From Candidatus Heimdallarchaeota archaeon (GTDB lineage Archaea > Asgardarchaeota > Heimdallarchaeia > Heimdallarchaeales > Heimdallarchaeaceae): a stretch of 64,000 nucleotides of DNA. Location: positions 1 through 64,000 of the forward strand of contig JAEOSZ010000111.1 in assembly GCA_016840095.1 (NCBI GenBank), read 5' to 3'. The translations under genes and the position numbers were made by a program. The notes beneath the pieces were generated by a model that ran no database searches, was not told where the DNA came from, and worked only from the letters and a program-made list of their open reading frames with translations. Positions 1 to 64,000 of the stretch are shown here, piece after piece. Numbering within the stretch: the first letter of the stretch is position 1; each line of letters begins with the position of its first letter.

Positions 1-66
1 AGTTTGATAATCAAGCCAATTATCAATGAGATGTAAGGTCTGTTTAATCATCTCTTTGTATGACAT
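1..66 (-). CDS. Partial CDS (5' end only, runs off window), hypothetical protein
   Basis: ATG at 66-64 opens MSYKEMIKQTLHLIDNWLDYQT with no stop before the window edge; divergent from the 233 gene. Confidence 0.5.
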   Translation of the reverse strand, partial: MSYKEMIKQTLHLIDNWLDYQT

Positions 67-232
67 ATCTTGAAGAAAATATACGTATTAAAAACTGTTA
101 CTATGAAATATAAATACTTTTGATTCCTTAGAAGGAAAAATTCATCTTTCACTGTAATTACAGAAATAACTATTTCCAAGGTTTCCAGATAGATTTATTA
201 ATTATTAATCAGTTGAATTATAATTGTATATT

Positions 233-1891
233 ATGAAAGCAAAAACTAAACAAATCATGATTTTAATCACTTTAGTAATTACAAATTTGTTCTATATTGG
301 CCTTCTGCAATACTCCACTCCAACTGTACAAGCTGAAGATTGCACTCCCTGTATTAAGGAAGCTCCTTCTTACAATGAACTACAAGGTGCTTGGATTATT
401 CTTGGTGGAGATACATCGGATCATAGAGATATGATGGAGATTCAGAATGCATGTAATATAACTTATGAAGTTCTAAGAGGTAATGGGTTTACTTCAGAGC
501 AAATATTCTATATGGGTCCAGAAGTCGATCCAATAACCCAACCTTATGTAAATTGGTCTTCAACAAAAGCTAGTCTTCAATATGCAATTGAAACTTGGGC
601 TCCACAACATGTTAGTACCGACCAAGGTTTAGGTATAGCAATCTTTACTCATGGCAATGTTGATGCTCTTGCAGTGATGGTTGGTGATACTTTGTGGGCT
701 AATACATTTAGCACATATCTGGATAATTTTGAAGCTGCTACAGGATGTAAAAGAATTATTATTGTAATTGAATCATGCCATTCTGGTTCATTTATTGATA
801 ATGTGAGTAAAGATAATAGAATAATTGTGACTTCAGCCCATACACTAAAAGGTGCATCCTTCAATGTTCATAGAACAAATGGACTTTTCTCAGAAGCCTT
901 TTGGTCATCAATAGCTTCTTGTGATACAATAGGAAGAGCATTTGAAATATCTTGTAACCACGTTAGAAATATTGGTAGTAAACAAACACCACAGCTTGAT
1001 GATAATCATGATGGTTGGGGAAATACTGTACCACCATATAGTCTTTTACCTTTAGGTGGGGATGGTTTTGATGCTCTAAATGTAAAGATTCAAGGTGCAC
1101 ATACAGAATGTTATCCTAAAATTGAATTAGGGAAAGTTCCCTTGCATATGTATGAGATTTGGGATCCTTTTTCGAGTGTTTTCAATTTTGATGTAGAAGT
1201 TAATAGCTCTACAGGAATAAGTAAAGTTTTAGCAAGATTTGTTCCTTTAGGTTGGGAACCCATTGATCCACTGGATGGGTATTTGTATGATATTAATGAT
1301 GCTACAATTAGAATTATTGAATTAGAATCTCCATTGATGAATGGTGTTTATTCAAGTGACGGAGCTTTCGACAGTCTTGCCCTAGGTGATTCATTCATTG
1401 TCAATATTCTAGCTTATGACGAGAATGGAATGGTTTCTGATGTTGTGAATACTTATCTCTCTTTCAATGCAGATGGAATAGCACCTCAAGATACAGAACC
1501 TCCACTAATTGCAATTTCAAGTCCTCCTCCAGATGATAATCTAGAAGGAATGGTAGAGATAATTGCTCAAGGTGATGATAATCAAGCATTGGAGAATATA
1601 GATCTCTACATTGATGGTTTACTAGTTGATAGTTTAGTTATGCCAAATTATTATCCATATCCAATGCTTCAATTCATGTGCAATACTAGTCTCTATGATG
1701 AAGGTCAGCATAACATCACAGCTGTTGCAATAGATAGTGCTGGATTATCTAACCAAACATCGATATTTGTTAAATTTGATAACTTGAATAACGAGCTTAT
1801 TTATTATGCTGCAGGTATTGGAGGAGGGATTGTCATTATTGGATCAGCAGCAGTGATTGTGAGATTTCTATTGAGAAGAAGAGCAAAATAG
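233..1891 (+). CDS. Secreted/membrane-anchored clan CD cysteine peptidase (C13 legumain-like) with Ig-like domain and C-terminal TM helix
   Basis: N-terminal hydrophobic segment; His-Gly (FTHGN) and Cys (IESCHSGSF) dyad; QTPQLDDN motif; Ig-like DTEPP..ISSP..G.HNITAVAID; TM plus RRRAK. ATG 233 preferred over TTG 224. Confidence 0.75.
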   Translation: MKAKTKQIMILITLVITNLFYIGLLQYSTPTVQAEDCTPCIKEAPSYNELQGAWIILGGDTSDHRDMMEIQNACNITYEVLRGNGFTSEQIFYMGPEVDPITQPYVNWSSTKASLQYAIETWAPQHVSTDQGLGIAIFTHGNVDALAVMVGDTLWANTFSTYLDNFEAATGCKRIIIVIESCHSGSFIDNVSKDNRIIVTSAHTLKGASFNVHRTNGLFSEAFWSSIASCDTIGRAFEISCNHVRNIGSKQTPQLDDNHDGWGNTVPPYSLLPLGGDGFDALNVKIQGAHTECYPKIELGKVPLHMYEIWDPFSSVFNFDVEVNSSTGISKVLARFVPLGWEPIDPLDGYLYDINDATIRIIELESPLMNGVYSSDGAFDSLALGDSFIVNILAYDENGMVSDVVNTYLSFNADGIAPQDTEPPLIAISSPPPDDNLEGMVEIIAQGDDNQALENIDLYIDGLLVDSLVMPNYYPYPMLQFMCNTSLYDEGQHNITAVAIDSAGLSNQTSIFVKFDNLNNELIYYAAGIGGGIVIIGSAAVIVRFLLRRRAK

Positions 1892-1911
1892 AAACCTCCC
1901 TCTCCTATTTT

Positions 1912-2856
1912 CTATTTTTTTTCCATAAGAGCGAGGAATGATATAAGTTCATAGACAATATTTGCTGCTAAGAGAGCAGTAATCTCTGAAGGATCAAATG
2001 CAGGTAAAACCTCAACAACATCAAATCCAACGTAATTTAATTCAGATAAACCCCTAATAATCTCTAACGTTTCTCCACTAGTAAAACCCCCTACTTCAGG
2101 TGTTCCTGTTCCTGGAGCATATGCTGGATCAACAAAATCAATATCGAAGGATAGAAAGACTTTGGTTTTTCCAACTCTCTCCTTAATTCGATTTATGAGC
2201 GAATCCAAACCCATTTCTCTAATTTCTTCAGTAGTAATAACTTCTAAACCTAGTGATTTTGGAATCTCTAAATGCTCTGATGAGTAGATTGAGCCTCTTA
2301 GTCCTACTTGAATAGAATTTTCAACAAGTAGTAAATTTTCTTCAATTGCTCTTTTGAATGGAGTACCATGGTTATATGGTTTACCAAAATACTCATCAAT
2401 TGTATCGCTATGAGAATCAAAGTGCACCAAACTTAGAGGACCATGAATCTTTGCTAAAGCTCTTAATTCTGGTAATGTTATTGAATGATCTCCTCCAAGT
2501 AGAATTGGGATAATACCAGCTTCAACAACTGGACTCAAACTCTCTTCAATTCTTTTGTATCCCTCTTCGATATATCCTGGCACAACAGGTAAGTCTCCAT
2601 AATCAATACCTGAAATGTATTCAAAGGGGCTAATGTTCAATGTAGGGTTGTGGTGTCGTAGAAGAGCTGATGTTTTTCGGATTGCTGCAGGACCCTCTCT
2701 TTGTCCTGTTCTAAAAGATGCTCCTGCATCTGAAGGGACACCTATTATTGCAAAATCTACATCATCTAATTTTTTAACATAAGGTAATCTCATAAAAGTT
2801 TTAATTCCTGAAAATCTTGGTGATTTTATTGGATCAACTGGTTTATACTTCTTCAT
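1912..2856 (-). CDS. speB: Agmatinase (ureohydrolase family)
   Basis: GGDHSIT, DSHSD, SFDIDFVDP, PGTGTPEVGG and DVVEV motifs. Confidence 0.9.
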   Translation of the reverse strand: MKKYKPVDPIKSPRFSGIKTFMRLPYVKKLDDVDFAIIGVPSDAGASFRTGQREGPAAIRKTSALLRHHNPTLNISPFEYISGIDYGDLPVVPGYIEEGYKRIEESLSPVVEAGIIPILLGGDHSITLPELRALAKIHGPLSLVHFDSHSDTIDEYFGKPYNHGTPFKRAIEENLLLVENSIQVGLRGSIYSSEHLEIPKSLGLEVITTEEIREMGLDSLINRIKERVGKTKVFLSFDIDFVDPAYAPGTGTPEVGGFTSGETLEIIRGLSELNYVGFDVVEVLPAFDPSEITALLAANIVYELISFLALMEKK

Positions 2857-2975
2857 TGATAATCACTAAAGTGAAATGATATTAATTTACTGACTTAAAT
2901 AATATTCTAGCATAATCCAATTATAATGAAAAAAGAAGAAAATTGAAGATGAGTTAGTACTCATCATTTTTCAGA

Positions 2976-4331
2976 TTATTTTCGTCTCAACATCTTTCGT
3001 GAGATCATTTCTAGTGCCTGAGTTACTGGATAAATTGTTTCATTTACAGCTGGAGCATAACATAGATCTGATTGTAGAAGCTCAATAAATGTCATCTCGT
3101 TTTGCATTCCTAAGGAGATTATATTCAAATTGTCTGTAATAGAATCAGGTCCAATTGCTTGTGCACCAAGGATTTTTCCAGTGTTTTTATCTGCAAGTAT
3201 TTTGAAATATAGTTCTTCAGCATCTGGCATATAATGTGGTTTATTAGTTGTTTTAATTTTGGCAGAAACAACCTCAAAACCTGCATCTTCTGCAGCTTTT
3301 TTGATAAGACCAACTGAGCCTACTCTGAGATCAACATATGGTACTATGAAATTATTCATTGTTCCTGGGAATGTCAATGTTCCAGGTTTAGCAATGGTCA
3401 TTGCTGCTACTCTAGCCATTCTAACACAGCAAGTTGCAATTGCTGAATTGATAGGTTTCTTTGAGACTAAATGAATGGTCTCAGCACAATCTCCGACAGC
3501 TAGGATATTTGGATCAGATGTTTTTAATTCTTCATCTGTCCAGATTGCCCAAGATTCACCTATTTTCAAACCTGCTTCTTCGGCCAAAGTTACTTCTGGT
3601 CCAACTCCTGTAGCTGCAACAACGAAATCACAATCGAAATCTCCTTGGTCAGTTGTAATTTTTGTAGCCATACCATTTTCATCTAGAATTATCTCTTTTA
3701 TTCCTACACCGATAACGAATTTCAGTTTTGGTAATCTCTCTTCAAGAATCTTAACTGTATCGTTTGCATAGTCAGGATCAATTAGAAGACGCATGATTCT
3801 GGATCTTGCTAAAACAACTGTTTCTATACCTCTGTGTGCTAACTCTGTTGCAACTTCTAAACCAATAGCTGAAGCTCCTAGAACTACAACTTTTGATGCA
3901 TCTTTAGCTGCTTCTCGAATCTTTGCTGAATCTTCTATCCATTTTAAAGCATGGACATTTTTCCCGTCAGCTCCTGGTATTGGAGGGTATTTAGCTTTGG
4001 AACCAGTGCAAAGAACAAGATAGTCATATTCAACATCAAAAATTTCATCATTTGCAAGGTTTTTGACACTAACTTTCTTATTCTCTCTATCAATTTTGAG
4101 AGCTTCATGTCGACGTAGAAAATTAATTTTCATCATATCGTAATTTAATGTTTCAATTAGAGGACTTTCGTCTTCCCAAAGACCACCAATAGCATATGGC
4201 ATTGCACAGGGGTGATAAGCATCATAATCTTTCTTATCGATAACTGTGATTTCCGCGTTTCTATCCCATGCTCGAAGGGTAGTAGCTGATGTCCAGCCTG
4301 AAGAACCGTGTCCGATATAAACAACCTTCAT
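2976..4331 (-). CDS. FAD-dependent pyridine nucleotide-disulfide oxidoreductase (NADH oxidase/CoA-disulfide reductase family)
   Basis: Single redox Cys (YHPCAMPY), CTGS, GASAIGLE NADH-binding, AVGDC, C-terminal YAP dimerisation motif. Confidence 0.85.
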   Translation of the reverse strand: MKVVYIGHGSSGWTSATTLRAWDRNAEITVIDKKDYDAYHPCAMPYAIGGLWEDESPLIETLNYDMMKINFLRRHEALKIDRENKKVSVKNLANDEIFDVEYDYLVLCTGSKAKYPPIPGADGKNVHALKWIEDSAKIREAAKDASKVVVLGASAIGLEVATELAHRGIETVVLARSRIMRLLIDPDYANDTVKILEERLPKLKFVIGVGIKEIILDENGMATKITTDQGDFDCDFVVAATGVGPEVTLAEEAGLKIGESWAIWTDEELKTSDPNILAVGDCAETIHLVSKKPINSAIATCCVRMARVAAMTIAKPGTLTFPGTMNNFIVPYVDLRVGSVGLIKKAAEDAGFEVVSAKIKTTNKPHYMPDAEELYFKILADKNTGKILGAQAIGPDSITDNLNIISLGMQNEMTFIELLQSDLCYAPAVNETIYPVTQALEMISRKMLRRK

Positions 4332-4425
4332 GTTCGAAAACTCTGATTAGACTTTATTAAATTTACGAATAAGCTACGTTTAATGTACAATAATTTTCAT
4401 AACTGAAAAATTAAAGAAGAAGAGA

Positions 4426-6315
4426 TTAGACTAATTCTAAATTTAGTTTCTCCAAAGGTTGAAATAATTCTACTCCTGTTCTTTCTTTAACCCATGAAAT
4501 TATGTGCTTGTAGAGTTTATTATAATCAAACTCTTGATTCTTGTTTTTGCCTGGAATAACTAACTGATGTTTCTCTCCTACTTCTAGAGCTTTCTCATAG
4601 CCTGCAGCTGCATGTCTTAGAACTGCACTCATTGGATCCCAAGTAAGTACTCTGAATAACCTTTCTTGTGATAATCTTGAGCCATCAGCTAAAATTACTT
4701 GTCCTGCATGAAGAGAATATCCTACTCCCACACCTCCTCCACCATGATAGGAAACCCAAGTTGCGCCACTCAGAGCATTCCCCATTAGGTTTAGAACTGC
4801 ATAGTCACCAATGGCATCACTACCGTCCTTCATTCCTTCAGTTTCTCTATTTGGAGAAGCAACACTACCTCCATCAAGATGATCTCTTCCAATAACAACA
4901 GGTGCTTTGAGAATTCCATCAGCGACAAGTTTGTTCATTAGCATTCCAAATGCTGCTCTTCCCACAAATCCTGCCCAGAAAACTCTTGCGGGTAATCCAT
5001 TTTCAAAAGGTATGTATTTGTCTGCTAATTCTAGCCAATTTACTAATTGATCATCATCAAAGAACAACTTTTTTGCATATTCATCTGTTATTCGGATATC
5101 TTTAGGATCATTACTCAGTGCCATCCATCTGAAAGGGCCCTTTCCTTCACAGAAAAGAGGTCTGACATATTCCAACACAAACCCTCCATAGTTGAATGCA
5201 TCCTTGACACCCAATTCATATGCTTGCTGTCTTATGTTGTTTCCATAATCAAATGTTTCAGCTCCTCGTTTAGTTAATTCGACCATTTGAGTAACATGAC
5301 GAACAACAGTTTTTCTAGAGAGCTCAAGATATTCTTCAGGGCTTTCAACTCTAAGTATATCTGCTTCATCATATGAAATCCCCATTGGATAATAACCATT
5401 CAGTAAATCATGGGCTGATGTTTGATCAGTGAGAACGTGTGGTGTAATGTTATTATCAACTAGATATTGCAATAAATCAACAGCATTGCATAATACTCCA
5501 ATAGAAATAAACTGATTCTTATCAGCTGCTTCTTTTGCAATATTAATTGCTTCTTCAATAGATTCTGTTTTATAATCAAGGTAAGGTGCTCCCTGTTCTC
5601 TTCCAGTTTCAAACATTCTATCTATTAGATTTGGATTAACTTCAGCAACTATAGCAATTTTTCCGCACATTTTTATGGATAGAGGTTGTGCTCCACTCAT
5701 TAAACCTAAACCTGCACTTACAATTATCTTTTTCTCAAAATTTGATAATTTTTGATAAGATTCTTTTTTTTCTGCAGCCTTTATTGCAGCTGCAATGGTT
5801 TCATAAGTCCCCTGAATTATTCCTTGTAATCCTATGAAAATAAAAGATCCTGCAGTCATCTGACCATAAACAGAAATTCCAGCACCTACGAATTCCTCAA
5901 AATTAGGTGTCCAATGAGGAACAATGACGCTGTTAGTTATAACGCATCTAGGAGACCATCGAGTTGTTTGCATCTTACCATAAGGGACTCCAGACTGCAA
6001 GAAGAGAGTTTCATTTGATTCTAAATTTTTTAAGAGGTCTATTGTTTCATAAAATGATTTCCAATCTCTAGCTACTTTTCCTGAACCACCATAAATATAC
6101 AATGACTCCCAATCTCTTCCATTATGTAAATTAGATATCATTGCTCTTATTATTGCTTCAGTTTCCCATCCTGCTTTTGTGCTAGATTTCAGAGCTTCTT
6201 CACCCTTTGGTAGGGGGGGAATCTCATCGGGTTTAAATTTGAGTTTTAATCTCTCTTCCTCTGATAACCTGTGTTTTCCTGAAATGATTTCTTCCATTCT
6301 GTTTCGAAATTCCAT
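4426..6315 (-). CDS. hutU: Urocanate hydratase
   Basis: YGGSGKVAR, YGQMTAGS, QGIIQGTYET, TDQTSAHD, DYGNNIR, GKGPFRW, GRDHLD, SPNRETE, HGGGGVG motifs. Confidence 0.95.
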   Translation of the reverse strand: MEFRNRMEEIISGKHRLSEEERLKLKFKPDEIPPLPKGEEALKSSTKAGWETEAIIRAMISNLHNGRDWESLYIYGGSGKVARDWKSFYETIDLLKNLESNETLFLQSGVPYGKMQTTRWSPRCVITNSVIVPHWTPNFEEFVGAGISVYGQMTAGSFIFIGLQGIIQGTYETIAAAIKAAEKKESYQKLSNFEKKIIVSAGLGLMSGAQPLSIKMCGKIAIVAEVNPNLIDRMFETGREQGAPYLDYKTESIEEAINIAKEAADKNQFISIGVLCNAVDLLQYLVDNNITPHVLTDQTSAHDLLNGYYPMGISYDEADILRVESPEEYLELSRKTVVRHVTQMVELTKRGAETFDYGNNIRQQAYELGVKDAFNYGGFVLEYVRPLFCEGKGPFRWMALSNDPKDIRITDEYAKKLFFDDDQLVNWLELADKYIPFENGLPARVFWAGFVGRAAFGMLMNKLVADGILKAPVVIGRDHLDGGSVASPNRETEGMKDGSDAIGDYAVLNLMGNALSGATWVSYHGGGGVGVGYSLHAGQVILADGSRLSQERLFRVLTWDPMSAVLRHAAAGYEKALEVGEKHQLVIPGKNKNQEFDYNKLYKHIISWVKERTGVELFQPLEKLNLELV

Positions 6316-6484
6316 AGAATCACATTATCCTATCTCTGCATAAGAAGAGATATAGATATCAAAAATATTTCCCTCTGAATTTAAATAATCTGATTTTGAA
6401 TTTTGAGAAAGTGCCTTTGGAAGCTTTTAAAAATTAGATATTATTGGTAAACTTACTACTCAAAGTATTAGATTCACTAACTGT

Positions 6485-7189
6485 GTGACTATCATGAATT
6501 CTGAAATCAAAGTGTTTCTGGACAAAATATCTAAAGAAAATAGAACAATACTTACTTATGAGGAATCTAGAAGAGTGATGAATCTTGCTGAACTTCCTTT
6601 AAATAAAATGAAACTTGCTGAAAATCTAGATGAGTGTATATTGAAAGCTAATGAAATTAGTTATCCTATAGTACTCAAAATTGTTTCAGAAGACGTGATT
6701 CACAAATCTGATTCTGGAGGAGTAAAGGTTGGAATTTCATCTGATGAAGAATTACAGCAGTCATATGAGGAAATGCTGATTAATGTCAAGAATTATTATC
6801 CTAATGCAAAAATTCAAGGATTCAGTATAGAAGAGATGGTTAATGGTATTGAATTAATAGTAGGGACTAGTACAGATTCTCAATTTGGCAAAATGATTGC
6901 ACTTGGAATAGGTGGAATCTTTGTTGAGGTATACAAAGATGTTTCCTTTAGATTAATACCTGTAACTGAACAAGATGTGCTTGATATGATTGAAGAAATA
7001 CAAGGCAAAAAGATGTTTGAAGGCTTTAGAGGTTTGCCAGAAGTGAATACTAAAGAACTAATTTCTTTAATGTTAAAAGTCTCAAAATTGATTGAAGCAT
7101 TCCCACAAATTCATGAGATGGACCTCAATCCTATAGTAGCAACTATTGATGGTTTGAAAGCCATTGACGCACGAATAATTTTGAAATGA
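6485..7189 (+). CDS. acdB: Acyl-CoA synthetase (ADP-forming) beta subunit, ATP-grasp
   Basis: [23 protein letters not shown]...[25 protein letters not shown]. Start may be ATG 6494. Confidence 0.85.
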
Positions 7190-7256
7190 AATTTCTTCTT
7201 TCAATGCTAAATCAAATACTTTTTATTTTAAAGTTAGTAGAGAACTTGGTGACATT

Positions 7257-7529
7257 ATGTCCAAGGTAAAAGCAAGTCATATTTTAGTAAAGAAGAGATC
7301 TTTAGCATCACAAATATTAGGTGAACTTCAATCTGGAGCTGATTTCAGAGAGCTAGCAAAAAAGCATTCAATTTGCTCATCTGGAAAGAAAGGAGGAGAT
7401 TTAGGATTCTTCACAAGAGGAAAAATGGTAAAGGAATTTGAAAAAACAGCATTTTCACTAGCAAAAGGAGAGCTTTCAGGTTTAGTGAAAACTGAATTTG
7501 GTTATCACATAATAAAACGAACAGGATAA
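7257..7529 (+). CDS. ppiC: Parvulin-type peptidyl-prolyl cis-trans isomerase
   Basis: [38 protein letters not shown]. Confidence 0.93.
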
Positions 7530-7614
7530 CATCTTTTTTATTCTTGCAAGAGAGAAATATTTATATTTAACAAAACGGTGTGTATGATTAACGCACACAC
7601 GATGGTGAATTAAG

Positions 7615-8274
7615 ATGTCAATAGATGTAGATGACAATATCAAAAGACAAGTAAAAGAGATTTTTCAACATATGGAAAATCAAGTAATTGCAAAGTTGTT
7701 TGTAGATAAAGAGAAGTGTTTGACTTGTGCTCAAACAAAAGAAATTATGGACTTGCTAGCTGAACTAGCTCCTGAAAACTTACTAAAGGTTGAGCTTTAC
7801 AATAAAGAAGAGAATCCACCTGAAATTCAGAAGTACAAGATTGAAAGATATCCAACAATACTTCTACATGGAAAGGAAGAATACAATGTTGTGATAACTG
7901 GTATACCAAGTGGATATGAATTTGGTTCCTTAGTTGAAGATATATTAGATATCTCTGCTGGAAAAATCACTCTCAAAAAGGAAAATCTAGAGAAAATTAA
8001 GAAAATTGACAAACCAATGAAAATTCAAGTTTTCGTTACACCAACCTGTCCATATTGTCCTGCTGCTGTAAGATTAGCACACAAAGCTGCAATGGCAAAT
8101 CTAAATATTTACGGAGAAATGGTTGAAGCTACAGAGTTTCCATTATTATCTCAGAAATATTTCGTAATGGGAGTACCTAAAACAGTTATCAATGAAGGTG
8201 CTGTAGAATTCGAAGGATCTTATCCAGAAGATAACTTTGTAGAAAAATTAATGGAAGCTTATGAAAAAGCTTAA
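7615..8274 (+). CDS. Protein disulfide oxidoreductase (PDO, two thioredoxin folds)
   Basis: CLTC and CPYC active sites, GIPSGYEF, VMGVPKT; GGTGA RBS upstream. Confidence 0.9.
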   Translation: MSIDVDDNIKRQVKEIFQHMENQVIAKLFVDKEKCLTCAQTKEIMDLLAELAPENLLKVELYNKEENPPEIQKYKIERYPTILLHGKEEYNVVITGIPSGYEFGSLVEDILDISAGKITLKKENLEKIKKIDKPMKIQVFVTPTCPYCPAAVRLAHKAAMANLNIYGEMVEATEFPLLSQKYFVMGVPKTVINEGAVEFEGSYPEDNFVEKLMEAYEKA

Positions 8275-8302
8275 TTCCATTTTTTTATCTTATTTTTAAA
8301 AA

Positions 8303-9481
8303 TCAATCATCTTGAATAATTTCACCTGGATCTTGTAGTTCTTCCTCGGGTTCTGGCTCAGGTTCTGGCTCTGGCTCAGCTTCTGGTTCTAGTTCTGGTT
8401 CTGGTTCTAGTTCAGCTTCTGGTTCAGCTTCTGGCTCTGGCTCAGCTTCTGGTTCAGCTTCTGGCTCTAGTTCAGGTTCTGGTTCAGCTTCTGGCTCTGG
8501 TTCAGGTTCTGGTTCTTTAGTGTCTTCAACTTGATCCGGTAATACTATTTCTTCAGTTTCTTCAGCTTGTTCTTCTCCCTCTTCCTCCTCTTTCTCGAAC
8601 CGTTTCTTATCCTTGAATAGTTTTTTCAGATTTTGTTCAACAATATCTACAACTGTTTTCTTCTGCATCTCTACTTCATTTAACTTCAGTTTAACGTCTT
8701 CTTCAGTCAGAACTTTTTTTGATTTTTTGTCTTCTTCGACAATCATAGCATTAACATAATCCTTTATCATATTCAGTCTCATATCTAATGCTTTGAAAGT
8801 TTCATGACTATCAACTTCAGTAATTTGATTTTTGACACCTTGTAATTCTAGAAGATATTGTTGTAGTTGAAAAGCATAATTTTCAAGCTTGTCAACCATT
8901 TGGAATACTCTCTTGTTGAGTTCTTTTTCTTCAATGTCTGCTTTAGTTACTCTTGCTTTTCTATCTTCTTTATCTGTGAAGAAAAGAATATGTACTTTTC
9001 CATAGACATAGAGTAAGAAAGGTAATGCACATAACATCACAAACACTGGAACAAAACTGATCAAGTAGATTGCAGCAATATCAGGTAAAGCTGGATATAG
9101 AGTGAAGAGAGGTAGCAATGCTTGTTCAAAAGCTGGAATAGTTTCATTTAGTATTATTGTGATAGCTCCGTAGAAGAGAACTACAGGTATTGAAATTCCT
9201 AGAGATTTCAAAAGTGGCATAAGCATATTAAATGTAGTATCTAATGAAACTTCATCTTTATACTGGTACAAACATTCTGTAACTGCTATTAATGCCACAA
9301 GAAAAGCTAGTGGAATTTCGAAAATTGCTAATATTAAAACATGTTTTCCAAAAACTGGTAAAAGGAGCAAACTAAATGCAGCTCCAACAATTAATGCGAA
9401 AATACTTTGATTAAGATTTCTCGTCATTCGAACATGAGGCATAATTATCATAAGACTTTGATTCAAAAAAAGGTTTTGCAT
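8303..9481 (-). CDS. Membrane protein (about 4 TM) with coiled coil and acidic Pro/Glu repeat tail
   Basis: N-terminal hydrophobic helices, charged helical middle, EPEPEAEPE repeats; true start probably a downstream ATG (MPHVR or MTRNL). Confidence 0.7.
8341..8516 (-). repeat. Intragenic 6/18-bp tandem repeats encoding (E-P/A/L)n
   Basis: Runs of ttctggctc/ttctggttc/ttcagc units on the + strand; boundaries approximate. Confidence 0.85.
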
Positions 9482-9563
9482 GAAGGAAAAGAATTCAATT
9501 TCTTACTACAACCTTGTAATTCCACAAACTTTTATAATTATTGTATTTTTGATGTTTTAGAAA

Positions 9564-10859
9564 ATGAATTCCAAATCAGTAGCTCTGAGTCTTACACTTA
9601 TGTTTTTAGCAATCTCTATCATTCTTCCCCAACAAAATATCTTGTCAGAACAAGGAGAAATAATTGAACCACCTCAGTTGAATTACTATGCTAATTCTCC
9701 AGATGAGTTTTTCAATGAAACCCAAAATCCAAGATATGCTCTTGTCACAAGGCCTTTTGGATTAATCGAGTATCCAAATAAAGCAAATCCTTCAATTATT
9801 GTCTACAATGAGAATTTAAACATAATTGCAAATGCATCTAGTGGATCTACAAATTGGAATTTCTCGTTACATAGCCCCGGTCTATCTCAAATCTTGAATA
9901 TAGTTTCTTCAAAATATGAAAATAATAAGTGGTATTTTCAAACATTACCCACACAAATGGTAGAAGGGCTATATGATTTACAGTTAAATTGTAGCACAGG
10001 AGATGATTATCAAACACATGCAGTGAAAATTGTTGAGGACAAAACTTATCCATTTACATTTGTTCATATGTCAGATCTTCATTTTCCTGCATATTATGAA
10101 GATTTCAATACTTCAGATGTTAATTTAGTGAAGATTGCAGAAGTTAAAGCATTAAATCCAGATTTTGTGATTGTTACCGGAGATATAATGCATGGTCCGA
10201 CTAGATATTTTCTTGATCCTTCAAATGATAAAGTAATGAGAGGAGAAATTCAGCTTAAACTTGCACTTTGGGCTTTAGATACTCTCGATCTTCCCGTTTT
10301 CCTGATACATGGTAACCACGAACATTCTCAAAGTTTAATGGTCCCAGATATCATTGAAGATAATTGGTATAAGTATATGGGGCCAATTCGTTATCAAAAT
10401 TTCACCTTCCTAGATTGGTCAATGATTGGCTTTGGTCATTCTTTTCCAGGATTGACTAGTGAAGAATTTCAAAAAGTAGATCAAATTTTAGCTGAAAATA
10501 GTGATGAAGCAACTATTTTGTACTATCATCATTTTGATTTTCCACAAGGAAATGGACAACCTTTAAGTTTTCTTCGAAGATTTCCTATAGAAGTCACTCT
10601 TTTCGGTCACGAGCATGTTGAACAACTTTACATGGACAATGGAATTCTTTATCATTGTCAAGAGCCTTTGTTCAATGGCGCTTTCACTGAATTTACTATC
10701 CTGAATGAAACTAGTTTGACAGTTGATTCACAGACTTTTACATTTGAGTTGATTCCTTATACACCTCCAACAACATCGAAAACAAGTTTGACTCCAATTC
10801 TTGTTATAATTGGACTAGTTTCATATTCATTAGTCAAGAAAAAGAAAGTCAAAGCATAA
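9564..10859 (+). CDS. Secreted calcineurin-like metallophosphoesterase with C-terminal membrane anchor
   Basis: SDLH, TGD, HGNHE, YHH and GHEH metal motifs; signal peptide; Thr/Pro linker, TM and KKKK tail. Confidence 0.85.
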   Translation: MNSKSVALSLTLMFLAISIILPQQNILSEQGEIIEPPQLNYYANSPDEFFNETQNPRYALVTRPFGLIEYPNKANPSIIVYNENLNIIANASSGSTNWNFSLHSPGLSQILNIVSSKYENNKWYFQTLPTQMVEGLYDLQLNCSTGDDYQTHAVKIVEDKTYPFTFVHMSDLHFPAYYEDFNTSDVNLVKIAEVKALNPDFVIVTGDIMHGPTRYFLDPSNDKVMRGEIQLKLALWALDTLDLPVFLIHGNHEHSQSLMVPDIIEDNWYKYMGPIRYQNFTFLDWSMIGFGHSFPGLTSEEFQKVDQILAENSDEATILYYHHFDFPQGNGQPLSFLRRFPIEVTLFGHEHVEQLYMDNGILYHCQEPLFNGAFTEFTILNETSLTVDSQTFTFELIPYTPPTTSKTSLTPILVIIGLVSYSLVKKKKVKA

Positions 10860-10930
10860 TTTGTTTAAATTCATTAGAACAAATTTATATTTGCTATGAG
10901 TATGTAATATTGTAAAATTGAGGTGTTTGT

Positions 10931-12223
10931 TTGCTCGAGATTGAAAGATATAAAACTAGTTTAAGCAAAGTTTTTTCTATACAAAAAAAGTTTGAATTAC
11001 AACTTCTAGTCGAAAAGGAGTTAGCTGATGCTAATTTCAAAATAGGAAAGATTCCTAAAGAGGCAAATGATGTAATTCAATTGAAGTGCACTCCTGAGTT
11101 TGTTAAATTAGAAAGAGTTCAGGAAATAGAGAAAGAAGTTCATCATGACTTAATGAGTCTTGTATTAGCAATTTCTGAGCAATGTGGAGAGTATGGAGGT
11201 TTTATTCATCTTGGAGCTACTTCCTATGATATCCAAGATACTGTAAGAGGCTTGCAGCTTAAAATTGCTAAAGATCAGATTTTAGATGCCCTAGATAAGA
11301 CAATTGAAATTGTTAAAAACTTAGCTGAGGAACATAAAGAATTAGCTTGTATTGGAAGAACACACGGTATTCATGCTATCCCCACAACTTATGGAATGAA
11401 ATTTGGAAATTTCTTAAATGAATTGCTCTTAGCTAAGAAAACGCTCTGGGAATCTAAAGTTGCTTTTGGCAAATTTTCAGGAGCTGTTGGAACATATGCC
11501 TCATATGGAACACAAGAAGTTGAGAAAATAATTCTTGAAAAACTTGGATTGGAAAGACAACCTATAACTACACAAGTTATTACTAGAGTAATTCATGCAA
11601 ATTACATTTACAGTCTAGCTCTTATTGCAACTATTTTGGAGCATTTTGCTAAAGAAATCAGAAATTTACAAAGGACAGAAATTGATGAAGTCAGAGAATC
11701 TTTTGTTAAAGCACAAGTGGGATCATCAACTATGCCTCAAAAAAAGAACCCTGAAAAGAGTGAACGAATATGTGGTTTAGCTAGAATTATTAGAAGCAAA
11801 ATCAATCCCGCATTAGACAATATTGGTTTGGAACATGAAAGAGACTTATCAAATTCTAGTGCAGAAAGAGTTCTTTTTTCTGAAACTTCAATCTTGACAC
11901 ATTATATTTTGTTACAGATGAATAACGTTCTGAAGAATCTATATTTCAATCTCCCGAAAATCAAAGAAAATCTCTATCTTCGTAGAGGAGCTCAATGTGC
12001 AGAACACCTAATGATCCAATTGTCTAATAAAATTGGTAGACAAAATGCGCATGAATTACTTAAAAAATTATCAAACGAAGAAAACTTTCTTGAAGCTGCA
12101 AAAGTAAACGAGATAGTTAAAGGGATATTTTCTCCCGAGGAAATTGATAACATCTTAGAACCAATGAATTATTTGGGATTATCAAAACAGATTGTTGAAG
12201 ATCTTTTGCAATCTATAAAGTGA
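10931..12223 (+). CDS. purB: Adenylosuccinate lyase
   Basis: HLGATSYD, GRTHG.HA.PTT, SGAVGT, GSSTMPQKKNP, HERDLSNSSAER; TTG start with GAGGTG RBS. Confidence 0.95.
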   Translation: MLEIERYKTSLSKVFSIQKKFELQLLVEKELADANFKIGKIPKEANDVIQLKCTPEFVKLERVQEIEKEVHHDLMSLVLAISEQCGEYGGFIHLGATSYDIQDTVRGLQLKIAKDQILDALDKTIEIVKNLAEEHKELACIGRTHGIHAIPTTYGMKFGNFLNELLLAKKTLWESKVAFGKFSGAVGTYASYGTQEVEKIILEKLGLERQPITTQVITRVIHANYIYSLALIATILEHFAKEIRNLQRTEIDEVRESFVKAQVGSSTMPQKKNPEKSERICGLARIIRSKINPALDNIGLEHERDLSNSSAERVLFSETSILTHYILLQMNNVLKNLYFNLPKIKENLYLRRGAQCAEHLMIQLSNKIGRQNAHELLKKLSNEENFLEAAKVNEIVKGIFSPEEIDNILEPMNYLGLSKQIVEDLLQSIK

Positions 12224-12232
12224 GTACCTGAA

Positions 12233-14776
12233 TTATTTTTTTGGCTTAGCATCTTTCACTTCTTGAAGAACTTGTAAGAACCTTTTTTCTGTTCTCAGAA
12301 TTTCTTCGATAAATAATGATTTATTAGCTTTTTCGAGAATTTCTAACAAAGCTGCTTTAGGAGATTCATATGATTTAGGCGCCCCTAAAATGGTTCTTAT
12401 TCTTGATTCAGTATGTCCTTCCCACTCTCCAATATTATATTGTAAGGTTAGAAGGATATTTCCAAATTCTTCAATTCCAGTGCTAGAATAGTATTCAGAA
12501 GCTTGAACAACTATTTCATTATAATCACTCTCAATTAGGGACATGAATTGCCAAAGTAAATCAATTAAGAAAGTAATACCTCGTAAATAATAGAAATTCC
12601 CTTCAGTTACAATCCCCCTAATTAGAACTATATAGTTATTTACTTCTTGATAAACAAACAAATCTGCAAGGTTCTCTGAGTTAATTTCAATTACCAAGAG
12701 AATTAAATTGAACAGTATTCCAATTGAGATAAGGTTATTAGATTCCAAGGTTTGTTGAAGAATACTTGTAAGATCTGAATAAGCTTTGCTGAAGTCTCCA
12801 GCTTTTATGTCTTTGAGGGCTTCTAGATATTTAATCCAGTAACCAAATTCCTCATAACCCTCTTTATTTATTTCCTGAATCTGGGATATTATTTCTGTCA
12901 CAAATTCATCATTATCTTCAAGAATATACATTAGAGTTTTTTCAACTAGATTCTGTCCAAGAAGTGTTTGAAATTTATTCTCTCTAAGATATCTTTCGAC
13001 AAATTTGTAGCTCTCTTTAGCGATATCATTTTTTTCAGCATATTGACTTATTCTTGCTTTATTGAGTTGAATGATTACATTATCTAGAACATTATCATCT
13101 TCATTTAATAGTCCCTGTACCTTTGTATATCTCGCTAAGCTTTCTCTGAAATCACCTTTCAAAGCTAAGATATCTGCTATCTTCCTCAAACAACCAATCC
13201 TTTTATTTCGATCAAATACATCAGAGAAATGACTATAAGAAGACCTGAGTTTTACCAAAGCTTCATCAAATTTACCTTCATTAATATCAAATGAAGCTTG
13301 CAGCTCTTTAATTTCAGCAATCTTCATACTATCAGAAATTCTTAAAAAGAAATTCTTTGCATTATCAAGATGAATTTCTGCTTTACGTGAATTTCCTAAC
13401 TTTGTATATCCTTCAGCAATTAGAATGTCACAATTAGCGCTACTGTCTTCATCTCCAACTTCTAGATACAGAATTTGACAAGCGAGAAGTGTGAATATAT
13501 TCTTATTCACATCTGTATTTCGAGTAATATTGATTTGAGATCTTAATCTCAGTGCATCAGTTTTACCCTTTTGATATTGTATCTCTTCAGATAGGGTTTC
13601 AATTTGATCTGCTCGCTTTAACGCAGATTCAAACTTTCCTTGTCTATAGTCACTTGTAGCAATTTGTACTAAAGCTTGAGCAAATTGTCTTTTGTTACCT
13701 ATATTTACAACTTGGTTGTATGCCTGATCATAAATTTCTTGAGCTTTTTCTTTTTCATTAGTTATAGCATAGCTTTCTGCAATTGCTAGAAGAGTTATAA
13801 ACGATTTATTGTAATCGTGATATTGGTTTGCTAGAGAATAAGCCATATTCAGACTCTCTCTAGCCATCTGGTGATGGCCTAATTTTATCATTATTTGACC
13901 TCTAACAAAATAACCTTTGGCTAAATAATATTGAGATATCCCTTGTAATCTGTCATTTGTTTGTGCGGATAGGATATTTCCTGCTTTTAGTTCTCCTTTC
14001 AGAAAATGAACATGTGCCAAACCTATATCAACTGCTCCAATTAGAGGTATATTTGAGATATTTTGAGCTAAAACTTTTGCTTCAGCATATATTTTGTTTG
14101 AAGCAATATAATCTGATGAATCAAGTTGTTGTTCTCCTAGAATTAAGAGACCAATTAGTTGCCAAAATTGATCTTTTTCATTTTTCCTTTTGTAAATGAA
14201 TTCTTCAATTCTCTTTATACCAGCTATATTGCTTGCAGATTGGAGATCAATTAATCCTTCAGTGAAATCCTTTAGATCTTGGATTTGTTGATGAATTCTT
14301 CTAGTATTTCTGGGATCAAAAATATCTTCTAGAATAGTTTTATAGCTATCTATATTTTCTGAATCACCTATCAAATGTTTTAGATAAACTAACCAGAAAA
14401 TAGCTTCTACTAAAGGCATAATATCTGCTGTTTCTTTTTCAATTATCTGTTGTAAAGTAGAAATTGCTTCATCTACTTCACCTATTTCAAAAAGAGCAAC
14501 ACTACCCCAAACCCTTGTTCCTATTATTTCATCTGAAATTGCTTTAATTGCTAAATCATATTGGCCTGTAATAACACCAATTTTACTCGCAAGGTACCTT
14601 AGTTCATCATCTTTTTCATATACAGGATCGTCAATAACATTCCACAAAATTCTCCCAATTTGCTTAGAAGCGTCTGTAGTAAATTCTCCTTGAAGTGATT
14701 CGATAATAAAATCTGCTAATTCTGGACTGATACGGTTTCTATGAGCTGCTATTTCAGCAGGTAAAGATTCTGTCAT
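12233..14776 (-). CDS. Large TPR/alpha-solenoid repeat protein
   Basis: Repeated helix pairs of type LG..Y...G....A....A (e.g. IAESYAITNEKEKAQEIY, IADILALKGDFRESLARY). Confidence 0.7.
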   Translation of the reverse strand: MTESLPAEIAAHRNRISPELADFIIESLQGEFTTDASKQIGRILWNVIDDPVYEKDDELRYLASKIGVITGQYDLAIKAISDEIIGTRVWGSVALFEIGEVDEAISTLQQIIEKETADIMPLVEAIFWLVYLKHLIGDSENIDSYKTILEDIFDPRNTRRIHQQIQDLKDFTEGLIDLQSASNIAGIKRIEEFIYKRKNEKDQFWQLIGLLILGEQQLDSSDYIASNKIYAEAKVLAQNISNIPLIGAVDIGLAHVHFLKGELKAGNILSAQTNDRLQGISQYYLAKGYFVRGQIMIKLGHHQMARESLNMAYSLANQYHDYNKSFITLLAIAESYAITNEKEKAQEIYDQAYNQVVNIGNKRQFAQALVQIATSDYRQGKFESALKRADQIETLSEEIQYQKGKTDALRLRSQINITRNTDVNKNIFTLLACQILYLEVGDEDSSANCDILIAEGYTKLGNSRKAEIHLDNAKNFFLRISDSMKIAEIKELQASFDINEGKFDEALVKLRSSYSHFSDVFDRNKRIGCLRKIADILALKGDFRESLARYTKVQGLLNEDDNVLDNVIIQLNKARISQYAEKNDIAKESYKFVERYLRENKFQTLLGQNLVEKTLMYILEDNDEFVTEIISQIQEINKEGYEEFGYWIKYLEALKDIKAGDFSKAYSDLTSILQQTLESNNLISIGILFNLILLVIEINSENLADLFVYQEVNNYIVLIRGIVTEGNFYYLRGITFLIDLLWQFMSLIESDYNEIVVQASEYYSSTGIEEFGNILLTLQYNIGEWEGHTESRIRTILGAPKSYESPKAALLEILEKANKSLFIEEILRTEKRFLQVLQEVKDAKPKK

Positions 14777-14846
14777 TGATATTCATCTACAAGCAATAAT
14801 CAAAAAAACAACGGAGATTGAAATAAAAAAGTTTGTGTAACTGTTA

Positions 14847-15089
14847 CTATGTTCTTAGAGCTTCGAGATTCACGTTAACAACTTCTTTTACACCAGGAAC
14901 TCGCTCTTTCAAAACTTTCTCAACATAACCTGTTAAAGTCATTTGACTATAGGGACATCCCCTACAAGCTCCTTGTAATTCTACTCTAACTGTTCCATCT
15001 TCTAGAACTTCTACAAGCTCGATGTCTCCACCATCTTGTTGTAGTGCTACTCTGATTTCGTTTAGTGTTGCTTGAACTTTGTCTTTCAT
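14847..15089 (-). CDS. NifU C-terminal domain (Nfu-type) Fe-S scaffold protein
   Basis: IR.ALQQDGGDIELV, LQGACRGCP, TL...VE.VL; ATG 15089 preferred. Confidence 0.9.
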   Translation of the reverse strand: MKDKVQATLNEIRVALQQDGGDIELVEVLEDGTVRVELQGACRGCPYSQMTLTGYVEKVLKERVPGVKEVVNVNLEALRT

Positions 15090-15200
15090 TACAATCACAT
15101 TTTTTGCTTGTGAAAGCATAAAGTATTGCATTTATAAAACTTGTTTATTATCCAATATTTGAAAAACTAGTCATAAAAGATGTTTTTGATACAAAAATCA

Positions 15201-15746
15201 TTACTTATTATCTATTTGTTGATAGATTTCACTTGTAAATGGCACTAAAGCAATTATTATCTCTCTTTTGAAAACATCCTTTCTTTGAATTCTATTTCCA
15301 GTGAATACTGCTGTACTTCCACCTTTTTGCTTAACATTTTCTTCTCTTGTAATTCTATCCATTATATCTCCAAGTTCAACTTCTTTGTTTCTTAGAAGCT
15401 CATCATAAATTGTTTCTGGGAGAGGCATTCTTCCACCCCCTGCAATTGAAATCTCTCCAGAATCATTGCCTGCACAAACATACCATGTTAAGAATGCTCC
15501 ATAACTGTCACAATCCATCCCACCTTCCATACTAATATAAAAATCTGCTTTTGTTTCTTTTCTGGCAATCTGAACCCTTTCTACTGCAGATTTAAGAGTC
15601 TCTTCTGATGTTATTGGTTGACTCTTTACATCTTTATTGTTGGTCATTTCAACACTAATAAAATTAATATTTTCAAAAAAAGAGCTAAAAGCTTCTCTAG
15701 CTGCCTCAATTTTTACCGGATTCTTGGAACATATTGCAACTTTCAT
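15201..15746 (-). CDS. yjjX: Inosine/xanthosine triphosphatase (YjjX/DUF84 family)
   Basis: SKNPVKI.A, QP...ET...A..R, EGG, ELG..MD, KQKGG. Confidence 0.85.
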   Translation of the reverse strand: MKVAICSKNPVKIEAAREAFSSFFENINFISVEMTNNKDVKSQPITSEETLKSAVERVQIARKETKADFYISMEGGMDCDSYGAFLTWYVCAGNDSGEISIAGGGRMPLPETIYDELLRNKEVELGDIMDRITREENVKQKGGSTAVFTGNRIQRKDVFKREIIIALVPFTSEIYQQIDNK

Positions 15747-15815
15747 CTATTTTCAGTCTCTAAATAATGATATCTTTTTTAAGCATGATGTACAAAGATA
15801 TTTTAGGTGTTTAGG

Positions 15816-16646
15816 ATGAATGAGTGTCATTACTGTAGAAACCCAGTACAATCTCATTGGAACTTTTGTAGAAAATGTGGCGCAAGACTGCTTCATAAGG
15901 ATGAACCAGAACTAATTGTCAAGTCAGAAGAAGTCATTGAAATAGGTAAAGAAGATCCTTCTTCTCCAACAGGTATGATTTATGAACCACTGGAACCTGA
16001 AGTAATTGAAGTAGAAGACGAAAAAGAAGAAAAGAAAGATCTAACTGATGATGAATTAGTAGAGAGAATCGCTACTACAATAGTAAAGAGAGAAGATTAT
16101 AATGCTCTTTTAAAGAGGAAAGTTGAAATTAATGACGAAATTGATAAATTGCTGGATAGGGTAAAGAATAAATTGATTCCAAAAAATGAAGCTCTACCTA
16201 GAATCAAAGAATTGAAAGAAGAAGTTGAAATAATTACTTCAAAAGAAGATGAATTCGAAAATTTCTCAGCAATTTTACCTATTGAAGAAATTATAGAAGA
16301 TAGGAACAATGAACGTAAGAAGTTGAAAAAACTCTCAGGACTTAAGGGAGATAAAGCAGTTAGTAGAGCTACTTTAGAAGAGATGGAGACTAAGTTCAAG
16401 AAGAACATAGAAAATCTCACAACTAAACTGAATATTGAATTAGCTAAGATGCGCAAAACTTTTGATGCTCTTGAAAATAAGATGAAATCTTTGCAAAGAG
16501 ATCTTGAAGTTCTCTATGTAAACTCACAAACTGGTGAGATCTCAGAAAAACAATACGAGAAACATAAAGTAGAGAAATCAAAAGAAATTGAAAGAATGAA
16601 AAAAGTAAGCAAAACTGTTGCTGAAATATTAGCAGAAGCTAGATAA
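15816..16646 (+). CDS. Zinc-ribbon plus coiled-coil protein, CdvA-like C-terminal region
   Basis: CHYC..FCRKCG double zinc knuckle; long heptad helices; LEVLYVNSQTGEISEKQYE motif; AGGTG RBS before ATG 15816. Confidence 0.6.
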   Translation: MNECHYCRNPVQSHWNFCRKCGARLLHKDEPELIVKSEEVIEIGKEDPSSPTGMIYEPLEPEVIEVEDEKEEKKDLTDDELVERIATTIVKREDYNALLKRKVEINDEIDKLLDRVKNKLIPKNEALPRIKELKEEVEIITSKEDEFENFSAILPIEEIIEDRNNERKKLKKLSGLKGDKAVSRATLEEMETKFKKNIENLTTKLNIELAKMRKTFDALENKMKSLQRDLEVLYVNSQTGEISEKQYEKHKVEKSKEIERMKKVSKTVAEILAEAR

Positions 16647-16650
16647 AAAG

Positions 16651-17649
16651 GTGTCAAAAATGATATCTGATCCAATTCATGCAATAAACGAAAGAATTAC
16701 TATAATTGATGGTCCCTCTGGAGATGGAGGGGAAAGAAATAGAGGGTATTTAGTTGGTAAGAAAGACTTCGCCATAATTAATACAGGAAGAAGAGGAAGT
16801 ATAGAAAATACCTTTCTAGAAGCAATACACAATAAAGGAAAAGATGCAAAAGATGTGAAGTATATTTTCATTACTCATCCCTATCCTGATGTTATGGGTG
16901 GAGTATACAAGTTAAAGAAAATCTTTCCAAATGCTCAAGTTGCAATTCATGAAAAGTGTAAACCTTTGATGGAAGACCCAAAGAACTTGATTAAGGAAAT
17001 AAACTTTAAGTTTTCGAGAAAAGAGAAGCTATACTTTGCAGTTAAAAAAGATCCGTTTGATGAATTAGATGCATTCAAACCAGATATTTATTTCAAAGAT
17101 GGTGATAAATTCGCGATCGATGATACAAAGATAATGGTAATTAATTTTGATGGAATATGCAAAGGACACAGCATGTTTTTTGCTACTTCAGAAAGAGCAA
17201 TGTTTACTGGTGATGCACTCAATATGTATCCTGCTCTTCCAAATAGTTATCTTATAGATTATTCTGGATCATACAAAGTATGGTTAAGAAACATCGAGTT
17301 TCTTGAAAAAGCAGATATATCAATTATCTGTCCTGCTCATGATAATTATCAAGATGATCGTCATGTTATTCATTATATTACTGATGTAAAAGAAGCCTTT
17401 CACCAATTTGAAAACCAATTGGAGATGGTGATGACTGAGCAGAAATATCTTACAATGAATCAGCTTATTGAAAGAGTACATAATTCACAAGGTATTGTCT
17501 GGTATCATCCTTTTGCACTGTTGGCACCGAGAGCTAATATGACTGCTCATCTAAACAAGCTTATAGATGAAAACAAAGTTCAGAAAAATGAGAAATCTGA
17601 TCCTGTAACTTACACATATATTGCACCAAAAGATGATAATTTCTTCTAA
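16651..17649 (+). CDS. Metallo-beta-lactamase-fold protein with degenerate metal site and C-terminal winged-helix-like region
   Basis: Motif order INTG / THPYPDVMGG / GICKGH / FTGDAL / CPAHD matches the MBL fold. Confidence 0.75.
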   Translation: MSKMISDPIHAINERITIIDGPSGDGGERNRGYLVGKKDFAIINTGRRGSIENTFLEAIHNKGKDAKDVKYIFITHPYPDVMGGVYKLKKIFPNAQVAIHEKCKPLMEDPKNLIKEINFKFSRKEKLYFAVKKDPFDELDAFKPDIYFKDGDKFAIDDTKIMVINFDGICKGHSMFFATSERAMFTGDALNMYPALPNSYLIDYSGSYKVWLRNIEFLEKADISIICPAHDNYQDDRHVIHYITDVKEAFHQFENQLEMVMTEQKYLTMNQLIERVHNSQGIVWYHPFALLAPRANMTAHLNKLIDENKVQKNEKSDPVTYTYIAPKDDNFF

Positions 17650-17656
17650 GCATTGC

Positions 17657-18856
17657 TTAGAAGTTTTTTATTACATTTTCAACTACTTTTAGAGGATTCT
17701 CTATTCCTTGAATAGAAATTTGTGCAAAAGATTTATTCCCTCCTCCTTTATTTTCAGTAATCTCAAGAAGCTTCTTCACAATATCATTTGCAGGAAGTTT
17801 CTCATCTGAAGATAAGAGATACAAGATTTCGTTTTTTCCTATAATTGAAAGAAACACTCCTTCAGCTATTTCTTTAGCAGCTGATTGGATTGCTTGACGA
17901 TCGATTTCAGGGATTTCAAGAAAAACACAGGAATAATCATTTATTGTCTTCTGCCAATTATGGATTTTACTAAAAATCATTTTCAATAATTTTACATTTC
18001 CTGTTTGTAAAATATCATAATTAACTAATTTATTGCTAATCATTTCTATTAGTTTATCATCTTTCTTCTGGGTTATCTCTTCAAGCTTCATCATGGCTCT
18101 TCTTTGTTTGTTTGCGAAAGCAAAACCATGTTTGTCAACTAAAAGTTTGATGAAATTTCCTTTTAGATTCTCTAAGACAATACCTTTGGATTCAGATAGA
18201 TTCTCCACATGGATGCCACCACACCCAACAAGATCAAATCCATCTTCTTCACCAAGCTGAATTAGTCTAACTATTTTTTCTTCAGAGATTTTCCCCCTAA
18301 TTTTGGATTTGTAATCCTTTTTGTATTCTTCTTGACTAACAATTATGGATATCACTTCAGTTCCAGATTGAATAATTTCGTTTGCATGTTTTATTGCTTC
18401 GAATACTTGATCAGGAGTTAGTTTTAAAGAAACCTCCATCTCAATCCAATTTTCTTCAAAATTTGCTTTCAAGGTTTCACAATTGAAGAGCTTCCCCAAT
18501 ACATGAGTGAAGAGGTGCTGCGCAGTATGAGCTTTCATGAATGAATATCTTTTTTCCCAATCTAGTCTCAGAATCACTTCTTTGCCTATTTCAAACATGC
18601 CAGTTTCAGCTGATTGAACCTTGCACCAAATCCCTTCTTCATCCTTGTAAGTTGTCACAATTGAATATTCTTCATCATTATATACAAGAACTCCAGTGTC
18701 AGGTAGTTGACCGCCACCTCCAGGATAAAAAAGTATTTGGTTGAATTGTAAATCGTTTTCCTTAAGTTTTGAGATAGCACATGTTACTTCTTTCTGATAA
18801 GGATGTTTCCAATATAATGGTACTGAAGATTCACTAATCATATCTGGAAAAAGCAT
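17657..18856 (-). CDS. alaX: Alanyl-tRNA editing protein (AlaX family) with C-terminal DHHA1-like domain
   Basis: FYPGGGGQLPDTG, HTAQHL and CGGIHV zinc motifs, KGGGN.SFAQ. Confidence 0.85.
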   Translation of the reverse strand: MLFPDMISESSVPLYWKHPYQKEVTCAISKLKENDLQFNQILFYPGGGGQLPDTGVLVYNDEEYSIVTTYKDEEGIWCKVQSAETGMFEIGKEVILRLDWEKRYSFMKAHTAQHLFTHVLGKLFNCETLKANFEENWIEMEVSLKLTPDQVFEAIKHANEIIQSGTEVISIIVSQEEYKKDYKSKIRGKISEEKIVRLIQLGEEDGFDLVGCGGIHVENLSESKGIVLENLKGNFIKLLVDKHGFAFANKQRRAMMKLEEITQKKDDKLIEMISNKLVNYDILQTGNVKLLKMIFSKIHNWQKTINDYSCVFLEIPEIDRQAIQSAAKEIAEGVFLSIIGKNEILYLLSSDEKLPANDIVKKLLEITENKGGGNKSFAQISIQGIENPLKVVENVIKNF

Positions 18857-18892
18857 GAAATAATAAAAAAAGTTGTGATTGGAAGCTTTATT

Positions 18893-19522
18893 TCAAAAAA
18901 GAGAAGCTCCTTGTTTCTTACCTAGTTTTGCACCACAGCTTACGCAAAAAGAATCTTCTCCTTTATTTGAAGTTCCACAGTTACTGCAAAATATTGAGTT
19001 AGATGTTTGAGTTGTTTGCAATTGTTGTGTTTGGACTGGTTGGTATTGCTGTTGTACTTGATAAGTTCCTCTTGTTTCCAGCTCTTTTTCTTTATCTCTC
19101 CAGACAAGATTACCTATTGCAGATCCTATGGCTGCAGTTATTATGAATGATATTGCTGCAACTACAAAAGCTATGATTAGAAAAATTCCTCCAACCCACC
19201 CTAATGTACCAATAACAAATCCAAATATTGCTTCACTTGCAGTTTCTATATCTCCTAGAAATGCTAAAGATTCTGATGCAATTAACACACCCATAATTAT
19301 TCCTAGTGCTCCTAAAGCAATACTGAAGATAGTACTAATCCTAACACCATCGTTCTTATATCCTACAAATCCAACTATAAACCCTCCTACAAGAAATCCT
19401 GAAATTTTTAGTGGACTATCAATTGATGCATTTAGAGGGCCTAGAACAAACATTAAAACAGCTGCAATACCAATTCCAAGTATAAAACCTAAGATGTTTA
19501 CCAGTGCTCTATTACGTGCCAT
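18893..19522 (-). CDS. Membrane protein (about 4 TM) with Gln-rich linker and C-terminal zinc ribbon
   Basis: Gly-rich hydrophobic helices; FCSNCG..FCVSCG. Confidence 0.75.
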   Translation of the reverse strand: MARNRALVNILGFILGIGIAAVLMFVLGPLNASIDSPLKISGFLVGGFIVGFVGYKNDGVRISTIFSIALGALGIIMGVLIASESLAFLGDIETASEAIFGFVIGTLGWVGGIFLIIAFVVAAISFIITAAIGSAIGNLVWRDKEKELETRGTYQVQQQYQPVQTQQLQTTQTSNSIFCSNCGTSNKGEDSFCVSCGAKLGKKQGASLF

Positions 19523-19633
19523 GTTCGGTTATGGTACAATTTACTATTTAATCATTTAGAAATATGAAAACGATAATTTGCGGTATTAGTGCAAAAATTT
19601 TTAACAAAAAGAATTAACTTGTGTTTGATAGCT

Positions 19634-21055
19634 ATGACTGCAAGGTTAGAGAATTTCTTCAATGCAGAGTCATTTTGTGTTGTTGGTGCTTCAACTACAC
19701 CTAATAAACCAGGAAATGTAGTTGCTTATAATTTCGTTCATTTCTTCCCAGGAAGAACTTATCTTGTTAATCCAAAAGGAGGAGAGTTGTTTGAAAATAA
19801 ATTGTATAACTCAGTATTAGATATAGAAGACACCATCGATGCAGCATGTATTATTGTCCCTGCCAGATTTGCTCCTTCAGCATTATCAGATTGTGGTAAG
19901 AAAGGAATAAAGAACATAATCGTAACAACAGGAGGTTTTAGCGAAATTGGTGAAGAAGGGAAAAAACTTCAACAACAGATGTTTGATATCATGAAGGAAT
20001 ATGAGATCAATGTTATTGGACCCAATTGTTTAGGACTTTATTCACCAGCTCTTGGTTATGATACAATGTTTTTACCATCCAGTAAATTGAAAAGACCTAC
20101 TAACGGACCTGTATCAATTTTTACCCAAAGCGGAGCATTTGGAGCTGCCTTCATTGATCAATTATCACGCTTAGGATCAGGAAAATGGGTTTCTAAATTT
20201 ATATCATATGGAAATGCTAGTGATATTAATGAGACTGATTCCTTGGAATACGTTGGGAATGATGTAGATACAAAAATGATTCTAATCTATCTTGAGGATT
20301 TCAAAAACGGTAGAGAATTTATGAAAAAAGCAAGAGAGATATCTCTGAGAAAACCAATTATGGGAATCAAAGCAAATCGCACAGAAACTGGAGCAAAAGC
20401 AGGAGCTTCACACACAGCAGCTCTCTCATCTAATGATGCAATTGTTGATGATCTACTTAATGACGCAGGAATAATCCGAGTGATAACTTGGGATCAATTA
20501 GAAGATTGTGTCCTTGCATTTGGAACTCAACCTTTACCTTTAGGAGATAGAGTAGCTATTGTGACAGATGGAGGTGGAGCAGGAGTAATGGCTTCAGACA
20601 TGGTTTCTGACTGTAATCTTAAATTAGCTAAATTCTCTGAAGATGTTCAAAGTAAACTTGATGAAACTTTTCCATCTTTTTATGCTACTGGGAATCCAAT
20701 TGATATCACTGGTAGTGCTACAGCTGAGGATTACCGAATAGCATTAGAAGCAGTTTATAATGATCCAAATGTTGATTCTGTTGTTAATATTTGCATACCT
20801 GTTATTCCTGATTTAGACATAGAAGAATACATCAATATTACAAAGAAATTAGCTAAGAGAAAAGAAAAACCCTTTGTGACTGCATTAGTAGGTGGTGAGG
20901 AAGCTGATTACGCAACTTCCGAACTATTGAAAGATGATATACCAGCTTTTGAAAGCCCTGGTAGAGCTGTTAAAGCTATGGGGATGCTAACTGATTATAC
21001 CAAATATCTTCGAAAACATGGTGTGGATCCAAGAACTATTCAAGTGGAGGACTAA
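19634..21055 (+). CDS. acdA: Acyl-CoA synthetase (ADP-forming) alpha subunit
   Basis: VVGAS..P.K.G, GGFSEIG, IGPNCLG, TQSGAFG, ASHTAAL phospho-His motif, TDGGGAGV, NPIDITG; ATG 19634. Confidence 0.9.
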   Translation: MTARLENFFNAESFCVVGASTTPNKPGNVVAYNFVHFFPGRTYLVNPKGGELFENKLYNSVLDIEDTIDAACIIVPARFAPSALSDCGKKGIKNIIVTTGGFSEIGEEGKKLQQQMFDIMKEYEINVIGPNCLGLYSPALGYDTMFLPSSKLKRPTNGPVSIFTQSGAFGAAFIDQLSRLGSGKWVSKFISYGNASDINETDSLEYVGNDVDTKMILIYLEDFKNGREFMKKAREISLRKPIMGIKANRTETGAKAGASHTAALSSNDAIVDDLLNDAGIIRVITWDQLEDCVLAFGTQPLPLGDRVAIVTDGGGAGVMASDMVSDCNLKLAKFSEDVQSKLDETFPSFYATGNPIDITGSATAEDYRIALEAVYNDPNVDSVVNICIPVIPDLDIEEYINITKKLAKRKEKPFVTALVGGEEADYATSELLKDDIPAFESPGRAVKAMGMLTDYTKYLRKHGVDPRTIQVED

Positions 21056-21059
21056 AAAA

Positions 21060-21746
21060 ATGAATGAGATAAAAGAAATTCTTTCAACAATCCAATCTGA
21101 ACAACGAAAAGCTGTTCTAGAATATGAAGCAAAATTAATTTTGAAGAAAATGGGGATTAATGTACCTCCAAGTATACTTGCTAAAACAAAAGAAGAAGCA
21201 ATTGAAGCTGCTAGAGATTTTGGATTTCCTGTAGTAATGAAATTAATGTCAAAAGAGGTTATTCATAAGACAGACTTTGGGGCAGTAGTAATAAATTTGC
21301 ATTCTGAGGATGAAATAAAAGCAACATATGATGATTTTATACGTAGATTTGTAGATATGGATGTTGCGGGTGTTCTTGTTGAAAAAATGGTTAGTAAAGG
21401 ATTAGAACTGATAATTGGGACTAATACTGACTCAACTTTTGGTCCTGTAATTCTTTTTGGTGTAGGGGGAGTTATGGTTGAAGCGCTTAAAGATGTGGTT
21501 TTTAGATTATGTCCAACTTCTCAACCTCAAGCATTACAGGCAATAGAGGAAATTAAGGCAAAAGTTCTGTTAGATGGTTTCAGAGGAATGCCAAAAGTAG
21601 ACAAAGAACAACTTTCTAATCTAATTGTAAAACTATCAGAATTAGCTTGGGAATACAGAGATTTTATTGCTGAAATGGATATTAATCCAATAATAGCAAA
21701 TGAAGATGGGATTTTTCCCGTAGACGCAAGAATTATACTGAGATAA
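21060..21746 (+). CDS. acdB: Acyl-CoA synthetase (ADP-forming) beta subunit
   Basis: GFPVVMK..S..VIHKTD.G.V, ELIIG...FGP, EMDINP, VDAR; GGAGG RBS before ATG 21060. Confidence 0.9.
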   Translation: MNEIKEILSTIQSEQRKAVLEYEAKLILKKMGINVPPSILAKTKEEAIEAARDFGFPVVMKLMSKEVIHKTDFGAVVINLHSEDEIKATYDDFIRRFVDMDVAGVLVEKMVSKGLELIIGTNTDSTFGPVILFGVGGVMVEALKDVVFRLCPTSQPQALQAIEEIKAKVLLDGFRGMPKVDKEQLSNLIVKLSELAWEYRDFIAEMDINPIIANEDGIFPVDARIILR

Positions 21747-21776
21747 TTCTTCTTCTTTTTCTAAAAGGAGCTTGAA

Positions 21777-24074
21777 CTAAATTTCTTCAAAATACTCTTC
21801 GAGTTCCAATTCCTCTTCTTGATCTTCAGAAGAGAATCTTAAATCTAAAGAGGATATGGTTTCTTTCAAAGTTTCAAGAACTTTGGAATCATCTTCGTAA
21901 TGTTGTGTATCAATTATTCTCTTGTAAATCTCTTCTGGGAGCTCTTCAAAATATCTAATTCCATATGCGATAGCATCTCTAACTCGTGGATCAGAATCAT
22001 TTTCAAGAATTTTGATTATTTTTTCCATAGTAACCATATCGTTTAGGTAGAGTATACACATAGCACCTGTTGCTCTTTCAATTGGAAAACTGCTTGTAAG
22101 CATTGAAATAAGATTTTGATTTTCTGCATGTTGTTCACCCTTTTTAGCTAAAATTAGAGCAAGCCAAATTTTCAGATAAGGAGGTGCTTTGTAGAAATTC
22201 TTTTCTAGAGATGAAATGTCTAAATCTCTTCTGAGTAACAGCTCCTTAAGAGCAGTATCTTTGTTATCTCCTGCTAAAGAGAGTAATAATGTTCCGAGTT
22301 TATCCTTTCTAAAAATTGCTATTAAAAGATATGGAACATAGAATAGTGCAATTAGAGGATAGATAGCAACCTCATTATAGACTAAGCCATTAATAGCATA
22401 GAAGAAGTATATGATTCCTCCAATCAACCCTGCTACTTTCAAAGGGTATTGGTAATTGAAATTGCTTCTTGCAATAGGATTCTTTACCCAGAAATAACTT
22501 AATGAGAACGCAATGAAACCAATGGAAATAGGAATAGCTGTATACAGAAATACAGTAGTTCCTATAGGTGTCGTTGCTGTAACAGCAGTAGTCAAATACA
22601 TGACGCCAAAGTAGATAGCTAGAGGAATTGTAGTACCTAGAATTAGTGTAGTTAATCTTCTTCTAGTGGGTTTTTCTTCTAAGAATTTTGTTTGATTTTT
22701 CAATGAAGGAATAACCGATTCACTCATCTGGAGGGTTGCTTGAGTCATTGTCGTCATTAGTGCGGTAAAACTCTGTTTTCCATATTTCTTCGTAATTAAT
22801 GAGTTTACTAAACCAACCATAACTATGAAAATGATTAGTGAAAACAAAATACCAAGATAATTAAAGATAAACTGTAATATTACCTCAATTACAAGAATAA
22901 CTACGAAAAATATTAGCATTACAACACCTTGATTTCTGATTGTGATATAAGCTTTTTTGAAGAAAGCAGCAGTGTCTTTATAGAATACAAGAGGATATAC
23001 AAACATACCTGCTAATCCCGCATACTGTAATCCTTGTAACGTTTCTACTAATATCGAAGCTGCATATGGATTCTTTGGTTCAAGCAATAAATCAATTAAG
23101 TATACTACTATATTTCTATTATCAAAACCAAATGCAAAACCAAGAAACAGGATTATTACAGTTAGTTCAATTCTCCTACTAAGATGATAAACCAAAATCG
23201 TTACAAGTGCAATAAGAGAATAATAAAGTACATCATTTAGTAAAGGTAAAAGAAGAGTATAAGATTTAGTTTCAACTGCTGTAATCATATACTCAGGCAT
23301 TGAATATTGCGATAAAAGATAGAACATCAATAGAGTTGATGCTGTTACAATCGCTACTCCATCAAGAGTTTTTGCTTTCTTACTTATTGAATACATTATT
23401 CCAGCATAAAGAAGAGCAAACATTGCTCCTACAGCAATCATTGAAAATATAAAAATAGCATACTGACCATTTGAATCAAAGATAACATCAGGGGTACTTC
23501 CATTTCCTGGGTCTCCATTTCCGTTTGTGCCATTGTTTTCAATCCCAGCTATAGCATTAACAGCTGGTTCAAGGAAGGTGTTATACAGATATGAAATGCC
23601 AAATACAAAAGATAATCCAAAGAATGCAACTTTAGCAATATTGAGTTTATTCTCAGCAATTTTTTTAGGTGTATTTATTTTGACTCCAAGTTTAATAATA
23701 TAATAAACAGATAAACCTGCAACAGCTATTAAAATACCTATTTGGAGAGCTATATATGATTTTATACTAATAGTCTCACCAGGACTAAATAGGTCTTTAA
23801 AGAAATTTGCACCAACTATATAGCCAACTAATGCACCTAATAAAATACCAAGAAGCTGTCCACCAAACTGAATCGTCCAGTCCATGAAAACTAGATCTCT
23901 TCCTAAAACTACACTGAAAGATTCGAATTGATCTTTTGGTACAACTCCCTTAGCTTTGAATATTAGCCAGAATCTAGCTAAAGATTCTTTTATCCTTTCT
24001 TTCAATTTCAACTTTGTTTCAGGTTGTTCTAAAAGTGGATCTTCAGGCAATTCTTGGGATTCTGGCAGAGTCAT
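21777..24074 (-). CDS. Polytopic membrane protein with C-terminal HEAT repeats and acidic tail
   Basis: More than 12 hydrophobic segments; ILENDSDPRVRDAIAYGI HEAT motif; last gene of MoxR operon. Confidence 0.7.
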   Translation of the reverse strand: MTLPESQELPEDPLLEQPETKLKLKERIKESLARFWLIFKAKGVVPKDQFESFSVVLGRDLVFMDWTIQFGGQLLGILLGALVGYIVGANFFKDLFSPGETISIKSYIALQIGILIAVAGLSVYYIIKLGVKINTPKKIAENKLNIAKVAFFGLSFVFGISYLYNTFLEPAVNAIAGIENNGTNGNGDPGNGSTPDVIFDSNGQYAIFIFSMIAVGAMFALLYAGIMYSISKKAKTLDGVAIVTASTLLMFYLLSQYSMPEYMITAVETKSYTLLLPLLNDVLYYSLIALVTILVYHLSRRIELTVIILFLGFAFGFDNRNIVVYLIDLLLEPKNPYAASILVETLQGLQYAGLAGMFVYPLVFYKDTAAFFKKAYITIRNQGVVMLIFFVVILVIEVILQFIFNYLGILFSLIIFIVMVGLVNSLITKKYGKQSFTALMTTMTQATLQMSESVIPSLKNQTKFLEEKPTRRRLTTLILGTTIPLAIYFGVMYLTTAVTATTPIGTTVFLYTAIPISIGFIAFSLSYFWVKNPIARSNFNYQYPLKVAGLIGGIIYFFYAINGLVYNEVAIYPLIALFYVPYLLIAIFRKDKLGTLLLSLAGDNKDTALKELLLRRDLDISSLEKNFYKAPPYLKIWLALILAKKGEQHAENQNLISMLTSSFPIERATGAMCILYLNDMVTMEKIIKILENDSDPRVRDAIAYGIRYFEELPEEIYKRIIDTQHYEDDSKVLETLKETISSLDLRFSSEDQEEELELEEYFEEI

Positions 24075-24077
24075 TTA

Positions 24078-25934
24078 TTATACCTCAATATCACTTAAAA
24101 TAACATCAAATTGTGTTTTCCTTCTTTTTCTTAATTTCCTAAGTCTTTTAGTAATTCTATATACTACAAACAATACAACAGCTGCAGCAACTGCACTCCC
24201 ACCATATATAATGTTAAAATTTCTGGATACCTCAACAAAAAATTGATAGGAATTATCAAATTCGTAGAGTTCAAAAATCTGGCTTTGAGAATCTACAAAA
24301 ATTGAGATATTCCAAATTTTCAACCCAAATCCTTGGAATTCTTCAAAAGTTATTGGAATAACTTCCATAATATCAAGTCCATTCTCTAGGTTTTCACTAA
24401 TTCTTACAGTATCATTTACAACAACTGACACCCAAAATGGTGCTGCAGGTACACTTCCATTGTTTTGAACCATGATATCAAGCTGTAATCTTCTAAACTC
24501 TGTAGCATTTCTTGGACTTTGGATTACTTCTTTAACATTGATATTTGGAAATCTATACCATGAAGGAAAGAATGTTGATGTGTTATCAAAATATGAATAC
24601 AAGTTAAGAGGGAATAAATTGTTTGCAGAACTGTTCCAATTAGCTGTTTCTGGAGGAGAAGTTAGAAGAAAACCATGAAATGAACCATTTCCTATAATTC
24701 CTAGGGAATTGTTCCAAATATATGTCACTGAATCACCAAGGTTCGTATCAATATATCCACCTAGATCAAAGAAAATCGTTCCATTATCTACAGATACCAT
24801 TGGAAGCATCCAAGATTCTTCTCTGTGAGTGATAATGCCTAGTTCTTGATTTCCGTAATTCAAAGCAGTAAAGTAAAATTCAGCATACGTCATTTTCTCT
24901 GATGCCATATACTGCAATGTTGCTAAATGGTTAGTTCCATTAAATGTATAGTTATACATTATAGTTAATGAATAATTAATGAAATTACTAGTAAGATTGA
25001 AGTAAAATTCTCCTGGAGCAAGAACACTATTACTAAGTTTAGTCACACCATTTTCAGTCAATGTTTCATATGGATTATTCAGGTAATTTGTTACAAGATT
25101 AATTAGCTCTCCATCACCTATTGTGGATAAGGTTAATTCAGTATCTCCTTGCAAAAGTGGTATGCCACTAATATCTTCTGCAGGATATACATAATATTGT
25201 TTTCCCCAGAGAAATCGAGGGATTGCTGTATAAGCGAATGATCCTTGTGAGGTTGAAAGAGAGTAAAAAACAACACCAATTGGTGCATTTGCTTGTATTA
25301 TAGTCCCTTTTTGTACATCCAATTCTAATAAACTACCAACAAATGGTAGGTCATAAAAATCAGCAGTTTCTCCAGGATGAGTAACTGTGACATCAGTTAA
25401 ATTAACTCCTGCTATTATCATTGCTTTCATGTTATCATATTGACTCTGATACTGTTTTCCCCACATAGACATTACCAAGGCTGAATAGGAGAATGAATCA
25501 TCATAAGATGAATTGCTGAACGGATGATATACACTAATCTGAAGAGGAGAAAATGCTTGGATTAAAGAACCATTTGTAAGATTTGGCTCAAGTAAAGGGT
25601 CAATAATTAGAGTTTCATTTGCATATAGAATGGTTTCATTACCATATACAGAAGATTCAAAACCAAAGATTATTGGCACTCCATCATAGAATGTATTAAT
25701 TGTTATCAATGTTGGAGCAAATGGTCCTGATTTCAGAACAAGTGGTATTCTGTAATTAAGATAAAGTCCTCCAGCAGAACTTCCTCCACTAGTATCGTCA
25801 CTTCCTCCTTCGGGGGGAATGTCTCCAGAACTGGGGCTCGCAAATGTAATATCAACTGAGATACTAGCCATAAGATTTGTTGATGTAATAATGAATAGTA
25901 GAATTATCAATGATTTTATTCGGAAGGATTTCAT
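24078..25934 (-). CDS. Single-pass surface protein with CARDB-like domain
   Basis: Signal peptide; VQNNGSVPA..F.V..VDSQSQIFELYEFDN CARDB signature; TM plus basic tail; many N-x-S/T sequons. Confidence 0.75.
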   Translation of the reverse strand: MKSFRIKSLIILLFIITSTNLMASISVDITFASPSSGDIPPEGGSDDTSGGSSAGGLYLNYRIPLVLKSGPFAPTLITINTFYDGVPIIFGFESSVYGNETILYANETLIIDPLLEPNLTNGSLIQAFSPLQISVYHPFSNSSYDDSFSYSALVMSMWGKQYQSQYDNMKAMIIAGVNLTDVTVTHPGETADFYDLPFVGSLLELDVQKGTIIQANAPIGVVFYSLSTSQGSFAYTAIPRFLWGKQYYVYPAEDISGIPLLQGDTELTLSTIGDGELINLVTNYLNNPYETLTENGVTKLSNSVLAPGEFYFNLTSNFINYSLTIMYNYTFNGTNHLATLQYMASEKMTYAEFYFTALNYGNQELGIITHREESWMLPMVSVDNGTIFFDLGGYIDTNLGDSVTYIWNNSLGIIGNGSFHGFLLTSPPETANWNSSANNLFPLNLYSYFDNTSTFFPSWYRFPNINVKEVIQSPRNATEFRRLQLDIMVQNNGSVPAAPFWVSVVVNDTVRISENLENGLDIMEVIPITFEEFQGFGLKIWNISIFVDSQSQIFELYEFDNSYQFFVEVSRNFNIIYGGSAVAAAVVLFVVYRITKRLRKLRKRRKTQFDVILSDIEV

Positions 25935-26872
25935 CTTACCAATCCCCTCCTTTTTGATCCAAAATATGTGAGTAATAGTTTTTCAGTAAGAACAGTTGTT
26001 GGAGCATCTATTACTTCAATATTCAGACCTCTGATTTTTCTTTTAAATTCATTAATTTTTTTGATTTCAAGACCAAGTTCAAACATAAATTTCCCTCTCT
26101 CAAGTAGGTTACTAAAATTAATAATTTTGATTTCTCCAGTTTCAGGATCTTGATATTTTACCTGTCTTGGGTTTTTTGGAAAGAGAAATTCTTCAGGATC
26201 GTGAATGTGAAAAAGTTTTACATCATGGTGCTTAACATTAGCAACTTTGAAACCATCAAGTGCTTCTTCTAGATTTCCATGCAGATCCGTAAGAATTATT
26301 ATAATTGATCGTCTCTTCTGTGCAAGAGCAATATCTTTTATTGTCTCACCAATGTCTGTGTTGCCAAAAGGAGCAATTTTTAGCATTTCATTAAATATAT
26401 GATACAGATGAGTTTTTCCACCTCTAGCAGGGATATATTTATGAATTTTATCTGAAAAAGATACCCATCCAAAATTATCCCTATTGTTCATAACTGTATA
26501 AGCGAGAGTAGCTATTGCTTCTACTGCCATTTTTATTCTAGGATTTGGTTCCCCTAATAACATAGAATAACTAGTATCCAGCATCAGAATGACATTGGTA
26601 TTCCTCTCTTGTTCATAATCTCTAACAATTAACTTGAAAGGAACTCGTGAGGAAGCATTCCAATCTATAAACCTGAGATCATCACCCTCGGTATACTCCC
26701 GTAAATCAGCATATTCAGTACCAGGTCCTCGAAAAATAGATCTTCTATGTCCTTGAAGAAAACTAGTAGATCTCTCTCTTGCTAGAATTTCCAATCTTCT
26801 AAGCTTTTTAAGAGGGATTTTTACACTATCTTCCTTCTCCTTCACTGTTCTTGGTTCCCCTGCTACAGTCAT
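25931..26872 (-). CDS. DUF58 / vWA-like MoxR partner protein
   Basis: G.EYADLREY..GDDLR.IDWNAS, MIDAS-like DTSYSM, ILTD. Confidence 0.9.
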   Translation of the reverse strand: MTVAGEPRTVKEKEDSVKIPLKKLRRLEILARERSTSFLQGHRRSIFRGPGTEYADLREYTEGDDLRFIDWNASSRVPFKLIVRDYEQERNTNVILMLDTSYSMLLGEPNPRIKMAVEAIATLAYTVMNNRDNFGWVSFSDKIHKYIPARGGKTHLYHIFNEMLKIAPFGNTDIGETIKDIALAQKRRSIIIILTDLHGNLEEALDGFKVANVKHHDVKLFHIHDPEEFLFPKNPRQVKYQDPETGEIKIINFSNLLERGKFMFELGLEIKKINEFKRKIRGLNIEVIDAPTTVLTEKLLLTYFGSKRRGLVR

Positions 26873-26876
26873 TGTT

Positions 26877-28469
26877 TCACCTTTGTTTCACAAGTTCTTC
26901 ATAGACATTTGTTGCTGAAGCTAGAATTTTATCACCTTGTTTCAAAACATAATTGTCATCCCAAAGTAAACTATCAACTACTTTGAAAACTTGAATCGCT
27001 TCCTTGTGCAATTGTTTATCCTCTTTTACTATGTCTTTAATAAGGTCGTTCAAACCTACAAGAGATACAATGTTGACCTCTCCTTTTACAATCCTAGAAA
27101 GCATTTTTTGATAAGTCTGAATAATTTTTGTAGCTTCTTTTCCTTTCTTCTTAATTTTACTCATGTCAATGATTAAAGGATCCTTTTCCTTTGCTCTTCC
27201 CTTCATTTCTTCTTCAAGAATTTCATCAAGTTCCTTATCTACACCTCGAGATATTCGTACTTTTTTCTTGAGTAATACTGCGATAAATGCAATTAATGGA
27301 AATAAACTGTACATCCAACTTGGTTCAAAGATTCCTTTTTGTTCCAAGTATTTTGTGAAATATCGGTTTAGTGATAGAATCACTACAAGGATAATAAGAA
27401 ATAGATTACATATGATCATCCACGAAAATGAAGGGTTATTCGCATTCATGAAAATCATTACTACGTCGCTTAGGAAGAACCATATTGCCATAGTTATGTA
27501 GATATAACTTTCTTTCTGCCAGTATATCCATACTCCTAGAACACTTGATACTATTGTAACTGCGTAAAATATTAAAACTTGAATAATCGTAATCCCAGAC
27601 CAAAATGTGAAGTAAAATCCTACTAACATAATTGAAGCAAACATTGTTGCTCCAATTGCAATTTGAAATAGTTGTCTGGTTTGGCTTTCAAACTTAATAT
27701 CTTGTCGTAATTGTTGTCTGTCAAGGCTTCCTCTGAATTTCTCAAAATTTTGATAGAGAACAGCAAACAATAATCCTCCAAGAAAAGCTACATTCAAAAT
27801 AGAAATCAGCTTTGTAGTTTCAATCAGAGCACCTGCTTCAACTTCATACACTTCTATGAATTTTGAAAAAATATCTCCGTGGAAAGACATTGGTGCAAAT
27901 ATAATAATTAACACAACATACATCAACCAAAAGAGGTTATTGGCAGAACTTACAAGATCAAGAATAACAGGAGGTTCAGCTACCGACCACTCTGCTCCAC
28001 TGAGAAATCTTGGCATTCTATCTTGTATATACCTAGCTCGAATAATCCTTTCTAAAATCTCTGCACCTACTATTATTGCTCCAATTATTGGCAGTGCTAT
28101 CCAAATCCCTAATCCATTTGAATTTGTACCTAATAGAAGCAAAAATAGATTAATACCAGTTGCATTAGCAATAGCTTCTCCAGCTCCAGGTACAGTTGCT
28201 TGGAGTATTGAAATAAGTATAATAATGAAGAATGGAGTTAATTTAAGGAAGGTATACCAAATTTTTTCAAGTCTAACACGAATACCTACACCTCTAGCAG
28301 TCTCTACTAAGGTTGCATTTAACTCATAAGGATAGAGTTTTCTTGTTCCTTTTACAACGGCTCTAGATTGCCCCTTAAAGATTCTAGTTCTCATACCAAA
28401 TGATCTCATTAATACATCCATTTTTTTCATGGATCTTTCTAATGGGGTTGTCGTTTCTTTGGAGCTCAT
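26877..28469 (-). CDS. Polytopic membrane protein, hypothetical
   Basis: About 9-10 hydrophobic segments; ATGA overlap with upstream gene. Confidence 0.7.
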   Translation of the reverse strand: MSSKETTTPLERSMKKMDVLMRSFGMRTRIFKGQSRAVVKGTRKLYPYELNATLVETARGVGIRVRLEKIWYTFLKLTPFFIIILISILQATVPGAGEAIANATGINLFLLLLGTNSNGLGIWIALPIIGAIIVGAEILERIIRARYIQDRMPRFLSGAEWSVAEPPVILDLVSSANNLFWLMYVVLIIIFAPMSFHGDIFSKFIEVYEVEAGALIETTKLISILNVAFLGGLLFAVLYQNFEKFRGSLDRQQLRQDIKFESQTRQLFQIAIGATMFASIMLVGFYFTFWSGITIIQVLIFYAVTIVSSVLGVWIYWQKESYIYITMAIWFFLSDVVMIFMNANNPSFSWMIICNLFLIILVVILSLNRYFTKYLEQKGIFEPSWMYSLFPLIAFIAVLLKKKVRISRGVDKELDEILEEEMKGRAKEKDPLIIDMSKIKKKGKEATKIIQTYQKMLSRIVKGEVNIVSLVGLNDLIKDIVKEDKQLHKEAIQVFKVVDSLLWDDNYVLKQGDKILASATNVYEELVKQR

Positions 28470-29140
28470 TTTTTCTCCTCTCCTTTTTTCTTTCTATTTT
28501 GCGTGATTTCCTTAATTTTCATAACACCCACAAAAATTGCTGGGGAAGAAATCATTACTATTGCTACCATGAAAATGAATATCCATCTAACAAATGTCTG
28601 GGGATCGGGAAAACCCGGTAGATTGATTATTGGAGCAGCTTTACTTTTTTCAACCTCAATGTAAGGCTCATCTCCAGGAAATTCTGCAAAGAATTCCTGA
28701 GAAGTAGGAACCCCAGTACTGTTAGCTATTACTTTAATTGTTATGTTAAATTGTATTGGATCTTGAGGAGTAAATGTCTGGTTGAATTCATATTCTTCAT
28801 CTACCGCTGTTAAGTTTTGATTGATAACCTTTGCACCAGATGAATGGGGGAGAGGATCATCTGGGTAATTAAACAGAAATGAAACTAATGTAAGTGAAAG
28901 ATTTTCTCCAGCAGCTAATCCTGTAGTTTTGATAGTAACTGTTACATTTTCAGACCGATATTGTTTCCATTTCAGAGGAGCTTTGGTTACCACTGTAAAA
29001 TTTGTATTTGGATCAATTTCAAATGAATAAGTAGGTGATGTATATACTCCTTCTTGTCCATTTGTGTCATAAATTGGGGAAAAATTTCCAATAAATAGTG
29101 ATATTAAAACGAAATAGAATATTTTTGATTTATTTTTCAT
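28466..29140 (-). CDS. Single-pass surface protein, hypothetical
   Basis: Signal peptide MKNKSKIFYFVLISLF, beta-rich ectodomain, TM and basic tail; ATGA overlaps at both ends. Confidence 0.7.
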   Translation of the reverse strand: MKNKSKIFYFVLISLFIGNFSPIYDTNGQEGVYTSPTYSFEIDPNTNFTVVTKAPLKWKQYRSENVTVTIKTTGLAAGENLSLTLVSFLFNYPDDPLPHSSGAKVINQNLTAVDEEYEFNQTFTPQDPIQFNITIKVIANSTGVPTSQEFFAEFPGDEPYIEVEKSKAAPIINLPGFPDPQTFVRWIFIFMVAIVMISSPAIFVGVMKIKEITQNRKKKGEEKK

Positions 29141-31326
29141 TTCTGTTCCTTTCTCCATTTTTCAATTTTTTCAATTAATTTCATGACAGATTCTAAATAA
29201 TCACGAGATTGTTGTTTATTATAGTAGATTTGTTCATTGTTGATCCAACTGTTTGAAACTGCTCTTCCAACCGAGAGAATTTCCAATGTTTCTGAGATTA
29301 GATTTGATGGAACATATTGTCTTACAGTCTTTTCATGGAGATCTTCAGGTGCTGCTAGAAGATTAACTGGAACAATTCTACTCAAATAACCTAAAAGCTC
29401 CCAATATTCACCCAACATTGCTTTCCATGGTTCTGTTGAAGCATCAATTTCCTTAGCTTTATTCATAGCTTTCAGTTGAATCTCCTCAACCGAAACAAGC
29501 ATTTCATACTTCTGTTCTTCTTCTTGGATTTTCCGCAGCATTCTCCTTCGGATAATAAAATATGTCAATAGAAAAGCTAGTATTGGTGCAATCAAACCCA
29601 ATAAACTAATATAAATAAGATTTCTACTTAAGGAAGCTCTTTGTTCCTCATTTATCTGTGTTTCAACTTTGAAATGTTCAAATCTAGCTGATTGATTTTC
29701 TATAGCGTCAATAACATCAATGAATGAATATGTTATTTGTGTTGAAAATAGATCATGATAAGGATCTATTTCTCTATCTTCATCTGAAAAAGTAACCTTT
29801 CTTCTTCCCTCAGGAGTTTGACTTAAAGTTAAGATGCTTTCTGGCGATGCACTGTATAGTATAGCTCCTTCTGGTGCAATCACTGTATATTCAATATCTG
29901 CTTTTGAATAAATATTCGGTTGCCCCTCAATTTGTATTTCAGGATCTAAAAATAGTAACCAGAAATAATCAAGAAAAACTAAGATATTGCTATTATTGTA
30001 ATAAGTATAAGGTCGTACTATATCATATTCTATGTACCCTTGAAGATTTCTAATAAGAAATCTATCACTATATTGTTGATAAGATAATGGGGCATGTAAT
30101 TCATTATATGCTCTGAATTCAACTACTGATGCTGTGTCTATCCAGATACTGAAGTTATCAACAGTAAAGGGAAGTTCCATCGTAACAGTCTCAAATGCTA
30201 TACCGTCTTTGCCTAAATCAATTGACGATTCAAATTGAATATCTCTATCACTAGTTATTACGGGATTATAACCTTCCATTGATACCATTCTATTATTAGC
30301 TATCCCTTCCACGTCTAATATCACTTCATTATCCGTCTGAAACATTGGAGAAATAAGTAAAATGATGAAAAAAGCATTGAAGAGAGCTGATACTCTTTTT
30401 CTTGGTTCCATTTCAGCCTCTATATCCTTCAGCATTCTTTTAGGCATACTTCTTGCTTCATTTAGTTTAGATTTGAATTTTCGTTTAGCTCTCATATAAC
30501 CGTAGAGAGCAGCAATAATACTAATAGCAACTGCAATAAATGCAATAGTTTTGAAATAAACTTGAAGTAAATCCAATAAGCTATTAATCTGTTCAATTTC
30601 TTGTTGCTGTGATTGATTTTCGAACATTAGTTCAGTAAACTGTAAATATATTGGATCAAAACTGTATGTAACTTCATATGTTAATGGATCGTGGAAAGGA
30701 TCCATAGCTCTTTCAACATAATCCCAAGTGATTCCGAAAGATTTGCCTTCTCTAATAATTACAGCATTGTCCGTTGGAGCAAAGCTCACTAATCCTGCAT
30801 CTTCTGGTAATAATTGTTTGTTATGATAAGTAACAGGAGCATATACTTCAGTCCCATCAGGCGCTAAATAACTGAACTGAGCCCAAAAAGTGTCAAATAT
30901 TACAACGAAATTGGTATCTAAGAAATAGTCTGGATAATAAGCACTCCTGATTCTATAATTCAATGTAGTTGTTCTGGGATATACTCTTATTCTATCTGGT
31001 TCAAGTTCGTAGTCCGTATCTTCAACCATATTTCCAATACCATCCCAAAAAGCTATTTCGTACATATCTGAAGTATTTCCATAGATGGTTAAAAAACCGC
31101 CTGGTGAGTTTAAATCAATCCATTCAATATACCCATCTGTCCGCATTGTGTCGTTTTTGAAATAAAATTGATCCTTTGAGATAATAACAGTGATTTCGGT
31201 ATCTTGTGCTATTACAGTATCTGTTTTTGCTTTGAGAACATAGACACTTGTTCCAACTAACAAAACGATTTCTAAACACAAAACTATTAGTAAGATATAC
31301 TTACGGTTTAGCTTCATTGTTCTCAA
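29137..31326 (-). CDS. Membrane protein with two tandem homologous ectodomains
   Basis: Repeated motifs MDPFHDPLTYEVTYSF and IDPYHDLFSTQITYSF, each followed by a coiled segment and TM. Confidence 0.7.
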   Translation of the reverse strand: MRTMKLNRKYILLIVLCLEIVLLVGTSVYVLKAKTDTVIAQDTEITVIISKDQFYFKNDTMRTDGYIEWIDLNSPGGFLTIYGNTSDMYEIAFWDGIGNMVEDTDYELEPDRIRVYPRTTTLNYRIRSAYYPDYFLDTNFVVIFDTFWAQFSYLAPDGTEVYAPVTYHNKQLLPEDAGLVSFAPTDNAVIIREGKSFGITWDYVERAMDPFHDPLTYEVTYSFDPIYLQFTELMFENQSQQQEIEQINSLLDLLQVYFKTIAFIAVAISIIAALYGYMRAKRKFKSKLNEARSMPKRMLKDIEAEMEPRKRVSALFNAFFIILLISPMFQTDNEVILDVEGIANNRMVSMEGYNPVITSDRDIQFESSIDLGKDGIAFETVTMELPFTVDNFSIWIDTASVVEFRAYNELHAPLSYQQYSDRFLIRNLQGYIEYDIVRPYTYYNNSNILVFLDYFWLLFLDPEIQIEGQPNIYSKADIEYTVIAPEGAILYSASPESILTLSQTPEGRRKVTFSDEDREIDPYHDLFSTQITYSFIDVIDAIENQSARFEHFKVETQINEEQRASLSRNLIYISLLGLIAPILAFLLTYFIIRRRMLRKIQEEEQKYEMLVSVEEIQLKAMNKAKEIDASTEPWKAMLGEYWELLGYLSRIVPVNLLAAPEDLHEKTVRQYVPSNLISETLEILSVGRAVSNSWINNEQIYYNKQQSRDYLESVMKLIEKIEKWRKEQK

Positions 31327-31329
31327 ACT

Positions 31330-32358
31330 CTATTGTTGAATACTTGGTGCGGGAGTATGTTTTAGAATTCTATCAATAATTATTTCAGATGTGGTTCCAT
31401 CAAACTCATACTCGGGTTTGATAAGAACTCTGTGACGAAGAACATTCTTAGCTACCTTTTGGATATCTAGAGGATTCACATAGTTTCTTCCATCCATAGC
31501 TGCAGAAGCTTTTGCTGCAATTGTCATCCAAAGACTTGCTCTGGGGCTTGCACCCATGTATACTTCTTCACTTTCTCTAGTTAAAGTAACAATTCTAACA
31601 ATATACTTTGATAGCTCTTCAGATATACTAACCTCTTTACGAACAAACTTTTGAAGATCAATTACGTCCTTAGCTGACAATATTGGTTCAATGTCCTCTA
31701 ACTTATCATATGAATCATATTCTCCTGTAAACCTATTTACAATCTCAGCTTCTTCATCTTCCTCCGGATAGGTAACAAGAATTTTGAATGCGAATCTATC
31801 TATCTGGGCTTCGGGTAGAGGATAAGTACCTTCAGTTTCAATTGGATTCTGTGTTGCAAATACTATGAATGGATCAGGAAGGTTTGTTGTTCTCTTTTCA
31901 ATTGTAACTTGTTTTTCCTGCATACTCTCTAGCATAGCTGCTTGAGTTTTTGGAGGTGCTCTGTTGATTTCATCAGCTAGTAATAAGTTAGTAAATACAG
32001 GTCCTTCCTTAAAATAAAAATCCCCGGTTTCCGGTCTGAAAGCCATAACTCCTGTTACATCAGATGGCATAAGATCTGGTGTAAACTGTATTCTTTTAAA
32101 ATCGGCTGAAATGGCTTTTGCTAAAGCTCTTGCCATTAAAGTTTTTGCAATTCCTGGCACTCCTTCTAGTAAAACGTGACCATCAGCTAAAACAGCTGTA
32201 ATCATTGCATCCATCACTTCTTTTTGACCGACGATAACTTTGTTTATGTTTGTGTTAATTTCTTCTATTTTAGTTGAAATTGTTTTCAAACTAATTTTTG
32301 AAGTTTTAGTGCTCTTTCGAGATGTAGTTTTCTCCTTAGAACTCATTAATCCTGACAC
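31330..32358 (-). CDS. moxR: MoxR-family AAA+ ATPase
   Basis: Walker [21 protein letters not shown], Walker [43 protein letters not shown]. Confidence 0.95.
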
Positions 32359-32442
32359 TCCTTAAGATGATGTGATAAATTCCCTTATAAAAGTATTTTA
32401 ATGAAAGAAATTAAAACTAACGGAAAAACAAAAAAATTTAAC

Positions 32443-33156
32443 TCATGTAGCTTCTTTTGCTTTCTTCTTACTAACATCTGCTAAGGTTTCTACTTCCCAT
32501 TCTTCATCGAAAGTCCATTGAGAAAGAGATAATGTGAATGTTGCATCAGTTTTTCCAGGACATTCGATTCTAATAGTTAATTGGTCTTTAGTTACTTCCT
32601 CAATCTCAGGATGTAAACAATTTTCTTTTAGAATATCCATCAAAGCTGCAACATAAGTATTAGAAATTGTATTGATACTTTCCTCTTGTATTTTCAAACC
32701 TACTTCATCTAATTTATAGCATGTTTTTCGTCCTTCGCTAAATTTAGCAATTAACTTAGCTTGTACCATTCTGTCAGTATGATGACGAACTGTATCATGG
32801 TGAATTCCAATAGCTTTTGCTATTTGGGTTTGATGAATACCTTCATTATTTAAGATATAAGCAAAAATCTTTCTTGCGGTTGAATGTTTAAGAACAACAA
32901 AAGCTTTTTCTACATCTTCAGAACGTAAAGTGCGTGAAAAATAGACCCTTTTTCCACCAAATTTGGTAGACTTAATTAACAAAGCTTCTTCTAATTTTCT
33001 CAAGTGCCAATTAATAGTACCATGCGGTGCAGTTAAGGCACTAGATAATTCAAAAAAATATACACCAGGGGTCTCACAAACAAGACGGTAAAGCTCTCTA
33101 CGTAATGGATGGAGAAGCAAAGTGAGACGTTTTTCCTTTACTCTCCGTCGAACCAA
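32443..33156 (-). CDS. Double winged-helix (ArsR-like) transcriptional regulator
   Basis: Two HTH modules (RRELY...PG.YF.EL...GTINWHL..L; ARKI...I...GI.QTQIA...HDTVRHH). Confidence 0.8.
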   Translation of the reverse strand: MVRRRVKEKRLTLLLHPLRRELYRLVCETPGVYFFELSSALTAPHGTINWHLRKLEEALLIKSTKFGGKRVYFSRTLRSEDVEKAFVVLKHSTARKIFAYILNNEGIHQTQIAKAIGIHHDTVRHHTDRMVQAKLIAKFSEGRKTCYKLDEVGLKIQEESINTISNTYVAALMDILKENCLHPEIEEVTKDQLTIRIECPGKTDATFTLSLSQWTFDEEWEVETLADVSKKKAKEAT

Positions 33157-33170
33157 GACGGTTCGCTCCT

Positions 33171-33614
33171 TTAGACAGTCAAGGCATCAACTTCGACGCT
33201 TGATACGCCTTCAATTCTCTCTAATTCATCCTTGATTTGATCAATGCTAACTTCCTTAAGTTCATCTGAATCGATGTAACCCTCATAAACACAGGCAGAT
33301 TGAGTAAAACATAAACCGGTGCTATAAAGTGTTTTAATACCGAGCCTGATGAATATAGATCCCATTTTACGTAGGAAGTCAGGAGAGAGTTTTCCGATGT
33401 TGATGTTTATCTTAGCTACTTCATTTGTGCTTGTTGGAATAATTCTAATAATTCGAGTATTTGGTGCTAAGATCAGTACAGCAAATGTTTTGCCATCTGG
33501 TTTAAGAGCTGATAAGAATTCTTCTGGAAGTTCAATTGGCTTTTCGGCCTCTAATTTCACCATCTTTGCGATTGTTACTGATTGTTTTTCGCTGCTCATT
33601 TTTTTATTCTCCAT
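33171..33614 (-). CDS. Small protein, AbrB-like N-terminus plus ACT-like C-terminal domain
   Basis: IELPEEFLSAL resembles an AbrB hairpin; PDFLRKMG..F...GI..LY..G..IEGVSSVEV resembles an ACT fold. Confidence 0.5.
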   Translation of the reverse strand: MENKKMSSEKQSVTIAKMVKLEAEKPIELPEEFLSALKPDGKTFAVLILAPNTRIIRIIPTSTNEVAKININIGKLSPDFLRKMGSIFIRLGIKTLYSTGLCFTQSACVYEGYIDSDELKEVSIDQIKDELERIEGVSSVEVDALTV

Positions 33615-33652
33615 CTATAACTATTATTGATTACGTTATGTAACTACAATAA

Positions 33653-33699
33653 TAAATACTTTATGCCTTTCTTAAATACTTTACGCTACTGCGAGTAGC
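33653..33699 (-). promoter_or_regulatory. Tandem BRE/TATA-like boxes plus palindrome upstream of the regulator-MoxR gene run
   Basis: TAAATACTTTA direct repeat at 33653-33663 and 33673-33683 (AAAGTATTTA on minus); GCTACT-gcg-AGTAGC at 33685-33699. Confidence 0.45.
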
Positions 33700-33820
33700 T
33701 TCTAACTACTTCATTTTTATAATCGAGTGATTAACTAGAAGAAAACTTGGATAAATTATATCTAACTCTAAGGCAATTTTAACCATAAATTTTAATATCA
33801 CTCCCGCACTCTTTCCATCA

Positions 33821-35443
33821 TTGAATATGGATCAAGTCAACATGACAAAAGAAACGTCAGAACAACCTAGTGAAGAAGAAAATTTGTATATTCTTCCTCA
33901 TCCAAAATTATCACTCATTGGAATTCTAATTTCAACTTTCTTTCTAAGAGTAGCTTTTGGTAGTACAACAGTTTTGATGCCTATTTTTATCTGGAAGCAT
34001 TTAGGAATGGAAGGTTGGGCAAAAGATATTTCGGTAATTGTTGTTGAAGTCACTTATGCAATAGCAGTCATTATTAGTTCTGGATTTTTCGGTTTCAAAT
34101 CTGATACTTCTGATGCTAAAAGGTGGATTCTCTTAGGAACAGCAGCTGGTGGATTAATCCTAGGAGGGTATGGAATCTGTGCTCTTAACTGGACTGGATG
34201 GATAGGAATTATTCCATTGGCAAATGGGTTATTGATTTTTGGGATGAGTCTTTATCATTTCCTTCATGGATTGGCGGGATCATGTAAAGTAAATGCTTCA
34301 TACGGGTATATCTCTAGATTTTCAGTTTATGAGAATCGAGCAACCAGAATAGGTTTTTACAATGTTGCTGTAACTGGTGGCCGTTCTGTTGGTGTAATCC
34401 TTGCAGGAACACTTTATGATTTCGTTGTAGGTGTATCTGAAAAAACTAAATGGTCAAGGGGCCGGGATAAAATCATCTTCAGTTTGAATGATATTACTCA
34501 AAAGAATTTTCTTGATTATTGGGATCCAGTTGCACCAACTAGATTAGCATATCTCTACCTCCTATTTGGTTTTGCTATAGTTATTTCTGCAGTTGTTGTA
34601 TACTTCATGATTGATAAAACAAAATCAGTAGTGAAAGAAGAGAAATATAGTTTAAAGAAGGAATTGTCAACATCATGGCGTTTAATGACTCATAAAAGTA
34701 GAAGAGGGATAATACTTCCCCTTATTGGAACAGCATCTGTTTTAGGAATTTTAAACAACTGGGGATTTCTTATTTTATCACTGGAATCTACTCCTGGAAC
34801 AGCAAGCTATGCTACAGTAGGTATAACTCTAGCAATGGGTGTGCCAATGGCTTTGTGGGGTTGGGTTGCCGATAAAATTGGAAGAAAGAGGACTTTAGCT
34901 ATTGGAGTATCTGGTTTGATTTTACTTATGGCAGGAATAGGTATTGCTTTCTTTACAAATATGCTAACAGGCGGGCAACCATGGAATGATCCTGCCTCTC
35001 AATTTGACCCAAACGGTCTTTATAGTAATGTGTGGATTATTATTCTCTTAGGAGTAGCAGTTTTAATGGGTTCAGCATATTTTCCAGCAATTAGTGGTAG
35101 ACTTGGAGATAGTAGTTCATTAGAATTAGAAGATGATACAAATAGGACAGAAGAAGAACTAGAGAAACAAGCTGAATTTCATGGATCCACAATGAGCATC
35201 CAACAAACAGTTATGTCTGTTAGTGAGATAATTGGAATTATACTTGGTGGATTAGCATTAATAGTTGTCTTTGCTATTACAAAAGGAGATGATACCAATT
35301 TTGCATATAATCTTGTAGGTATCTTTGTCCCAATAGTCATTCTCCTAATATTAACTGCAATATCCACTTTTCTATGGCCAGCAGAAGAGGATTTTGTTGA
35401 GACAGCTAAAGTAAGAAGAAAGAAAAGAGCAGAGAAAAACTAA
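33821..35443 (+). CDS. MFS transporter
   Basis: About 12 TM; motif A WGWVADKIGRKR; ENRATRIG. Confidence 0.85.
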   Translation: MNMDQVNMTKETSEQPSEEENLYILPHPKLSLIGILISTFFLRVAFGSTTVLMPIFIWKHLGMEGWAKDISVIVVEVTYAIAVIISSGFFGFKSDTSDAKRWILLGTAAGGLILGGYGICALNWTGWIGIIPLANGLLIFGMSLYHFLHGLAGSCKVNASYGYISRFSVYENRATRIGFYNVAVTGGRSVGVILAGTLYDFVVGVSEKTKWSRGRDKIIFSLNDITQKNFLDYWDPVAPTRLAYLYLLFGFAIVISAVVVYFMIDKTKSVVKEEKYSLKKELSTSWRLMTHKSRRGIILPLIGTASVLGILNNWGFLILSLESTPGTASYATVGITLAMGVPMALWGWVADKIGRKRTLAIGVSGLILLMAGIGIAFFTNMLTGGQPWNDPASQFDPNGLYSNVWIIILLGVAVLMGSAYFPAISGRLGDSSSLELEDDTNRTEEELEKQAEFHGSTMSIQQTVMSVSEIIGIILGGLALIVVFAITKGDDTNFAYNLVGIFVPIVILLILTAISTFLWPAEEDFVETAKVRRKKRAEKN

Positions 35444-35500
35444 TTCTAAAAAATGCTCTGACCACCAATTTTTTAACCTAGTAATAGTGGCAATCAAATA

Positions 35501-36397
35501 ATGAAGAATACATGGCTGTTTCTTAATCAGATGTCTATCGATTCAACTGTTATTGATTCAAATACCACTGTAATTTTGGGATTTTCTGGTTATGGGTCAG
35601 TTGGAACAACTGTGCTTAATCATGTAGTAGAAGGGCTTAAAGTAGAATCAATTGGTTTTTGGGGAACCTTGTCATGGTTTCATAACGGAAATCTCGAGTC
35701 ACCCATTACTATGTATCAATTGGATGCAAAATCTGATGATCCAGAAGAAAAATTTGTGTTAGTGACTTCTAGATTACCAATACCAGTTGTAGGTTATAAT
35801 GCTCTTCCTGATGCTTTCTGGAAATGGATTACTCAGGAAATCTTATCTTGGGATGCAAAACGCTATATCATAATAGGTGGATTAAGAGAAGATGTTCGGA
35901 ATTCTTCAGATGATTCTTGGGTTACTTTAATCCCAACTAAAAAATATACAGAGCTCTTTGGTACTAAGCGAACTTTTAGAGATGACTTATCAATCAAAGG
36001 TCCAATTAGTTTTCTCCTCGCTGAAGGAACCGCTTATAGATATCCAGTTTTGAGTATACTATCCTACTGCAATACTTACGAAATTGACTTAGATGCTTCT
36101 TTAATGGCATTGAAAGAATTGGAAAAACTATTAAATTTGGATTTGGATTCAAAGGAGATAATTGAATTTGATTTTTCATTCCTTGAAAGCAATTTTGAAC
36201 TCTTCCAAGATGAAGAATTTGATGAAGAATATGATGAAGAATTTAATGAAGAATATGAAGAAGAATTTGATGAAGATTTCAAAAATTTTAGTAAACGAAA
36301 TGACTCACCACATGCTAACAAAAAATTCTCTTTCAATGTAAATTCATTTTTCTCAGAAACTAAGGATGAAAGAGAAGATCTAGAAAAATACAAATGA
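35501..36397 (+). CDS. PAC2-family proteasome assembly chaperone with acidic C-terminal extension
   Basis: ILGFSGYGSVG, IIIGGL, IKGPISFLLAEG, D.DAS...L..L..L. Confidence 0.75.
   Translation: MKNTWLFLNQMSIDSTVIDSNTTVILGFSGYGSVGTTVLNHVVEGLKVESIGFWGTLSWFHNGNLESPITMYQLDAKSDDPEEKFVLVTSRLPIPVVGYNALPDAFWKWITQEILSWDAKRYIIIGGLREDVRNSSDDSWVTLIPTKKYTELFGTKRTFRDDLSIKGPISFLLAEGTAYRYPVLSILSYCNTYEIDLDASLMALKELEKLLNLDLDSKEIIEFDFSFLESNFELFQDEEFDEEYDEEFNEEYEEEFDEDFKNFSKRNDSPHANKKFSFNVNSFFSETKDEREDLEKYK
36209..36280 (+). repeat. Six imperfect 12-bp tandem repeats encoding (D/E/N)EE(F/Y)
   Basis: gatgaagaattt/gatgaagaatat units. Confidence 0.85.
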
Positions 36398-37321
36398 TTA
36401 TTTTATAATCTCTGTATAATCCTCTATTTCCTCAATGGATACAGCTCCAACAGGGCAAACTGCAACACAAATTCCACAAGTTTTGCAATAAACATTGTTT
36501 ATCTTAACTTTTCCATTATTCCTGTAAATTATCCCTTCAGGACAATGAAATAAACACTTTAAACATTCAATGCATTTTTCTTGATTTACTAATGCTTTTT
36601 CTTTACTCCAAGTACCAGTTTTCCTTTGCTTGGCAGCACCTGGTCCAATTTCTTTTCCATTCGGGAGAACAGATTTTGGAAGAATGGTTCCCAAAGGAAG
36701 TTCATCTACTGTAGGTCTCCATGGAGTTTTGTCTGAATAATTTTTTCCTCCTTTAGAAACACCGAGAGTAGTTTCTTCATATGCAATTCTTGCTATTTCT
36801 ACATTCTTTCTTGCCATTGTCTCCCCTAATCTTTTTCTAAAAACTGAATAGATACCCTTCTCAAGGTCTTCAAGTGTAATGATATCTGAGCTTTTTACTA
36901 GAGCTCCTAACATGGCAGTATTAGTTATAGGATCATCAAGAATGTCCTTTGCAATTTTTGTTGCATCGACTACACTTAAATTGATAGATTTAGAAAGAAC
37001 TATTTCTTCAGGTTTTTTAGTTGTATTAAAAACACCTATTCCTCCCAAGTTCAGCCCCTCAATAACATCAACTAAATCTGGAATATCTTCATTGAGAACA
37101 ACAACAATGTCTGGATTGTAAATCTGAGTTCTTCTGTAGATTTTCTTATCATTAATTCGGACAAAAGCTAAAACAAGTGAACCTCTTCTTTCAGCTCCAA
37201 AAGAAGGAAATGAAACAGCATACTTCCCCGCATAAAAAACAGCTTTTGCTAGAGCCCTAGATGCCAAGACTGAGCCAAAACCTCCACGCCCATGGAATCT
37301 AATTTCTAACATAACTGTCAC
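36398..37321 (-). CDS. 2-oxoacid:ferredoxin oxidoreductase gamma-delta fusion (PorC/PorD-like)
   Basis: EIRFHGRGG.G, FGAERRG, NTAMLGA; C-terminal KTGTW plus two CxxCxxCxxxCP ferredoxin motifs. Confidence 0.88.
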   Translation of the reverse strand: MTVMLEIRFHGRGGFGSVLASRALAKAVFYAGKYAVSFPSFGAERRGSLVLAFVRINDKKIYRRTQIYNPDIVVVLNEDIPDLVDVIEGLNLGGIGVFNTTKKPEEIVLSKSINLSVVDATKIAKDILDDPITNTAMLGALVKSSDIITLEDLEKGIYSVFRKRLGETMARKNVEIARIAYEETTLGVSKGGKNYSDKTPWRPTVDELPLGTILPKSVLPNGKEIGPGAAKQRKTGTWSKEKALVNQEKCIECLKCLFHCPEGIIYRNNGKVKINNVYCKTCGICVAVCPVGAVSIEEIEDYTEIIK

Positions 37322-37374
37322 TAATCATCGAAAGCTTAAGTTTGTAATAAAATTATTGGAATAACATTAGCAAT

Positions 37375-37929
37375 TTAGTCTTTCATTTTGAAAGTATCTG
37401 AGTCATCCAACCATTTTTTGAATTCTGATGCAAGAGATATTTCATTTCTCTTAATTTCACTTAATTTGTTTAGATTTCCTTCCCTCTTTTGTTGTTCGAA
37501 GAATATTGGGATGATTTTGGTAAGATCGACAGCATATAGGTCAAAAAGAAATACTATTGGTTTGAAGTATTTTTCTAGAAACAATTCAAATTCATCAAAA
37601 CCAATCATTATTTGTTTGTAGATATCTCTGGAAACAATGAAATTGATTAGAGTTACTGTTTTATTTTTCAATCTTGAATCTTTTGCATCAAGGTTTTTCA
37701 GATTGATTGCAAAAGCAAGCAAGAATGTTTTTTCATTGATTTTAGTTGTAGCAAGCCCCTTAATTTCTTGATCTTGCATGATACCCATTAATGTGGGATA
37801 AGTAGTAAGCATGGTTTCTAATTTAACATCATCCAAATTTGATGCAAAGATTTCAAATCCTTGGTCAGCAAAATATACAATCGCAAACCCCTCTTTCTCT
37901 ACATTATCAGCATCAAGTAAAGTAGTCAA
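37375..37929 (-). CDS. Hypothetical protein, possibly longin/uDENN-like fold
   Basis: AIVYF.DQG.EIF beta hairpin and LAFAI...DAKDSRL segment; fold call is tentative. Confidence 0.45.
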   Translation of the reverse strand: MTTLLDADNVEKEGFAIVYFADQGFEIFASNLDDVKLETMLTTYPTLMGIMQDQEIKGLATTKINEKTFLLAFAINLKNLDAKDSRLKNKTVTLINFIVSRDIYKQIMIGFDEFELFLEKYFKPIVFLFDLYAVDLTKIIPIFFEQQKREGNLNKLSEIKRNEISLASEFKKWLDDSDTFKMKD

Positions 37930-38034
37930 CCTAAATCATTATAGTTCATTTACAATGTTATAAAAACCCCAAAGTAAGAGCGATTAGGAAGAAATGTCAC
38001 AACTTATAAAAATGAATTATCTAACTTAATTGTA

Positions 38035-38745
38035 ATGGATAAAGTAATTGTAAAGAAAATGAAGAAGTTTAACAACACTCCTGATGATAGTAAAGTTGAG
38101 TTTTTGGAATTATTAGGGAATGAAGAAAAAAATTCTGATATCGTTGAATTTCTGGTAAAAATAATTGAATCAGATACTTATTATAAAATTCGAATTAAAG
38201 CAGTATTAACTCTGGCTAAATTTGAGGATGATGAAATTGCACAAAAATTAAGCGAAATTTATGCATATGAAAGAGATAGGAATGTTAGATTAGCAATTAC
38301 TGAATCACTTGGAGATATGTCAATTGAGATAGATGAAATGCTTCAAAATATTTTGAAAAATGACTTAAATGGAATTGTTAGAGCTGCAGCTCTTAGAAAA
38401 CTTCATGAAAGAAAAAAACTCAAGAAAGAAATATTAAGAAAACTGGTATTAGAAACTATCAATAAAGAGAAGGATACTTTTCCAAAACAAATAGCACTAG
38501 GTTTACTGCCTTCATATTCTACTCAAACTGTCTATAATACACTCAAAACTATTTATGATGATGAAACTAAGTTTAAAATGCGTTCACTCATTTATAAAAC
38601 AATTACAGAAGTAGCTTCTGCTTTAAACATAGAAGTTGGTGTTGAAGAACCTTCTAAACCCAAACCTACTCCTGAGCCTGGTAAAAAGAAAAAACGAAGA
38701 AAGAAAAAGAAAGATAAAGAGCCTGAAGAGCATTTGTTCTTCTAA
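38035..38745 (+). CDS. HEAT-repeat protein with basic C-terminal tail
   Basis: KIRIKAVLTLA, NVRLAITESLG, IVRAAALRKL repeats; PGKKKKRRKKKKDK. Confidence 0.8.
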   Translation: MDKVIVKKMKKFNNTPDDSKVEFLELLGNEEKNSDIVEFLVKIIESDTYYKIRIKAVLTLAKFEDDEIAQKLSEIYAYERDRNVRLAITESLGDMSIEIDEMLQNILKNDLNGIVRAAALRKLHERKKLKKEILRKLVLETINKEKDTFPKQIALGLLPSYSTQTVYNTLKTIYDDETKFKMRSLIYKTITEVASALNIEVGVEEPSKPKPTPEPGKKKKRRKKKKDKEPEEHLFF

Positions 38746-38751
38746 CAACAT

Positions 38752-39405
38752 TTACTGCTTTTCAGGTTTTTGGGCTACAACCCAGATATAACCCCTTCTG
38801 TCTTTTGGACTAACAAGTCGAACTTCTTTAGCTATTGAAAATATCTTCCAACCCTTTAATGCTTGTTTAATCTCAGTCATCGTAATAAAGCGAATTGGAG
38901 GTTCTGTTCTAAAATGAGGTTTTACATTACCACCAAAGAGAAAGAAACCTCCTTGTTTAACTGAATCAAGAAGTTCATACAATTTTGACAATGCATTATC
39001 ATAAAGATACTGAAGACATTGAATTGCTAAAATTACATCGTAGCTTTCAGGTTCCAAAACTAGATTTTCAATTGTCTCACATAATATGTCCATTTTTTCT
39101 TCTATTTTTAGTGCTTTAGCCCTTTTTTTAGTTAATTCTACTGCAGATTGAAGTATATCTATAGCTGTAACATGATAGCCCAGTTGAGCTAAATAACATG
39201 CATCAATTCCATCTCCAGTTGCTAAATCAAGAGCCTTTTTTCCAGTTACATCTTGATCATGAGTAAAAAATGAGAATTCTAGTGGAGCATAATGGACAAA
39301 GTGAGGTGAAAGTTTGTCTAGTTGTCCCTCAACTTGTTTCTTGTAAAGATTATCCCAACCTTCCATATATTTATCAGGATTTAATGTAGGGTACTTCTTT
39401 GTCAT
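38752..39405 (-). CDS. Class I SAM-dependent methyltransferase (TehB-like)
   Basis: ALDLATGDG.DA.YLA..GY.VTAID, YDVI, VKQGG. Confidence 0.85.
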   Translation of the reverse strand: MTKKYPTLNPDKYMEGWDNLYKKQVEGQLDKLSPHFVHYAPLEFSFFTHDQDVTGKKALDLATGDGIDACYLAQLGYHVTAIDILQSAVELTKKRAKALKIEEKMDILCETIENLVLEPESYDVILAIQCLQYLYDNALSKLYELLDSVKQGGFFLFGGNVKPHFRTEPPIRFITMTEIKQALKGWKIFSIAKEVRLVSPKDRRGYIWVVAQKPEKQ

Positions 39406-39436
39406 TATTCCAATTCACTATTAGATACTTATAACC

Positions 39437-39457
39437 TTCATGATATGAATTCATGAA
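39437..39457. promoter_or_regulatory. Perfect inverted repeat TTCATGA-N7-TCATGAA in divergent promoter region
   Basis: Seen directly between the 39405(-) and 39513(+) starts. Confidence 0.45.
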
Positions 39458-39512
39458 CAAAATTATGGGAAAAAGTTTAGTATTCGAAATAGAATTTTAA
39501 TTGGGAGATATT

Positions 39513-41174
39513 ATGAATCTAAAAAGAAAATTTATTGTTTTTCTTCTAGCTATAATTGTTTTGAATCTATCATTTTCTTTTGCTGAAGCAAGAGAACAAG
39601 AAACTCCATCATCCATTCCGGAATTAGATTATTATTTCGAAGTTCCTTCTATGTACACAGAGATTACAATTCATGAAGATGGTTCTATAGACATTTATTA
39701 CAGAATGGAATTTTACACTCCATCGGAAGTAATAGATGTAATAGATATTGGTTTTCCAAACGTATACTACAAGTTGAAATCTGTTAAAGCTTGGTTAAAT
39801 GGAACAGAAATCCAGGATATAAGAAAAAGTGAAGTAGTAGATATTGGTGTAGAAGTCTGGCTTGATGAAGTTGGATATATTTATGCTGGCCAAACTGGTG
39901 TTTTTGAGATTGAATGCCACAACCCAAAAATGGTTTACAAAGATAATATAGACGGTTTAGCTTCGGTTGTATTCTATCAGACTTGGTACGGTTATGCATA
40001 TTCGTATGGCACAACAAACAGGACTGTTCGATTTTACTTTCCTGAAGATTTAACTAACATAGCAGAAGTAGATTATAGAATCGCAAGTGGGTCTGAATTT
40101 ACTAGTGTAGCGAGCTCTCCAGATGGACCATATGTACAATTTTCTACTAGTGGTAATCCATATGATTCCTATGATGTGGGTGTAGCTTTTCCTGAAGAAT
40201 ATTCAAAGACTTTCAATCCTTTCTGGACATTGACAGTTTGGGGAAGTCTTGTTAGATACCCTATGGCTACTGTTATAATTTCAATTATTATTTTTGCGAT
40301 AATTATCGCTATTATTAGAAGTATAAGAAATGCTAGAAGATATCTCCCACCTTCTATTAGTTCGTTAGGTGGAGGTGTAAGAGAGGATCTATCTCCATCT
40401 GAAGTAGCTCTCCTCTTTGAACGACCTCTAACGCAAGTAGCATCATTAATGCTTTTCGAACTGATGGAAAAAGGATATGCCCATATCCAAACAAAAGAAC
40501 CTGAATTAAGACTAGAAATTACAGCAACTGATCCAGTTATTGCTGATTTTTCAAAACCTCATAAAACATTAGCAATTGGTATAAGAAAAAGAAATAAAGA
40601 AGATGAGAAATGGAGAAGAGGTGCTGCTTCTGGAGCAATACCAAAAGAGCCAGTTCATCAAACAGATTTAAAAAATGCACTCGTTGCTCAAATAAAGAGT
40701 TTAGCTAAGAAAATGAAAGGATTCTCATCTAGAAAAACCAGAGATTATTATGAATCTATCATTGACAAAGCTTGGCAAGAAATGAGTAAAGAAAATCCTG
40801 AATTACAAAATGCTTTCCTCTGGATCATGGTAGATGAGAAGTATGAATCTAGGTTAGAAGAATATGGAAGAGAATACTATTATCCAAGATGGTATGTCTA
40901 TAGCTATTTCTACTATGTTGGAGGATCACGACCTTCAAGAACTTCTGGTAGTACATTTTTGAGAATAAACCAAAGAGGAAATATTTCACAAATAGCTCCT
41001 GTCCAATCATTCATGTCAGGATTAGTACATAAACCAGGGTCTTTACGAGATTCTGTAAAAAACATAACTCGACCAGCTCCTTCTAGATCAAGTGGTAGCA
41101 GTCGAGGTTATTCAGGAGGAGGGTGTGCTTGTGCATGTGCTTGTGCATGTGCTTGTGCTGGAGGTGGTAGATAA
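39513..41174 (+). CDS. DUF2207-like single-pass membrane protein with C-terminal (Cys-Ala)6 tail; candidate RiPP-like precursor/substrate
   Basis: Signal peptide; ITIHEDGSIDIYY ectodomain; TM (VIISIIIFAIIIAII); LSPSEVALL..LFELMEKGY; S/G/R linker; GGGCACACACACACAGGGR; GGGAG RBS before ATG 39513. Confidence 0.8.
   Translation: MNLKRKFIVFLLAIIVLNLSFSFAEAREQETPSSIPELDYYFEVPSMYTEITIHEDGSIDIYYRMEFYTPSEVIDVIDIGFPNVYYKLKSVKAWLNGTEIQDIRKSEVVDIGVEVWLDEVGYIYAGQTGVFEIECHNPKMVYKDNIDGLASVVFYQTWYGYAYSYGTTNRTVRFYFPEDLTNIAEVDYRIASGSEFTSVASSPDGPYVQFSTSGNPYDSYDVGVAFPEEYSKTFNPFWTLTVWGSLVRYPMATVIISIIIFAIIIAIIRSIRNARRYLPPSISSLGGGVREDLSPSEVALLFERPLTQVASLMLFELMEKGYAHIQTKEPELRLEITATDPVIADFSKPHKTLAIGIRKRNKEDEKWRRGAASGAIPKEPVHQTDLKNALVAQIKSLAKKMKGFSSRKTRDYYESIIDKAWQEMSKENPELQNAFLWIMVDEKYESRLEEYGREYYYPRWYVYSYFYYVGGSRPSRTSGSTFLRINQRGNISQIAPVQSFMSGLVHKPGSLRDSVKNITRPAPSRSSGSSRGYSGGGCACACACACACAGGGR
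41124..41159 (+). repeat. Hexamer repeat TGTGC(T/A) x6 encoding (CA)6
   Basis: tgtgct tgtgca tgtgct tgtgca tgtgct tgtgct, in frame. Confidence 0.95.
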
Positions 41175-42478
41175 TGGTTAAATCTAAAGTATTCCATCAA
41201 AGAAATCTAGATACAACAGCTAGAATGCATCTAAGAAAAGAGAAAGGTGGAACTGGTATTTTACTAGTCAATGCCACTATGATTCTTCATCTTAATAAAA
41301 CAGCAACTGATTTTGTATCAAGAATAATTGCTGGAAAAAGTGATATTGATATTATTCTAGAAATGAAGAAGAAATATAGAGTTTCAGTAGAACAATTGGA
41401 GATTGATTTGGAAGATCTTAAAACAAAGATTAATCAGCTCATGACTACTCCCGATATAGATCCTGTACAGCATTTGGCACAAGATATCAATCCTTTATTT
41501 GAAACTCCTTTCTCAGCTCCTTTAAGAGTGGATTTAGCTTTAACCTACAAATGTAATAACAAATGCACTAAATGTTACGTGGAATCTACAAGGGAAATTA
41601 AAGAACTATCTACAGAGGAATGGAAACAAGTTCTCGATAATTTATGGGACATAGGAGTACCACATGTTACTTTTACTGGAGGAGAACCTACACTTAGAAA
41701 AGATTTGCCAGAATTGGTAGAATATGCAGAAGATTTGGGGATTATAACTGGTTTGATAACTAATGGAAGAGCACTAAAAGATAAAGATCTAGTAGATAAA
41801 CTTGTAACTGCTGGAATAGATCATTTTCAACTAACTATTGAGAGTCATGATTCGAAAATACATGATAAACTATCTGAAGCTGAAGGTGCATGGAAAGAAA
41901 CAGTTCAAGCTATAAAGAATATTGTTCCAACTCCAGTATATATTATGACTAATACAACCTTAACACCATTTAATATTAAAGACATAGAAAAAACAGTCGA
42001 ATTCTTGGGTTCATTGGGGATTGATCATTTCGCTGCAAACAGTATAATAAAATCAGGTGGAGGAAAGCAGGAAGAGTTTGCTCTTACTTTCGAAGAGTTA
42101 GATGATACTCTAACTAAAATTCTCAAAACAGCTGAAATGCAAAAAATGTCATTTATCTGGTATAGTCCTACAAGGTACTGTGATTTCAATCCAATTGAGA
42201 AAGGACTAGGGATGAAGCAATGTACTGCAGCTCATATTGCAATGGCTATAGAGCCTGATGGATCCGTACTTCCATGTCAAAGCTACTTTGAACCTTTAGG
42301 AAATATTCTTACAACCAAATGGAGAAAGATATGGAATCATAAAATTGCTAAAAATTTGCGTAAAATGAAATACCTGGACGAAGAATGTCTTGATTGTCCT
42401 GAGCGAGAATTATGTGGTGGTGGATGTCCACTGAATTATTCAGCTCCATCAAGTATTTGCAAGGAAGCATTTTCATGA
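41174..42478 (+). CDS. Radical SAM/SPASM enzyme with N-terminal PqqD-like RiPP recognition element (PqqE/AlbA-like architecture)
   Basis: N-terminal LNKTA....I..GKS..DI.....YRV...LE.D RRE-like pattern; CNNKCTKC; TGGEP; ITNG; SPASM with 8 Cys (..PDGSVLPC..LGNI..CLDC....LCGGGCP); start overlaps upstream stop (TAATG). Confidence 0.9.
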   Translation: MVKSKVFHQRNLDTTARMHLRKEKGGTGILLVNATMILHLNKTATDFVSRIIAGKSDIDIILEMKKKYRVSVEQLEIDLEDLKTKINQLMTTPDIDPVQHLAQDINPLFETPFSAPLRVDLALTYKCNNKCTKCYVESTREIKELSTEEWKQVLDNLWDIGVPHVTFTGGEPTLRKDLPELVEYAEDLGIITGLITNGRALKDKDLVDKLVTAGIDHFQLTIESHDSKIHDKLSEAEGAWKETVQAIKNIVPTPVYIMTNTTLTPFNIKDIEKTVEFLGSLGIDHFAANSIIKSGGGKQEEFALTFEELDDTLTKILKTAEMQKMSFIWYSPTRYCDFNPIEKGLGMKQCTAAHIAMAIEPDGSVLPCQSYFEPLGNILTTKWRKIWNHKIAKNLRKMKYLDEECLDCPERELCGGGCPLNYSAPSSICKEAFS

Positions 42479-43230
42479 AACCTAACAATGATGTTGATTG
42501 GGGATCAGAAATCCATGAGCAATTTGTTAGACAAGCACAATGGACAGAATCTATAAGGAACAAAATTTATCCACAAGTGAACCTGAGAGGAGCTAAAAAA
42601 GTTCTAGAAGTGGGCTGCGGAACAGGAGTAATCACAAACGAAATAAGAAAGAGAACACAGGCAAAAATAACAGCTATTGACTTAGACAAGGAAATGCTAC
42701 AAACAGCTGAAGAAAATGTGAAGAATGTCACATTTAAACAAGAGGAAGTAGAAAAACTATCAATGAGATCAAATACATTTGATGTAGTTTTATGTCAATA
42801 TCTCTTTCTATGGCTATCTGAACCTGAAAAAGCAATTAGTGAAATGAGTAGGGTTTGTAAGAAAAAAGGATTTGTTGTAGCTCTTGCAGAACCAGATTAT
42901 GGGGGGTGGATTGAATACCCGGATTTCCAATTGGGAAGACATCATATGAATTATCTAAAACGAGAAGGAGCAGATCCATTCATGGGAAGAAAGCTTAGGT
43001 ATCTGTTTGAAACTGCAGATCTTGAAACATCACTTGGGGTTATTGCTCAGACATGGGACAAAAAACATCTCTTAATGAACATTGAAGAAGAATGGAAGCG
43101 TGTTTACAGCTCAAAAATAATATCAGAGATGGAATATAAAGACATGATAAGGATGGAAAAAGAAGCAATTAATGAAAACAAAAGAACTATTTTCATGCCT
43201 GTTTTTTATGCAATAGGAAGAAAAAGGTAA
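42475..43230 (+). CDS. Class I SAM-dependent methyltransferase
   Basis: VLEVGCGTG, AIDLD, FDVV, EM.RVCKKKG..VA.AEPD; ATG 42475 in ATGA overlap with rSAM stop. Confidence 0.88.
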   Translation: MKPNNDVDWGSEIHEQFVRQAQWTESIRNKIYPQVNLRGAKKVLEVGCGTGVITNEIRKRTQAKITAIDLDKEMLQTAEENVKNVTFKQEEVEKLSMRSNTFDVVLCQYLFLWLSEPEKAISEMSRVCKKKGFVVALAEPDYGGWIEYPDFQLGRHHMNYLKREGADPFMGRKLRYLFETADLETSLGVIAQTWDKKHLLMNIEEEWKRVYSSKIISEMEYKDMIRMEKEAINENKRTIFMPVFYAIGRKR

Positions 43231-43232
43231 GG

Positions 43233-43351
43233 TGGTCGGGCTTCCGTGATTTGAACACGGGACCGCTCGGTGACTGCTGACGACTTGATCACTGTTCACA
43301 AGTGTGTCTTCGACTACAGCCGAGTGCTCTAAGCCACTGAGCTAAAGCCCG
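43233..43351 (-). tRNA. tRNA-Tyr(GTA) with 42-nt intron (43272-43313) at 37/38 and encoded CCA
   Basis: Acceptor CGGGCTT/AAGCCCG-A-CCA, D-stem GCTC/GAGC, anticodon stem CTCGG/CCGAG with CT-GTA-G, T-arm CCGTG-TTCAAAT-CACGG; CUGU:GCAG helix with two 3-nt bulges. Confidence 0.95.
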
Positions 43352-43516
43352 TTATTTATCCACACATTTTTCCATTCTGCTTTGTTCTTAAATTTTTCTT
43401 TTCTATCTTGTTTGTTGAAATCTATTACAGAATGAAAAAATCCCCTTAAATTATCTGTTTTGTCCCCTAATTAAGTAAACTTAAAAATAAGTTCAATCAA
43501 ATTTTACTGGATTATT

Positions 43517-44080
43517 ATGAGTGAGTCTAACGTTCAACATTTCAAACTTTTAGAGAAGAAATTTGATATAGAAGAAGACATCTACAAGAAGCTTGGAAAC
43601 CTTCAAGACCTAAAGAAGAAAATTGCTAAAGAAAACAAGCATCGAGCTAGAGATAACCGAGAGCGAGAGGAACATCTCATCAAAAAGGCTGAGTATGAGA
43701 ATCAAGGTGTACCTGATAAAGCTTTGAAGAGTGAAGTTTCTGCTAAGAAGAAAGAAGCAGCTATTGCAGAGAAAGATTATAAAATCAAAGATCTGGAAAG
43801 AAAAATTCAGAAGGTCGAGGAAGAATTAGAGAAGCTTGAGTTTGAACTGAAAGAAGCAGAAGCAGATATTGATGCTCATGACATGGGAGAACCTACATCT
43901 AAATTTGAGCCAGAACCTGAACCTGAATACAAACCTGAACCTGCATCAGCTTATGTGCCATTAGAACCTACAGTTCTTGATGATGAAGATTATTCAGAAG
44001 ATGAAACCGATGATGAAGATTATTCAGAAGATGAAACTGATGATGAACCTCTAACAACAACATACGATGATTACAGCTAG
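43517..44080 (+). CDS. Coiled-coil protein with acidic repeat tail, hypothetical
   Basis: K/E-rich heptads then EPEPE and DDEDYSEDET repeats. Confidence 0.7.
   Translation: MSESNVQHFKLLEKKFDIEEDIYKKLGNLQDLKKKIAKENKHRARDNREREEHLIKKAEYENQGVPDKALKSEVSAKKKEAAIAEKDYKIKDLERKIQKVEEELEKLEFELKEAEADIDAHDMGEPTSKFEPEPEPEYKPEPASAYVPLEPTVLDDEDYSEDETDDEDYSEDETDDEPLTTTYDDYS
43979..44047 (+). repeat. 30-bp tandem repeat (2.3 copies) encoding DDEDYSEDET
   Basis: gatgatgaagattattcagaagatgaaac(c/t) x2 plus gatgatgaa. Confidence 0.9.
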
Positions 44081-44149
44081 TAATCTCATTCTATTTCTAT
44101 TTTTGTCTTTCCAAGAAATTTATTTATAGCTAAATTTTTCATTCACTAG

Positions 44150-44542
44150 GTGAATCTTATGGATTTATATGGAACTGCCGATTGGAAAACAGAAAAACAT
44201 GTACCTGTTATTGAAGTAGCAGAGGTAATTAAAACAGGAGAAAAAACTCCAGTAACTGTTAGTGTTGGAAAAGAAATCGCACATCCAAACAAAACAGAAC
44301 ATCATATTTCTTGGATAAAACTAATGTTTTGGCCAGAAGGAGAAAAATACCCCTATCAACTTGGTCTTGCTAATTTTGATGCTCATGGAGCTTCAATAAA
44401 GGGACCAGACACCAGTGGTGTTTACTCAGAACCTTATGCAGTGTTTCAGTTAATTACTGATAAACCAGGTAAGCTAATTGCAACTTCTTATTGTAATATA
44501 CATGGTTTTTGGAAATATGAAAAAGAAGTAAAAGTAGAGTAA
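44150..44542 (+). CDS. sor: Superoxide reductase (neelaredoxin / class II SOR)
   Basis: EKHVP, HPNKTEHHISWI and YCNIHG iron ligands. Confidence 0.92.
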   Translation: MNLMDLYGTADWKTEKHVPVIEVAEVIKTGEKTPVTVSVGKEIAHPNKTEHHISWIKLMFWPEGEKYPYQLGLANFDAHGASIKGPDTSGVYSEPYAVFQLITDKPGKLIATSYCNIHGFWKYEKEVKVE

Positions 44543-44619
44543 AATCTCTTTTTTCTTTCTATTTTTTGTTTTATCTCTTTTTTCGGAAAAAACTTTAATG
44601 AGTTATTCAAGTTAGCAAT

Positions 44620-45387
44620 ATGGATTCTGATTCTAAAGAGACAGATGAAGCATTTGAACAGTTAATTTCAGAAGCAAAAAGACCTCTACATGGATGGGAT
44701 TTCTCTTTTGTTAACAATAGAGTAGTTTCAAGTCCACTAACTTGGAGCTATCATTCAGAGATCTTAAAATATATTAGAAAAGTAGATTCAGTATTAGATA
44801 TGGGTACTGGAGGAGGTGAGTTTTTCTCTTTACTAGAGCCTTTTCCTGAGAAAACCTATGCAACAGAAGCATATGCTCCTAACTATCCTATTGCAAAGAA
44901 AAAATTGGAACCTCTTGGAGTTAAAGTTGTTAAGATAGAGGAAGGTGGAAATCTTCCTTTTGAAGATAAATCATTTGAGCTAATAATTAACAGGCATGAA
45001 GAATACTCATCTAAAGAAGTATATAGAATTCTTACTGATGATGGAATATTCTTGACTCAACAAGTTGGTGGAACTAATGATAATTGGTTAAGAGAGTTCT
45101 TCTTAGGTGATGTAATTAGTGAGTATCAAGAATGGAATTTAGAATTTGCTAAGACTGAATTACAAAATAATGGCTTTAAATTACTTCAAGCAATGGAATG
45201 TTTTCCAAGAAAAAGAATCTTTGATGTTGGTGCAATCGTATTTTATCTACATGCTGCTCCATGGGAAGTACCAGATTTTACAGTAGAAAAATATAAGGAT
45301 AAATTATATGAATTACACCGTCAGATTCTGAACGAGGGATACATCGAATACTCGAGTCATAGATTTTTGATTAAAGCAATCAAATGA
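44620..45387 (+). CDS. Class I SAM-dependent methyltransferase
   Basis: GWDFS, LDMGTGGGE, LPF....FELIINRH, F.TQQVG. Confidence 0.88.
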   Translation: MDSDSKETDEAFEQLISEAKRPLHGWDFSFVNNRVVSSPLTWSYHSEILKYIRKVDSVLDMGTGGGEFFSLLEPFPEKTYATEAYAPNYPIAKKKLEPLGVKVVKIEEGGNLPFEDKSFELIINRHEEYSSKEVYRILTDDGIFLTQQVGGTNDNWLREFFLGDVISEYQEWNLEFAKTELQNNGFKLLQAMECFPRKRIFDVGAIVFYLHAAPWEVPDFTVEKYKDKLYELHRQILNEGYIEYSSHRFLIKAIK

Positions 45388-45404
45388 TTCTAATTTAAAA
45401 AAGA

Positions 45405-45797
45405 TCAAGCTTTTTGTGTTCTATCAGAAGATACACCATAAATCAAAGAATCTAATATCCAACCAATTAAACTACCAATCATTGCTCCAAGTAGTCCTCC
45501 TATAATGGGGTTCCACAAACTCTGATCTCTTAAAATGCTACTGCTTTCTGCAACTCCAGGAAGTCCTCCTGATGTCATTGCTAAGATAGGAGCAATAAAA
45601 GCTAATGAGACAGCACCTATGATTGCAAATATTAGACAAAAAAAGAGAGTAAAGCGATAATTTGAAAGATCTTCCTCAATGTGATCTTTAAACTCTATTG
45701 GAGGTAATTCATCAAATTCTGAACCGTGGTAGAGGTAAATATCCTCAATTTCCTCTTCTAGGTACTCTTCAATTTCGAAGGAATCAGAATCTAACAT
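45405..45797 (-). CDS. Small membrane protein (2 TM) with acidic N-terminus
   Basis: Two hydrophobic helices, GxxxG repeats; AGGAGA RBS upstream. Confidence 0.65.
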   Translation of the reverse strand: MLDSDSFEIEEYLEEEIEDIYLYHGSEFDELPPIEFKDHIEEDLSNYRFTLFFCLIFAIIGAVSLAFIAPILAMTSGGLPGVAESSSILRDQSLWNPIIGGLLGAMIGSLIGWILDSLIYGVSSDRTQKA

Positions 45798-45946
45798 AGA
45801 AATCTCCTAAAGTAATAAGCACAATTAAACAAATAAATATTTCTAGCAGCAGCTTAGTTATAAGTGAAGGATTATGTTTATTAAGGCCTCTTCCCGATTT
45901 ATATTTTGAAGATAAAATAACAAATACTTCATCAGGGGACAATTGA

Positions 45947-48900
45947 ATGAAGAGAAGAATATTTGGTTTATTCTTAGCATGCATGATTCTCTCACAAAGC
46001 TACTTCTTCTCAAATGCCACATTTGATGATTCTTCTGAACTCGAAATTCAATCCATGGGAGAAAGAGTTAGATGGAATTATGAATTAGACGATTGGATTG
46101 GAGGGTCACCAACTATAGCCGATTTTGATAGAGATGGCTATTTTGATATAATTGTACCATGCCTAGATGGTACTCTGCGTTGTTTGGATTATCAAGGAAA
46201 TGAAAAATGGTTTTTTGATGCAGGTAGTCCCGTCAGAAATCCACTCATTATTGACATTGATAATAATGGAGATCTAGAGATACTTTTTGGAACTAATGGA
46301 GGTAGAGTATATTGCATTGAACCTGAAGGGACATTAAAATGGAGAAAAACCCTTGATACTGCTGTATATGATATCAATGCTGTTGATTTAGACAATGATG
46401 GAGTTAGGGAAGTTATTGTAACATGTTGGAAGAATGTGAATTGTCTATCAACTGATGGTACTTTGTTGTGGAGTTTCTACTTAGAATCATTAGATATTAG
46501 CCATGAAATTGCCATAGGGGATGTGGACGGAGATAATCAATATGAAGTTTTAGTGGCAGATTATATCCCAAACGCTCATTACTCATCTCTCTATTGTCTA
46601 AACTCAACAGGTGGAGTTAGGTGGAAACGAGATTACAATCTAGGGTTAGGCAATTTAGTAACAGCAGATGTAGACTCAGATGGGAAAGATGAGATATTCA
46701 ATTCTAATTACAATGCAATTATGTGTATAAGTGAGAACGGACATGAAGTTTGGAGAACTACAACAGGAGCCTCTACTTTTAATAAAATTTCAGTTTGTGA
46801 TATAGATAATGATTCAGTGTTGGAACTTGTGTTTTATCGAAGTAGTGGAATGATTCAACATATTAATGGAATAACAGGAGCTTTAGAAAGGACCTTAGAT
46901 ATATATTATAGTACTCATGGTAATAGTTTTAGTATAGCTGATCTTGACAATAATGGAAAATATGAGTATATTTATACTACGTGGGATGAAAAAAAATTAG
47001 TTTGTTTAGATGATCAAGGAAATGATAAGTGGGTTCATTCCGCAGTTTATTGGCCAACAGCTGTACCATGTGTGGTGGATCTGGACAATGATGGAGTATT
47101 TGAAATTGTATTTGGTCAATCTAAAATTAATGATTTGTCCAGAGTTACCTGTATAGAACTTTCTGATGTAAGTGAATCAGGAAATGCTCCTTGGTATTGT
47201 TGTGATGGAACAGTAGCAAGAACAAATTTTGGAGATTATGATTTTGATCTGCTAGATACTGTAACTGAAAGATTCTATGGAACAGATGAAACAAACCCTG
47301 ACTCGGATTCAGATGGTCTATTAGATGGGATAGAAGTATTGAGTATTTATAGTGATCCTACAAACCCTGACTCGGATTCAGATGGTCTATTAGATGGCTG
47401 GGAAATTGAATATGGTCTGGATCCAATAGTGAGTGATGGGGCGCTAGATTTTGATAATGATGGTTTAACAAATATAGACGAAGTAATGTATGGAACAGAT
47501 GTCTTTTCAAATGATACTGACTCAGACGATTTAAGTGATTATGATGAGATATTCATCTATTTCACTAATCCAGTTGAAAATGATACAGATTCGGACCTTC
47601 TAAATGATTATGAAGAAATTTTTACATATTTTACGTTACCAGATAATAATGATACTGATAATGACATAATGTTAGATGGGTGGGAGACGATAAATAGCTT
47701 AGATCCTTTAACAAATGATACAGACTTAGATCCAGATTTGGATAATCTAATTAACCTGTACGAATTCCAACTTAAATCTAATCCCCAAAACAATGACACG
47801 GACTCTGATTATTTAGCTGATGATGAAGAAGTGTACATCTACAATACGGATTTACTAAATGATGATACAGATTTTGATAACTTAATAGATGGTGATGAGG
47901 TTTTTATTCACCTGACTCTACCAAATGACAATGATACAGATGATGATTCAATAATTGATGGGTGGGAGGTCCTATATGGTCTGAATCCCTTAGTCAATGA
48001 TTCATATCTGGATGATGATTCAGATGCTTTAGATAATTTCAACGAATTTGTGTATAATTGTAATCCAAATTTGAACGATACAGATTCTGACAATCTTCTT
48101 GATGGAGAAGAAGTTCTGGTATATGGTTTAAATCCTCTATCTAATGATACAGATTCAGATCTTTTATTTGATTATGATGAACTATTTATTTATTCTACAG
48201 ATCCTGGTTTAAATGATACAGATTCAGATAACTGTCCAGATGGCTGGGAAATTTTCTGTGGACTCAATCCGTTTCTGAATGATTCCTATTCAGATCCTGA
48301 TATTGATGGACTAACTAATATTCAAGAATATCAATACTCAACTCTTCCCTTAGTTAATGATACAGATTCAGATTTGATGCCTGATGGTTGGGAAATAACC
48401 TATGATTTGAATCCTCTAGCAATTGATTCACTCTACGACTTGGATCTTGATGGGTTATCTAATTATTTAGAATTCATTTTTGGATCGAATCCTCAAGAAA
48501 TTGATAGTGACAATGATATAATGGATGACTTTTTCGAATATACTTATGGTCTTGATCCAATGAACCATTCAGATGCTTTAGATGATGCTGATGACGATGG
48601 ATTGATCAATCTGAAGGAATTTTACGAAGGATTTTCACCAATTAACAACGATACAGATTCCGATAGCATGCCTGATGCCTGGGAATATTATAACAGTCTT
48701 AATGCAACAGATGCATCTGATGCTTCAGAAGATTTCGATGGAGATGGGCTAATTAATTCATTAGAGTTCTATTATGGAACCCAACCTGATGATGTAGATT
48801 CTGATGACGATGGTTTTTCAGATTTTAATGAAATCAATAAAGGTTTTGATCCTCTTGATCCTAGTTCTAATCCCGCCATCTCCCGTAGAAATATGTGGAT

Positions 48901-49435
48901 AGCTCTGAATCTTTCTGCTTCTTCACTTCTAGCACTTCTTCTTTACTATATAATTTGGAATAGGAGAAAACAGAAGAAAAAACTTCTAGTTGAGAAAGAG
49001 AAGATGATGGGTTCATTAGGCTTTACTTCGATGGAAGAAATGAATCGAATACAATCCTTAGGTTTTATTTCCAAGAGTGAGTATAACACGATTAAATCAA
49101 TGGGTTTCGATTCTAAACTTGAATATTTGACAGATCAATTAGGTTATTTACTTCTTGATTCATGGCTGAAGGCCGAAGAGCATCATACATATAAGACACA
49201 AATTGCTAAAACTAAATCCACTGCCAAGCTTGAAGAACTTCGAGAAAAAATTGAAGATATTAGCAAATTTCTCTCAAAAACTCAATATTTGATAGACGAT
49301 TATGGTTTGTTGGAAGATGGGTTATTCAATGATTCTTGGATATCATCAATTAGCAATGTTCAAAACATGAGAGTTGAAGTTGAAAAAACCCTTAATCTTT
49401 TGGATGAAAAAATATCTTCCCTTAAGAAGAAATAG
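45947..49435 (+). CDS. Large surface protein: FG-GAP-like beta-propeller, TSP3-like Ca-binding repeat stalk, TM and cytoplasmic helical tail
   Basis: Signal peptide; 8 D(F/I/L/V)DxDG-type repeats; many DxDxDxL.D..E..(G)L(N/D)P repeats; TM then NRRKQKKK. Confidence 0.85.
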   Translation: MKRRIFGLFLACMILSQSYFFSNATFDDSSELEIQSMGERVRWNYELDDWIGGSPTIADFDRDGYFDIIVPCLDGTLRCLDYQGNEKWFFDAGSPVRNPLIIDIDNNGDLEILFGTNGGRVYCIEPEGTLKWRKTLDTAVYDINAVDLDNDGVREVIVTCWKNVNCLSTDGTLLWSFYLESLDISHEIAIGDVDGDNQYEVLVADYIPNAHYSSLYCLNSTGGVRWKRDYNLGLGNLVTADVDSDGKDEIFNSNYNAIMCISENGHEVWRTTTGASTFNKISVCDIDNDSVLELVFYRSSGMIQHINGITGALERTLDIYYSTHGNSFSIADLDNNGKYEYIYTTWDEKKLVCLDDQGNDKWVHSAVYWPTAVPCVVDLDNDGVFEIVFGQSKINDLSRVTCIELSDVSESGNAPWYCCDGTVARTNFGDYDFDLLDTVTERFYGTDETNPDSDSDGLLDGIEVLSIYSDPTNPDSDSDGLLDGWEIEYGLDPIVSDGALDFDNDGLTNIDEVMYGTDVFSNDTDSDDLSDYDEIFIYFTNPVENDTDSDLLNDYEEIFTYFTLPDNNDTDNDIMLDGWETINSLDPLTNDTDLDPDLDNLINLYEFQLKSNPQNNDTDSDYLADDEEVYIYNTDLLNDDTDFDNLIDGDEVFIHLTLPNDNDTDDDSIIDGWEVLYGLNPLVNDSYLDDDSDALDNFNEFVYNCNPNLNDTDSDNLLDGEEVLVYGLNPLSNDTDSDLLFDYDELFIYSTDPGLNDTDSDNCPDGWEIFCGLNPFLNDSYSDPDIDGLTNIQEYQYSTLPLVNDTDSDLMPDGWEITYDLNPLAIDSLYDLDLDGLSNYLEFIFGSNPQEIDSDNDIMDDFFEYTYGLDPMNHSDALDDADDDGLINLKEFYEGFSPINNDTDSDSMPDAWEYYNSLNATDASDASEDFDGDGLINSLEFYYGTQPDDVDSDDDGFSDFNEINKGFDPLDPSSNPAISRRNMWIALNLSASSLLALLLYYIIWNRRKQKKKLLVEKEKMMGSLGFTSMEEMNRIQSLGFISKSEYNTIKSMGFDSKLEYLTDQLGYLLLDSWLKAEEHHTYKTQIAKTKSTAKLEELREKIEDISKFLSKTQYLIDDYGLLEDGLFNDSWISSISNVQNMRVEVEKTLNLLDEKISSLKKK
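47291..47397 (+). repeat. Exact 38-bp direct repeat (47291-47328 and 47360-47397) within the Ca-repeat stalk
   Basis: acaaaccctgactcggattcagatggtctattagatgg twice, 69 bp apart. Confidence 0.9.
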
Positions 49436-49487
49436 ATACTTGTTTTCTTCCCAAAATTCTTTTGAATATCAACCAATATTATAAATT

Positions 49488-50042
49488 GTGACTAATATGA
49501 CTTTTGATGAAAAAAATCTGGATTTTCCCCGTCCTGGATCAGCTGAGTATAATCTTCTTTTTGGCGATTCTGAAAGCCAGAATAAAACACTCAAAACTTG
49601 GAAACGTCTAAACAAATTTTTCACTATACCATTGTATAAACTGAATATTCTTCCTCTATTTGGAGCTGGAAAGATTTTCTTACTTCTTTATACTACAGGA
49701 AGAAAGACAGGTAAAAAGAGAATTACTCCTGTTGAATATAGAAAAAGGGAAGGTGTGATTCATTTCGTTGCAGGAAGGGGGAAAAAAGCACACTGGCTTC
49801 AGAATATGTTAGCAAAACCAGATGAAGTAAAAGTCAAAGTTGGGTTCAAAAAATATCAAATTAGCTTTGAGTTACTTTCTTCAATTGAAGAAAAAAATGA
49901 TTTGTTCAAATGGTATGTTGAAAAATATCCTAAAGCTGCAAAAATGTTATTTGGCTGGAATCCAAAAGAAGACGACTTAACAACTGCAGATTTTACCTCT
50001 TTCTCTGAACTAGTTGAAATTGTGAAAATAATGCCTAGATAA
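49488..50042 (+). CDS. Deazaflavin (F420)-dependent nitroreductase-family protein (DDN-like)
   Basis: LLLYTTGRKTGKKR.TPV, W.QN..A.P.V.V. Confidence 0.8.
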   Translation: MTNMTFDEKNLDFPRPGSAEYNLLFGDSESQNKTLKTWKRLNKFFTIPLYKLNILPLFGAGKIFLLLYTTGRKTGKKRITPVEYRKREGVIHFVAGRGKKAHWLQNMLAKPDEVKVKVGFKKYQISFELLSSIEEKNDLFKWYVEKYPKAAKMLFGWNPKEDDLTTADFTSFSELVEIVKIMPR

Positions 50043-50100
50043 TGCATATTTTGGATAGAAGTAAAGCTTATATCCTTAGAGAACGTGATATAAAATTAAC

Positions 50101-52014
50101 TTGAACTCCAGTACTACAGAATATAAGGGTTACAGAGGTAAGGTAATAGTTGTAGATTTGTCTACACAATCTATTACTGTTGAAACCACTGATCCACAGT
50201 TGATTGACGATTTTTTGGGAGGAAGAGGATGGGCAATTAAATATCTCTATGATAATCTTAAACCCAATATTGATCCTCTTAGTGAAGAGAATATACTTGT
50301 TATAAGCCTTGGTCCTTTAACAGGAACTTTAGCACCTTCAACAGCTCGTTATACAATAGCTGCAAAATCTCCCTTAACTGGTGGGATTGGGTATGCAAAT
50401 TCTGGAGGACACTTTGCACCAGAACTAGCTTATGCGGGTTATGATGCTATTTTCATTCACGGAAAGTCGGAAATACCAGTTTATCTTTATATTGAAAACG
50501 AAGAAATCGAAATAAGAGATGCTAATGATTTTTGGGGTAAGGATACATGGGAAACTGATGAACTTCTAAGAGAAAAACTGTCAGACGATTTCCAAGTTTT
50601 ATGCATTGGACAAGGTGGAGAAAATCTTGTAAAATATGCCTCGATTATGAATAATCTTTCAAGAGCTGCCGCTAGAACTGGAGTTGGAACAGTTATGGGT
50701 TCTAAAAAATTAAAAGCCATAGCTGTTAAAGGAACTGGAGGAGTAGAAGTAGATAATCCACAGAAATTTAACGCTTTTATTGATGAAACTTTGGAAAAAA
50801 TCTATGATGATCCTGCTTATCCAAGTCTTTCTTATTATGGAACATCATTCTTAGTTGATTTAGCATACATAAGTGGAGGTCTTGCTACTCGAAATAATCA
50901 ATCAGGGATTTTTGATCAGTATGAGAACATTTCTGCTGAAACTTTTGATGAATTATATCGTATCAAATCTGAAAGTTGTTTTGCATGTCCCATTCATTGT
51001 GGTAAATACTCCAAAGTAGAATCAGGCAAATATGCAGGAACTAAGGGTGGAAGCCCAGAATATGAAACAATAGTTTGTTTTGGTTCTAAATGTGGAATTG
51101 GTGATTTAGGAGCAATTCTCAAAGCAAATGAACTAGCAAACAGATACGGTTTAGATACTATCTCTCTAGGAGACACAATTGCCTTTGCGATGGAAGCATA
51201 TGAAAACGGAGTTATTTCATTAGATGACACCGATGGAATAGATTTGGTTTGGGGAAATGATGATGCTTTAATTGAATTAATAAGAAAAGTTGCATATAGA
51301 GAAGGTTTTGGGAATGATCTTGCTGAGGGAACAAAGAGATTTTCTGAAAAGATAAAAGGTGGATCAGAAAATTATGCACTTCATATTAAAGGAATGGAAC
51401 CTCCTGCTTATGATGTTAGAACAGCTAAAGCTTTCGGTTTAGGTTGGGCAACTGCCACGAGAGGAGCTGACCATTTAGCAGCTCTTCCAAATTTTGAGTT
51501 ATTAGGTTATGAACCTGAAAAAGGTTTAGAGTGGTTTGGATCTAAAAAAGCTGTAGATCCATTCTCTCCAGAAGGAAAACCCAGAATGGTTGTTTGGCAT
51601 GAGAATTTTGGTGCAATTGTAGATTCAGCAGAAATGTGCAAATACACTTGTTTTTCGGCTTATGCAGTAAGACCTGAAGATATGGCTATTTTTCTAACTT
51701 ATGCAACCGGAAGAGAAATTTCTACTGAAGAATTATTGCTTATAGGGGAGCGAATATACAATCTAGAACGCTTATTTAACCTAAGAGAAGGAAAAGGGAA
51801 AGATGAAGATATTCTTCCAAAGAGATTTACCAATGAACCTTTCTCAGAAGGACCAGCAAAAGGACAAATTGTAGAATTAGATGTGATGCTACCAAAATAT
51901 TATGAATTAAGAGGATGGGATTCAGAAACAGGTCTTCCCAAAGAATCCCAACTTAAAAAATTAGGGTTACTAGAATCTGCAAAGAAGTTCAAATTGCTTA
52001 AGGAGGAGAAATAA
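50101..52014 (+). CDS. aor: Tungsten-dependent aldehyde:ferredoxin oxidoreductase family
   Basis: FLGGRG, KSPLTG, SGG.F, GTVMGSKKLKAIAV, CFACPIHCG, PEYET, GLDTISLG, RGADH, DSAEMCKY, GERIYNLERLFN. Confidence 0.92.
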   Translation: MNSSTTEYKGYRGKVIVVDLSTQSITVETTDPQLIDDFLGGRGWAIKYLYDNLKPNIDPLSEENILVISLGPLTGTLAPSTARYTIAAKSPLTGGIGYANSGGHFAPELAYAGYDAIFIHGKSEIPVYLYIENEEIEIRDANDFWGKDTWETDELLREKLSDDFQVLCIGQGGENLVKYASIMNNLSRAAARTGVGTVMGSKKLKAIAVKGTGGVEVDNPQKFNAFIDETLEKIYDDPAYPSLSYYGTSFLVDLAYISGGLATRNNQSGIFDQYENISAETFDELYRIKSESCFACPIHCGKYSKVESGKYAGTKGGSPEYETIVCFGSKCGIGDLGAILKANELANRYGLDTISLGDTIAFAMEAYENGVISLDDTDGIDLVWGNDDALIELIRKVAYREGFGNDLAEGTKRFSEKIKGGSENYALHIKGMEPPAYDVRTAKAFGLGWATATRGADHLAALPNFELLGYEPEKGLEWFGSKKAVDPFSPEGKPRMVVWHENFGAIVDSAEMCKYTCFSAYAVRPEDMAIFLTYATGREISTEELLLIGERIYNLERLFNLREGKGKDEDILPKRFTNEPFSEGPAKGQIVELDVMLPKYYELRGWDSETGLPKESQLKKLGLLESAKKFKLLKEEK

Positions 52015-52015
52015 G

Positions 52016-52492
52016 ATGAATTCAGAAATAAAAAGAAGGATTTTCGTCCAAAAAGAGAAATGTAATGGATGTCGAATTTGTGAATTACGTTGTTCTTTTG
52101 AACATGAAACAATCTATTCTCCGCATTTATCCAGAATTCATGTAATTAAGGATGAAGTTGAAGGAATTACCATTCCTAAAACATGTGTTATCTGTGGTAA
52201 ATGTATAGATGCATGTCCAGAGAAGGCAATTTCTAAATCATTATCAACTGGAGCAATAGAAATTGATGAAGAATTGTGTACTGGTTGCAAAGTTTGCGTA
52301 GATGCATGTCCATTTGAAGTCATGAGATTTAATTCAGAAAAAAATCTTGCATATACATGCGATTTATGTAATGGTTCTCCACAATGTGTAAAATATTGTC
52401 CAGAAGAAGCTTTACATTTCATGTCTGCAAAAGAATTTGCTGAATATAAGAAAAAGGATCAAGAAGAAAAAAAACCAGATGTTATACCTTGA
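52016..52492 (+). CDS. 4Fe-4S multicluster ferredoxin subunit (AOR-associated)
   Basis: Four Cys clusters: CNGCRICELRC, CVICGKCIDACP, CTGCKVCVDACP, CDLC...CVKYCP. Confidence 0.9.
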   Translation: MNSEIKRRIFVQKEKCNGCRICELRCSFEHETIYSPHLSRIHVIKDEVEGITIPKTCVICGKCIDACPEKAISKSLSTGAIEIDEELCTGCKVCVDACPFEVMRFNSEKNLAYTCDLCNGSPQCVKYCPEEALHFMSAKEFAEYKKKDQEEKKPDVIP

Positions 52493-52506
52493 ACATGTGT
52501 TTAAAA

Positions 52507-54318
52507 TTATTTCTTTTTGCTTTTGGTGCTGTCCGTTTTTAGAGCTTCTTCTACATCACCAAAAAATTCTTTGTCATGAATATAGAGATCAACTTGTTTA
52601 GTTATATCTTTTGCAAGTTTTACCCTGAGATAAATGTAAATTGTTTCCAAAAAGTTCGTAATCTTAGGAGTTAAGGGCTTAAGTTTTATGTAACTATAGA
52701 CAAGAACGCCGATAATTGAAACCCAAACTGGAACAAGATATCCTGCATAAAGCCTTATCCAATTATCAAACTTCTGCGGATTTGAAGCTCTCTCAAATTC
52801 TTCTATATTTGTAAATCCATCTTTATCGGGATCATCAAAAGTACTGTTCTGAAGTGGATCCAGGAAGTATTCTACTTCCCAGCTATCTGGAAGAGAATCA
52901 TTATCTGTGTCAACAGATAGTCTATCTGTATGATATAGATGAGTCTCTGCATAGTCGTTCAAAAAATCACCATCACTGTCAGGATTTCCATGTCTGTAAA
53001 AACTCCCTCCATATGTCCACCAAGAACTAGTAGAATTTGAAGATTCTAATAGTTCAAAACAATAAACATCTTTCTTTGTAGGTCTCGAGATTATCACTTC
53101 TAGTTTTCCGTCAGTATCAATATCTGCTACTAGAGGTGCTTGAGGTGAAATACCTTCAATATCTCTCAATATAATTCTATCTCCTAGGTGGTCTAAACCT
53201 ATGAAAAAGCTATCTCCTTCGCTAAAAAGAACTTCTAGTTTTTTATCATTATCAATATCTATTGCACAAGGATTACCAACACTAGTTGTAGAATTGACTA
53301 TCCATTGAAGGTGTCCAGTTTCATTTAAACAAAAAACGTTTCCCTCGCCTGTAATGGGATTGTATGCACTAGAAACAACTTCTAAACTCCCGTCATTATC
53401 TAAGTCTGCAATACAAGGATCAAAGTTCATTAAATTACTTCTATTAAGAACGAAATCTTGAGAATAACTCCATTCTATTTCGCCCATATGATCAAAGCAA
53501 TACAAATGATAAGTACTTCCAACAATTATCTCGGTTGTATTGTCTCCATCTAGATCAGCAACCCCTATAGAGGAATCACCCCTAACAATACCAGTTACCC
53601 ATTTTTCTTCTCCTGAAATAGTTAGTGAGTGAAGTTTGTAATCGTTTCCAATAATTAAGATATCCAACATCCCGTTATTGTCAATATCTGCAATAGTGGG
53701 CGATGACCCAAAATGTAGTGTCCAATATCCAGAATATTCCATAGTTAAATTAAAATTATATGCAAATTTTCCTTTTCTAGTTAAAACAAAGGGTTGACTA
53801 ATTGTGTCTGCAGTTGACACAATTATGTCTAAATGTTTATCACCATCAATATCAAAAATACAAGGTGTAAATTCTTTGAATTCAGATTCTGTTTTGTATT
53901 CCCAGAGAATAGATCCTGAGTGATCAATACAAATTAAGGATGATTCTGCTGTTAATAGTATGTCAACTTTACCATCTTCATTCAAGTCTCCAAAGTTTAT
54001 TCTACCTGCAAGAGATGTGTCTAACTCTAGAGACCAAAGTATCGTTCCTAAATTATCCAAACAGAAGATGTAATTTTCAGTCATAACTATTACTTCCACT
54101 ATTCCATCTCTATTCAGATCAACAAGAGAAGGAGATCCTTTGATATCTCTCCCAAAAGTAGTTGACCACGAAGGTCCCAAGTAGTTTTCTCCTATAACGT
54201 CAGTACCCTCTACTCTATTTGGTGAATTGAACATTAATAGAGAGAAAAAAAGTACAAATAATAGAATGAATCTAGTTTTAATAGATTGTGGGCTAAATTT
54301 GTACTTTCGATTGAACAC
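52507..54318 (-). CDS. Surface protein: FG-GAP-like propeller, short TSP3-like Ca repeats and TM
   Basis: Signal peptide; 8 D(L/I)(D/N)xDG-type repeats; DSDGD.L.D..E, DTDND.LPDSWE; C-terminal TM. Confidence 0.82.
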   Translation of the reverse strand: MFNRKYKFSPQSIKTRFILLFVLFFSLLMFNSPNRVEGTDVIGENYLGPSWSTTFGRDIKGSPSLVDLNRDGIVEVIVMTENYIFCLDNLGTILWSLELDTSLAGRINFGDLNEDGKVDILLTAESSLICIDHSGSILWEYKTESEFKEFTPCIFDIDGDKHLDIIVSTADTISQPFVLTRKGKFAYNFNLTMEYSGYWTLHFGSSPTIADIDNNGMLDILIIGNDYKLHSLTISGEEKWVTGIVRGDSSIGVADLDGDNTTEIIVGSTYHLYCFDHMGEIEWSYSQDFVLNRSNLMNFDPCIADLDNDGSLEVVSSAYNPITGEGNVFCLNETGHLQWIVNSTTSVGNPCAIDIDNDKKLEVLFSEGDSFFIGLDHLGDRIILRDIEGISPQAPLVADIDTDGKLEVIISRPTKKDVYCFELLESSNSTSSWWTYGGSFYRHGNPDSDGDFLNDYAETHLYHTDRLSVDTDNDSLPDSWEVEYFLDPLQNSTFDDPDKDGFTNIEEFERASNPQKFDNWIRLYAGYLVPVWVSIIGVLVYSYIKLKPLTPKITNFLETIYIYLRVKLAKDITKQVDLYIHDKEFFGDVEEALKTDSTKSKKK

Positions 54319-54369
54319 AGCATAATATTGTTTCAGACAGTTAAAAACTTACTCAAAATAACATTAAAA

Positions 54370-54651
54370 TCAGTTTCCTCCAGCAATTGCGGGCATAAGC
54401 GCTACCATGTCACCATCATTCAACTTGGTTTGAAATCCATCTAGAATGTTAATATTTCTCCCATTTACTATAATGCGATAATGCTTCTTCAAATTGCCAT
54501 TACTATCAAGAATCTCTTCCTTGAGAACCTCTCCATATTTTTCAAAAAAACTTTCTAGTAGTTCTTCTATTGAATTTGTTTCAAAATAGAACTTCTTTTT
54601 TCCTATTATTTCTTTTATTTTCGTGAAAGTTATAATTTCAACATTAGCCAT
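54370..54651 (-). CDS. MoaD/SAMP-family ubiquitin-like (beta-grasp) protein with GG-N C-terminus
   Basis: IIVNGRNI..LDG..TKL.DGD.VALMPAIAGG-N. Confidence 0.88.
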   Translation of the reverse strand: MANVEIITFTKIKEIIGKKKFYFETNSIEELLESFFEKYGEVLKEEILDSNGNLKKHYRIIVNGRNINILDGFQTKLNDGDMVALMPAIAGGN

Positions 54652-54691
54652 GAATCAAACCACTTCAATCTATTCGTTGAGAAAATTGTTC

Positions 54692-54955
54692 TCAAGATTG
54701 AGATTGTTCTTCTAGTAAAAATAGCTTTCTTAATTCTTGCATAGCTTCGTGATGGTGTAAATGTTCAAGCTTTCTTGCTGCTTCAAAGTGCTCTCCACAA
54801 AACCATTCCATAAAAGGAGGATGTTCTACAATGCTTTTCTTCTTAACCCTCTTCTCCCATTTTTTATCCTGTTTTGTTTTTTTGAAGCTGACAGTTCCTC
54901 CCTCTTCTCTGTGATCAAATTTGTTCATGCACAGCTCACAAATTGGCGGTTTCAT
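54692..54955 (-). CDS. Small putative zinc-binding protein (paralog 2)
   Basis: MKPPICELC..GG.V.F..HPP..EWFCGEH. Confidence 0.75.
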   Translation of the reverse strand: MKPPICELCMNKFDHREEGGTVSFKKTKQDKKWEKRVKKKSIVEHPPFMEWFCGEHFEAARKLEHLHHHEAMQELRKLFLLEEQSQS

Positions 54956-55210
54956 CTATAACAAATCCTTAGAGAATTTTTCTTTTAATATCTCCATTGC
55001 TTCAGACATTGTTAGTTTAGATAATTCCTTAGCTGCCTCATAATGTTTTTCACAAAACCAATCTGCGTAAGGTGGATGGCCAGTCAACCCCTCAACTTTC
55101 ATTGCTTTAATCCACCTTTCATCACTTTTACTCTTCTCAAAATAAACCAACCCTCCTTCATCAGAATCAGTAAATTCTTTGTAACAAATAACACAAATTG
55201 GCGGTTTCAT
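54956..55210 (-). CDS. Small putative zinc-binding protein (paralog 1)
   Basis: MKPPICVIC..GGLVYF..GHPP..DWFCEKH; stop abuts next ATG. Confidence 0.75.
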   Translation of the reverse strand: MKPPICVICYKEFTDSDEGGLVYFEKSKSDERWIKAMKVEGLTGHPPYADWFCEKHYEAAKELSKLTMSEAMEILKEKFSKDLL

Positions 55211-55222
55211 GATGAGTTTTTG

Positions 55223-56533
55223 TCATGTAGTCATATAAACTTTACATTGTTGAGCTAATTTCATAGTCGATGTGGGTATCATTCCTGGTGGGTCCACACA
55301 CACCCTACGTGGGTACATCACATACCCTCCTACCCCATCAGCACTTCTGGTGGGAAGTGCATTAGGATCGCTTTTAATTAGAATATTGTACGCAGCATTA
55401 ACATCAGCATTGATCTTGTAACCTAGAGCAGAAGTGAATATCCCTCGAGGATGACGTTTTCCAGTATATGTAGCACGTTTCTGAGGGAATTCATTATCCA
55501 GAAAACTGCATTTGGAAGTGTAGTCTTCCAGCACAGTATCTACAAGTATTCCTCGTTCTTCCGCTTTGTACTTCAATTGGTGGATAATCTTCAGGAAGGG
55601 GATGTTAACGAACAGCTGGGTGGTCTTCTTTCCTAAATTAACCTGCTGTTTCCACTTAGAATTATACCCTACAATCACTTCTTGAAGCTCTCGTTCAACA
55701 AATAACTCGACAAGATAGCTCGTTAGATGGTGGAGAGCATTCTTGAGCATCATCCTATATTTTTCTCGTAAATGGTAATAAGCTTGTCCATAAACTAGTT
55801 TTTGCTGGTTTTTTAATTGTTTCTTCTGCTGCTGTACGTACCGTGCTCGTAATTCTTTCTGCCTTTTCTGATAATATTGTATAATACTTTTGATTCCTTT
55901 TCCGTGGTCCTTGACAACAATCGGTTGAAATCCGAGGTTATCCACGAAGGTCACGAGGTTGTTAGTCCCTAAATCGATTGCTCCCTTCCTAGTTCTCTTT
56001 TGTATCTTTTTTGGTAGGATTTTCTCATACACCACTTCTAGAGTATACCCCACTGTTCTAGGAACTACTCTCACTTCTTTCAATCTACACCTAGCTGTTA
56101 AGCGTGTTTTATAGTAAAATCCTACTTTCTTAGGTAAGATTAACCATCCATTTCTTAATCTAGTCTGTTGGTTGGTTACAATCGCCACTCCTTCTCCATC
56201 CTTAGATTTGTATCTTGGAGTTTTTGGTATAGCTAGGAACTTCTCAGGATGGTTTTTCCACTCTTTCAATGCATGAAAATACGCTTTCCAATTTCTCACT
56301 AGCAGTTTAAGGGTGTGTTGTGCTGTGTGAGCTGGGAGAACTGAGTAAAATTCTTCTGATTTGAGTAACTTGTTGAGTTCGTAGTAATTTAGAAAATTAT
56401 TGCTTTTGGTGAGAGCTTGTTTTATCAGATAATTTGCTCGATTATAGAGATTCTTCACTTGATGACACAGTCTACTTAAAACTAGTTTATAGGATAGTTC
56501 TATGCTTTCTATTCTCCATACTACTGTCATCAT
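55223..56533 (-). CDS. tnpB: TnpB RNA-guided endonuclease (IS200/IS605-IS1341 type)
   Basis: KNLYNRANY, RuvC-I AIDLG.NNL, IVGY...WKQ, LKYKA, LEDYTSKCSFLD, RuvC-III NADVNAAYNI. Confidence 0.92.
   Translation of the reverse strand: MMTVVWRIESIELSYKLVLSRLCHQVKNLYNRANYLIKQALTKSNNFLNYYELNKLLKSEEFYSVLPAHTAQHTLKLLVRNWKAYFHALKEWKNHPEKFLAIPKTPRYKSKDGEGVAIVTNQQTRLRNGWLILPKKVGFYYKTRLTARCRLKEVRVVPRTVGYTLEVVYEKILPKKIQKRTRKGAIDLGTNNLVTFVDNLGFQPIVVKDHGKGIKSIIQYYQKRQKELRARYVQQQKKQLKNQQKLVYGQAYYHLREKYRMMLKNALHHLTSYLVELFVERELQEVIVGYNSKWKQQVNLGKKTTQLFVNIPFLKIIHQLKYKAEERGILVDTVLEDYTSKCSFLDNEFPQKRATYTGKRHPRGIFTSALGYKINADVNAAYNILIKSDPNALPTRSADGVGGYVMYPRRVCVDPPGMIPTSTMKLAQQCKVYMTT
55269..55360 (-). ncRNA. Candidate omega-RNA scaffold overlapping the tnpB 3' end
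   Basis: Hairpins GCACTTC/GAAGTGC (55341-55360) and GGGTAT/GTACCC (55311-55327); enclosing stem GATGGGGTA with TACCCACATC. Confidence 0.5.
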
Positions 56534-56692
56534 TTTTTTTACTTTATTTTTCTATAAAAGCTCCCGTAATATTTAATCTTCACCCTTCATTTAAGTTGAT
56601 TTATTATCACTTTAACATGACTATATGACAAAAATTGTTCATAAAATCTACTTAAGAGAATAATATAAAAATTTTAGGGGAAAGCGAATAGA

Positions 56693-57577
56693 CTATTCTA
56701 ATCTCATAGTTCTTCTAATAGATGTCATTGTTTCAGTTGCCATCAATCTGTTGTTTGAATCCTCATCATTACGTGCAATTTCTCCAAGAATATCTAGAGC
56801 ATTAGGATCTTTGAGCGCTCCAATATTGCTTATTGCTTCAAATCTTACTCTAGAGTGTTCATCATCAAGTGCTCTTAAATTAACATCAAGTATACGTGAA
56901 TCTTCTATCTCTCCAATATCTATTAATTTCCTGATTTCTTGGAGAACTTGTAATCTAATTCCCCAATCATGGTCATCGTAAGCTTTTACTAAATGGGGTA
57001 CTGGATTCCCTTCTACACGATATGTTAGGAATTCAACCGCTACTTCTTTTACTAGCTTATTGGAATCTAAAATGAAGTTTGCAACCAGAGAAGCTGGAAC
57101 TTTGATAGGAAATCTCAGAATAGTTGATTTTGCTTCGTCTCTGACAGATTCAGTGTCATCTCTTAATCTTTCAAATAATGGTTCAATCATTGCAATGTCA
57201 TCAAAGTTCTTCAATGCTTTAGCAGCAGAATATCTAACTTGTGGATGCACATCTACCAAAGAATGTATGATGAATGAAAACGTATCTGGATTTTTATGTT
57301 TTCCAAATGAATCAATAGTTGCTTTTCTAACTCCCCAATGATCATCTTCAAGAGCTTGACTTAAAGCAATCAACACTTGGCTATCTGCAATGTCTCCTAG
57401 AATTTCTGCAGCATAGATTCTTACATCTGGGTCTGAATCTTTTAAGGATTGGATTATTTTTTGTTTTGCTAAATCTTCATTTCCAAATGGGGCTAATTGT
57501 TCTAGAGCAAGTTGTCTAAGGGCTGGATTGGGATTTTCAAGTAATTTAATAATTTTCATTATCTCTTCATTTGACAT
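56693..57577 (-). CDS. HEAT/PBS-lyase repeat protein
   Basis: Repeated L.D.D..VR..AA..LG units. Confidence 0.88.
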   Translation of the reverse strand: MSNEEIMKIIKLLENPNPALRQLALEQLAPFGNEDLAKQKIIQSLKDSDPDVRIYAAEILGDIADSQVLIALSQALEDDHWGVRKATIDSFGKHKNPDTFSFIIHSLVDVHPQVRYSAAKALKNFDDIAMIEPLFERLRDDTESVRDEAKSTILRFPIKVPASLVANFILDSNKLVKEVAVEFLTYRVEGNPVPHLVKAYDDHDWGIRLQVLQEIRKLIDIGEIEDSRILDVNLRALDDEHSRVRFEAISNIGALKDPNALDILGEIARNDEDSNNRLMATETMTSIRRTMRLE

Positions 57578-57723
57578 CCTAACACTTCAAGTAAACATGT
57601 TATTTGAAAACAAAAAACTTTGGTTCTAGGCTTATGATTTCTTAGCATGAGTCAATTTACAAACTCTTAAATAAAATCAATAGTACAATAGTATCGTTCA
57701 CAGCAACCATTGCTTCAGAAGGA

Positions 57724-59115
57724 TTGGGTACTTTGCTTACACTGAGACAAAAAATTTACTACTCCATTTGTAGAACTGGATCAACAATACTTCTGAATGT
57801 AGTTTTTGTTGCAACTTTCTGGATGTATACAAACCAAGTAAATCTAGATCCTATGTTAAATGGAATTGGAAATGCTGTAGGAAAAGTCGTTATAGGGGTT
57901 TCTTCTGTAATATTTGGTTTATTATCAGATAAAATACCTTCATCAGCAAAAATTGGAAGAAGAAAGTTCTTCATTTGGACTGGAGCTCCTGTTTTAGCTT
58001 TCTCATTCGTTATGCTTTTTATTCCCCAATTCATCATTCCTTCAGGCGGTCAGACTGCAAAATTTGCTTGGTTATTAATTTGGAATTCTATGTTTCATTT
58101 ATTTTATGGATATCTGCTAATTCCCTATCAATCGTGGATGCCTGAAATTACCTCTGATGATGAGAGAGTTCAAGTATCAGGATTGATGAATACTGTTAAT
58201 CTAGTTGGGGCAGCTATTGGTTCAGGTTTCGTTTTACTGATGTCTGGCTTTATAAACAAAGATCCACAAGGAATTTACGGAGTATCTGGCAAATATTTGT
58301 TTATTTTCGCCCTTGCTTTTGGTATTGTAGAATTCCTGTTCTTCTTACCCGCACTACTGAAAATTAAAGAAAGAGATGTTCCTGAGAAAGAAAATAAAGC
58401 TTGGGAGGAAATCAAAGTTGCACTACGAAACAAGAATTACATGATTTATGTAGGAGGATTTACAATCCTAAATGTAGGAGTTACGATTCTTTCAGCATTA
58501 ATTCTTGATTTTCTTGAACAAGTACTAGGTGTTATTGATGCACTACAGAAAGGGATATTCTCTGGTGTTATGCTTGTTACTGTCGTAGCTAGTTTCTTCT
58601 TCTGGGGAAGTTTCTCTAAAAAATTTGGTAAAAAATGGTCTTTAATAGTATCTTTCAGTCTTTTATTAGTCTGGATGCCATTGACTCCAATTATTGGTCG
58701 AATTCCTCTCATACCGAAAATTGTCCAAGGTTATGTGTTTAGTATTCTTGCAGTTTTTGCAGTTTCTGCTGTATATCTTTTTCCATATGCAATTATGGCT
58801 GATTTTGCTGATGAGGATGAGAGAAGAACTTCACAGAATCGTTCTGGTCTTTATACAGGATTCAAAAGCTTACCTTTCAATATTGCACAAGCTTTAGGGT
58901 TTATTTTAGCTGGTTTTATGCGTGATTGGGAAAAAGTAGTTGGAAGCGAAACAGTAAACCTTGGTCTTATGTGGCTTGGACCAATCTGTACAATTTTCTT
59001 GATAATTGCTTTTCCGATTATATGGAAGGCGGATCTTGATCCATTTATGCAAGATGCTAAAGTTAAGAATACTTCAATATTCAAACAAATATTTTCAAGA
59101 AAAAATCGAACTTAG
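57724..59115 (+). CDS. MFS transporter, glycoside-pentoside-hexuronide (MelB-like) family
   Basis: G.LSD...GRRK.FI, IPYQSW.PEIT.D.ER, MADFADEDE....RSGLY.G. Confidence 0.85.
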   Translation: MGTLLTLRQKIYYSICRTGSTILLNVVFVATFWMYTNQVNLDPMLNGIGNAVGKVVIGVSSVIFGLLSDKIPSSAKIGRRKFFIWTGAPVLAFSFVMLFIPQFIIPSGGQTAKFAWLLIWNSMFHLFYGYLLIPYQSWMPEITSDDERVQVSGLMNTVNLVGAAIGSGFVLLMSGFINKDPQGIYGVSGKYLFIFALAFGIVEFLFFLPALLKIKERDVPEKENKAWEEIKVALRNKNYMIYVGGFTILNVGVTILSALILDFLEQVLGVIDALQKGIFSGVMLVTVVASFFFWGSFSKKFGKKWSLIVSFSLLLVWMPLTPIIGRIPLIPKIVQGYVFSILAVFAVSAVYLFPYAIMADFADEDERRTSQNRSGLYTGFKSLPFNIAQALGFILAGFMRDWEKVVGSETVNLGLMWLGPICTIFLIIAFPIIWKADLDPFMQDAKVKNTSIFKQIFSRKNRT

Positions 59116-59150
59116 ATTATTTTTATTTACTTCTCTCTTGTTGTTTATAC

Positions 59151-59546
59151 ATGAAAAAAATTCTCTTCATTTGTGTTCATAATTCGTGCAGAAGTCAGAT
59201 TGCTGAAGGCTTTGGAAAAGAACTCGGAAAGGGCATTATAGAAGTTCGTTCTGGAGGAACAGAAAAAGGGCATCAAGTCGACCCTCTAGCCATTGAGGTT
59301 ATGAAAGAGAGAGGAATAGACTTATCTGAACAAGAATCTAAAGAAGTTGATTTTTGGGATTGGGCAGATAGATTAATTGTGATGGGATGTGATGCCGAGG
59401 AATCATGTCCGGCTCTTTATGTTCCAAAACTAGAGAATTGGGACCTTGATAATCCAAAAGGAAAACCAATAGATGAATACAGAAGAGTTAGAGATTTAAT
59501 AGAAGAAAAAGTTAGAGCGTTAATAAAAGAAGAAAGAAAAGGTTAG
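59151..59546 (+). CDS. arsC: Arsenate reductase / LMW-PTP family
   Basis: CVHNSCRSQIAE P-loop, MGC....CP, W.L.NP.G..R.VRD.I. Confidence 0.9.
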   Translation: MKKILFICVHNSCRSQIAEGFGKELGKGIIEVRSGGTEKGHQVDPLAIEVMKERGIDLSEQESKEVDFWDWADRLIVMGCDAEESCPALYVPKLENWDLDNPKGKPIDEYRRVRDLIEEKVRALIKEERKG

Positions 59547-59665
59547 TAGTTAAATACACCATTTTTTGCAGCTAAAGTTAGTTGATTTACTCTTGTATAA
59601 TCGTTTTCTAACCTTTGAACTAATTTTTGATTTTTTGTTTTGCCAGTTTTGTTTTTCATTGCCAT
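59543..59665 (-). CDS. Unlisted 40-aa basic small protein MAMKNKTGKTKNQKLVQRLENDYTRVNQLTLAAKNGVFNY
   Basis: Open frame ATG 59665 to TAA 59543; AGGTG RBS about 8 nt upstream; TTTAATAAA box about 59698-59706. Confidence 0.5.
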   Translation of the reverse strand: MAMKNKTGKTKNQKLVQRLENDYTRVNQLTLAAKNGVFNY

Positions 59666-59890
59666 TTTTTTTGCACCTATCATAACGTAAACACCCCTTT
59701 ATTAAAGGATTTTTTTAATTAATTCGATTAATGGTTAAACTATTTGGTCGAATTACACAACTGGAATCGACTATAATAGAGCCTAGAAATTAAAGAATTT
59801 AAGAGATAGGTACATTGGTTTAACTCATTGGTTAAAGCTCAAAAAATTGACAGCACACAAAGTTTAAGACATAAATAATGTATTCATTGT

Positions 59891-60742
59891 ATGAAAGAAA
59901 TTACTTTAATTTCTTGGAATGTGAATGGTATTAGGGCTGTTTCTAAAAAAGAAATTTCAGAAGGATCCAAATATAATCCTATTCTACAGAAAGAAGAAGT
60001 CGTTAAGCTTAGATTCACTGATTGGCTTCATCTTGTTTCTCCAGATGCTTTATGTCTCCAAGAAACTAAAGCTCATCCTAAACAGCTTTCGAGTGACTTG
60101 ATAAATCCTCCTGGTTATATGAGTAATTTCTCTTCTGCAGAGAGAAAGGGATATAGTGGAGTAGTTACTTATTCAAAAACAAAACCTACTAGAGTGAGTA
60201 CTGATTTAGCAGATGATAGGATGAATAAAGAGGGAAGAGTAATTGAAACTGAATTTCCAGAATTTGTGTTGTTAAATGTTTATTTCCCTAATGGAAAGCT
60301 TAGTGCTGAAAGACTCAAATATAAACTGGATTTCTATGAAATATTTCTTGAACATGTAGTTAACATAAGGAAACAAGGAAAATCTGTTATTATATGTGGA
60401 GACGTCAATACAGCACATACAGAAATTGATCTAACGCACCCTAAGTCAAATGAAACCATATCTGGTTTTCTTCCTGAAGAACGAAAGTGGATTGATAAAC
60501 TGATTAGCAATGGTTTTGTTGATACTTTTAGACATTTCAACAAAGACCCAGAACACTATAGCTGGTGGTCAGCTAGGGCTATAGTTAAAGGTGTAACAGC
60601 AAGAGAAAGAAATGTTGGCTGGAGAATTGACTATTTCTTTGTATCTGAAGATTTGATTGATAACTTAGTCGAATCAGTAATGATGAATAAAGTAATGGGC
60701 TCTGATCACTGTCCTGTCAAAATAAAATTGAAATTTGACTGA
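59891..60742 (+). CDS. xth: Exodeoxyribonuclease III / AP endonuclease
   Basis: SWNVNGIRA, LCLQETK, GYSGV, EGR, NVYFPNG, GDVNTAH, GWRIDY, GSDHCPV. Confidence 0.95.
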   Translation: MKEITLISWNVNGIRAVSKKEISEGSKYNPILQKEEVVKLRFTDWLHLVSPDALCLQETKAHPKQLSSDLINPPGYMSNFSSAERKGYSGVVTYSKTKPTRVSTDLADDRMNKEGRVIETEFPEFVLLNVYFPNGKLSAERLKYKLDFYEIFLEHVVNIRKQGKSVIICGDVNTAHTEIDLTHPKSNETISGFLPEERKWIDKLISNGFVDTFRHFNKDPEHYSWWSARAIVKGVTARERNVGWRIDYFFVSEDLIDNLVESVMMNKVMGSDHCPVKIKLKFD

Positions 60743-60789
60743 CTGAATTAAGATATCTATAATAATAAGGCTACGATGTGTGAACTAAT

Positions 60790-61578
60790 ATGCTTCAGAT
60801 TGTTAGATTAGAGGATCTAGAAATTGAGAAATTCTGGGATTATGTTCTTAGTGACATCCCATTGTATTTTTTCTTCATTCTAGATTTGAAACAGTATCCT
60901 GAAAAAAGCAAATTCGTAGTAGCAGTTGAAAGTGATAAAATTGTTGGTTTATGTCTTATATGGATAAATAAAATTGTACATGTACGTGGTCAAAATGAGG
61001 AAATTGTGAAAGCTTTATTCCATGCAATTCCTAAAGATGTTCAAATTGATCAGGTTAATTTTGAAATAAGGTATCAGAAGTTGTTATCTTCTTTAATCCC
61101 AAAACCAAAAACAAAGCTGTTTCTTCATAGAATGGTGCTTCGAAAAGATAAAATGATTCCTAGATTTCAATTAGATAAACCTTTTACACAAAGAAAATTA
61201 ACTGAAAAAGACGCTTCAGTGATTGCGAAACTTATGGCAAAAGCTTCTCCTGAATATTGGAGTAAAATAACTGCCAAGCATCTAACTTTTGATGAAAATC
61301 AGAACTATACTGGTTTATTTGATGGTAAAAAGCTAGTTTCTTTCACTTTATCCTGGATAGATGAAACAGCTGCAATTATTGCGAATGCAGCTACACACCC
61401 TAAATATCAGAATCTAGGGCTTGCAACTTATCTAGTTAATGAGAGTGTTCATAACATGATGAATCATACAGAAATAGCGATTATTCATGTGCTTACAGAT
61501 AATGAACCAGCGATAAAAGTATACTCCAAAGTGGGGTACGAAATATATGCTTCATTTGTAATGGTTGGATTAGAATAA
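60790..61578 (+). CDS. GNAT-family acetyltransferase (FR47-like)
   Basis: ATHPKYQNLGLA, V..DNEPAIKVYSKVGY. Confidence 0.85.
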   Translation: MLQIVRLEDLEIEKFWDYVLSDIPLYFFFILDLKQYPEKSKFVVAVESDKIVGLCLIWINKIVHVRGQNEEIVKALFHAIPKDVQIDQVNFEIRYQKLLSSLIPKPKTKLFLHRMVLRKDKMIPRFQLDKPFTQRKLTEKDASVIAKLMAKASPEYWSKITAKHLTFDENQNYTGLFDGKKLVSFTLSWIDETAAIIANAATHPKYQNLGLATYLVNESVHNMMNHTEIAIIHVLTDNEPAIKVYSKVGYEIYASFVMVGLE

Positions 61579-61579
61579 C

Positions 61580-62848
61580 TCATAATTTAGATTTCTTCAT
61601 TGCTTTAACAATTAGGAAATCAGGAAATATATCATCATCCTTGTAAGCCTCTCTAGGAAATTTCTTGACAAGTTCTTCTGAAGCTTTTGGTTCACAAACC
61701 TCCATAATAACTAAATTGTTTTTTATCAGTTCATTAAGATAGGAACTTATGGTTCTAGGGAAGTAAAGACCTGGATTATCCCAATAGTGAACTAGAGTTG
61801 GTCTTTCATCAAAATAATCCACTACTACTCTTAGTTTATCCTCGTTTCTTTGGCTATCTCCGGGAACACGAAATGAAGTACAAGTGGGCCATGCAAAAGC
61901 TGGGTGTGTAATGCTAAAAACAAAGATTCCATCCTCTTTCAAAATATGAGCAATTTGTTCAATAGTTGTTTCGTAATTCTCAATATCCATTAATGCCATA
62001 TTGCAAACAACTTTGTCGAATGATTCTTTTGCAAATCTCTCTGTTAGTTTTTCAGCATTTAATTTCAAGTATTGAATTCCTAGTTTTTCTTCATTTTCTC
62101 GTTCTATTGCAAAATCAAGAAGCTTTGAGAAATCAATACCTGTTACTTGTCCTCCTTGTTTTGTTAGGGCTCTTGCAACATTTCCCTCACCGCAGGCAAC
62201 ATCTAAGATTGTCTCATTTTCATGAATGTCTAGTAAGCGAAATACTTCTGGTAGAATCTTATATTTGTGATGATAATCTCCACCATCTCTAAAAAGAGGC
62301 TCCCACACTGGTGCATTAGCATCCCATGTTTTCTTTGGACTGTATTCTCCAAGTGCATCAAGTCTTGTAAACCTTACGCGCCTACCTAATGCAAGAATTC
62401 TCTCCACCCCCCATGCTTTATGAGGAAATTCTTGGGATTTTAGTTGATTCTTATAAATTGGCATCCAAATTACTATCTCTTCATCAGGTTGAAGATCCCC
62501 AATTTGATATGGATGAGTTCCATTATACTCAGCATAATCTAATGCTGGGTTGAAGTTTCCACATTCCTGGCACGGGATCGAATAGTAATAATCATAAGTT
62601 AAAAATCTCTCTTGATGCATTTGTTCATTTGCACAGGACAAACATGTGAACTTCTTACAAGTTGGACACCAGGATATTCCATTAAAATGAATATCTTTTC
62701 CACATTTACTGCATTCATATTCCCAATGAAGAAAGCATCTAGGTGTAAAGGAATCAACATCCTTTGTAGCAAAATTAACTGGGTAATCTTGAGCTATCTT
62801 ACTATATTCAGAACAATAAAAACAGGGAGTATATTCTGAAGAGGACAT
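61580..62848 (-). CDS. Multi-zinc-finger N-terminal domain fused to class I SAM methyltransferase
   Basis: Five CxxC plus a CxxH; ILDVACGEG, FDKVVCNMALMDI, FVFSITHP; ATG 62848 preferred. Confidence 0.8.
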   Translation of the reverse strand: MSSSEYTPCFYCSEYSKIAQDYPVNFATKDVDSFTPRCFLHWEYECSKCGKDIHFNGISWCPTCKKFTCLSCANEQMHQERFLTYDYYYSIPCQECGNFNPALDYAEYNGTHPYQIGDLQPDEEIVIWMPIYKNQLKSQEFPHKAWGVERILALGRRVRFTRLDALGEYSPKKTWDANAPVWEPLFRDGGDYHHKYKILPEVFRLLDIHENETILDVACGEGNVARALTKQGGQVTGIDFSKLLDFAIERENEEKLGIQYLKLNAEKLTERFAKESFDKVVCNMALMDIENYETTIEQIAHILKEDGIFVFSITHPAFAWPTCTSFRVPGDSQRNEDKLRVVVDYFDERPTLVHYWDNPGLYFPRTISSYLNELIKNNLVIMEVCEPKASEELVKKFPREAYKDDDIFPDFLIVKAMKKSKL

Positions 62849-62944
62849 AAAAAGAAGAAAGAATAGAAGTATAAAAAATACTCTATCACTTAAGTTTTTT
62901 AGATAACACCCACACTCCATATTAAATTAAAAAAGAAAAAGAGA

Positions 62945-63871
62945 TTAGGAAATTAATCCCATAATAAATGGAAACAGCAGTCCTAGTGCAGCTAATATTA
63001 GAGCAACAAATAAGAAAGGCATTGCAATTTTGTTTCTCTTTGTTTTAATCATTGATTTATCTTTGAATATTTCTGCTTTAATTTCAGAAAATTCTTTTTC
63101 CCTTTCTTTATCATTCAATTGTGTTGCCATAGCTGATGCAAGAATTGTTGTAACTGTAATTAACGATACTCCGTAACCAAACACACTACCCTTACTTTCT
63201 AACTCAGAAATAACGATTTTTGAATTTGAAATTTCTTCTTGCAGTGCATATAGCGGTTGGTCCAAAAATTCTCTGAAGTTATATGATTGCCAAAAGTAGT
63301 ATTCAGTAGGAATAATACCGTAAGCAATTATTTCATCACTAAATGACCAATTTGCAAGTATAACGCTTGCTGGTACTAAGTATAAGAAGCTTTTACTAGC
63401 ATTAAAAGTGTCATAGTCTTCTTTTGAAAAAACTAATTCATAACCATCTTTATCCTCTGTTGCAAAATAATAATCAGAAGTATTGCTGTCAGTGTACCAA
63501 AAGTCGTACATTTTTACAATATTAGTTAAAGATACAAAATAGTTGAAATTTTCCAATGCTAATCTAATTTGATTCATTAGTAAATCTCTTTCTTCAACTG
63601 AAAGCGTATCATTAGTTATTTCTAATTCAAGAGCTATTGATTTTGCTAATAAGAATTCATCAGATGCTTTCCTAGCAGATATGCGATCATCTTCTACTAT
63701 CTCCCTAATTCTTAGATCTATCCTTTCTAAATCGAACTCTTGTTCTGAGACTTCTAATTTCAATGTTTCAGCTTCTGAAAGTACACCCTCTTGTAGAAAT
63801 CCAGCAGCAAAAGCTAGACCAGAAATTAAGATAATTATTACTGAAGCGATTGTTCCCTTTGATATTTTCAT
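62945..63871 (-). CDS. Membrane protein with coiled-coil extracellular loop, hypothetical
   Basis: N-terminal TM, helical loop, two C-terminal TMs; AGGAG RBS. Confidence 0.7.
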   Translation of the reverse strand: MKISKGTIASVIIILISGLAFAAGFLQEGVLSEAETLKLEVSEQEFDLERIDLRIREIVEDDRISARKASDEFLLAKSIALELEITNDTLSVEERDLLMNQIRLALENFNYFVSLTNIVKMYDFWYTDSNTSDYYFATEDKDGYELVFSKEDYDTFNASKSFLYLVPASVILANWSFSDEIIAYGIIPTEYYFWQSYNFREFLDQPLYALQEEISNSKIVISELESKGSVFGYGVSLITVTTILASAMATQLNDKEREKEFSEIKAEIFKDKSMIKTKRNKIAMPFLFVALILAALGLLFPFIMGLIS

Positions 63872-64000
63872 TTTACATTTCTCCTTAATATAATCATGAG
63901 TAACGACATACTCTTTTATGTAGTTATTGGGGGTTACATATATCTTTTTTGGAAAAAACTAAAAAACAGAGAAAGCGATTTTCATTATTTTGCAAAGGAG

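Follow-up and report, generated by a model that had tools for sequence, protein, structure and literature searches.

The closest described relatives of the system reported here are radical SAM (rSAM) enzymes with a SPASM domain that modify peptides or whole proteins. In the Streptomyces sparsogenes sactipeptide system StsA/StsB(/StsC) and the related BlaA/BlaB, alternating cysteine donors of the StsA core (C2-x-C4-x-C6) are bridged by the rSAM/SPASM enzyme to G11, G13, and G15, which yields a hairpin ladder (PMC10288494). In Methanococcus voltae, the RRE-rSAM-SPASM enzyme CrpC (TIGR04463), described in 2026, installs thioether (ranthionine) cross-links in CrpA, which is soluble, has a mass of 28.8 kDa, and carries ten C-x-x-Q/D repeats of 17 residues each (PMC13692751). 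In quinohemoprotein amine dehydrogenase, the rSAM-SPASM enzyme QhpD forms several intramolecular cross-links in QhpC, a subunit that stays part of the final assembly (PMC7876137). Finally, the maturases with fused RREs, such as SkfB (6EFN), AlbA, CteB (5WGG), and SuiB (5V1Q), act on short secreted peptides.

Here we describe an operon of three genes in a Heimdall-group archaeon, which encodes a membrane protein with a Cys-Ala tail, an RRE-rSAM-SPASM enzyme, and a methyltransferase. It is located on the plus strand of the analysed stretch of 64,000 nucleotides, hereafter the window. Gene 1 (39513..41174, with an alternative TTG start at 39501) codes for a bitopic membrane protein of 553 aa, gene 2 (41174..42478) for the rSAM enzyme of 434 aa, and gene 3 (42475..43230, from an ATG) for a class I SAM methyltransferase of 251 aa. 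As noted in the preliminary description of this DNA, the genes are chained by stop/start overlaps: TAATG at 41172–41176 between genes 1 and 2, and ATGA at 42475–42478 between genes 2 and 3. The ORF survey also agreed with its remark that there is no small free precursor nearby, since no free small Cys-rich ORF was present in 36–47 kb of the window. Gene 3, which had been called a class I methyltransferase, matched Pfam Methyltransf_11 (1.5e-23) but no NCBIfam equivalog. Like CrpC/CrpA, this locus is archaeal and encodes a whole protein with a Cys-rich C-terminal region alongside its enzyme. In contrast to gene 1, QhpC is small and destined for the periplasm, carries Cys-to-Asp/Glu links, and is later processed to the quinone cofactor; a Cys-Ala repeat, a membrane anchor, and a methyltransferase are all missing from that system.

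Gene 2 displays the architecture of RRE-dependent rSAM/SPASM maturases: a CxxxCxxC motif, a seven-Cys SPASM domain, and an N-terminal RRE. Pfam models Radical_SAM (9.7e-28) and SPASM (4.5e-10) were matched. The PqqD-like RRE occupies residues 1–92 (41174..41449). PqqD scored 18.4 bits in the window protein, under the Pfam cut-off of 23.4, but 52 of the 63 orthologues matched it (best E 6e-8); four strands (6–40) followed by three helices (42–91) are predicted in the AF2 model. Both the family-wide matches and this RRE-like fold support the earlier assignment of the domain. The RRE family motif is R17-x-H19-L20-R21, in which H19, L20, and R21 are invariant. The cluster motif C127/C131/C134 (41552..41575) was found in 63/63 orthologues and is directly followed by an invariant Y135. 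Seven cysteines of the SPASM domain (336/350/368/405/408/414/418; 42179..42427) are conserved in 62–63 of these 63 proteins. The PqqD-like N-terminus and the CxxxCxxC motif of the preliminary description stand; the eighth SPASM cysteine that it counted, C429, occurs in the window protein but in 24/63 orthologues only. The radical-SAM motif is kept in all 64 adjacent orthologues with E < 1e-100. Given this and the retention of the seven SPASM cysteines, catalysis is under selection.

The closest solved relatives of gene 2 are the peptide maturases SkfB (sequence E 5e-26; Foldseek 1e-19), SuiB (Foldseek TM 0.69, full length), CteB, and PqqE. The similarity to maturases with fused RREs, AlbA included, extends over the full length, and the structural matches to SuiB and SkfB cover their RREs. 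None of the NCBIfam models reached its curated cut-off, and gene 2 was therefore rejected as a member of the families (bits/cut-off) SkfB (TIGR04403; 115.2/300), AlbA (NF012164; 79.7/850), StsB (NF045574; 100.7/625), PapB (NF047865; 72.8/340), CrpC (TIGR04463, rSAM_vs_C_rich; 32.5/525, at 41522–42022), the rSAM of the ACGX-repeat system (TIGR04340; 77.3/400), PqqE (TIGR02109; 141.9/381), and NirJ2 (TIGR04055; 146.8/500). Homology does not fix the reaction of gene 2, because no equivalog was reached and the best scores belong to functionally diverse enzymes (NirJ2, PqqE, AhbD, and SkfB).

The protein encoded by gene 1 begins with a predicted signal peptide (residues 1–26, 39513..39590; hydropathy window 5–27 with ...SFSFAEA, helix 2–22 in the model). 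This is followed by an extracytoplasmic beta-sandwich (residues 37–230, 39621..40202) and a single TM helix (residues 250–274, 40260..40334; hydropathic segment at about 250–272 with a peak of 2.96 at 250–268, helix 250–274 in the model). A cytoplasmic winged-helix and helical domain (residues 277–520, 40341..41072) was delimited by alignment, the AF2 model, and Atlas. It closes with the conserved motif ...V(T/K)xxT(N/R)PxP; two of its positions, T519 and P521, do not vary across the 11 sequences aligned for the family (A1). In the AF2 model (pLDDT 86.4), a helix predicted with high confidence ends in T(N/R)PxP, which is thus not part of a free leader; this counts against the substrate reading given below. 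Beyond it, a disordered Ser/Gly-rich linker (residues 521–537, 41073..41123) is indicated by a drop of pLDDT from 71 to <50. The C-terminal half of the protein should be cytoplasmic, because the only TM helix is followed by RSIRNARR, in agreement with the positive-inside rule. The AF2 model is consistent with this topology; both lines of evidence match the proposed order of signal peptide, ectodomain, TM helix, and cytoplasmic domain with the tail inside.

The fold of the ectodomain resembles that of Ost1/ribophorin I. It was aligned by VIA-align to residues 226–446 of yeast Ost1 with Z 16.8 and an rmsd of 2.5 Å over 179 residues; the next fold class, the N-domains of M1 aminopeptidases, gave Z of about 12. 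In both cases, this membrane-proximal domain fold (lumenal in Ost1/ribophorin I) precedes a TM helix. Pfam Ribophorin_I was not matched at E <= 0.1, and the likeness to Ost1 is best taken as a predicted fold resemblance only. The window protein had no match in Pfam and scored 15.7 bits with TIGR04222, below the cut-off of 43. Weak matches to DUF2207_C (PF20990; 5e-4) and to TIGR04222 (5.9e-7) were each obtained for 2 of 11 relatives, while the Atlas feature search placed gene 1 at 0.90–0.95 with DUF2207 clusters. We read gene 1 as a divergent, distant relative of the DUF2207/TIGR04222 superfamily, not as a member. It shares with DUF2207 (PF09972/PF20990)/TIGR04222 proteins the signal peptide, the beta-sandwich ectodomain, the TM helix, the winged-helix/helical domain in the cytoplasm, and a C-terminal tail that is Gly-rich and of low complexity, although neither model is matched significantly. 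Tails of ordinary DUF2207 proteins are Gly/Ser-rich, and no fixed Cys-Ala motif or linkage to rSAM enzymes is known for them. As to function, one report describes stress and biofilm phenotypes for a mutant in the DUF2207 gene SMU.243 of S. mutans (PMC10457818).

The proposed site of modification is the (CA)6 core with its GGGR C-terminus (41124..41171). The protein ends in GGG-(CA)6-GGGR, as the preliminary description had it, with the core and terminus encoded by TGT GCT TGT GCA TGT GCT TGT GCA TGT GCT TGT GCT GGA GGT GGT AGA TAA. In this family, whose mean column identity is 22%, no part is better conserved than the tail, and the same tail closes homologues that are only about 30% identical. 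The last 10 residues, CACACAGGGR, including Ala at the last three X positions, are invariant in 133–135 of 135 tails; G/S dominate positions -24 to -20 of this set. The number of repeat copies is tightly limited, and the Cys and Ala codons are mixed across taxa with different GC contents. Since proteins of about 30% identity share the tail in different codons, the repeat far exceeds what chance would produce. The tail was present in 124 of 148 profile matches, the remainder being fragments or CxCxC variants. This is a less biased figure than the 84/84 in our set of 84 loci, which is circular because these loci were chosen partly by the tail pattern itself. With a Cys content of 1.3%, CA-tail proteins fall outside the screen of the CrpA study, which required at least 5–10% Cys; 'membrane protein', 'Asgard', and 'CACA' do not occur in its main text (PMC13692751).

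Relatives of gene 1 (14 close homologues; 1,194 protein clusters at 50% identity) were detected in at least 297 species-representative genomes. The hosts include Anaerolineae (among them cultured strains), Acidobacteriota, Armatimonadota, Methanomassiliicoccaceae, and Asgard lineages. Most occurrences of the system are bacterial (Anaerolineae), and its distribution in archaea is patchy. No Pfam or NCBIfam family covers the system, and no paper on it was found. It is not archaeal-specific, and the design is less unprecedented than first thought, because the whole-protein rSAM substrates QhpC and CrpA have been published.

An association of CA-tail proteins with this rSAM clade had been postulated, and it was evident at several levels; neither this test nor that of the RRE refuted the earlier reading. 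An intact rSAM orthologue was located in 71/84 loci, mostly beginning a few bases from the gene 1 stop. Among 10 checked genomes without one at the locus, eight contained it elsewhere, with CxxxCxxC-Y, the SPASM cysteines, and the HLR motif. The two exceptions, G045 (L052) without any rSAM orthologue and G048 (L061) with a pseudo-rSAM only, are genomes that may be incomplete. Of 24 congeners, the same 22 carried both gene 1 and the rSAM gene, whereas the other two (G010, 90% complete, and G019) and 16 genomes from other families of the order yielded neither. Linkage also survives rearrangement. In the group with 3G4 tails, the rSAM gene and a Cys-less paralogue lie upstream and the methyltransferase gene downstream; these rSAMs form one well-supported clade from three phyla, distinct from the clade of most Anaerolineae, in which the tails are of the 4G3 type. 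A natural fusion, P0124 (948 aa), joins an RRE and a Cys-less rSAM-like domain to a CA-tail protein.

Besides antisense or overlapping ORFs, which were taken as artefacts, clustering of neighbours revealed gene 1, the rSAMs, the methyltransferase, and a Zn-ribbon membrane protein as recurrent components. The methyltransferase (54/84 loci; 12/12 congeneric loci) is a frequent but dispensable accessory. The Zn-ribbon protein occurs in most bacterial loci, and its C-terminus, mostly EEPKW, has an invariant E-x-P-K-W in 35 bacterial and euryarchaeal loci (alignment A5). The Cys-less pseudo-rSAM paralogue was identified in 45/84 loci. These two components of the fuller bacterial cassette are absent from the window.

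We consider it somewhat probable (about 0.55) that the system performs a protein-embedded, RiPP-like maturation, in which the tail serves as the substrate of the rSAM enzyme. The enzyme class, the genetic linkage, the phyletic pattern, the fusion, the conservation and predicted disorder of the tail, its cytoplasmic site, the G/S linker, the lack of a free precursor, and the precedents of StsA, CrpA, and QhpC all support this assignment; stop/start coupling and the kept or fused dead paralogue would be equally expected of a stable complex and of an enzyme–substrate pair. Recurrence of the set in many anaerobic bacteria and archaea means that this is probably an undescribed modification on a whole membrane protein. 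Gene 1 would yield a bitopic membrane protein, of which the last ~30 residues, the disordered Ser/Gly linker and the (Cys-Ala)n-GGGR core, are free in the cytoplasm. The co-translated rSAM/SPASM enzyme would dock on the C-terminal region via its RRE, probably touching the folded cytoplasmic domain as well for support, and would modify the core in place.

Any cross-linking, epimerisation, or methylation of the tail is conjecture. Our best, though tentative, guess by analogy is thioether formation. Intramolecular sactionine/ranthionine bridges would run from alternating Cys thiols to carbons of opposing Ala/Gly and produce a rigid, multiply bridged hairpin, like the StsA ladder (C2-x-C4-x-C6 to G11-x-G13-x-G15). 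A (CA)n hairpin with an odd i+j register indeed sets each Cys opposite Ala/Gly, and RRE-dependent recognition would be shared with StsB. StsA, in contrast, is a short free peptide with Gly acceptors, where those of the CA tail would be Ala; its RRE is a separate protein, and that system has neither a methyltransferase nor a membrane protein. The methyltransferase of the operon may then add a tailoring methyl group, with a remaining thiol and the C-terminal carboxylate as candidate targets. That the tail is zipped into such a Cys-to-Ala ladder or undergoes a repeat-wide change, e.g., alternating D/L epimerisation, plus methylation, is possible rather than probable.

The most serious, although unlikely, alternative is that the strip stays unmodified and binds a metal or an iron-sulfur cluster, or coordinates the iron left open in the auxiliary cluster of the enzyme; the rSAM or its dead paralogue would then be stably associated with the membrane protein or handle clusters for it. 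CxC is a well-established metal-binding motif, and alternating cysteines would put six or seven thiols on one strand face. Metal sites, however, usually tolerate variation at the X positions, whereas the last three here are Ala in 133–135 of 135 tails. That the pseudo-rSAM is retained in more than half of the loci, and in one protein joined to the CA tail, points to a binding role more than to catalysis, yet where it alone adjoins gene 1, an intact orthologue is encoded elsewhere in 4/5 genomes. Translational coupling hints at stoichiometric production, and metal binding is suspected for CrpA too, which comes nearest among the precedents with a protein substrate (PMC13692751). Against this stand the selection for catalysis in gene 2 and the presence of an RRE, a peptide-presenting domain.

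Considerably less probable is a precursor role, in which the tail is modified and then cut behind the Gly-rich linker, so that the membrane protein is the carrier of a released small RiPP or a redox cofactor (cf. PQQ, mycofactocin). Leader, linker, and core are arranged as in a RiPP, GG(G) stands right before the core as in double-glycine leaders, and gene 2 is related in sequence to PqqE and MftC. Nevertheless, no conserved peptidase, PCAT transporter, or exporter was recognised among the neighbour clusters present in more than 24 loci. As a carrier used only once, a membrane protein of 550 aa whose ectodomain is conserved would be implausibly costly, and the whole protein is conserved together with its tail.

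We regard as similarly improbable that the tail is a docking peptide, which recruits the rSAM and the methyltransferase to the membrane for another substrate: a lipid, a small molecule, or the EEPKW end of the Zn-ribbon protein. The two enzymes do remain paired when unlinked from gene 1 (L100, L101), and the invariant E-x-P-K-W end coincides with an enzyme fold resembling SuiB, a Lys-Trp cross-linker. Asgard cassettes, however, including that in the window, have no Zn-ribbon protein, although tail, rSAM, and methyltransferase are all retained. A Cys repeat is not what an RRE normally recognises, and an invariant one is expected of a reaction site. Finally, origin of the repeat by chance or slippage of a (TGTGCW)n hexanucleotide microsatellite in a coincidental neighbourhood, as the near-perfect 6-nt tandem repeat in the window might suggest, is refuted by the occurrence of the same peptide in many phyla with mixed codons and varied GC content, its limited copy number, and the genome-wide association with the rSAM.

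If the tail does undergo such bridging or another repeat-wide change, the system would represent a new and widespread class of post-translational modification on an intact Ost1/ribophorin-like membrane protein in many phyla of anaerobes. This modification would have accessories of its own, with the dead rSAM as a chaperone and the zinc-ribbon protein ending in EEPKW as a partner.

Three open reading frames on the forward strand of the window form the cassette: gene 1 (39513–41174; a TTG at 39501 is another possible start), gene 2 (41174–42478) and gene 3 (42475–43230, with an ATG start at 42475). They encode, respectively, the 553-aa CA-tail membrane protein, the 434-aa RRE/radical-SAM/SPASM enzyme (rSAM) and a 251-aa methyltransferase. 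As laid out in the preliminary description, genes 1 and 2 overlap in TAATG at 41172–41176, and genes 2 and 3 in ATGA at 42475–42478; both overlaps were read in the sequence. The absence of a small free precursor was confirmed as well, no free small Cys-rich ORF being found within 36–47 kb of the window. A 53-aa stand-alone "precursor" starting at the internal Met at 41013 was rejected because this Met is not conserved. Scans for promoters, terminators and tRNAs revealed nothing above background.

A second, divergently transcribed class I methyltransferase of the TehB/UbiG-like type is encoded upstream of gene 1 (38752–39405, minus strand). It was rejected as a fourth component, since it is kept only in the close relative L020 and is absent from distant loci. 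Downstream of the cassette follow genes for an acidic coiled-coil protein with DEDYSEDETDDE repeats (43517–44080), a desulfoferrodoxin-type superoxide reductase (44150–44542; syntenic in the congeneric loci L017, L018 and L020) and a third methyltransferase (44620–45387); this set fits an anaerobic host. The ORF list also includes a 1,162-aa surface protein (45947–49435) whose repeats are of FG-GAP-like and Asp-rich (TSP3-like) types; the protein also has a TM segment, and its cytoplasmic tail bears repeats.

The protein encoded by gene 1 ends with GGG-(CA)6-GGGR, the Cys-Ala core occupying positions 41124–41159. All six Cys codons of the core are TGT, the Ala codons are, in order, GCT, GCA, GCT, GCA, GCT and GCT, and the gene closes with GGA GGT GGT AGA TAA. 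Outside the tail, C135 is the only Cys. Hydropathy analysis indicated a signal peptide and a single TM segment at residues ~250–272, followed by RSIRNARR. The AF2 model (91 sequences; mean pLDDT 86.4) comprises a beta-sandwich ectodomain (residues 37–230; 39621–40202), a TM helix (residues 250–274), a cytoplasmic winged-helix plus helical domain (residues ~280–520) and a disordered tail (residues 532–553; pLDDT <50). Since the TM helix is followed in this model by the cytoplasmic domain and then by disordered residues, the tail would hang free on the cytoplasmic side, within reach of a soluble Fe–S enzyme. By sequence, gene 1 matches no Pfam or NCBIfam family significantly. DUF2207_C and TIGR04222 gave weak matches in its relatives, and its cytoplasmic part adjoins DUF2207 clusters in a language-model search.

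The ending (CA)n[G(CA)n]GGGR is shared by all gene 1 homologues down to 27–32% identity. A profile search covering 1.84 billion representatives defined a gene 1 family of 1,194 clusters at 50% identity (E <= 0.001), or 442 at E <= 1e-30. The tail was present in 124 of the best 148 of these 1,194 clusters, the remainder being truncated fragments or a CxCxC variant (for example, CVCACxSCACxCACVSCACACAGGG). The last ten residues, CACACAGGGR, were invariant in 133–135 of 135 tails, and their codons differ between taxa. In the scan of species-representative genomes the tail was one of two search patterns, and at least 297 relatives were confirmed among the first 600 pattern matches listed. The bacterial carriers among the matches listed include the cultured Anaerolineae Bellilinea caldifistulae, Ornatilinea apprima and Leptolinea sp. 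HRD-7, an Anaerolinea thermophila MAG, and members of the Acidobacteriota, Armatimonadota, Cloacimonadota, Zixibacteria and Fermentibacteria; the archaeal carriers listed include Methanomassiliicoccaceae, Thermococci, and Heimdall-, Hod- and Prometheoarchaeota. Tandem CA-tail paralogues, each with its own tail, were seen in L023 (6001–7725 and 7800–9725) and also in L031 and L067 (3G4-tail Chloroflexota, 3G4 and 4G3 denoting variants of (CA)n-G-(CA)n-GGGR). The presence of the tail in all 84 loci counted is a partly circular figure, because the tail was a search pattern; the profile search provides the fairer one.

Most family members are bacterial, and the system is not specific to archaea. 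The bacterial majority bears on the ectodomain as well. Its best fold match, with Z 16.8 and an rmsd of 2.5 Å over 179 residues, is the lumenal domain next to the membrane in Ost1/ribophorin I; M1-aminopeptidase N-domains lie well below (Z ~12). The domain-then-TM arrangement is common to gene 1 and Ost1/ribophorin I of the eukaryotic oligosaccharyltransferase. Given the bacterial majority, this looks like an old fold shared by DUF2207-type proteins and not like an Asgard–eukaryote link.

An intact rSAM orthologue was identified in 71 of the 84 loci. Of the genomes whose locus is without one, 10 were checked, and it was located elsewhere in 8 of them, with the CxxxCxxC-Y, the SPASM Cys and the HLR motif kept. 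Of 24 congeners of the window's genome, 22 have both gene 1 and the rSAM orthologue; neither was found in the other two (G010, 90% complete, and G019) or in 16 genomes from other families of the order. The gene order varies, and the linkage persists. In the 3G4-tail group, for instance, the rSAM and a Cys-less paralogue lie upstream and the methyltransferase downstream. The rSAMs of this group form one supported clade over Armatimonadota, Myxococcota and Chloroflexota, apart from the main clade of 4G3-tail Anaerolineae. This grouping is suggestive only, as it comes from a rapidly built tree in which related sequences carry the same labels. The association between CA tail and rSAM, which the preliminary description had proposed as a check, is borne out in loci, unlinked genomes and congeners. 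On genetic grounds, the gene 2 rSAM clade and the tail protein work together.

The CxxxCxxC motif and seven SPASM Cys of gene 2 are kept in 62–63 of 63 orthologues; of the eight SPASM Cys assigned earlier, only the last (C429) is not conserved. The proposed PqqD-like N-terminus was upheld: PqqD is sub-threshold in the window protein, was detected in 52 of 63 orthologues, and in the predicted model this N-terminus adopts an RRE-like fold, strands first and then three helices. SkfB, SuiB and CteB, RREs included, can be superposed on the whole model, and Y135 takes position 1 of the catalytic-site proximity profile of Precord et al., as in SkfB. Gene 2 reaches no NCBIfam equivalog cut-off. Its top scores, all far below cut-off, were for NirJ2 (147 bits), PqqE (142), AhbD (123) and SkfB (115); these enzymes are functionally diverse, so the chemistry of gene 2 is not fixed by homology. 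Complex prediction for gene 2 with the C-terminal 80 residues of gene 1, three 4Fe–4S clusters and SAM gave a score of 0.03 (63-row rSAM alignment), which weighs on neither side of the binding question. In the linker between RRE and rSAM core, D96 (41459–41461) is found where 51 of 63 orthologues carry Cys (consensus CPI..L); this Cys may serve as an additional cluster ligand that the Heimdall clade has lost or replaced.

Gene 3 is a generic class I methyltransferase, and the lanthipeptide methyltransferase LahSB is among its nearest solved structures only at 2e-9. As a proposed component of the system it fared unevenly: a methyltransferase is present in 54 of the 84 loci, and the complete trio was kept in all 12 congeneric loci fetched, but roughly one locus in three does without it, that of the complete Heimdallarchaeum aukensis genome (L019) among them. 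The methyltransferase is an accessory of the cassette.

We consider it slightly better than an even chance (about 0.55) that the Cys-Ala core is the substrate of the rSAM and would be modified in place, on intact gene 1. This reading draws on the genetic linkage, the peptide-handling architecture of the enzyme, and the tail being the most conserved, accessible and substrate-like part. Thioether bridges are, by analogy, the favoured though tentative form of the modification. Namely, SkfB, AlbA and CteB, all thioether synthases, are among the full-length RRE relatives; StsB builds a hairpin ladder from a C-x-C-x-C donor row onto alternating Gly acceptors (PMC10288494); and an odd-register (CA)n hairpin would set every Cys opposite Ala or Gly. 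SuiB, a Lys–Trp cross-linker, fits the gene 2 fold equally well. Alternatives are repeat-wide epimerisation, Cys oxidation as in anSME, and a core without any covalent change.

A Cys-less rSAM-like paralogue (pseudo-rSAM) is encoded in 45 of the 84 loci, between the active rSAM and the methyltransferase (L035:9089–10273 and 44 other loci). It has lost CxxxCxxC and kept the N-terminal region; in most copies, among them those of Anaerolineaceae that lie downstream of gene 1, the final 110 residues contain no Cys. The pseudo-rSAM may be a substrate chaperone. One metagenomic protein, P0124 (948 aa), joins an RRE and a Cys-less rSAM-like domain, through a TM segment, to the N-terminus of a complete CA-tail protein ending CACACAGCACACACAGGGR; because of the TM segment between the fused parts, both ends would be cytoplasmic. 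A Cys-Ala strip that serves as a metal or Fe–S site, with the rSAM as its stable partner, would also agree with such dead paralogues, with the fusion and with the translational coupling. We regard this as unlikely, given that the Ala positions are invariant and all catalytic Cys are strictly retained.

The other accessory is a ~120-aa Zn-ribbon membrane protein, whose gene directly precedes that of the CA-tail protein in 68 of the 84 loci (e.g., L035:5609–5968 in Bellilinea and L085:5519–5872 in Methanomassiliicoccaceae, plus 66 more). It has N-terminal hydrophobic segments (two TM helices by eye), a C-terminal zinc ribbon with four invariant Cys, and the extreme end E-x-P-K-W, mostly EEPKW. 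It is present in none of the Asgard loci among the 84, and a profile search did not find it in the window's 89%-complete genome (best E 0.08, TM part only). The Asgard cassettes, including that of the window, are a minimal form without Zn-ribbon protein and pseudo-rSAM. Release of the tail by cleavage, as a small RiPP or cofactor, is improbable, as clustering of the neighbouring genes gave no conserved peptidase or exporter among the clusters present in more than 24 loci. We also assign a low probability to the tail being a docking site only, with the enzyme acting elsewhere, e.g., on the EEPKW end; the Asgard cassettes without Zn-ribbon protein weaken this EEPKW-substrate version. Slippage artefact as the origin of the Cys-Ala repeat was excluded.

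With modification of the core in place as the preferred reading, the cassette would, by analogy, function as RRE-dependent rSAM/SPASM maturation systems do. It has the whole-protein substrate theme in common with QhpD/QhpC (PMC7876137) and CrpC/CrpA (PMC13692751), and the alternating-Cys core in common with StsA. By curated models it belongs to none of the QhpD, CrpC and StsB families; the score of gene 2 against TIGR04463 (CrpC family) was 32.5 bits, with a cut-off of 525. The screen of the CrpC study demanded >=5–10% Cys (PMC13692751), and CA-tail proteins, with 1.3% Cys, fall outside it. No paper, Pfam or NCBIfam model was found for the CA-tail family, the rSAM clade, the pseudo-rSAM or the EEPKW protein, which is not proof of absence, as most subscription journals lay outside the search. 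The papers found that combine radical SAM, Asgard and RiPP did not appear relevant.

To our knowledge, work on radical-SAM/SPASM "RiPP" enzymes has so far dealt almost wholly with short secreted peptides, and we know of only a handful of whole-protein targets (QhpC; CrpA, 2026). The CA-tail family appears to be a much larger, sharply defined whole-protein case. The target, if modified, would be the cytoplasm-facing tail, its last 10 residues nearly invariant, of a membrane protein of the DUF2207 type, which is itself unexplained. Experiments could test the hypothesis directly, since several carriers are in culture (Bellilinea, Ornatilinea, Leptolinea, Anaerolinea) and trypsin would yield the tail as a convenient peptide. 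From such a test an orphan rSAM clade would gain its chemistry and DUF2207-like proteins a first functional handle, and it would become clear whether dead rSAM paralogues serve as substrate chaperones.

Follow-up and report, generated by a model that had tools for sequence, protein, structure and literature searches.

Most TnpB genes sit in elements that carry no transposase, which poses the question of how such elements reach new sites, and the excess of tnpB-only copies over tnpA has been noted as a puzzle both for haloarchaea (PMC3119063) and in a census of TnpB (PMC10691335). The same question is raised by a 1.43-kb element of a Heimdall (Asgard) archaeon, whose sole cargo is tnpB and a predicted guide RNA. 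Neither a tnpA nor a DDE transposase gene lies inside it, as the original prediction for this locus had pointed out, and inverted repeats enclose it. The reading that we favor, at a probability of roughly 0.55, is that of a tnpA-less OMEGA element of the IS607 type, which would be mobilized in trans, be kept by TnpB homing and have a TAM of about TTAT.

The inverted repeats are the ends of a mobile element

In the window, the stretch of 64,000 nucleotides that we analyzed, two 18-mers at 55217-55234 and 56617-56634 match in inverted orientation at 17/18 positions and both contain ATGAC-N3-ATGAC, exactly as first described. At up to two mismatches these were the only two sites in the window, compared with 0.03 expected by chance (the mean of 100 shuffles, none of which gave 2). 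A repeat search extended the pair to 35 nt at 80% identity (55205-55239 and 56612-56646). Since tnpB is on the minus strand, the copy at 55217 is at the 3' (right) end, and it is the copy at 56617 that lies upstream.

Alignment of the copies, one of the checks that had been suggested, placed the boundaries outside the repeat as originally drawn. About 50 copies carry the conserved arms at their ends, and in a 50-copy alignment the homology is limited to the interval from TTAT/[GA]A to CATCAT/ (the stroke marks the junction), the left junction of the window copy reading ..TTAT/GA.. and the right one ..CATCAT/flank. Together with the empty sites, the copies put the ends 6-8 nt farther out than the TGT...ACA proposed initially. 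Counted from these true ends, the two arms (55211-55242 and 56609-56640) are in register and match at 25/32 positions. The left-end arm, GAACAATTTTTGTCATATAGTCATGTTAAAGT (56609..56640, minus strand), contains the tandem 8-bp motifs TTGTCATA and TAGTCATG, and is the best-conserved block of the left end among copies whose proteins share just 60-87% identity. The right-end arm, GATGAGTTTTTGTCATGTAGTCATATAAACTT on the plus strand (55211..55242), overlaps the 3' end of the omega-RNA and the tnpB stop codon. TTGTCnnn stands twice in tandem in each arm, the order being inverted between the two ends, and TTAA adjoins the motif in the left and right arms alike. In the favored reading, both arms are putative recombinase-binding end regions.

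Within the source genome, the arm motif was confined to the tnpB copies and two remnants, and we therefore rejected the idea that the repeat is a dispersed palindromic target. MITE-like amplification was also rejected, the three short derivatives being independent decayed remnants.

An invariant AT marks both junctions and is single in the empty sites

At the left (5') junction, copy homology starts at an AT (56641..56642, minus strand), the host flank reading ..GATTTT-AT in tnpB sense. At the right junction the AT occupies 55209..55210 (minus strand; ..CTCATC-AT/GAAACC), and copy homology ends at CATCAT in 44/44 copies. This second AT also supplies the first two letters of the start codon of a downstream 84-aa ORF. 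In all 44 copies AT is present at both junctions, and the left flank carries T-T-A-T in 39-44 of the 44; the target consensus TTAT/RA is near-palindromic. The site of the window copy is empty, with one AT, in seven sister species, and that of another copy, L003, is empty in one sister species. An empty allele was also present in the source metagenome, where contigs of two runs join 55205 to 56638, skipping 1432 bp, while two other runs gave nothing. The source population is polymorphic for the presence of the element, and the empty sites lack both arms. The element is non-autonomous, mobile and bounded by inverted repeats of about 32 bp.

In agreement with the earlier description, which had reported no target-site duplication, none longer than 2 bp was detected, the identity run beyond the AT being 0.77 versus 0.67 in permutations (p = 0.26). 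The 5-bp direct repeat TTCAT (55206-55210 and 56638-56642) was considered as a target duplication and rejected, because AT alone is shared across 44 copies. An invariant AT repeat is equally compatible with a recombinase core and with a target of fixed sequence that is duplicated over 2 bp.

With a duplication, tnpB would have been captured by a DDE-type TIR transposon that moves by cut and paste, non-autonomous and AT-specific, comparable to IS630/Tc1 with their TA. Arms that start directly past the AT on both sides and in register, two ATs in the filled site against one in the empty site, and the near-palindromic target consensus would all suit such a transposon, and precedents exist both for TnpBs in symmetrically ended elements of the IS630 type and for Fanzors carried by TIR elements (PMC10691335; 10.1101/2023.08.09.552727). 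However, the arms are tandem direct repeats and not one terminal recognition sequence, the partner of the relatives of this TnpB is a serine tnpA and not a DDE gene (see below), and in the loci examined (the source genome and the checkable genus and metagenome matches) no gene other than tnpB lies between such arms, so that the DDE partner with the same ends that had been envisaged was not found. Moreover, we know of no DDE family that makes a fixed AT duplication. We consider a DDE origin unlikely: the fixed AT, the absence of any other duplication, the tandem motifs and the serine tnpA beside relatives make the junction anatomy look IS607-type rather than DDE. What stands of the TIR option in the original prediction is that the mobile unit is non-autonomous and has inverted repeats at its borders; its junctions look unlike those of a DDE transposon. 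The accompanying premise that IS607 elements lack TIRs is true only nominally, as short direct repeats and, in subterminal position, imperfect inverted repeats have been described at the ends of this family (Chen et al. 2018, PMC6188088).

An intact TnpB with a displaced glutamate

The tnpB gene (55223..56533, minus strand) encodes 436 aa; its stop codon lies within the right arm and its last ~40 codons run through omega-RNA DNA. The protein matches the Pfam families OrfB_IS605 and Cas12f1-like_TNB, and the NCBIfam model guided_TnpB at 136 bits. RuvC-I has the ordinary D-L-G, whereas the canonical RuvC-II position is a Gly (IVIGYN). An invariant Glu is found 46 residues past this Gly, six residues ahead of the position of the first zinc-finger cysteine, and the C4 zinc finger itself is absent. 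D187, the displaced E336 and D377 are invariant across 18 aligned homologs. The AlphaFold model (pLDDT 81.8; about 30 for residues 396-436) has a fold resembling those of ISDra2 and ISFba1 TnpB, Cas12f and Fanzor2, with a TM of 0.58-0.69 to ISDra2 TnpB 8h1j. The gene is intact, and both the alignment and the model predict a nuclease with a RuvC fold and a D-E-D triad.

No ORF is present between the left arm and tnpB. A TATA/BRE-like box, GCTTTTATAG (56552..56561, minus strand), is located downstream of the left arm and ~20-25 nt before the tnpB ATG, and is kept in nearly all copies; from what is generally known of archaeal promoters, it is a putative promoter. The left arm lies ~50 nt upstream of this box.

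The right arm overlaps a predicted guide RNA

An omega-RNA-like scaffold is predicted at 55211..55366 (minus strand), made up of a stem at the 5' end, then the hairpin GGGUAUGUGAUGUACCC (55311-55327), a long stem in the middle, and the terminal hairpin (55225-55247) followed by the tail AUGACAAAAACUCAUC. Nucleotide conservation in this region exceeds protein conservation, the conserved block running from GGGGTAGGAGG through CATCAT. The 5' stem shows compensatory pairs, and the terminal hairpin can be formed in almost all of 47 copies despite stem sequences that differ. The right arm doubles as the last hairpin and 3' tail of the scaffold, its inner motif being the 3' arm of the covarying hairpin. 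Judged from these patterns, a structured guide-RNA scaffold overlaps the 3' end of tnpB and stops at the right boundary, the RNA being predicted. Rfam contained no family matching the element stretch, its sole match in the window being a tRNA.

The right flank (55189..55208, minus strand; GAAACCGCCAATTTGTG...) varies from copy to copy. Since conservation stops at CATCAT, this variable flank should be the guide, by analogy with the IS605 and IS607 TnpB systems (bioRxiv 10.1101/2023.08.09.552727; 10.1101/2023.11.20.567912), and on similar grounds the TTAT at the left junction is predicted to be a TAM-like motif. A stretch of 17-19 nt of the flank is found again at 54937-54955.

A different role for the repeats had been put forward, namely that the right one is the guide and the left one a self-target for autoregulation, or that both are operators for a regulator. 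An RNA read from the right arm could indeed pair with the top strand of the left arm, and ~50 nt separate the left arm from the TATA box. But all copies are conserved through the repeat to CATCAT and variable beyond, which is the order expected of a scaffold and then a guide; within the covarying RNA hairpin the inner motif is base-paired; the left and right inner motifs are unlike in many copies; and with TTAA in both arms a guide of this kind would also target the right end of its own element. In addition, the arms coincide with the insertion boundaries. Taken together, this makes the self-target and operator readings very improbable. Regulator binding to the arms may occur, but it would leave their exact position at the ends of a mobile unit unexplained.

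Serine tnpA genes beside relatives, but not beside the family

The family accounted for 329 matches in 25 genomes of the genus, many of them at contig ends. No tnpA was found near 79 family loci within the 0.45-1.5 kb of DNA examined per side, nor was any found in the source genome (89% complete). A metagenome scan for the left arm returned four loci, again with no tnpA, of which two were checkable and both tnpB-linked. All arm matches examined in the genus and in metagenomes, in assemblies that are incomplete, were linked to tnpB wherever the neighbor was checkable.

Relatives elsewhere, the loci of which were sought with a six-sequence alignment, had an IS607-type serine tnpA directly upstream of tnpB in 22/80 cases (a check that covered the serine type, not Y1), and one Asgard relative has retained a 67-aa remnant of the tnpA HTH domain. 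Against the IS607 reading, a quick tree put the family on a long branch with nearest neighbors that are all tnpB-only.

Could the element instead be of the IS200/IS605 type (Y1 HUH), a member of the tnpB-only IS1341 group that inserts 3' of TTAT, ends in TCAT and carries a repeat that is idle in transposition? The left target is a conserved 4-nt sequence and the right end a similar one of the same length, no duplication is seen and a hairpin lies 18 nt from the right end, all of which would be consistent with this. The sources also annotate the family proteins as IS200/IS605 TnpB; one source labels a homolog ISTvo1, a name from the IS607 family. Yet Y1 tnpA (PF01797) gave 0 matches in the 25 genus genomes, while control genomes scored. 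The left end, folded as single-stranded DNA, has no significant hairpin (z = -0.68), nor does that strand show a counterpart there of the right-end hairpin. Inverted repeats make up the ends, and the tnpA of the relatives, in the 80 loci screened for the serine type, is, where found, of that type. We thus give very little credence to a Y1 element.

The genus does contain IS607 tnpA. NF033518 scored above its cut-off in 9/25 genomes, but beside another TnpB: this tnpA adjoins a different TnpB of 640 aa, and that IS607 has the end motif CAAGTTT spaced 11 nt and different termini, which also counts against the IS607 reading. In favor of it, these bona fide IS607 copies, too, have tandem motifs, another motif in their case, whose order is inverted between the two ends. 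HTH-only tnpA fragments in the genus were assigned to the same IS607 with the 640-aa TnpB. Genomes with IS607 tnpA had 23 family matches versus 7 in those without (p = 0.005, phylogeny ignored), an association that the overall transposon load or assembly quality alone might explain.

Other recombinases are encoded as well. Resolvase-domain ORFs of ~250 aa are present in the source genome and in most genus genomes; nearly all genomes of the genus keep two small serine recombinases (P0121 and P0122 types). We rejected the two resolvase-domain ORFs in the source genome as IS607 tnpA, because they have an N-terminal catalytic domain and no tnpB beside them. The mobilizer could be something other than a cognate transposase encoded by the element, either a serine recombinase of the P0121/P0122 type or TnpB-omega-RNA acting on both ends. 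A family of 329 matches with presence/absence polymorphism, yet with no cognate tnpA found, would be explained in this way, and TnpB and its RNA are the only products that the element encodes. The two arms of one copy are also slightly more alike than arms across copies (21.8 versus 20.9 in an all-pairs test, +4 SD). This coupling is weak, however, the own right arm being the best match for the left arm in just 5/44 copies. Strict covariation between the arms was rejected, since the all-pairs test left a modest excess only and the first impression derived partly from selecting the best local alignments. Inner motifs that often differ between left and right mean that RNA-DNA pairing is not maintained, no direct link joins the P0121/P0122 recombinases to the element, and to our knowledge DNA transposition by TnpB has never been demonstrated. 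A non-cognate mobilizer seems to us doubtful.

A possible route of transposition

For the tnpA-less IS607-type element, we envisage that a serine transposase acting in trans would pair the ends and cut both AT cores. The excised circle would carry a right arm-AT-left arm junction, itself a near-palindromic site, and its AT would recombine with a target AT, preferably in TTAT/RA, without duplication. Excision would leave TTAT plus the right flank at the donor site, which TnpB-omega-RNA, with the right flank as guide, would cut, and repair of the cut would restore the element. The right junction, when intact, reads TCAT plus flank and would escape cutting. No right-end-to-left-end junction (circle or head-to-tail) was found in the 25 assembled genomes, two pattern matches being ordinary right ends with a flank that reads GATG by chance, and none was seen in the source-study contigs, which are blind to rare circles. 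Besides the missing tnpA, what speaks against the IS607 reading is the symmetry of the arms, both of which lie in register and at equal distance from a palindromic AT, an arrangement that looks more TIR-like.

With exact ends, a fixed AT, symmetrical motif arms, empty sites and an empty allele in the population of the same sediment, this family offers clean material for the question of how tnpB-only elements spread. If a serine recombinase is the mover, IS607-type transposition extends to an AT core and symmetrical ends; if not, the family points to an unknown mobilization route. In the version that we rate as unlikely, a large and still mobile tnpB-only family of Heimdallarchaeia would move without any cognate transposase, its ends being used by a host serine recombinase or by TnpB-omega-RNA. 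If true, this would be a new route of OMEGA transposition and would answer how tnpB-only elements spread. The Heimdallarchaeia are among the closest archaeal relatives of eukaryotes, and here a heimdallarchaeial nuclease carries a Fanzor-like displaced glutamate. The prediction is a compact nuclease without a zinc finger and with a TTAT-type TAM.

Comparison with known systems

IS200/IS605 elements carry alike subterminal hairpins near each end of one strand and lack inverted repeats, unlike the right-end hairpin and inverted-repeat ends seen here. The IS1341 group and other non-autonomous OMEGA elements resemble our element in consisting of tnpB and omega-RNA only and in being multi-copy and diverse, with copies that far outnumber tnpA, but their ends are described as IS605-type palindromic without inverted repeats, whereas the element has inverted arms and no left-end hairpin. 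Prokaryotic TnpBs are known in IS630-type elements with symmetrical ends (PMC10691335). TIR-borne systems (IS630-linked DDE-6 TnpBs, Fanzor1 and Fanzor2*) share the symmetrical ends and non-autonomous copies with the element, yet have true duplications (TA, TTAN and others) and a DDE partner, in contrast to the fixed AT and the DDE partner not found here.

At the protein level, TnpBs with a rearranged RuvC-II (the RIIr branches with a 'C-terminally shifted glutamate', including pro-Fanzors and Fanzors) share the Gly and the displaced Glu. The RuvC-I of the element is D-L-G and that of Fanzors DPG; its TnpB has lost the zinc finger, unlike that group, and its host is a Heimdallarchaeon and not a cyanobacterium or a eukaryote.

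The IS607 family (IS607, IS1535, ISC1926, ISXfa1 and the CboIStron) differs in encoding a serine TnpA with an N-terminal MerR-like HTH, which neither the element nor its genome was found to contain. The nearest relatives of this TnpB are all tnpB-only. The published IS607 core is GG and not AT, and the published ends are asymmetric and far less symmetrical than the equidistant, in-register arms described here. In its overall architecture, however, the element is like this family. Both have tnpB and a right-end guide RNA, predicted in our case, and imperfect subterminal inverted repeats with short direct-repeat motifs at the ends. In IS607 elements one dinucleotide recurs at either terminus and in the target, with no TSD (PMC6188088), as the AT of both junctions and of the empty target does here without further duplication. 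The IS607 TAM joins the core dinucleotide to the bases upstream of it, the right junction being one base off (10.1101/2023.08.09.552727; 10.1101/2023.11.20.567912), just as the predicted TAM, TTAT, differs by one base from the TCAT of the right junction. Finally, stem-loop 3 of the IS607 reRNA is reported to contain the TnpA repeats (10.1101/2023.08.09.552727), and in the element, too, the repeats are placed inside the last stem-loop of the predicted guide RNA.

Element ends and empty sites

Direct comparison confirmed the inverted repeat on which the original prediction was built: the 18-mers at 55217-55234 and 56617-56634 match at 17/18 positions in inverted orientation, are the only such sites in the 64-kb window at ≤2 mismatches (shuffled-sequence mean 0.03), and were extended by repeat search to 35 nt with 80% identity. 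The gene between them, tnpB (55223-56533, 436 aa; profile matches OrfB_IS605, Cas12f1-like_TNB and NCBIfam guided_TnpB), is on the minus strand, and therefore the 55217 repeat lies at its 3' end and contains the stop codon; the 56617 repeat precedes the start codon by about 85-115 nt.

Aligning the ends of other copies and finding the empty site, both proposed with the original prediction, located the boundaries. Homology between copies starts at TTAT/GA (5') and stops at CATCAT/ (3'; the slash marks the junction), the outer flanks being unrelated, and these ends are shared by 50 copies with protein identities to the window TnpB of only 59-87%. The orthologous site of the window copy is empty in seven sister species; three empty sites aligned at the junction read GAGTGT, GAATGT or GACTGT, followed by AT-GAAACC (GAAGCC in one). 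The site of L003, the copy on contig C57 of this genome, is empty in one species (GAGTA-AT-GAAAAG). In two runs of a single marine-sediment study (probably of the source sample), contigs join window position 55205 to 56638, skipping 1432 bp with 5 ambiguous letters; filled and empty alleles therefore coexist, or recently did, and the junction is precise. Copy homology and empty sites place the AT cores, the dinucleotides at each junction, at 55209-55210 (right) and 56641-56642 (left), and the inserted unit is 1432 bp with one AT counted. The window copy has TTCAT on each side. Across copies the left junction is T-T-A-T and the right T-C-A-T, with a right flank that varies but prefers R then A. 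That the element lacks a target-site duplication was borne out beyond the AT, since in 44 copies the bases following the AT inside the left end matched those following it in the right flank no better than in permuted pairs (mean identity run 0.77 vs 0.67, p = 0.26).

The window copy and L003 each lie inside an ATG start codon (AT/GAAAC..), which the terminal AT of the element restores; right flanks starting GAAAC occur in 3/44, above base-composition expectation. At the window site, two small ORFs lie in tandem (54692-55210, minus strand); these paralogues of 87 and 84 aa, which have no Pfam match, both begin with the identical 19 nt ATGAAACCGCCAATTTGTG (54937-54955 and 55192-55210). The insertion falls precisely on the start codon of the second ORF; the guide predicted for this copy hence finds a match in the first paralogue too, at a site that follows AGAT instead of TTAT. 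Elsewhere in the window, a tRNA match (43236-43351, minus strand) covers 116 nt where the model has 71 positions, so this gene probably contains an intron.

Family size and remnants

The host assembly (3.44 Mb, 33% G+C, 89% complete) carries four full-length copies with proteins 82-100% identical to the window TnpB (window copy included), two more at 64-65%, and several remnants. Family matches are present in 21 of the 24 other genus genomes, with 329 in the genus, up to 42 per genome and many at contig ends; homologues are labelled Candidatus Heimdallarchaeota or Heimdallarchaeaceae by their sources.

Remnants in this genome (G000) include a solo left arm (~35 nt; G000:C159:38710-38745), with no other part of the element there, and a right end keeping the last 31 codons (G000:C4:21385-21507). 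Three independent remnants in other genomes, internally deleted or 5'-truncated (L221, G023:C197; L222, G016:C9; L223, G016:C3), all retain the last ~320 nt, from the displaced-glutamate codon (E-D-Y-T-S-K) through the predicted guide RNA (omega-RNA); in L221 this segment is fused in frame to the first 11 codons. One subfamily has a single in-frame TGA near residue 400 in many copies (for example, G008:C36:2306-3556, G010:C113:28573-29820); it is probably a natural stop, beyond which homology would continue owing to conserved omega-RNA DNA.

Arms and predicted omega-RNA

Counted from the AT cores, the left arm is GAACAATTTTTGTCATATAGTCATGTTAAAGT and the reverse complement of the right arm is GATGAGTTTTTGTCATGTAGTCATATAAACTT; in this register 25/32 positions are identical. 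Each arm contains two tandem 8-bp motifs with core TTGTC, and the layout is preserved in divergent subfamilies, whose motifs vary (GTCAT, GTCAC, GTCTT, GTCAAT, GTGTA). Similarity between arms of the same copy modestly exceeded that to arms of other copies (21.8 vs 20.9, about +4 SD), and the own right arm was the best match for the left arm in only 5/44 copies, so we do not claim strict covariation. On sequence comparison, a degenerate protein-binding motif would fit the arms better than base pairing between the ends; reading them as paired sites for a regulator, as the original prediction also offered, may be correct but is unnecessary. A dispersed target sequence was ruled out, as the motif in this genome is confined to tnpB copies, the solo left end and the right-end remnant. 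Some tnpB-only relatives in other Asgard lineages (L158, L160, L171; Promethearchaeota, Hermodarchaeota) are flanked by inverted repeats of their own (for example, TTATTTTTAATnyCCCTT at both ends), and inverted ends may be a common feature of this TnpB group.

In the last ~155 nt before CATCAT, nucleotide conservation exceeds protein conservation. The predicted omega-RNA folds into a 5' stem with compensatory changes, an invariant hairpin (GGRUAY-GUGAU-GUAYCC), a long middle stem and a terminal hairpin, which nearly all of 47 copies form despite different stem sequences (for example, CUUGGC/GCCAAG, CUUGUC/GACAAG, AUGUAGU/ACUACAU). The GUGAU loop could pair with the terminal AUCAU as a pseudoknot; both are invariant, hence no covariation signal is possible. 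The inner motif of the right arm is the 3' arm of the terminal hairpin, after which the outer motif and CUCAUCAU form a tail. The proposal that the repeats represent a guide and its self-target was not supported. Since the reading frame crosses the omega-RNA DNA and the last 40 residues of TnpB are predicted to be disordered (pLDDT about 30), the stop codon within the repeat is incidental.

Search for a transposase

Y1 tnpA was not found in any of the 25 genus genomes. An IS607-type serine tnpA scored above cut-off in nine of them, and none did so in this 89%-complete genome; it adjoins a different TnpB (~640 aa), and its elements, which end with other motifs and termini, share with the family a layout of tandem motifs whose order is inverted between the two ends. 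No tnpA was found at 79 family loci (0.45-1.5 kb each side) or at four metagenome loci carrying the left arm. Of 80 more distant relatives, drawn from other archaea and bacteria, 22 carry a serine tnpA immediately upstream of tnpB; one Asgard relative retains 67 aa similar to the HTH domain of tnpA, and a quick tree places the Heimdall family on a long branch beside tnpB-only relatives. Family copies were ~3x more numerous in genomes with an IS607 tnpA (p = 0.005, uncorrected for relatedness and assembly quality).

We favour, at slightly better than even odds (about 0.55), a tnpA-less IS607-type OMEGA element. The original idea of a TIR element that captured TnpB survives in part: the element is non-autonomous and its ends are inverted, but it is probably of a recombinase type rather than a DDE TIR transposon. 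The family is large and apparently still polymorphic, and the searches above found no transposase for it.

Complete IS607 elements in the nine genus genomes (L132-L138; L133 is G024:C37:4100-8600) encode a 196-aa tnpA and a large TnpB (639-677 aa) with a zinc finger, and in several copies (L226-L232) tnpA is reduced to its HTH part. Contig C8 of this genome carries a large-TnpB relative, 40% identical, without tnpA. Two serine-recombinase ORFs in this genome (L011:1489-2220, G000:C163, 243 aa; L012:1489-2238, G000:C31, 249 aa) combine a catalytic domain at the N-terminus with a short, recombinase-like C-terminal part, with similar ORFs in most genus genomes; such recombinases are candidates for acting in trans on the element.

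Comparison with known systems

D187, E336 and D377 of TnpB are invariant across 18 homologues. The canonical RuvC-II position is Gly (IVIGYN), and E336 lies six residues ahead of the one cysteine left from the former zinc finger. Yoon et al. (10.1101/2023.08.09.552727) describe such an arrangement as a "C-terminally shifted glutamate", and it also resembles the Glu-to-Gly RIIr branches reported by Altae-Tran et al. (PMC10691335). The predicted model (pLDDT 81.8) matches the fold of ISDra2 TnpB, ISFba1 TnpB, Cas12f and Fanzor2; the Fanzor DPG motif is absent from the family.

The ends of IS607-family elements show an imperfect, subterminal inverted repeat along with short direct-repeat motifs; the same GG marks each terminus and the unoccupied target, and there is no duplication (Chen et al. 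2018, PMC6188088). They are excised as a circle, matching core dinucleotides being required, and the target-adjacent motif (TAM), TGGG, comprises the core and upstream bases (Žedaveinytė et al., 10.1101/2023.11.20.567912). The right junction, CGG, is one base off the TAM GGG, sparing the intact element, and reRNA stem-loop 3 is reported to contain the TnpA repeats (Yoon et al., 10.1101/2023.08.09.552727). Each point maps onto the Heimdall element, with AT for GG, TTAT as the putative TAM and a right junction of TCAT; it differs from published IS607 elements in lacking tnpA, in its far more symmetrical arms and in having a palindromic core.
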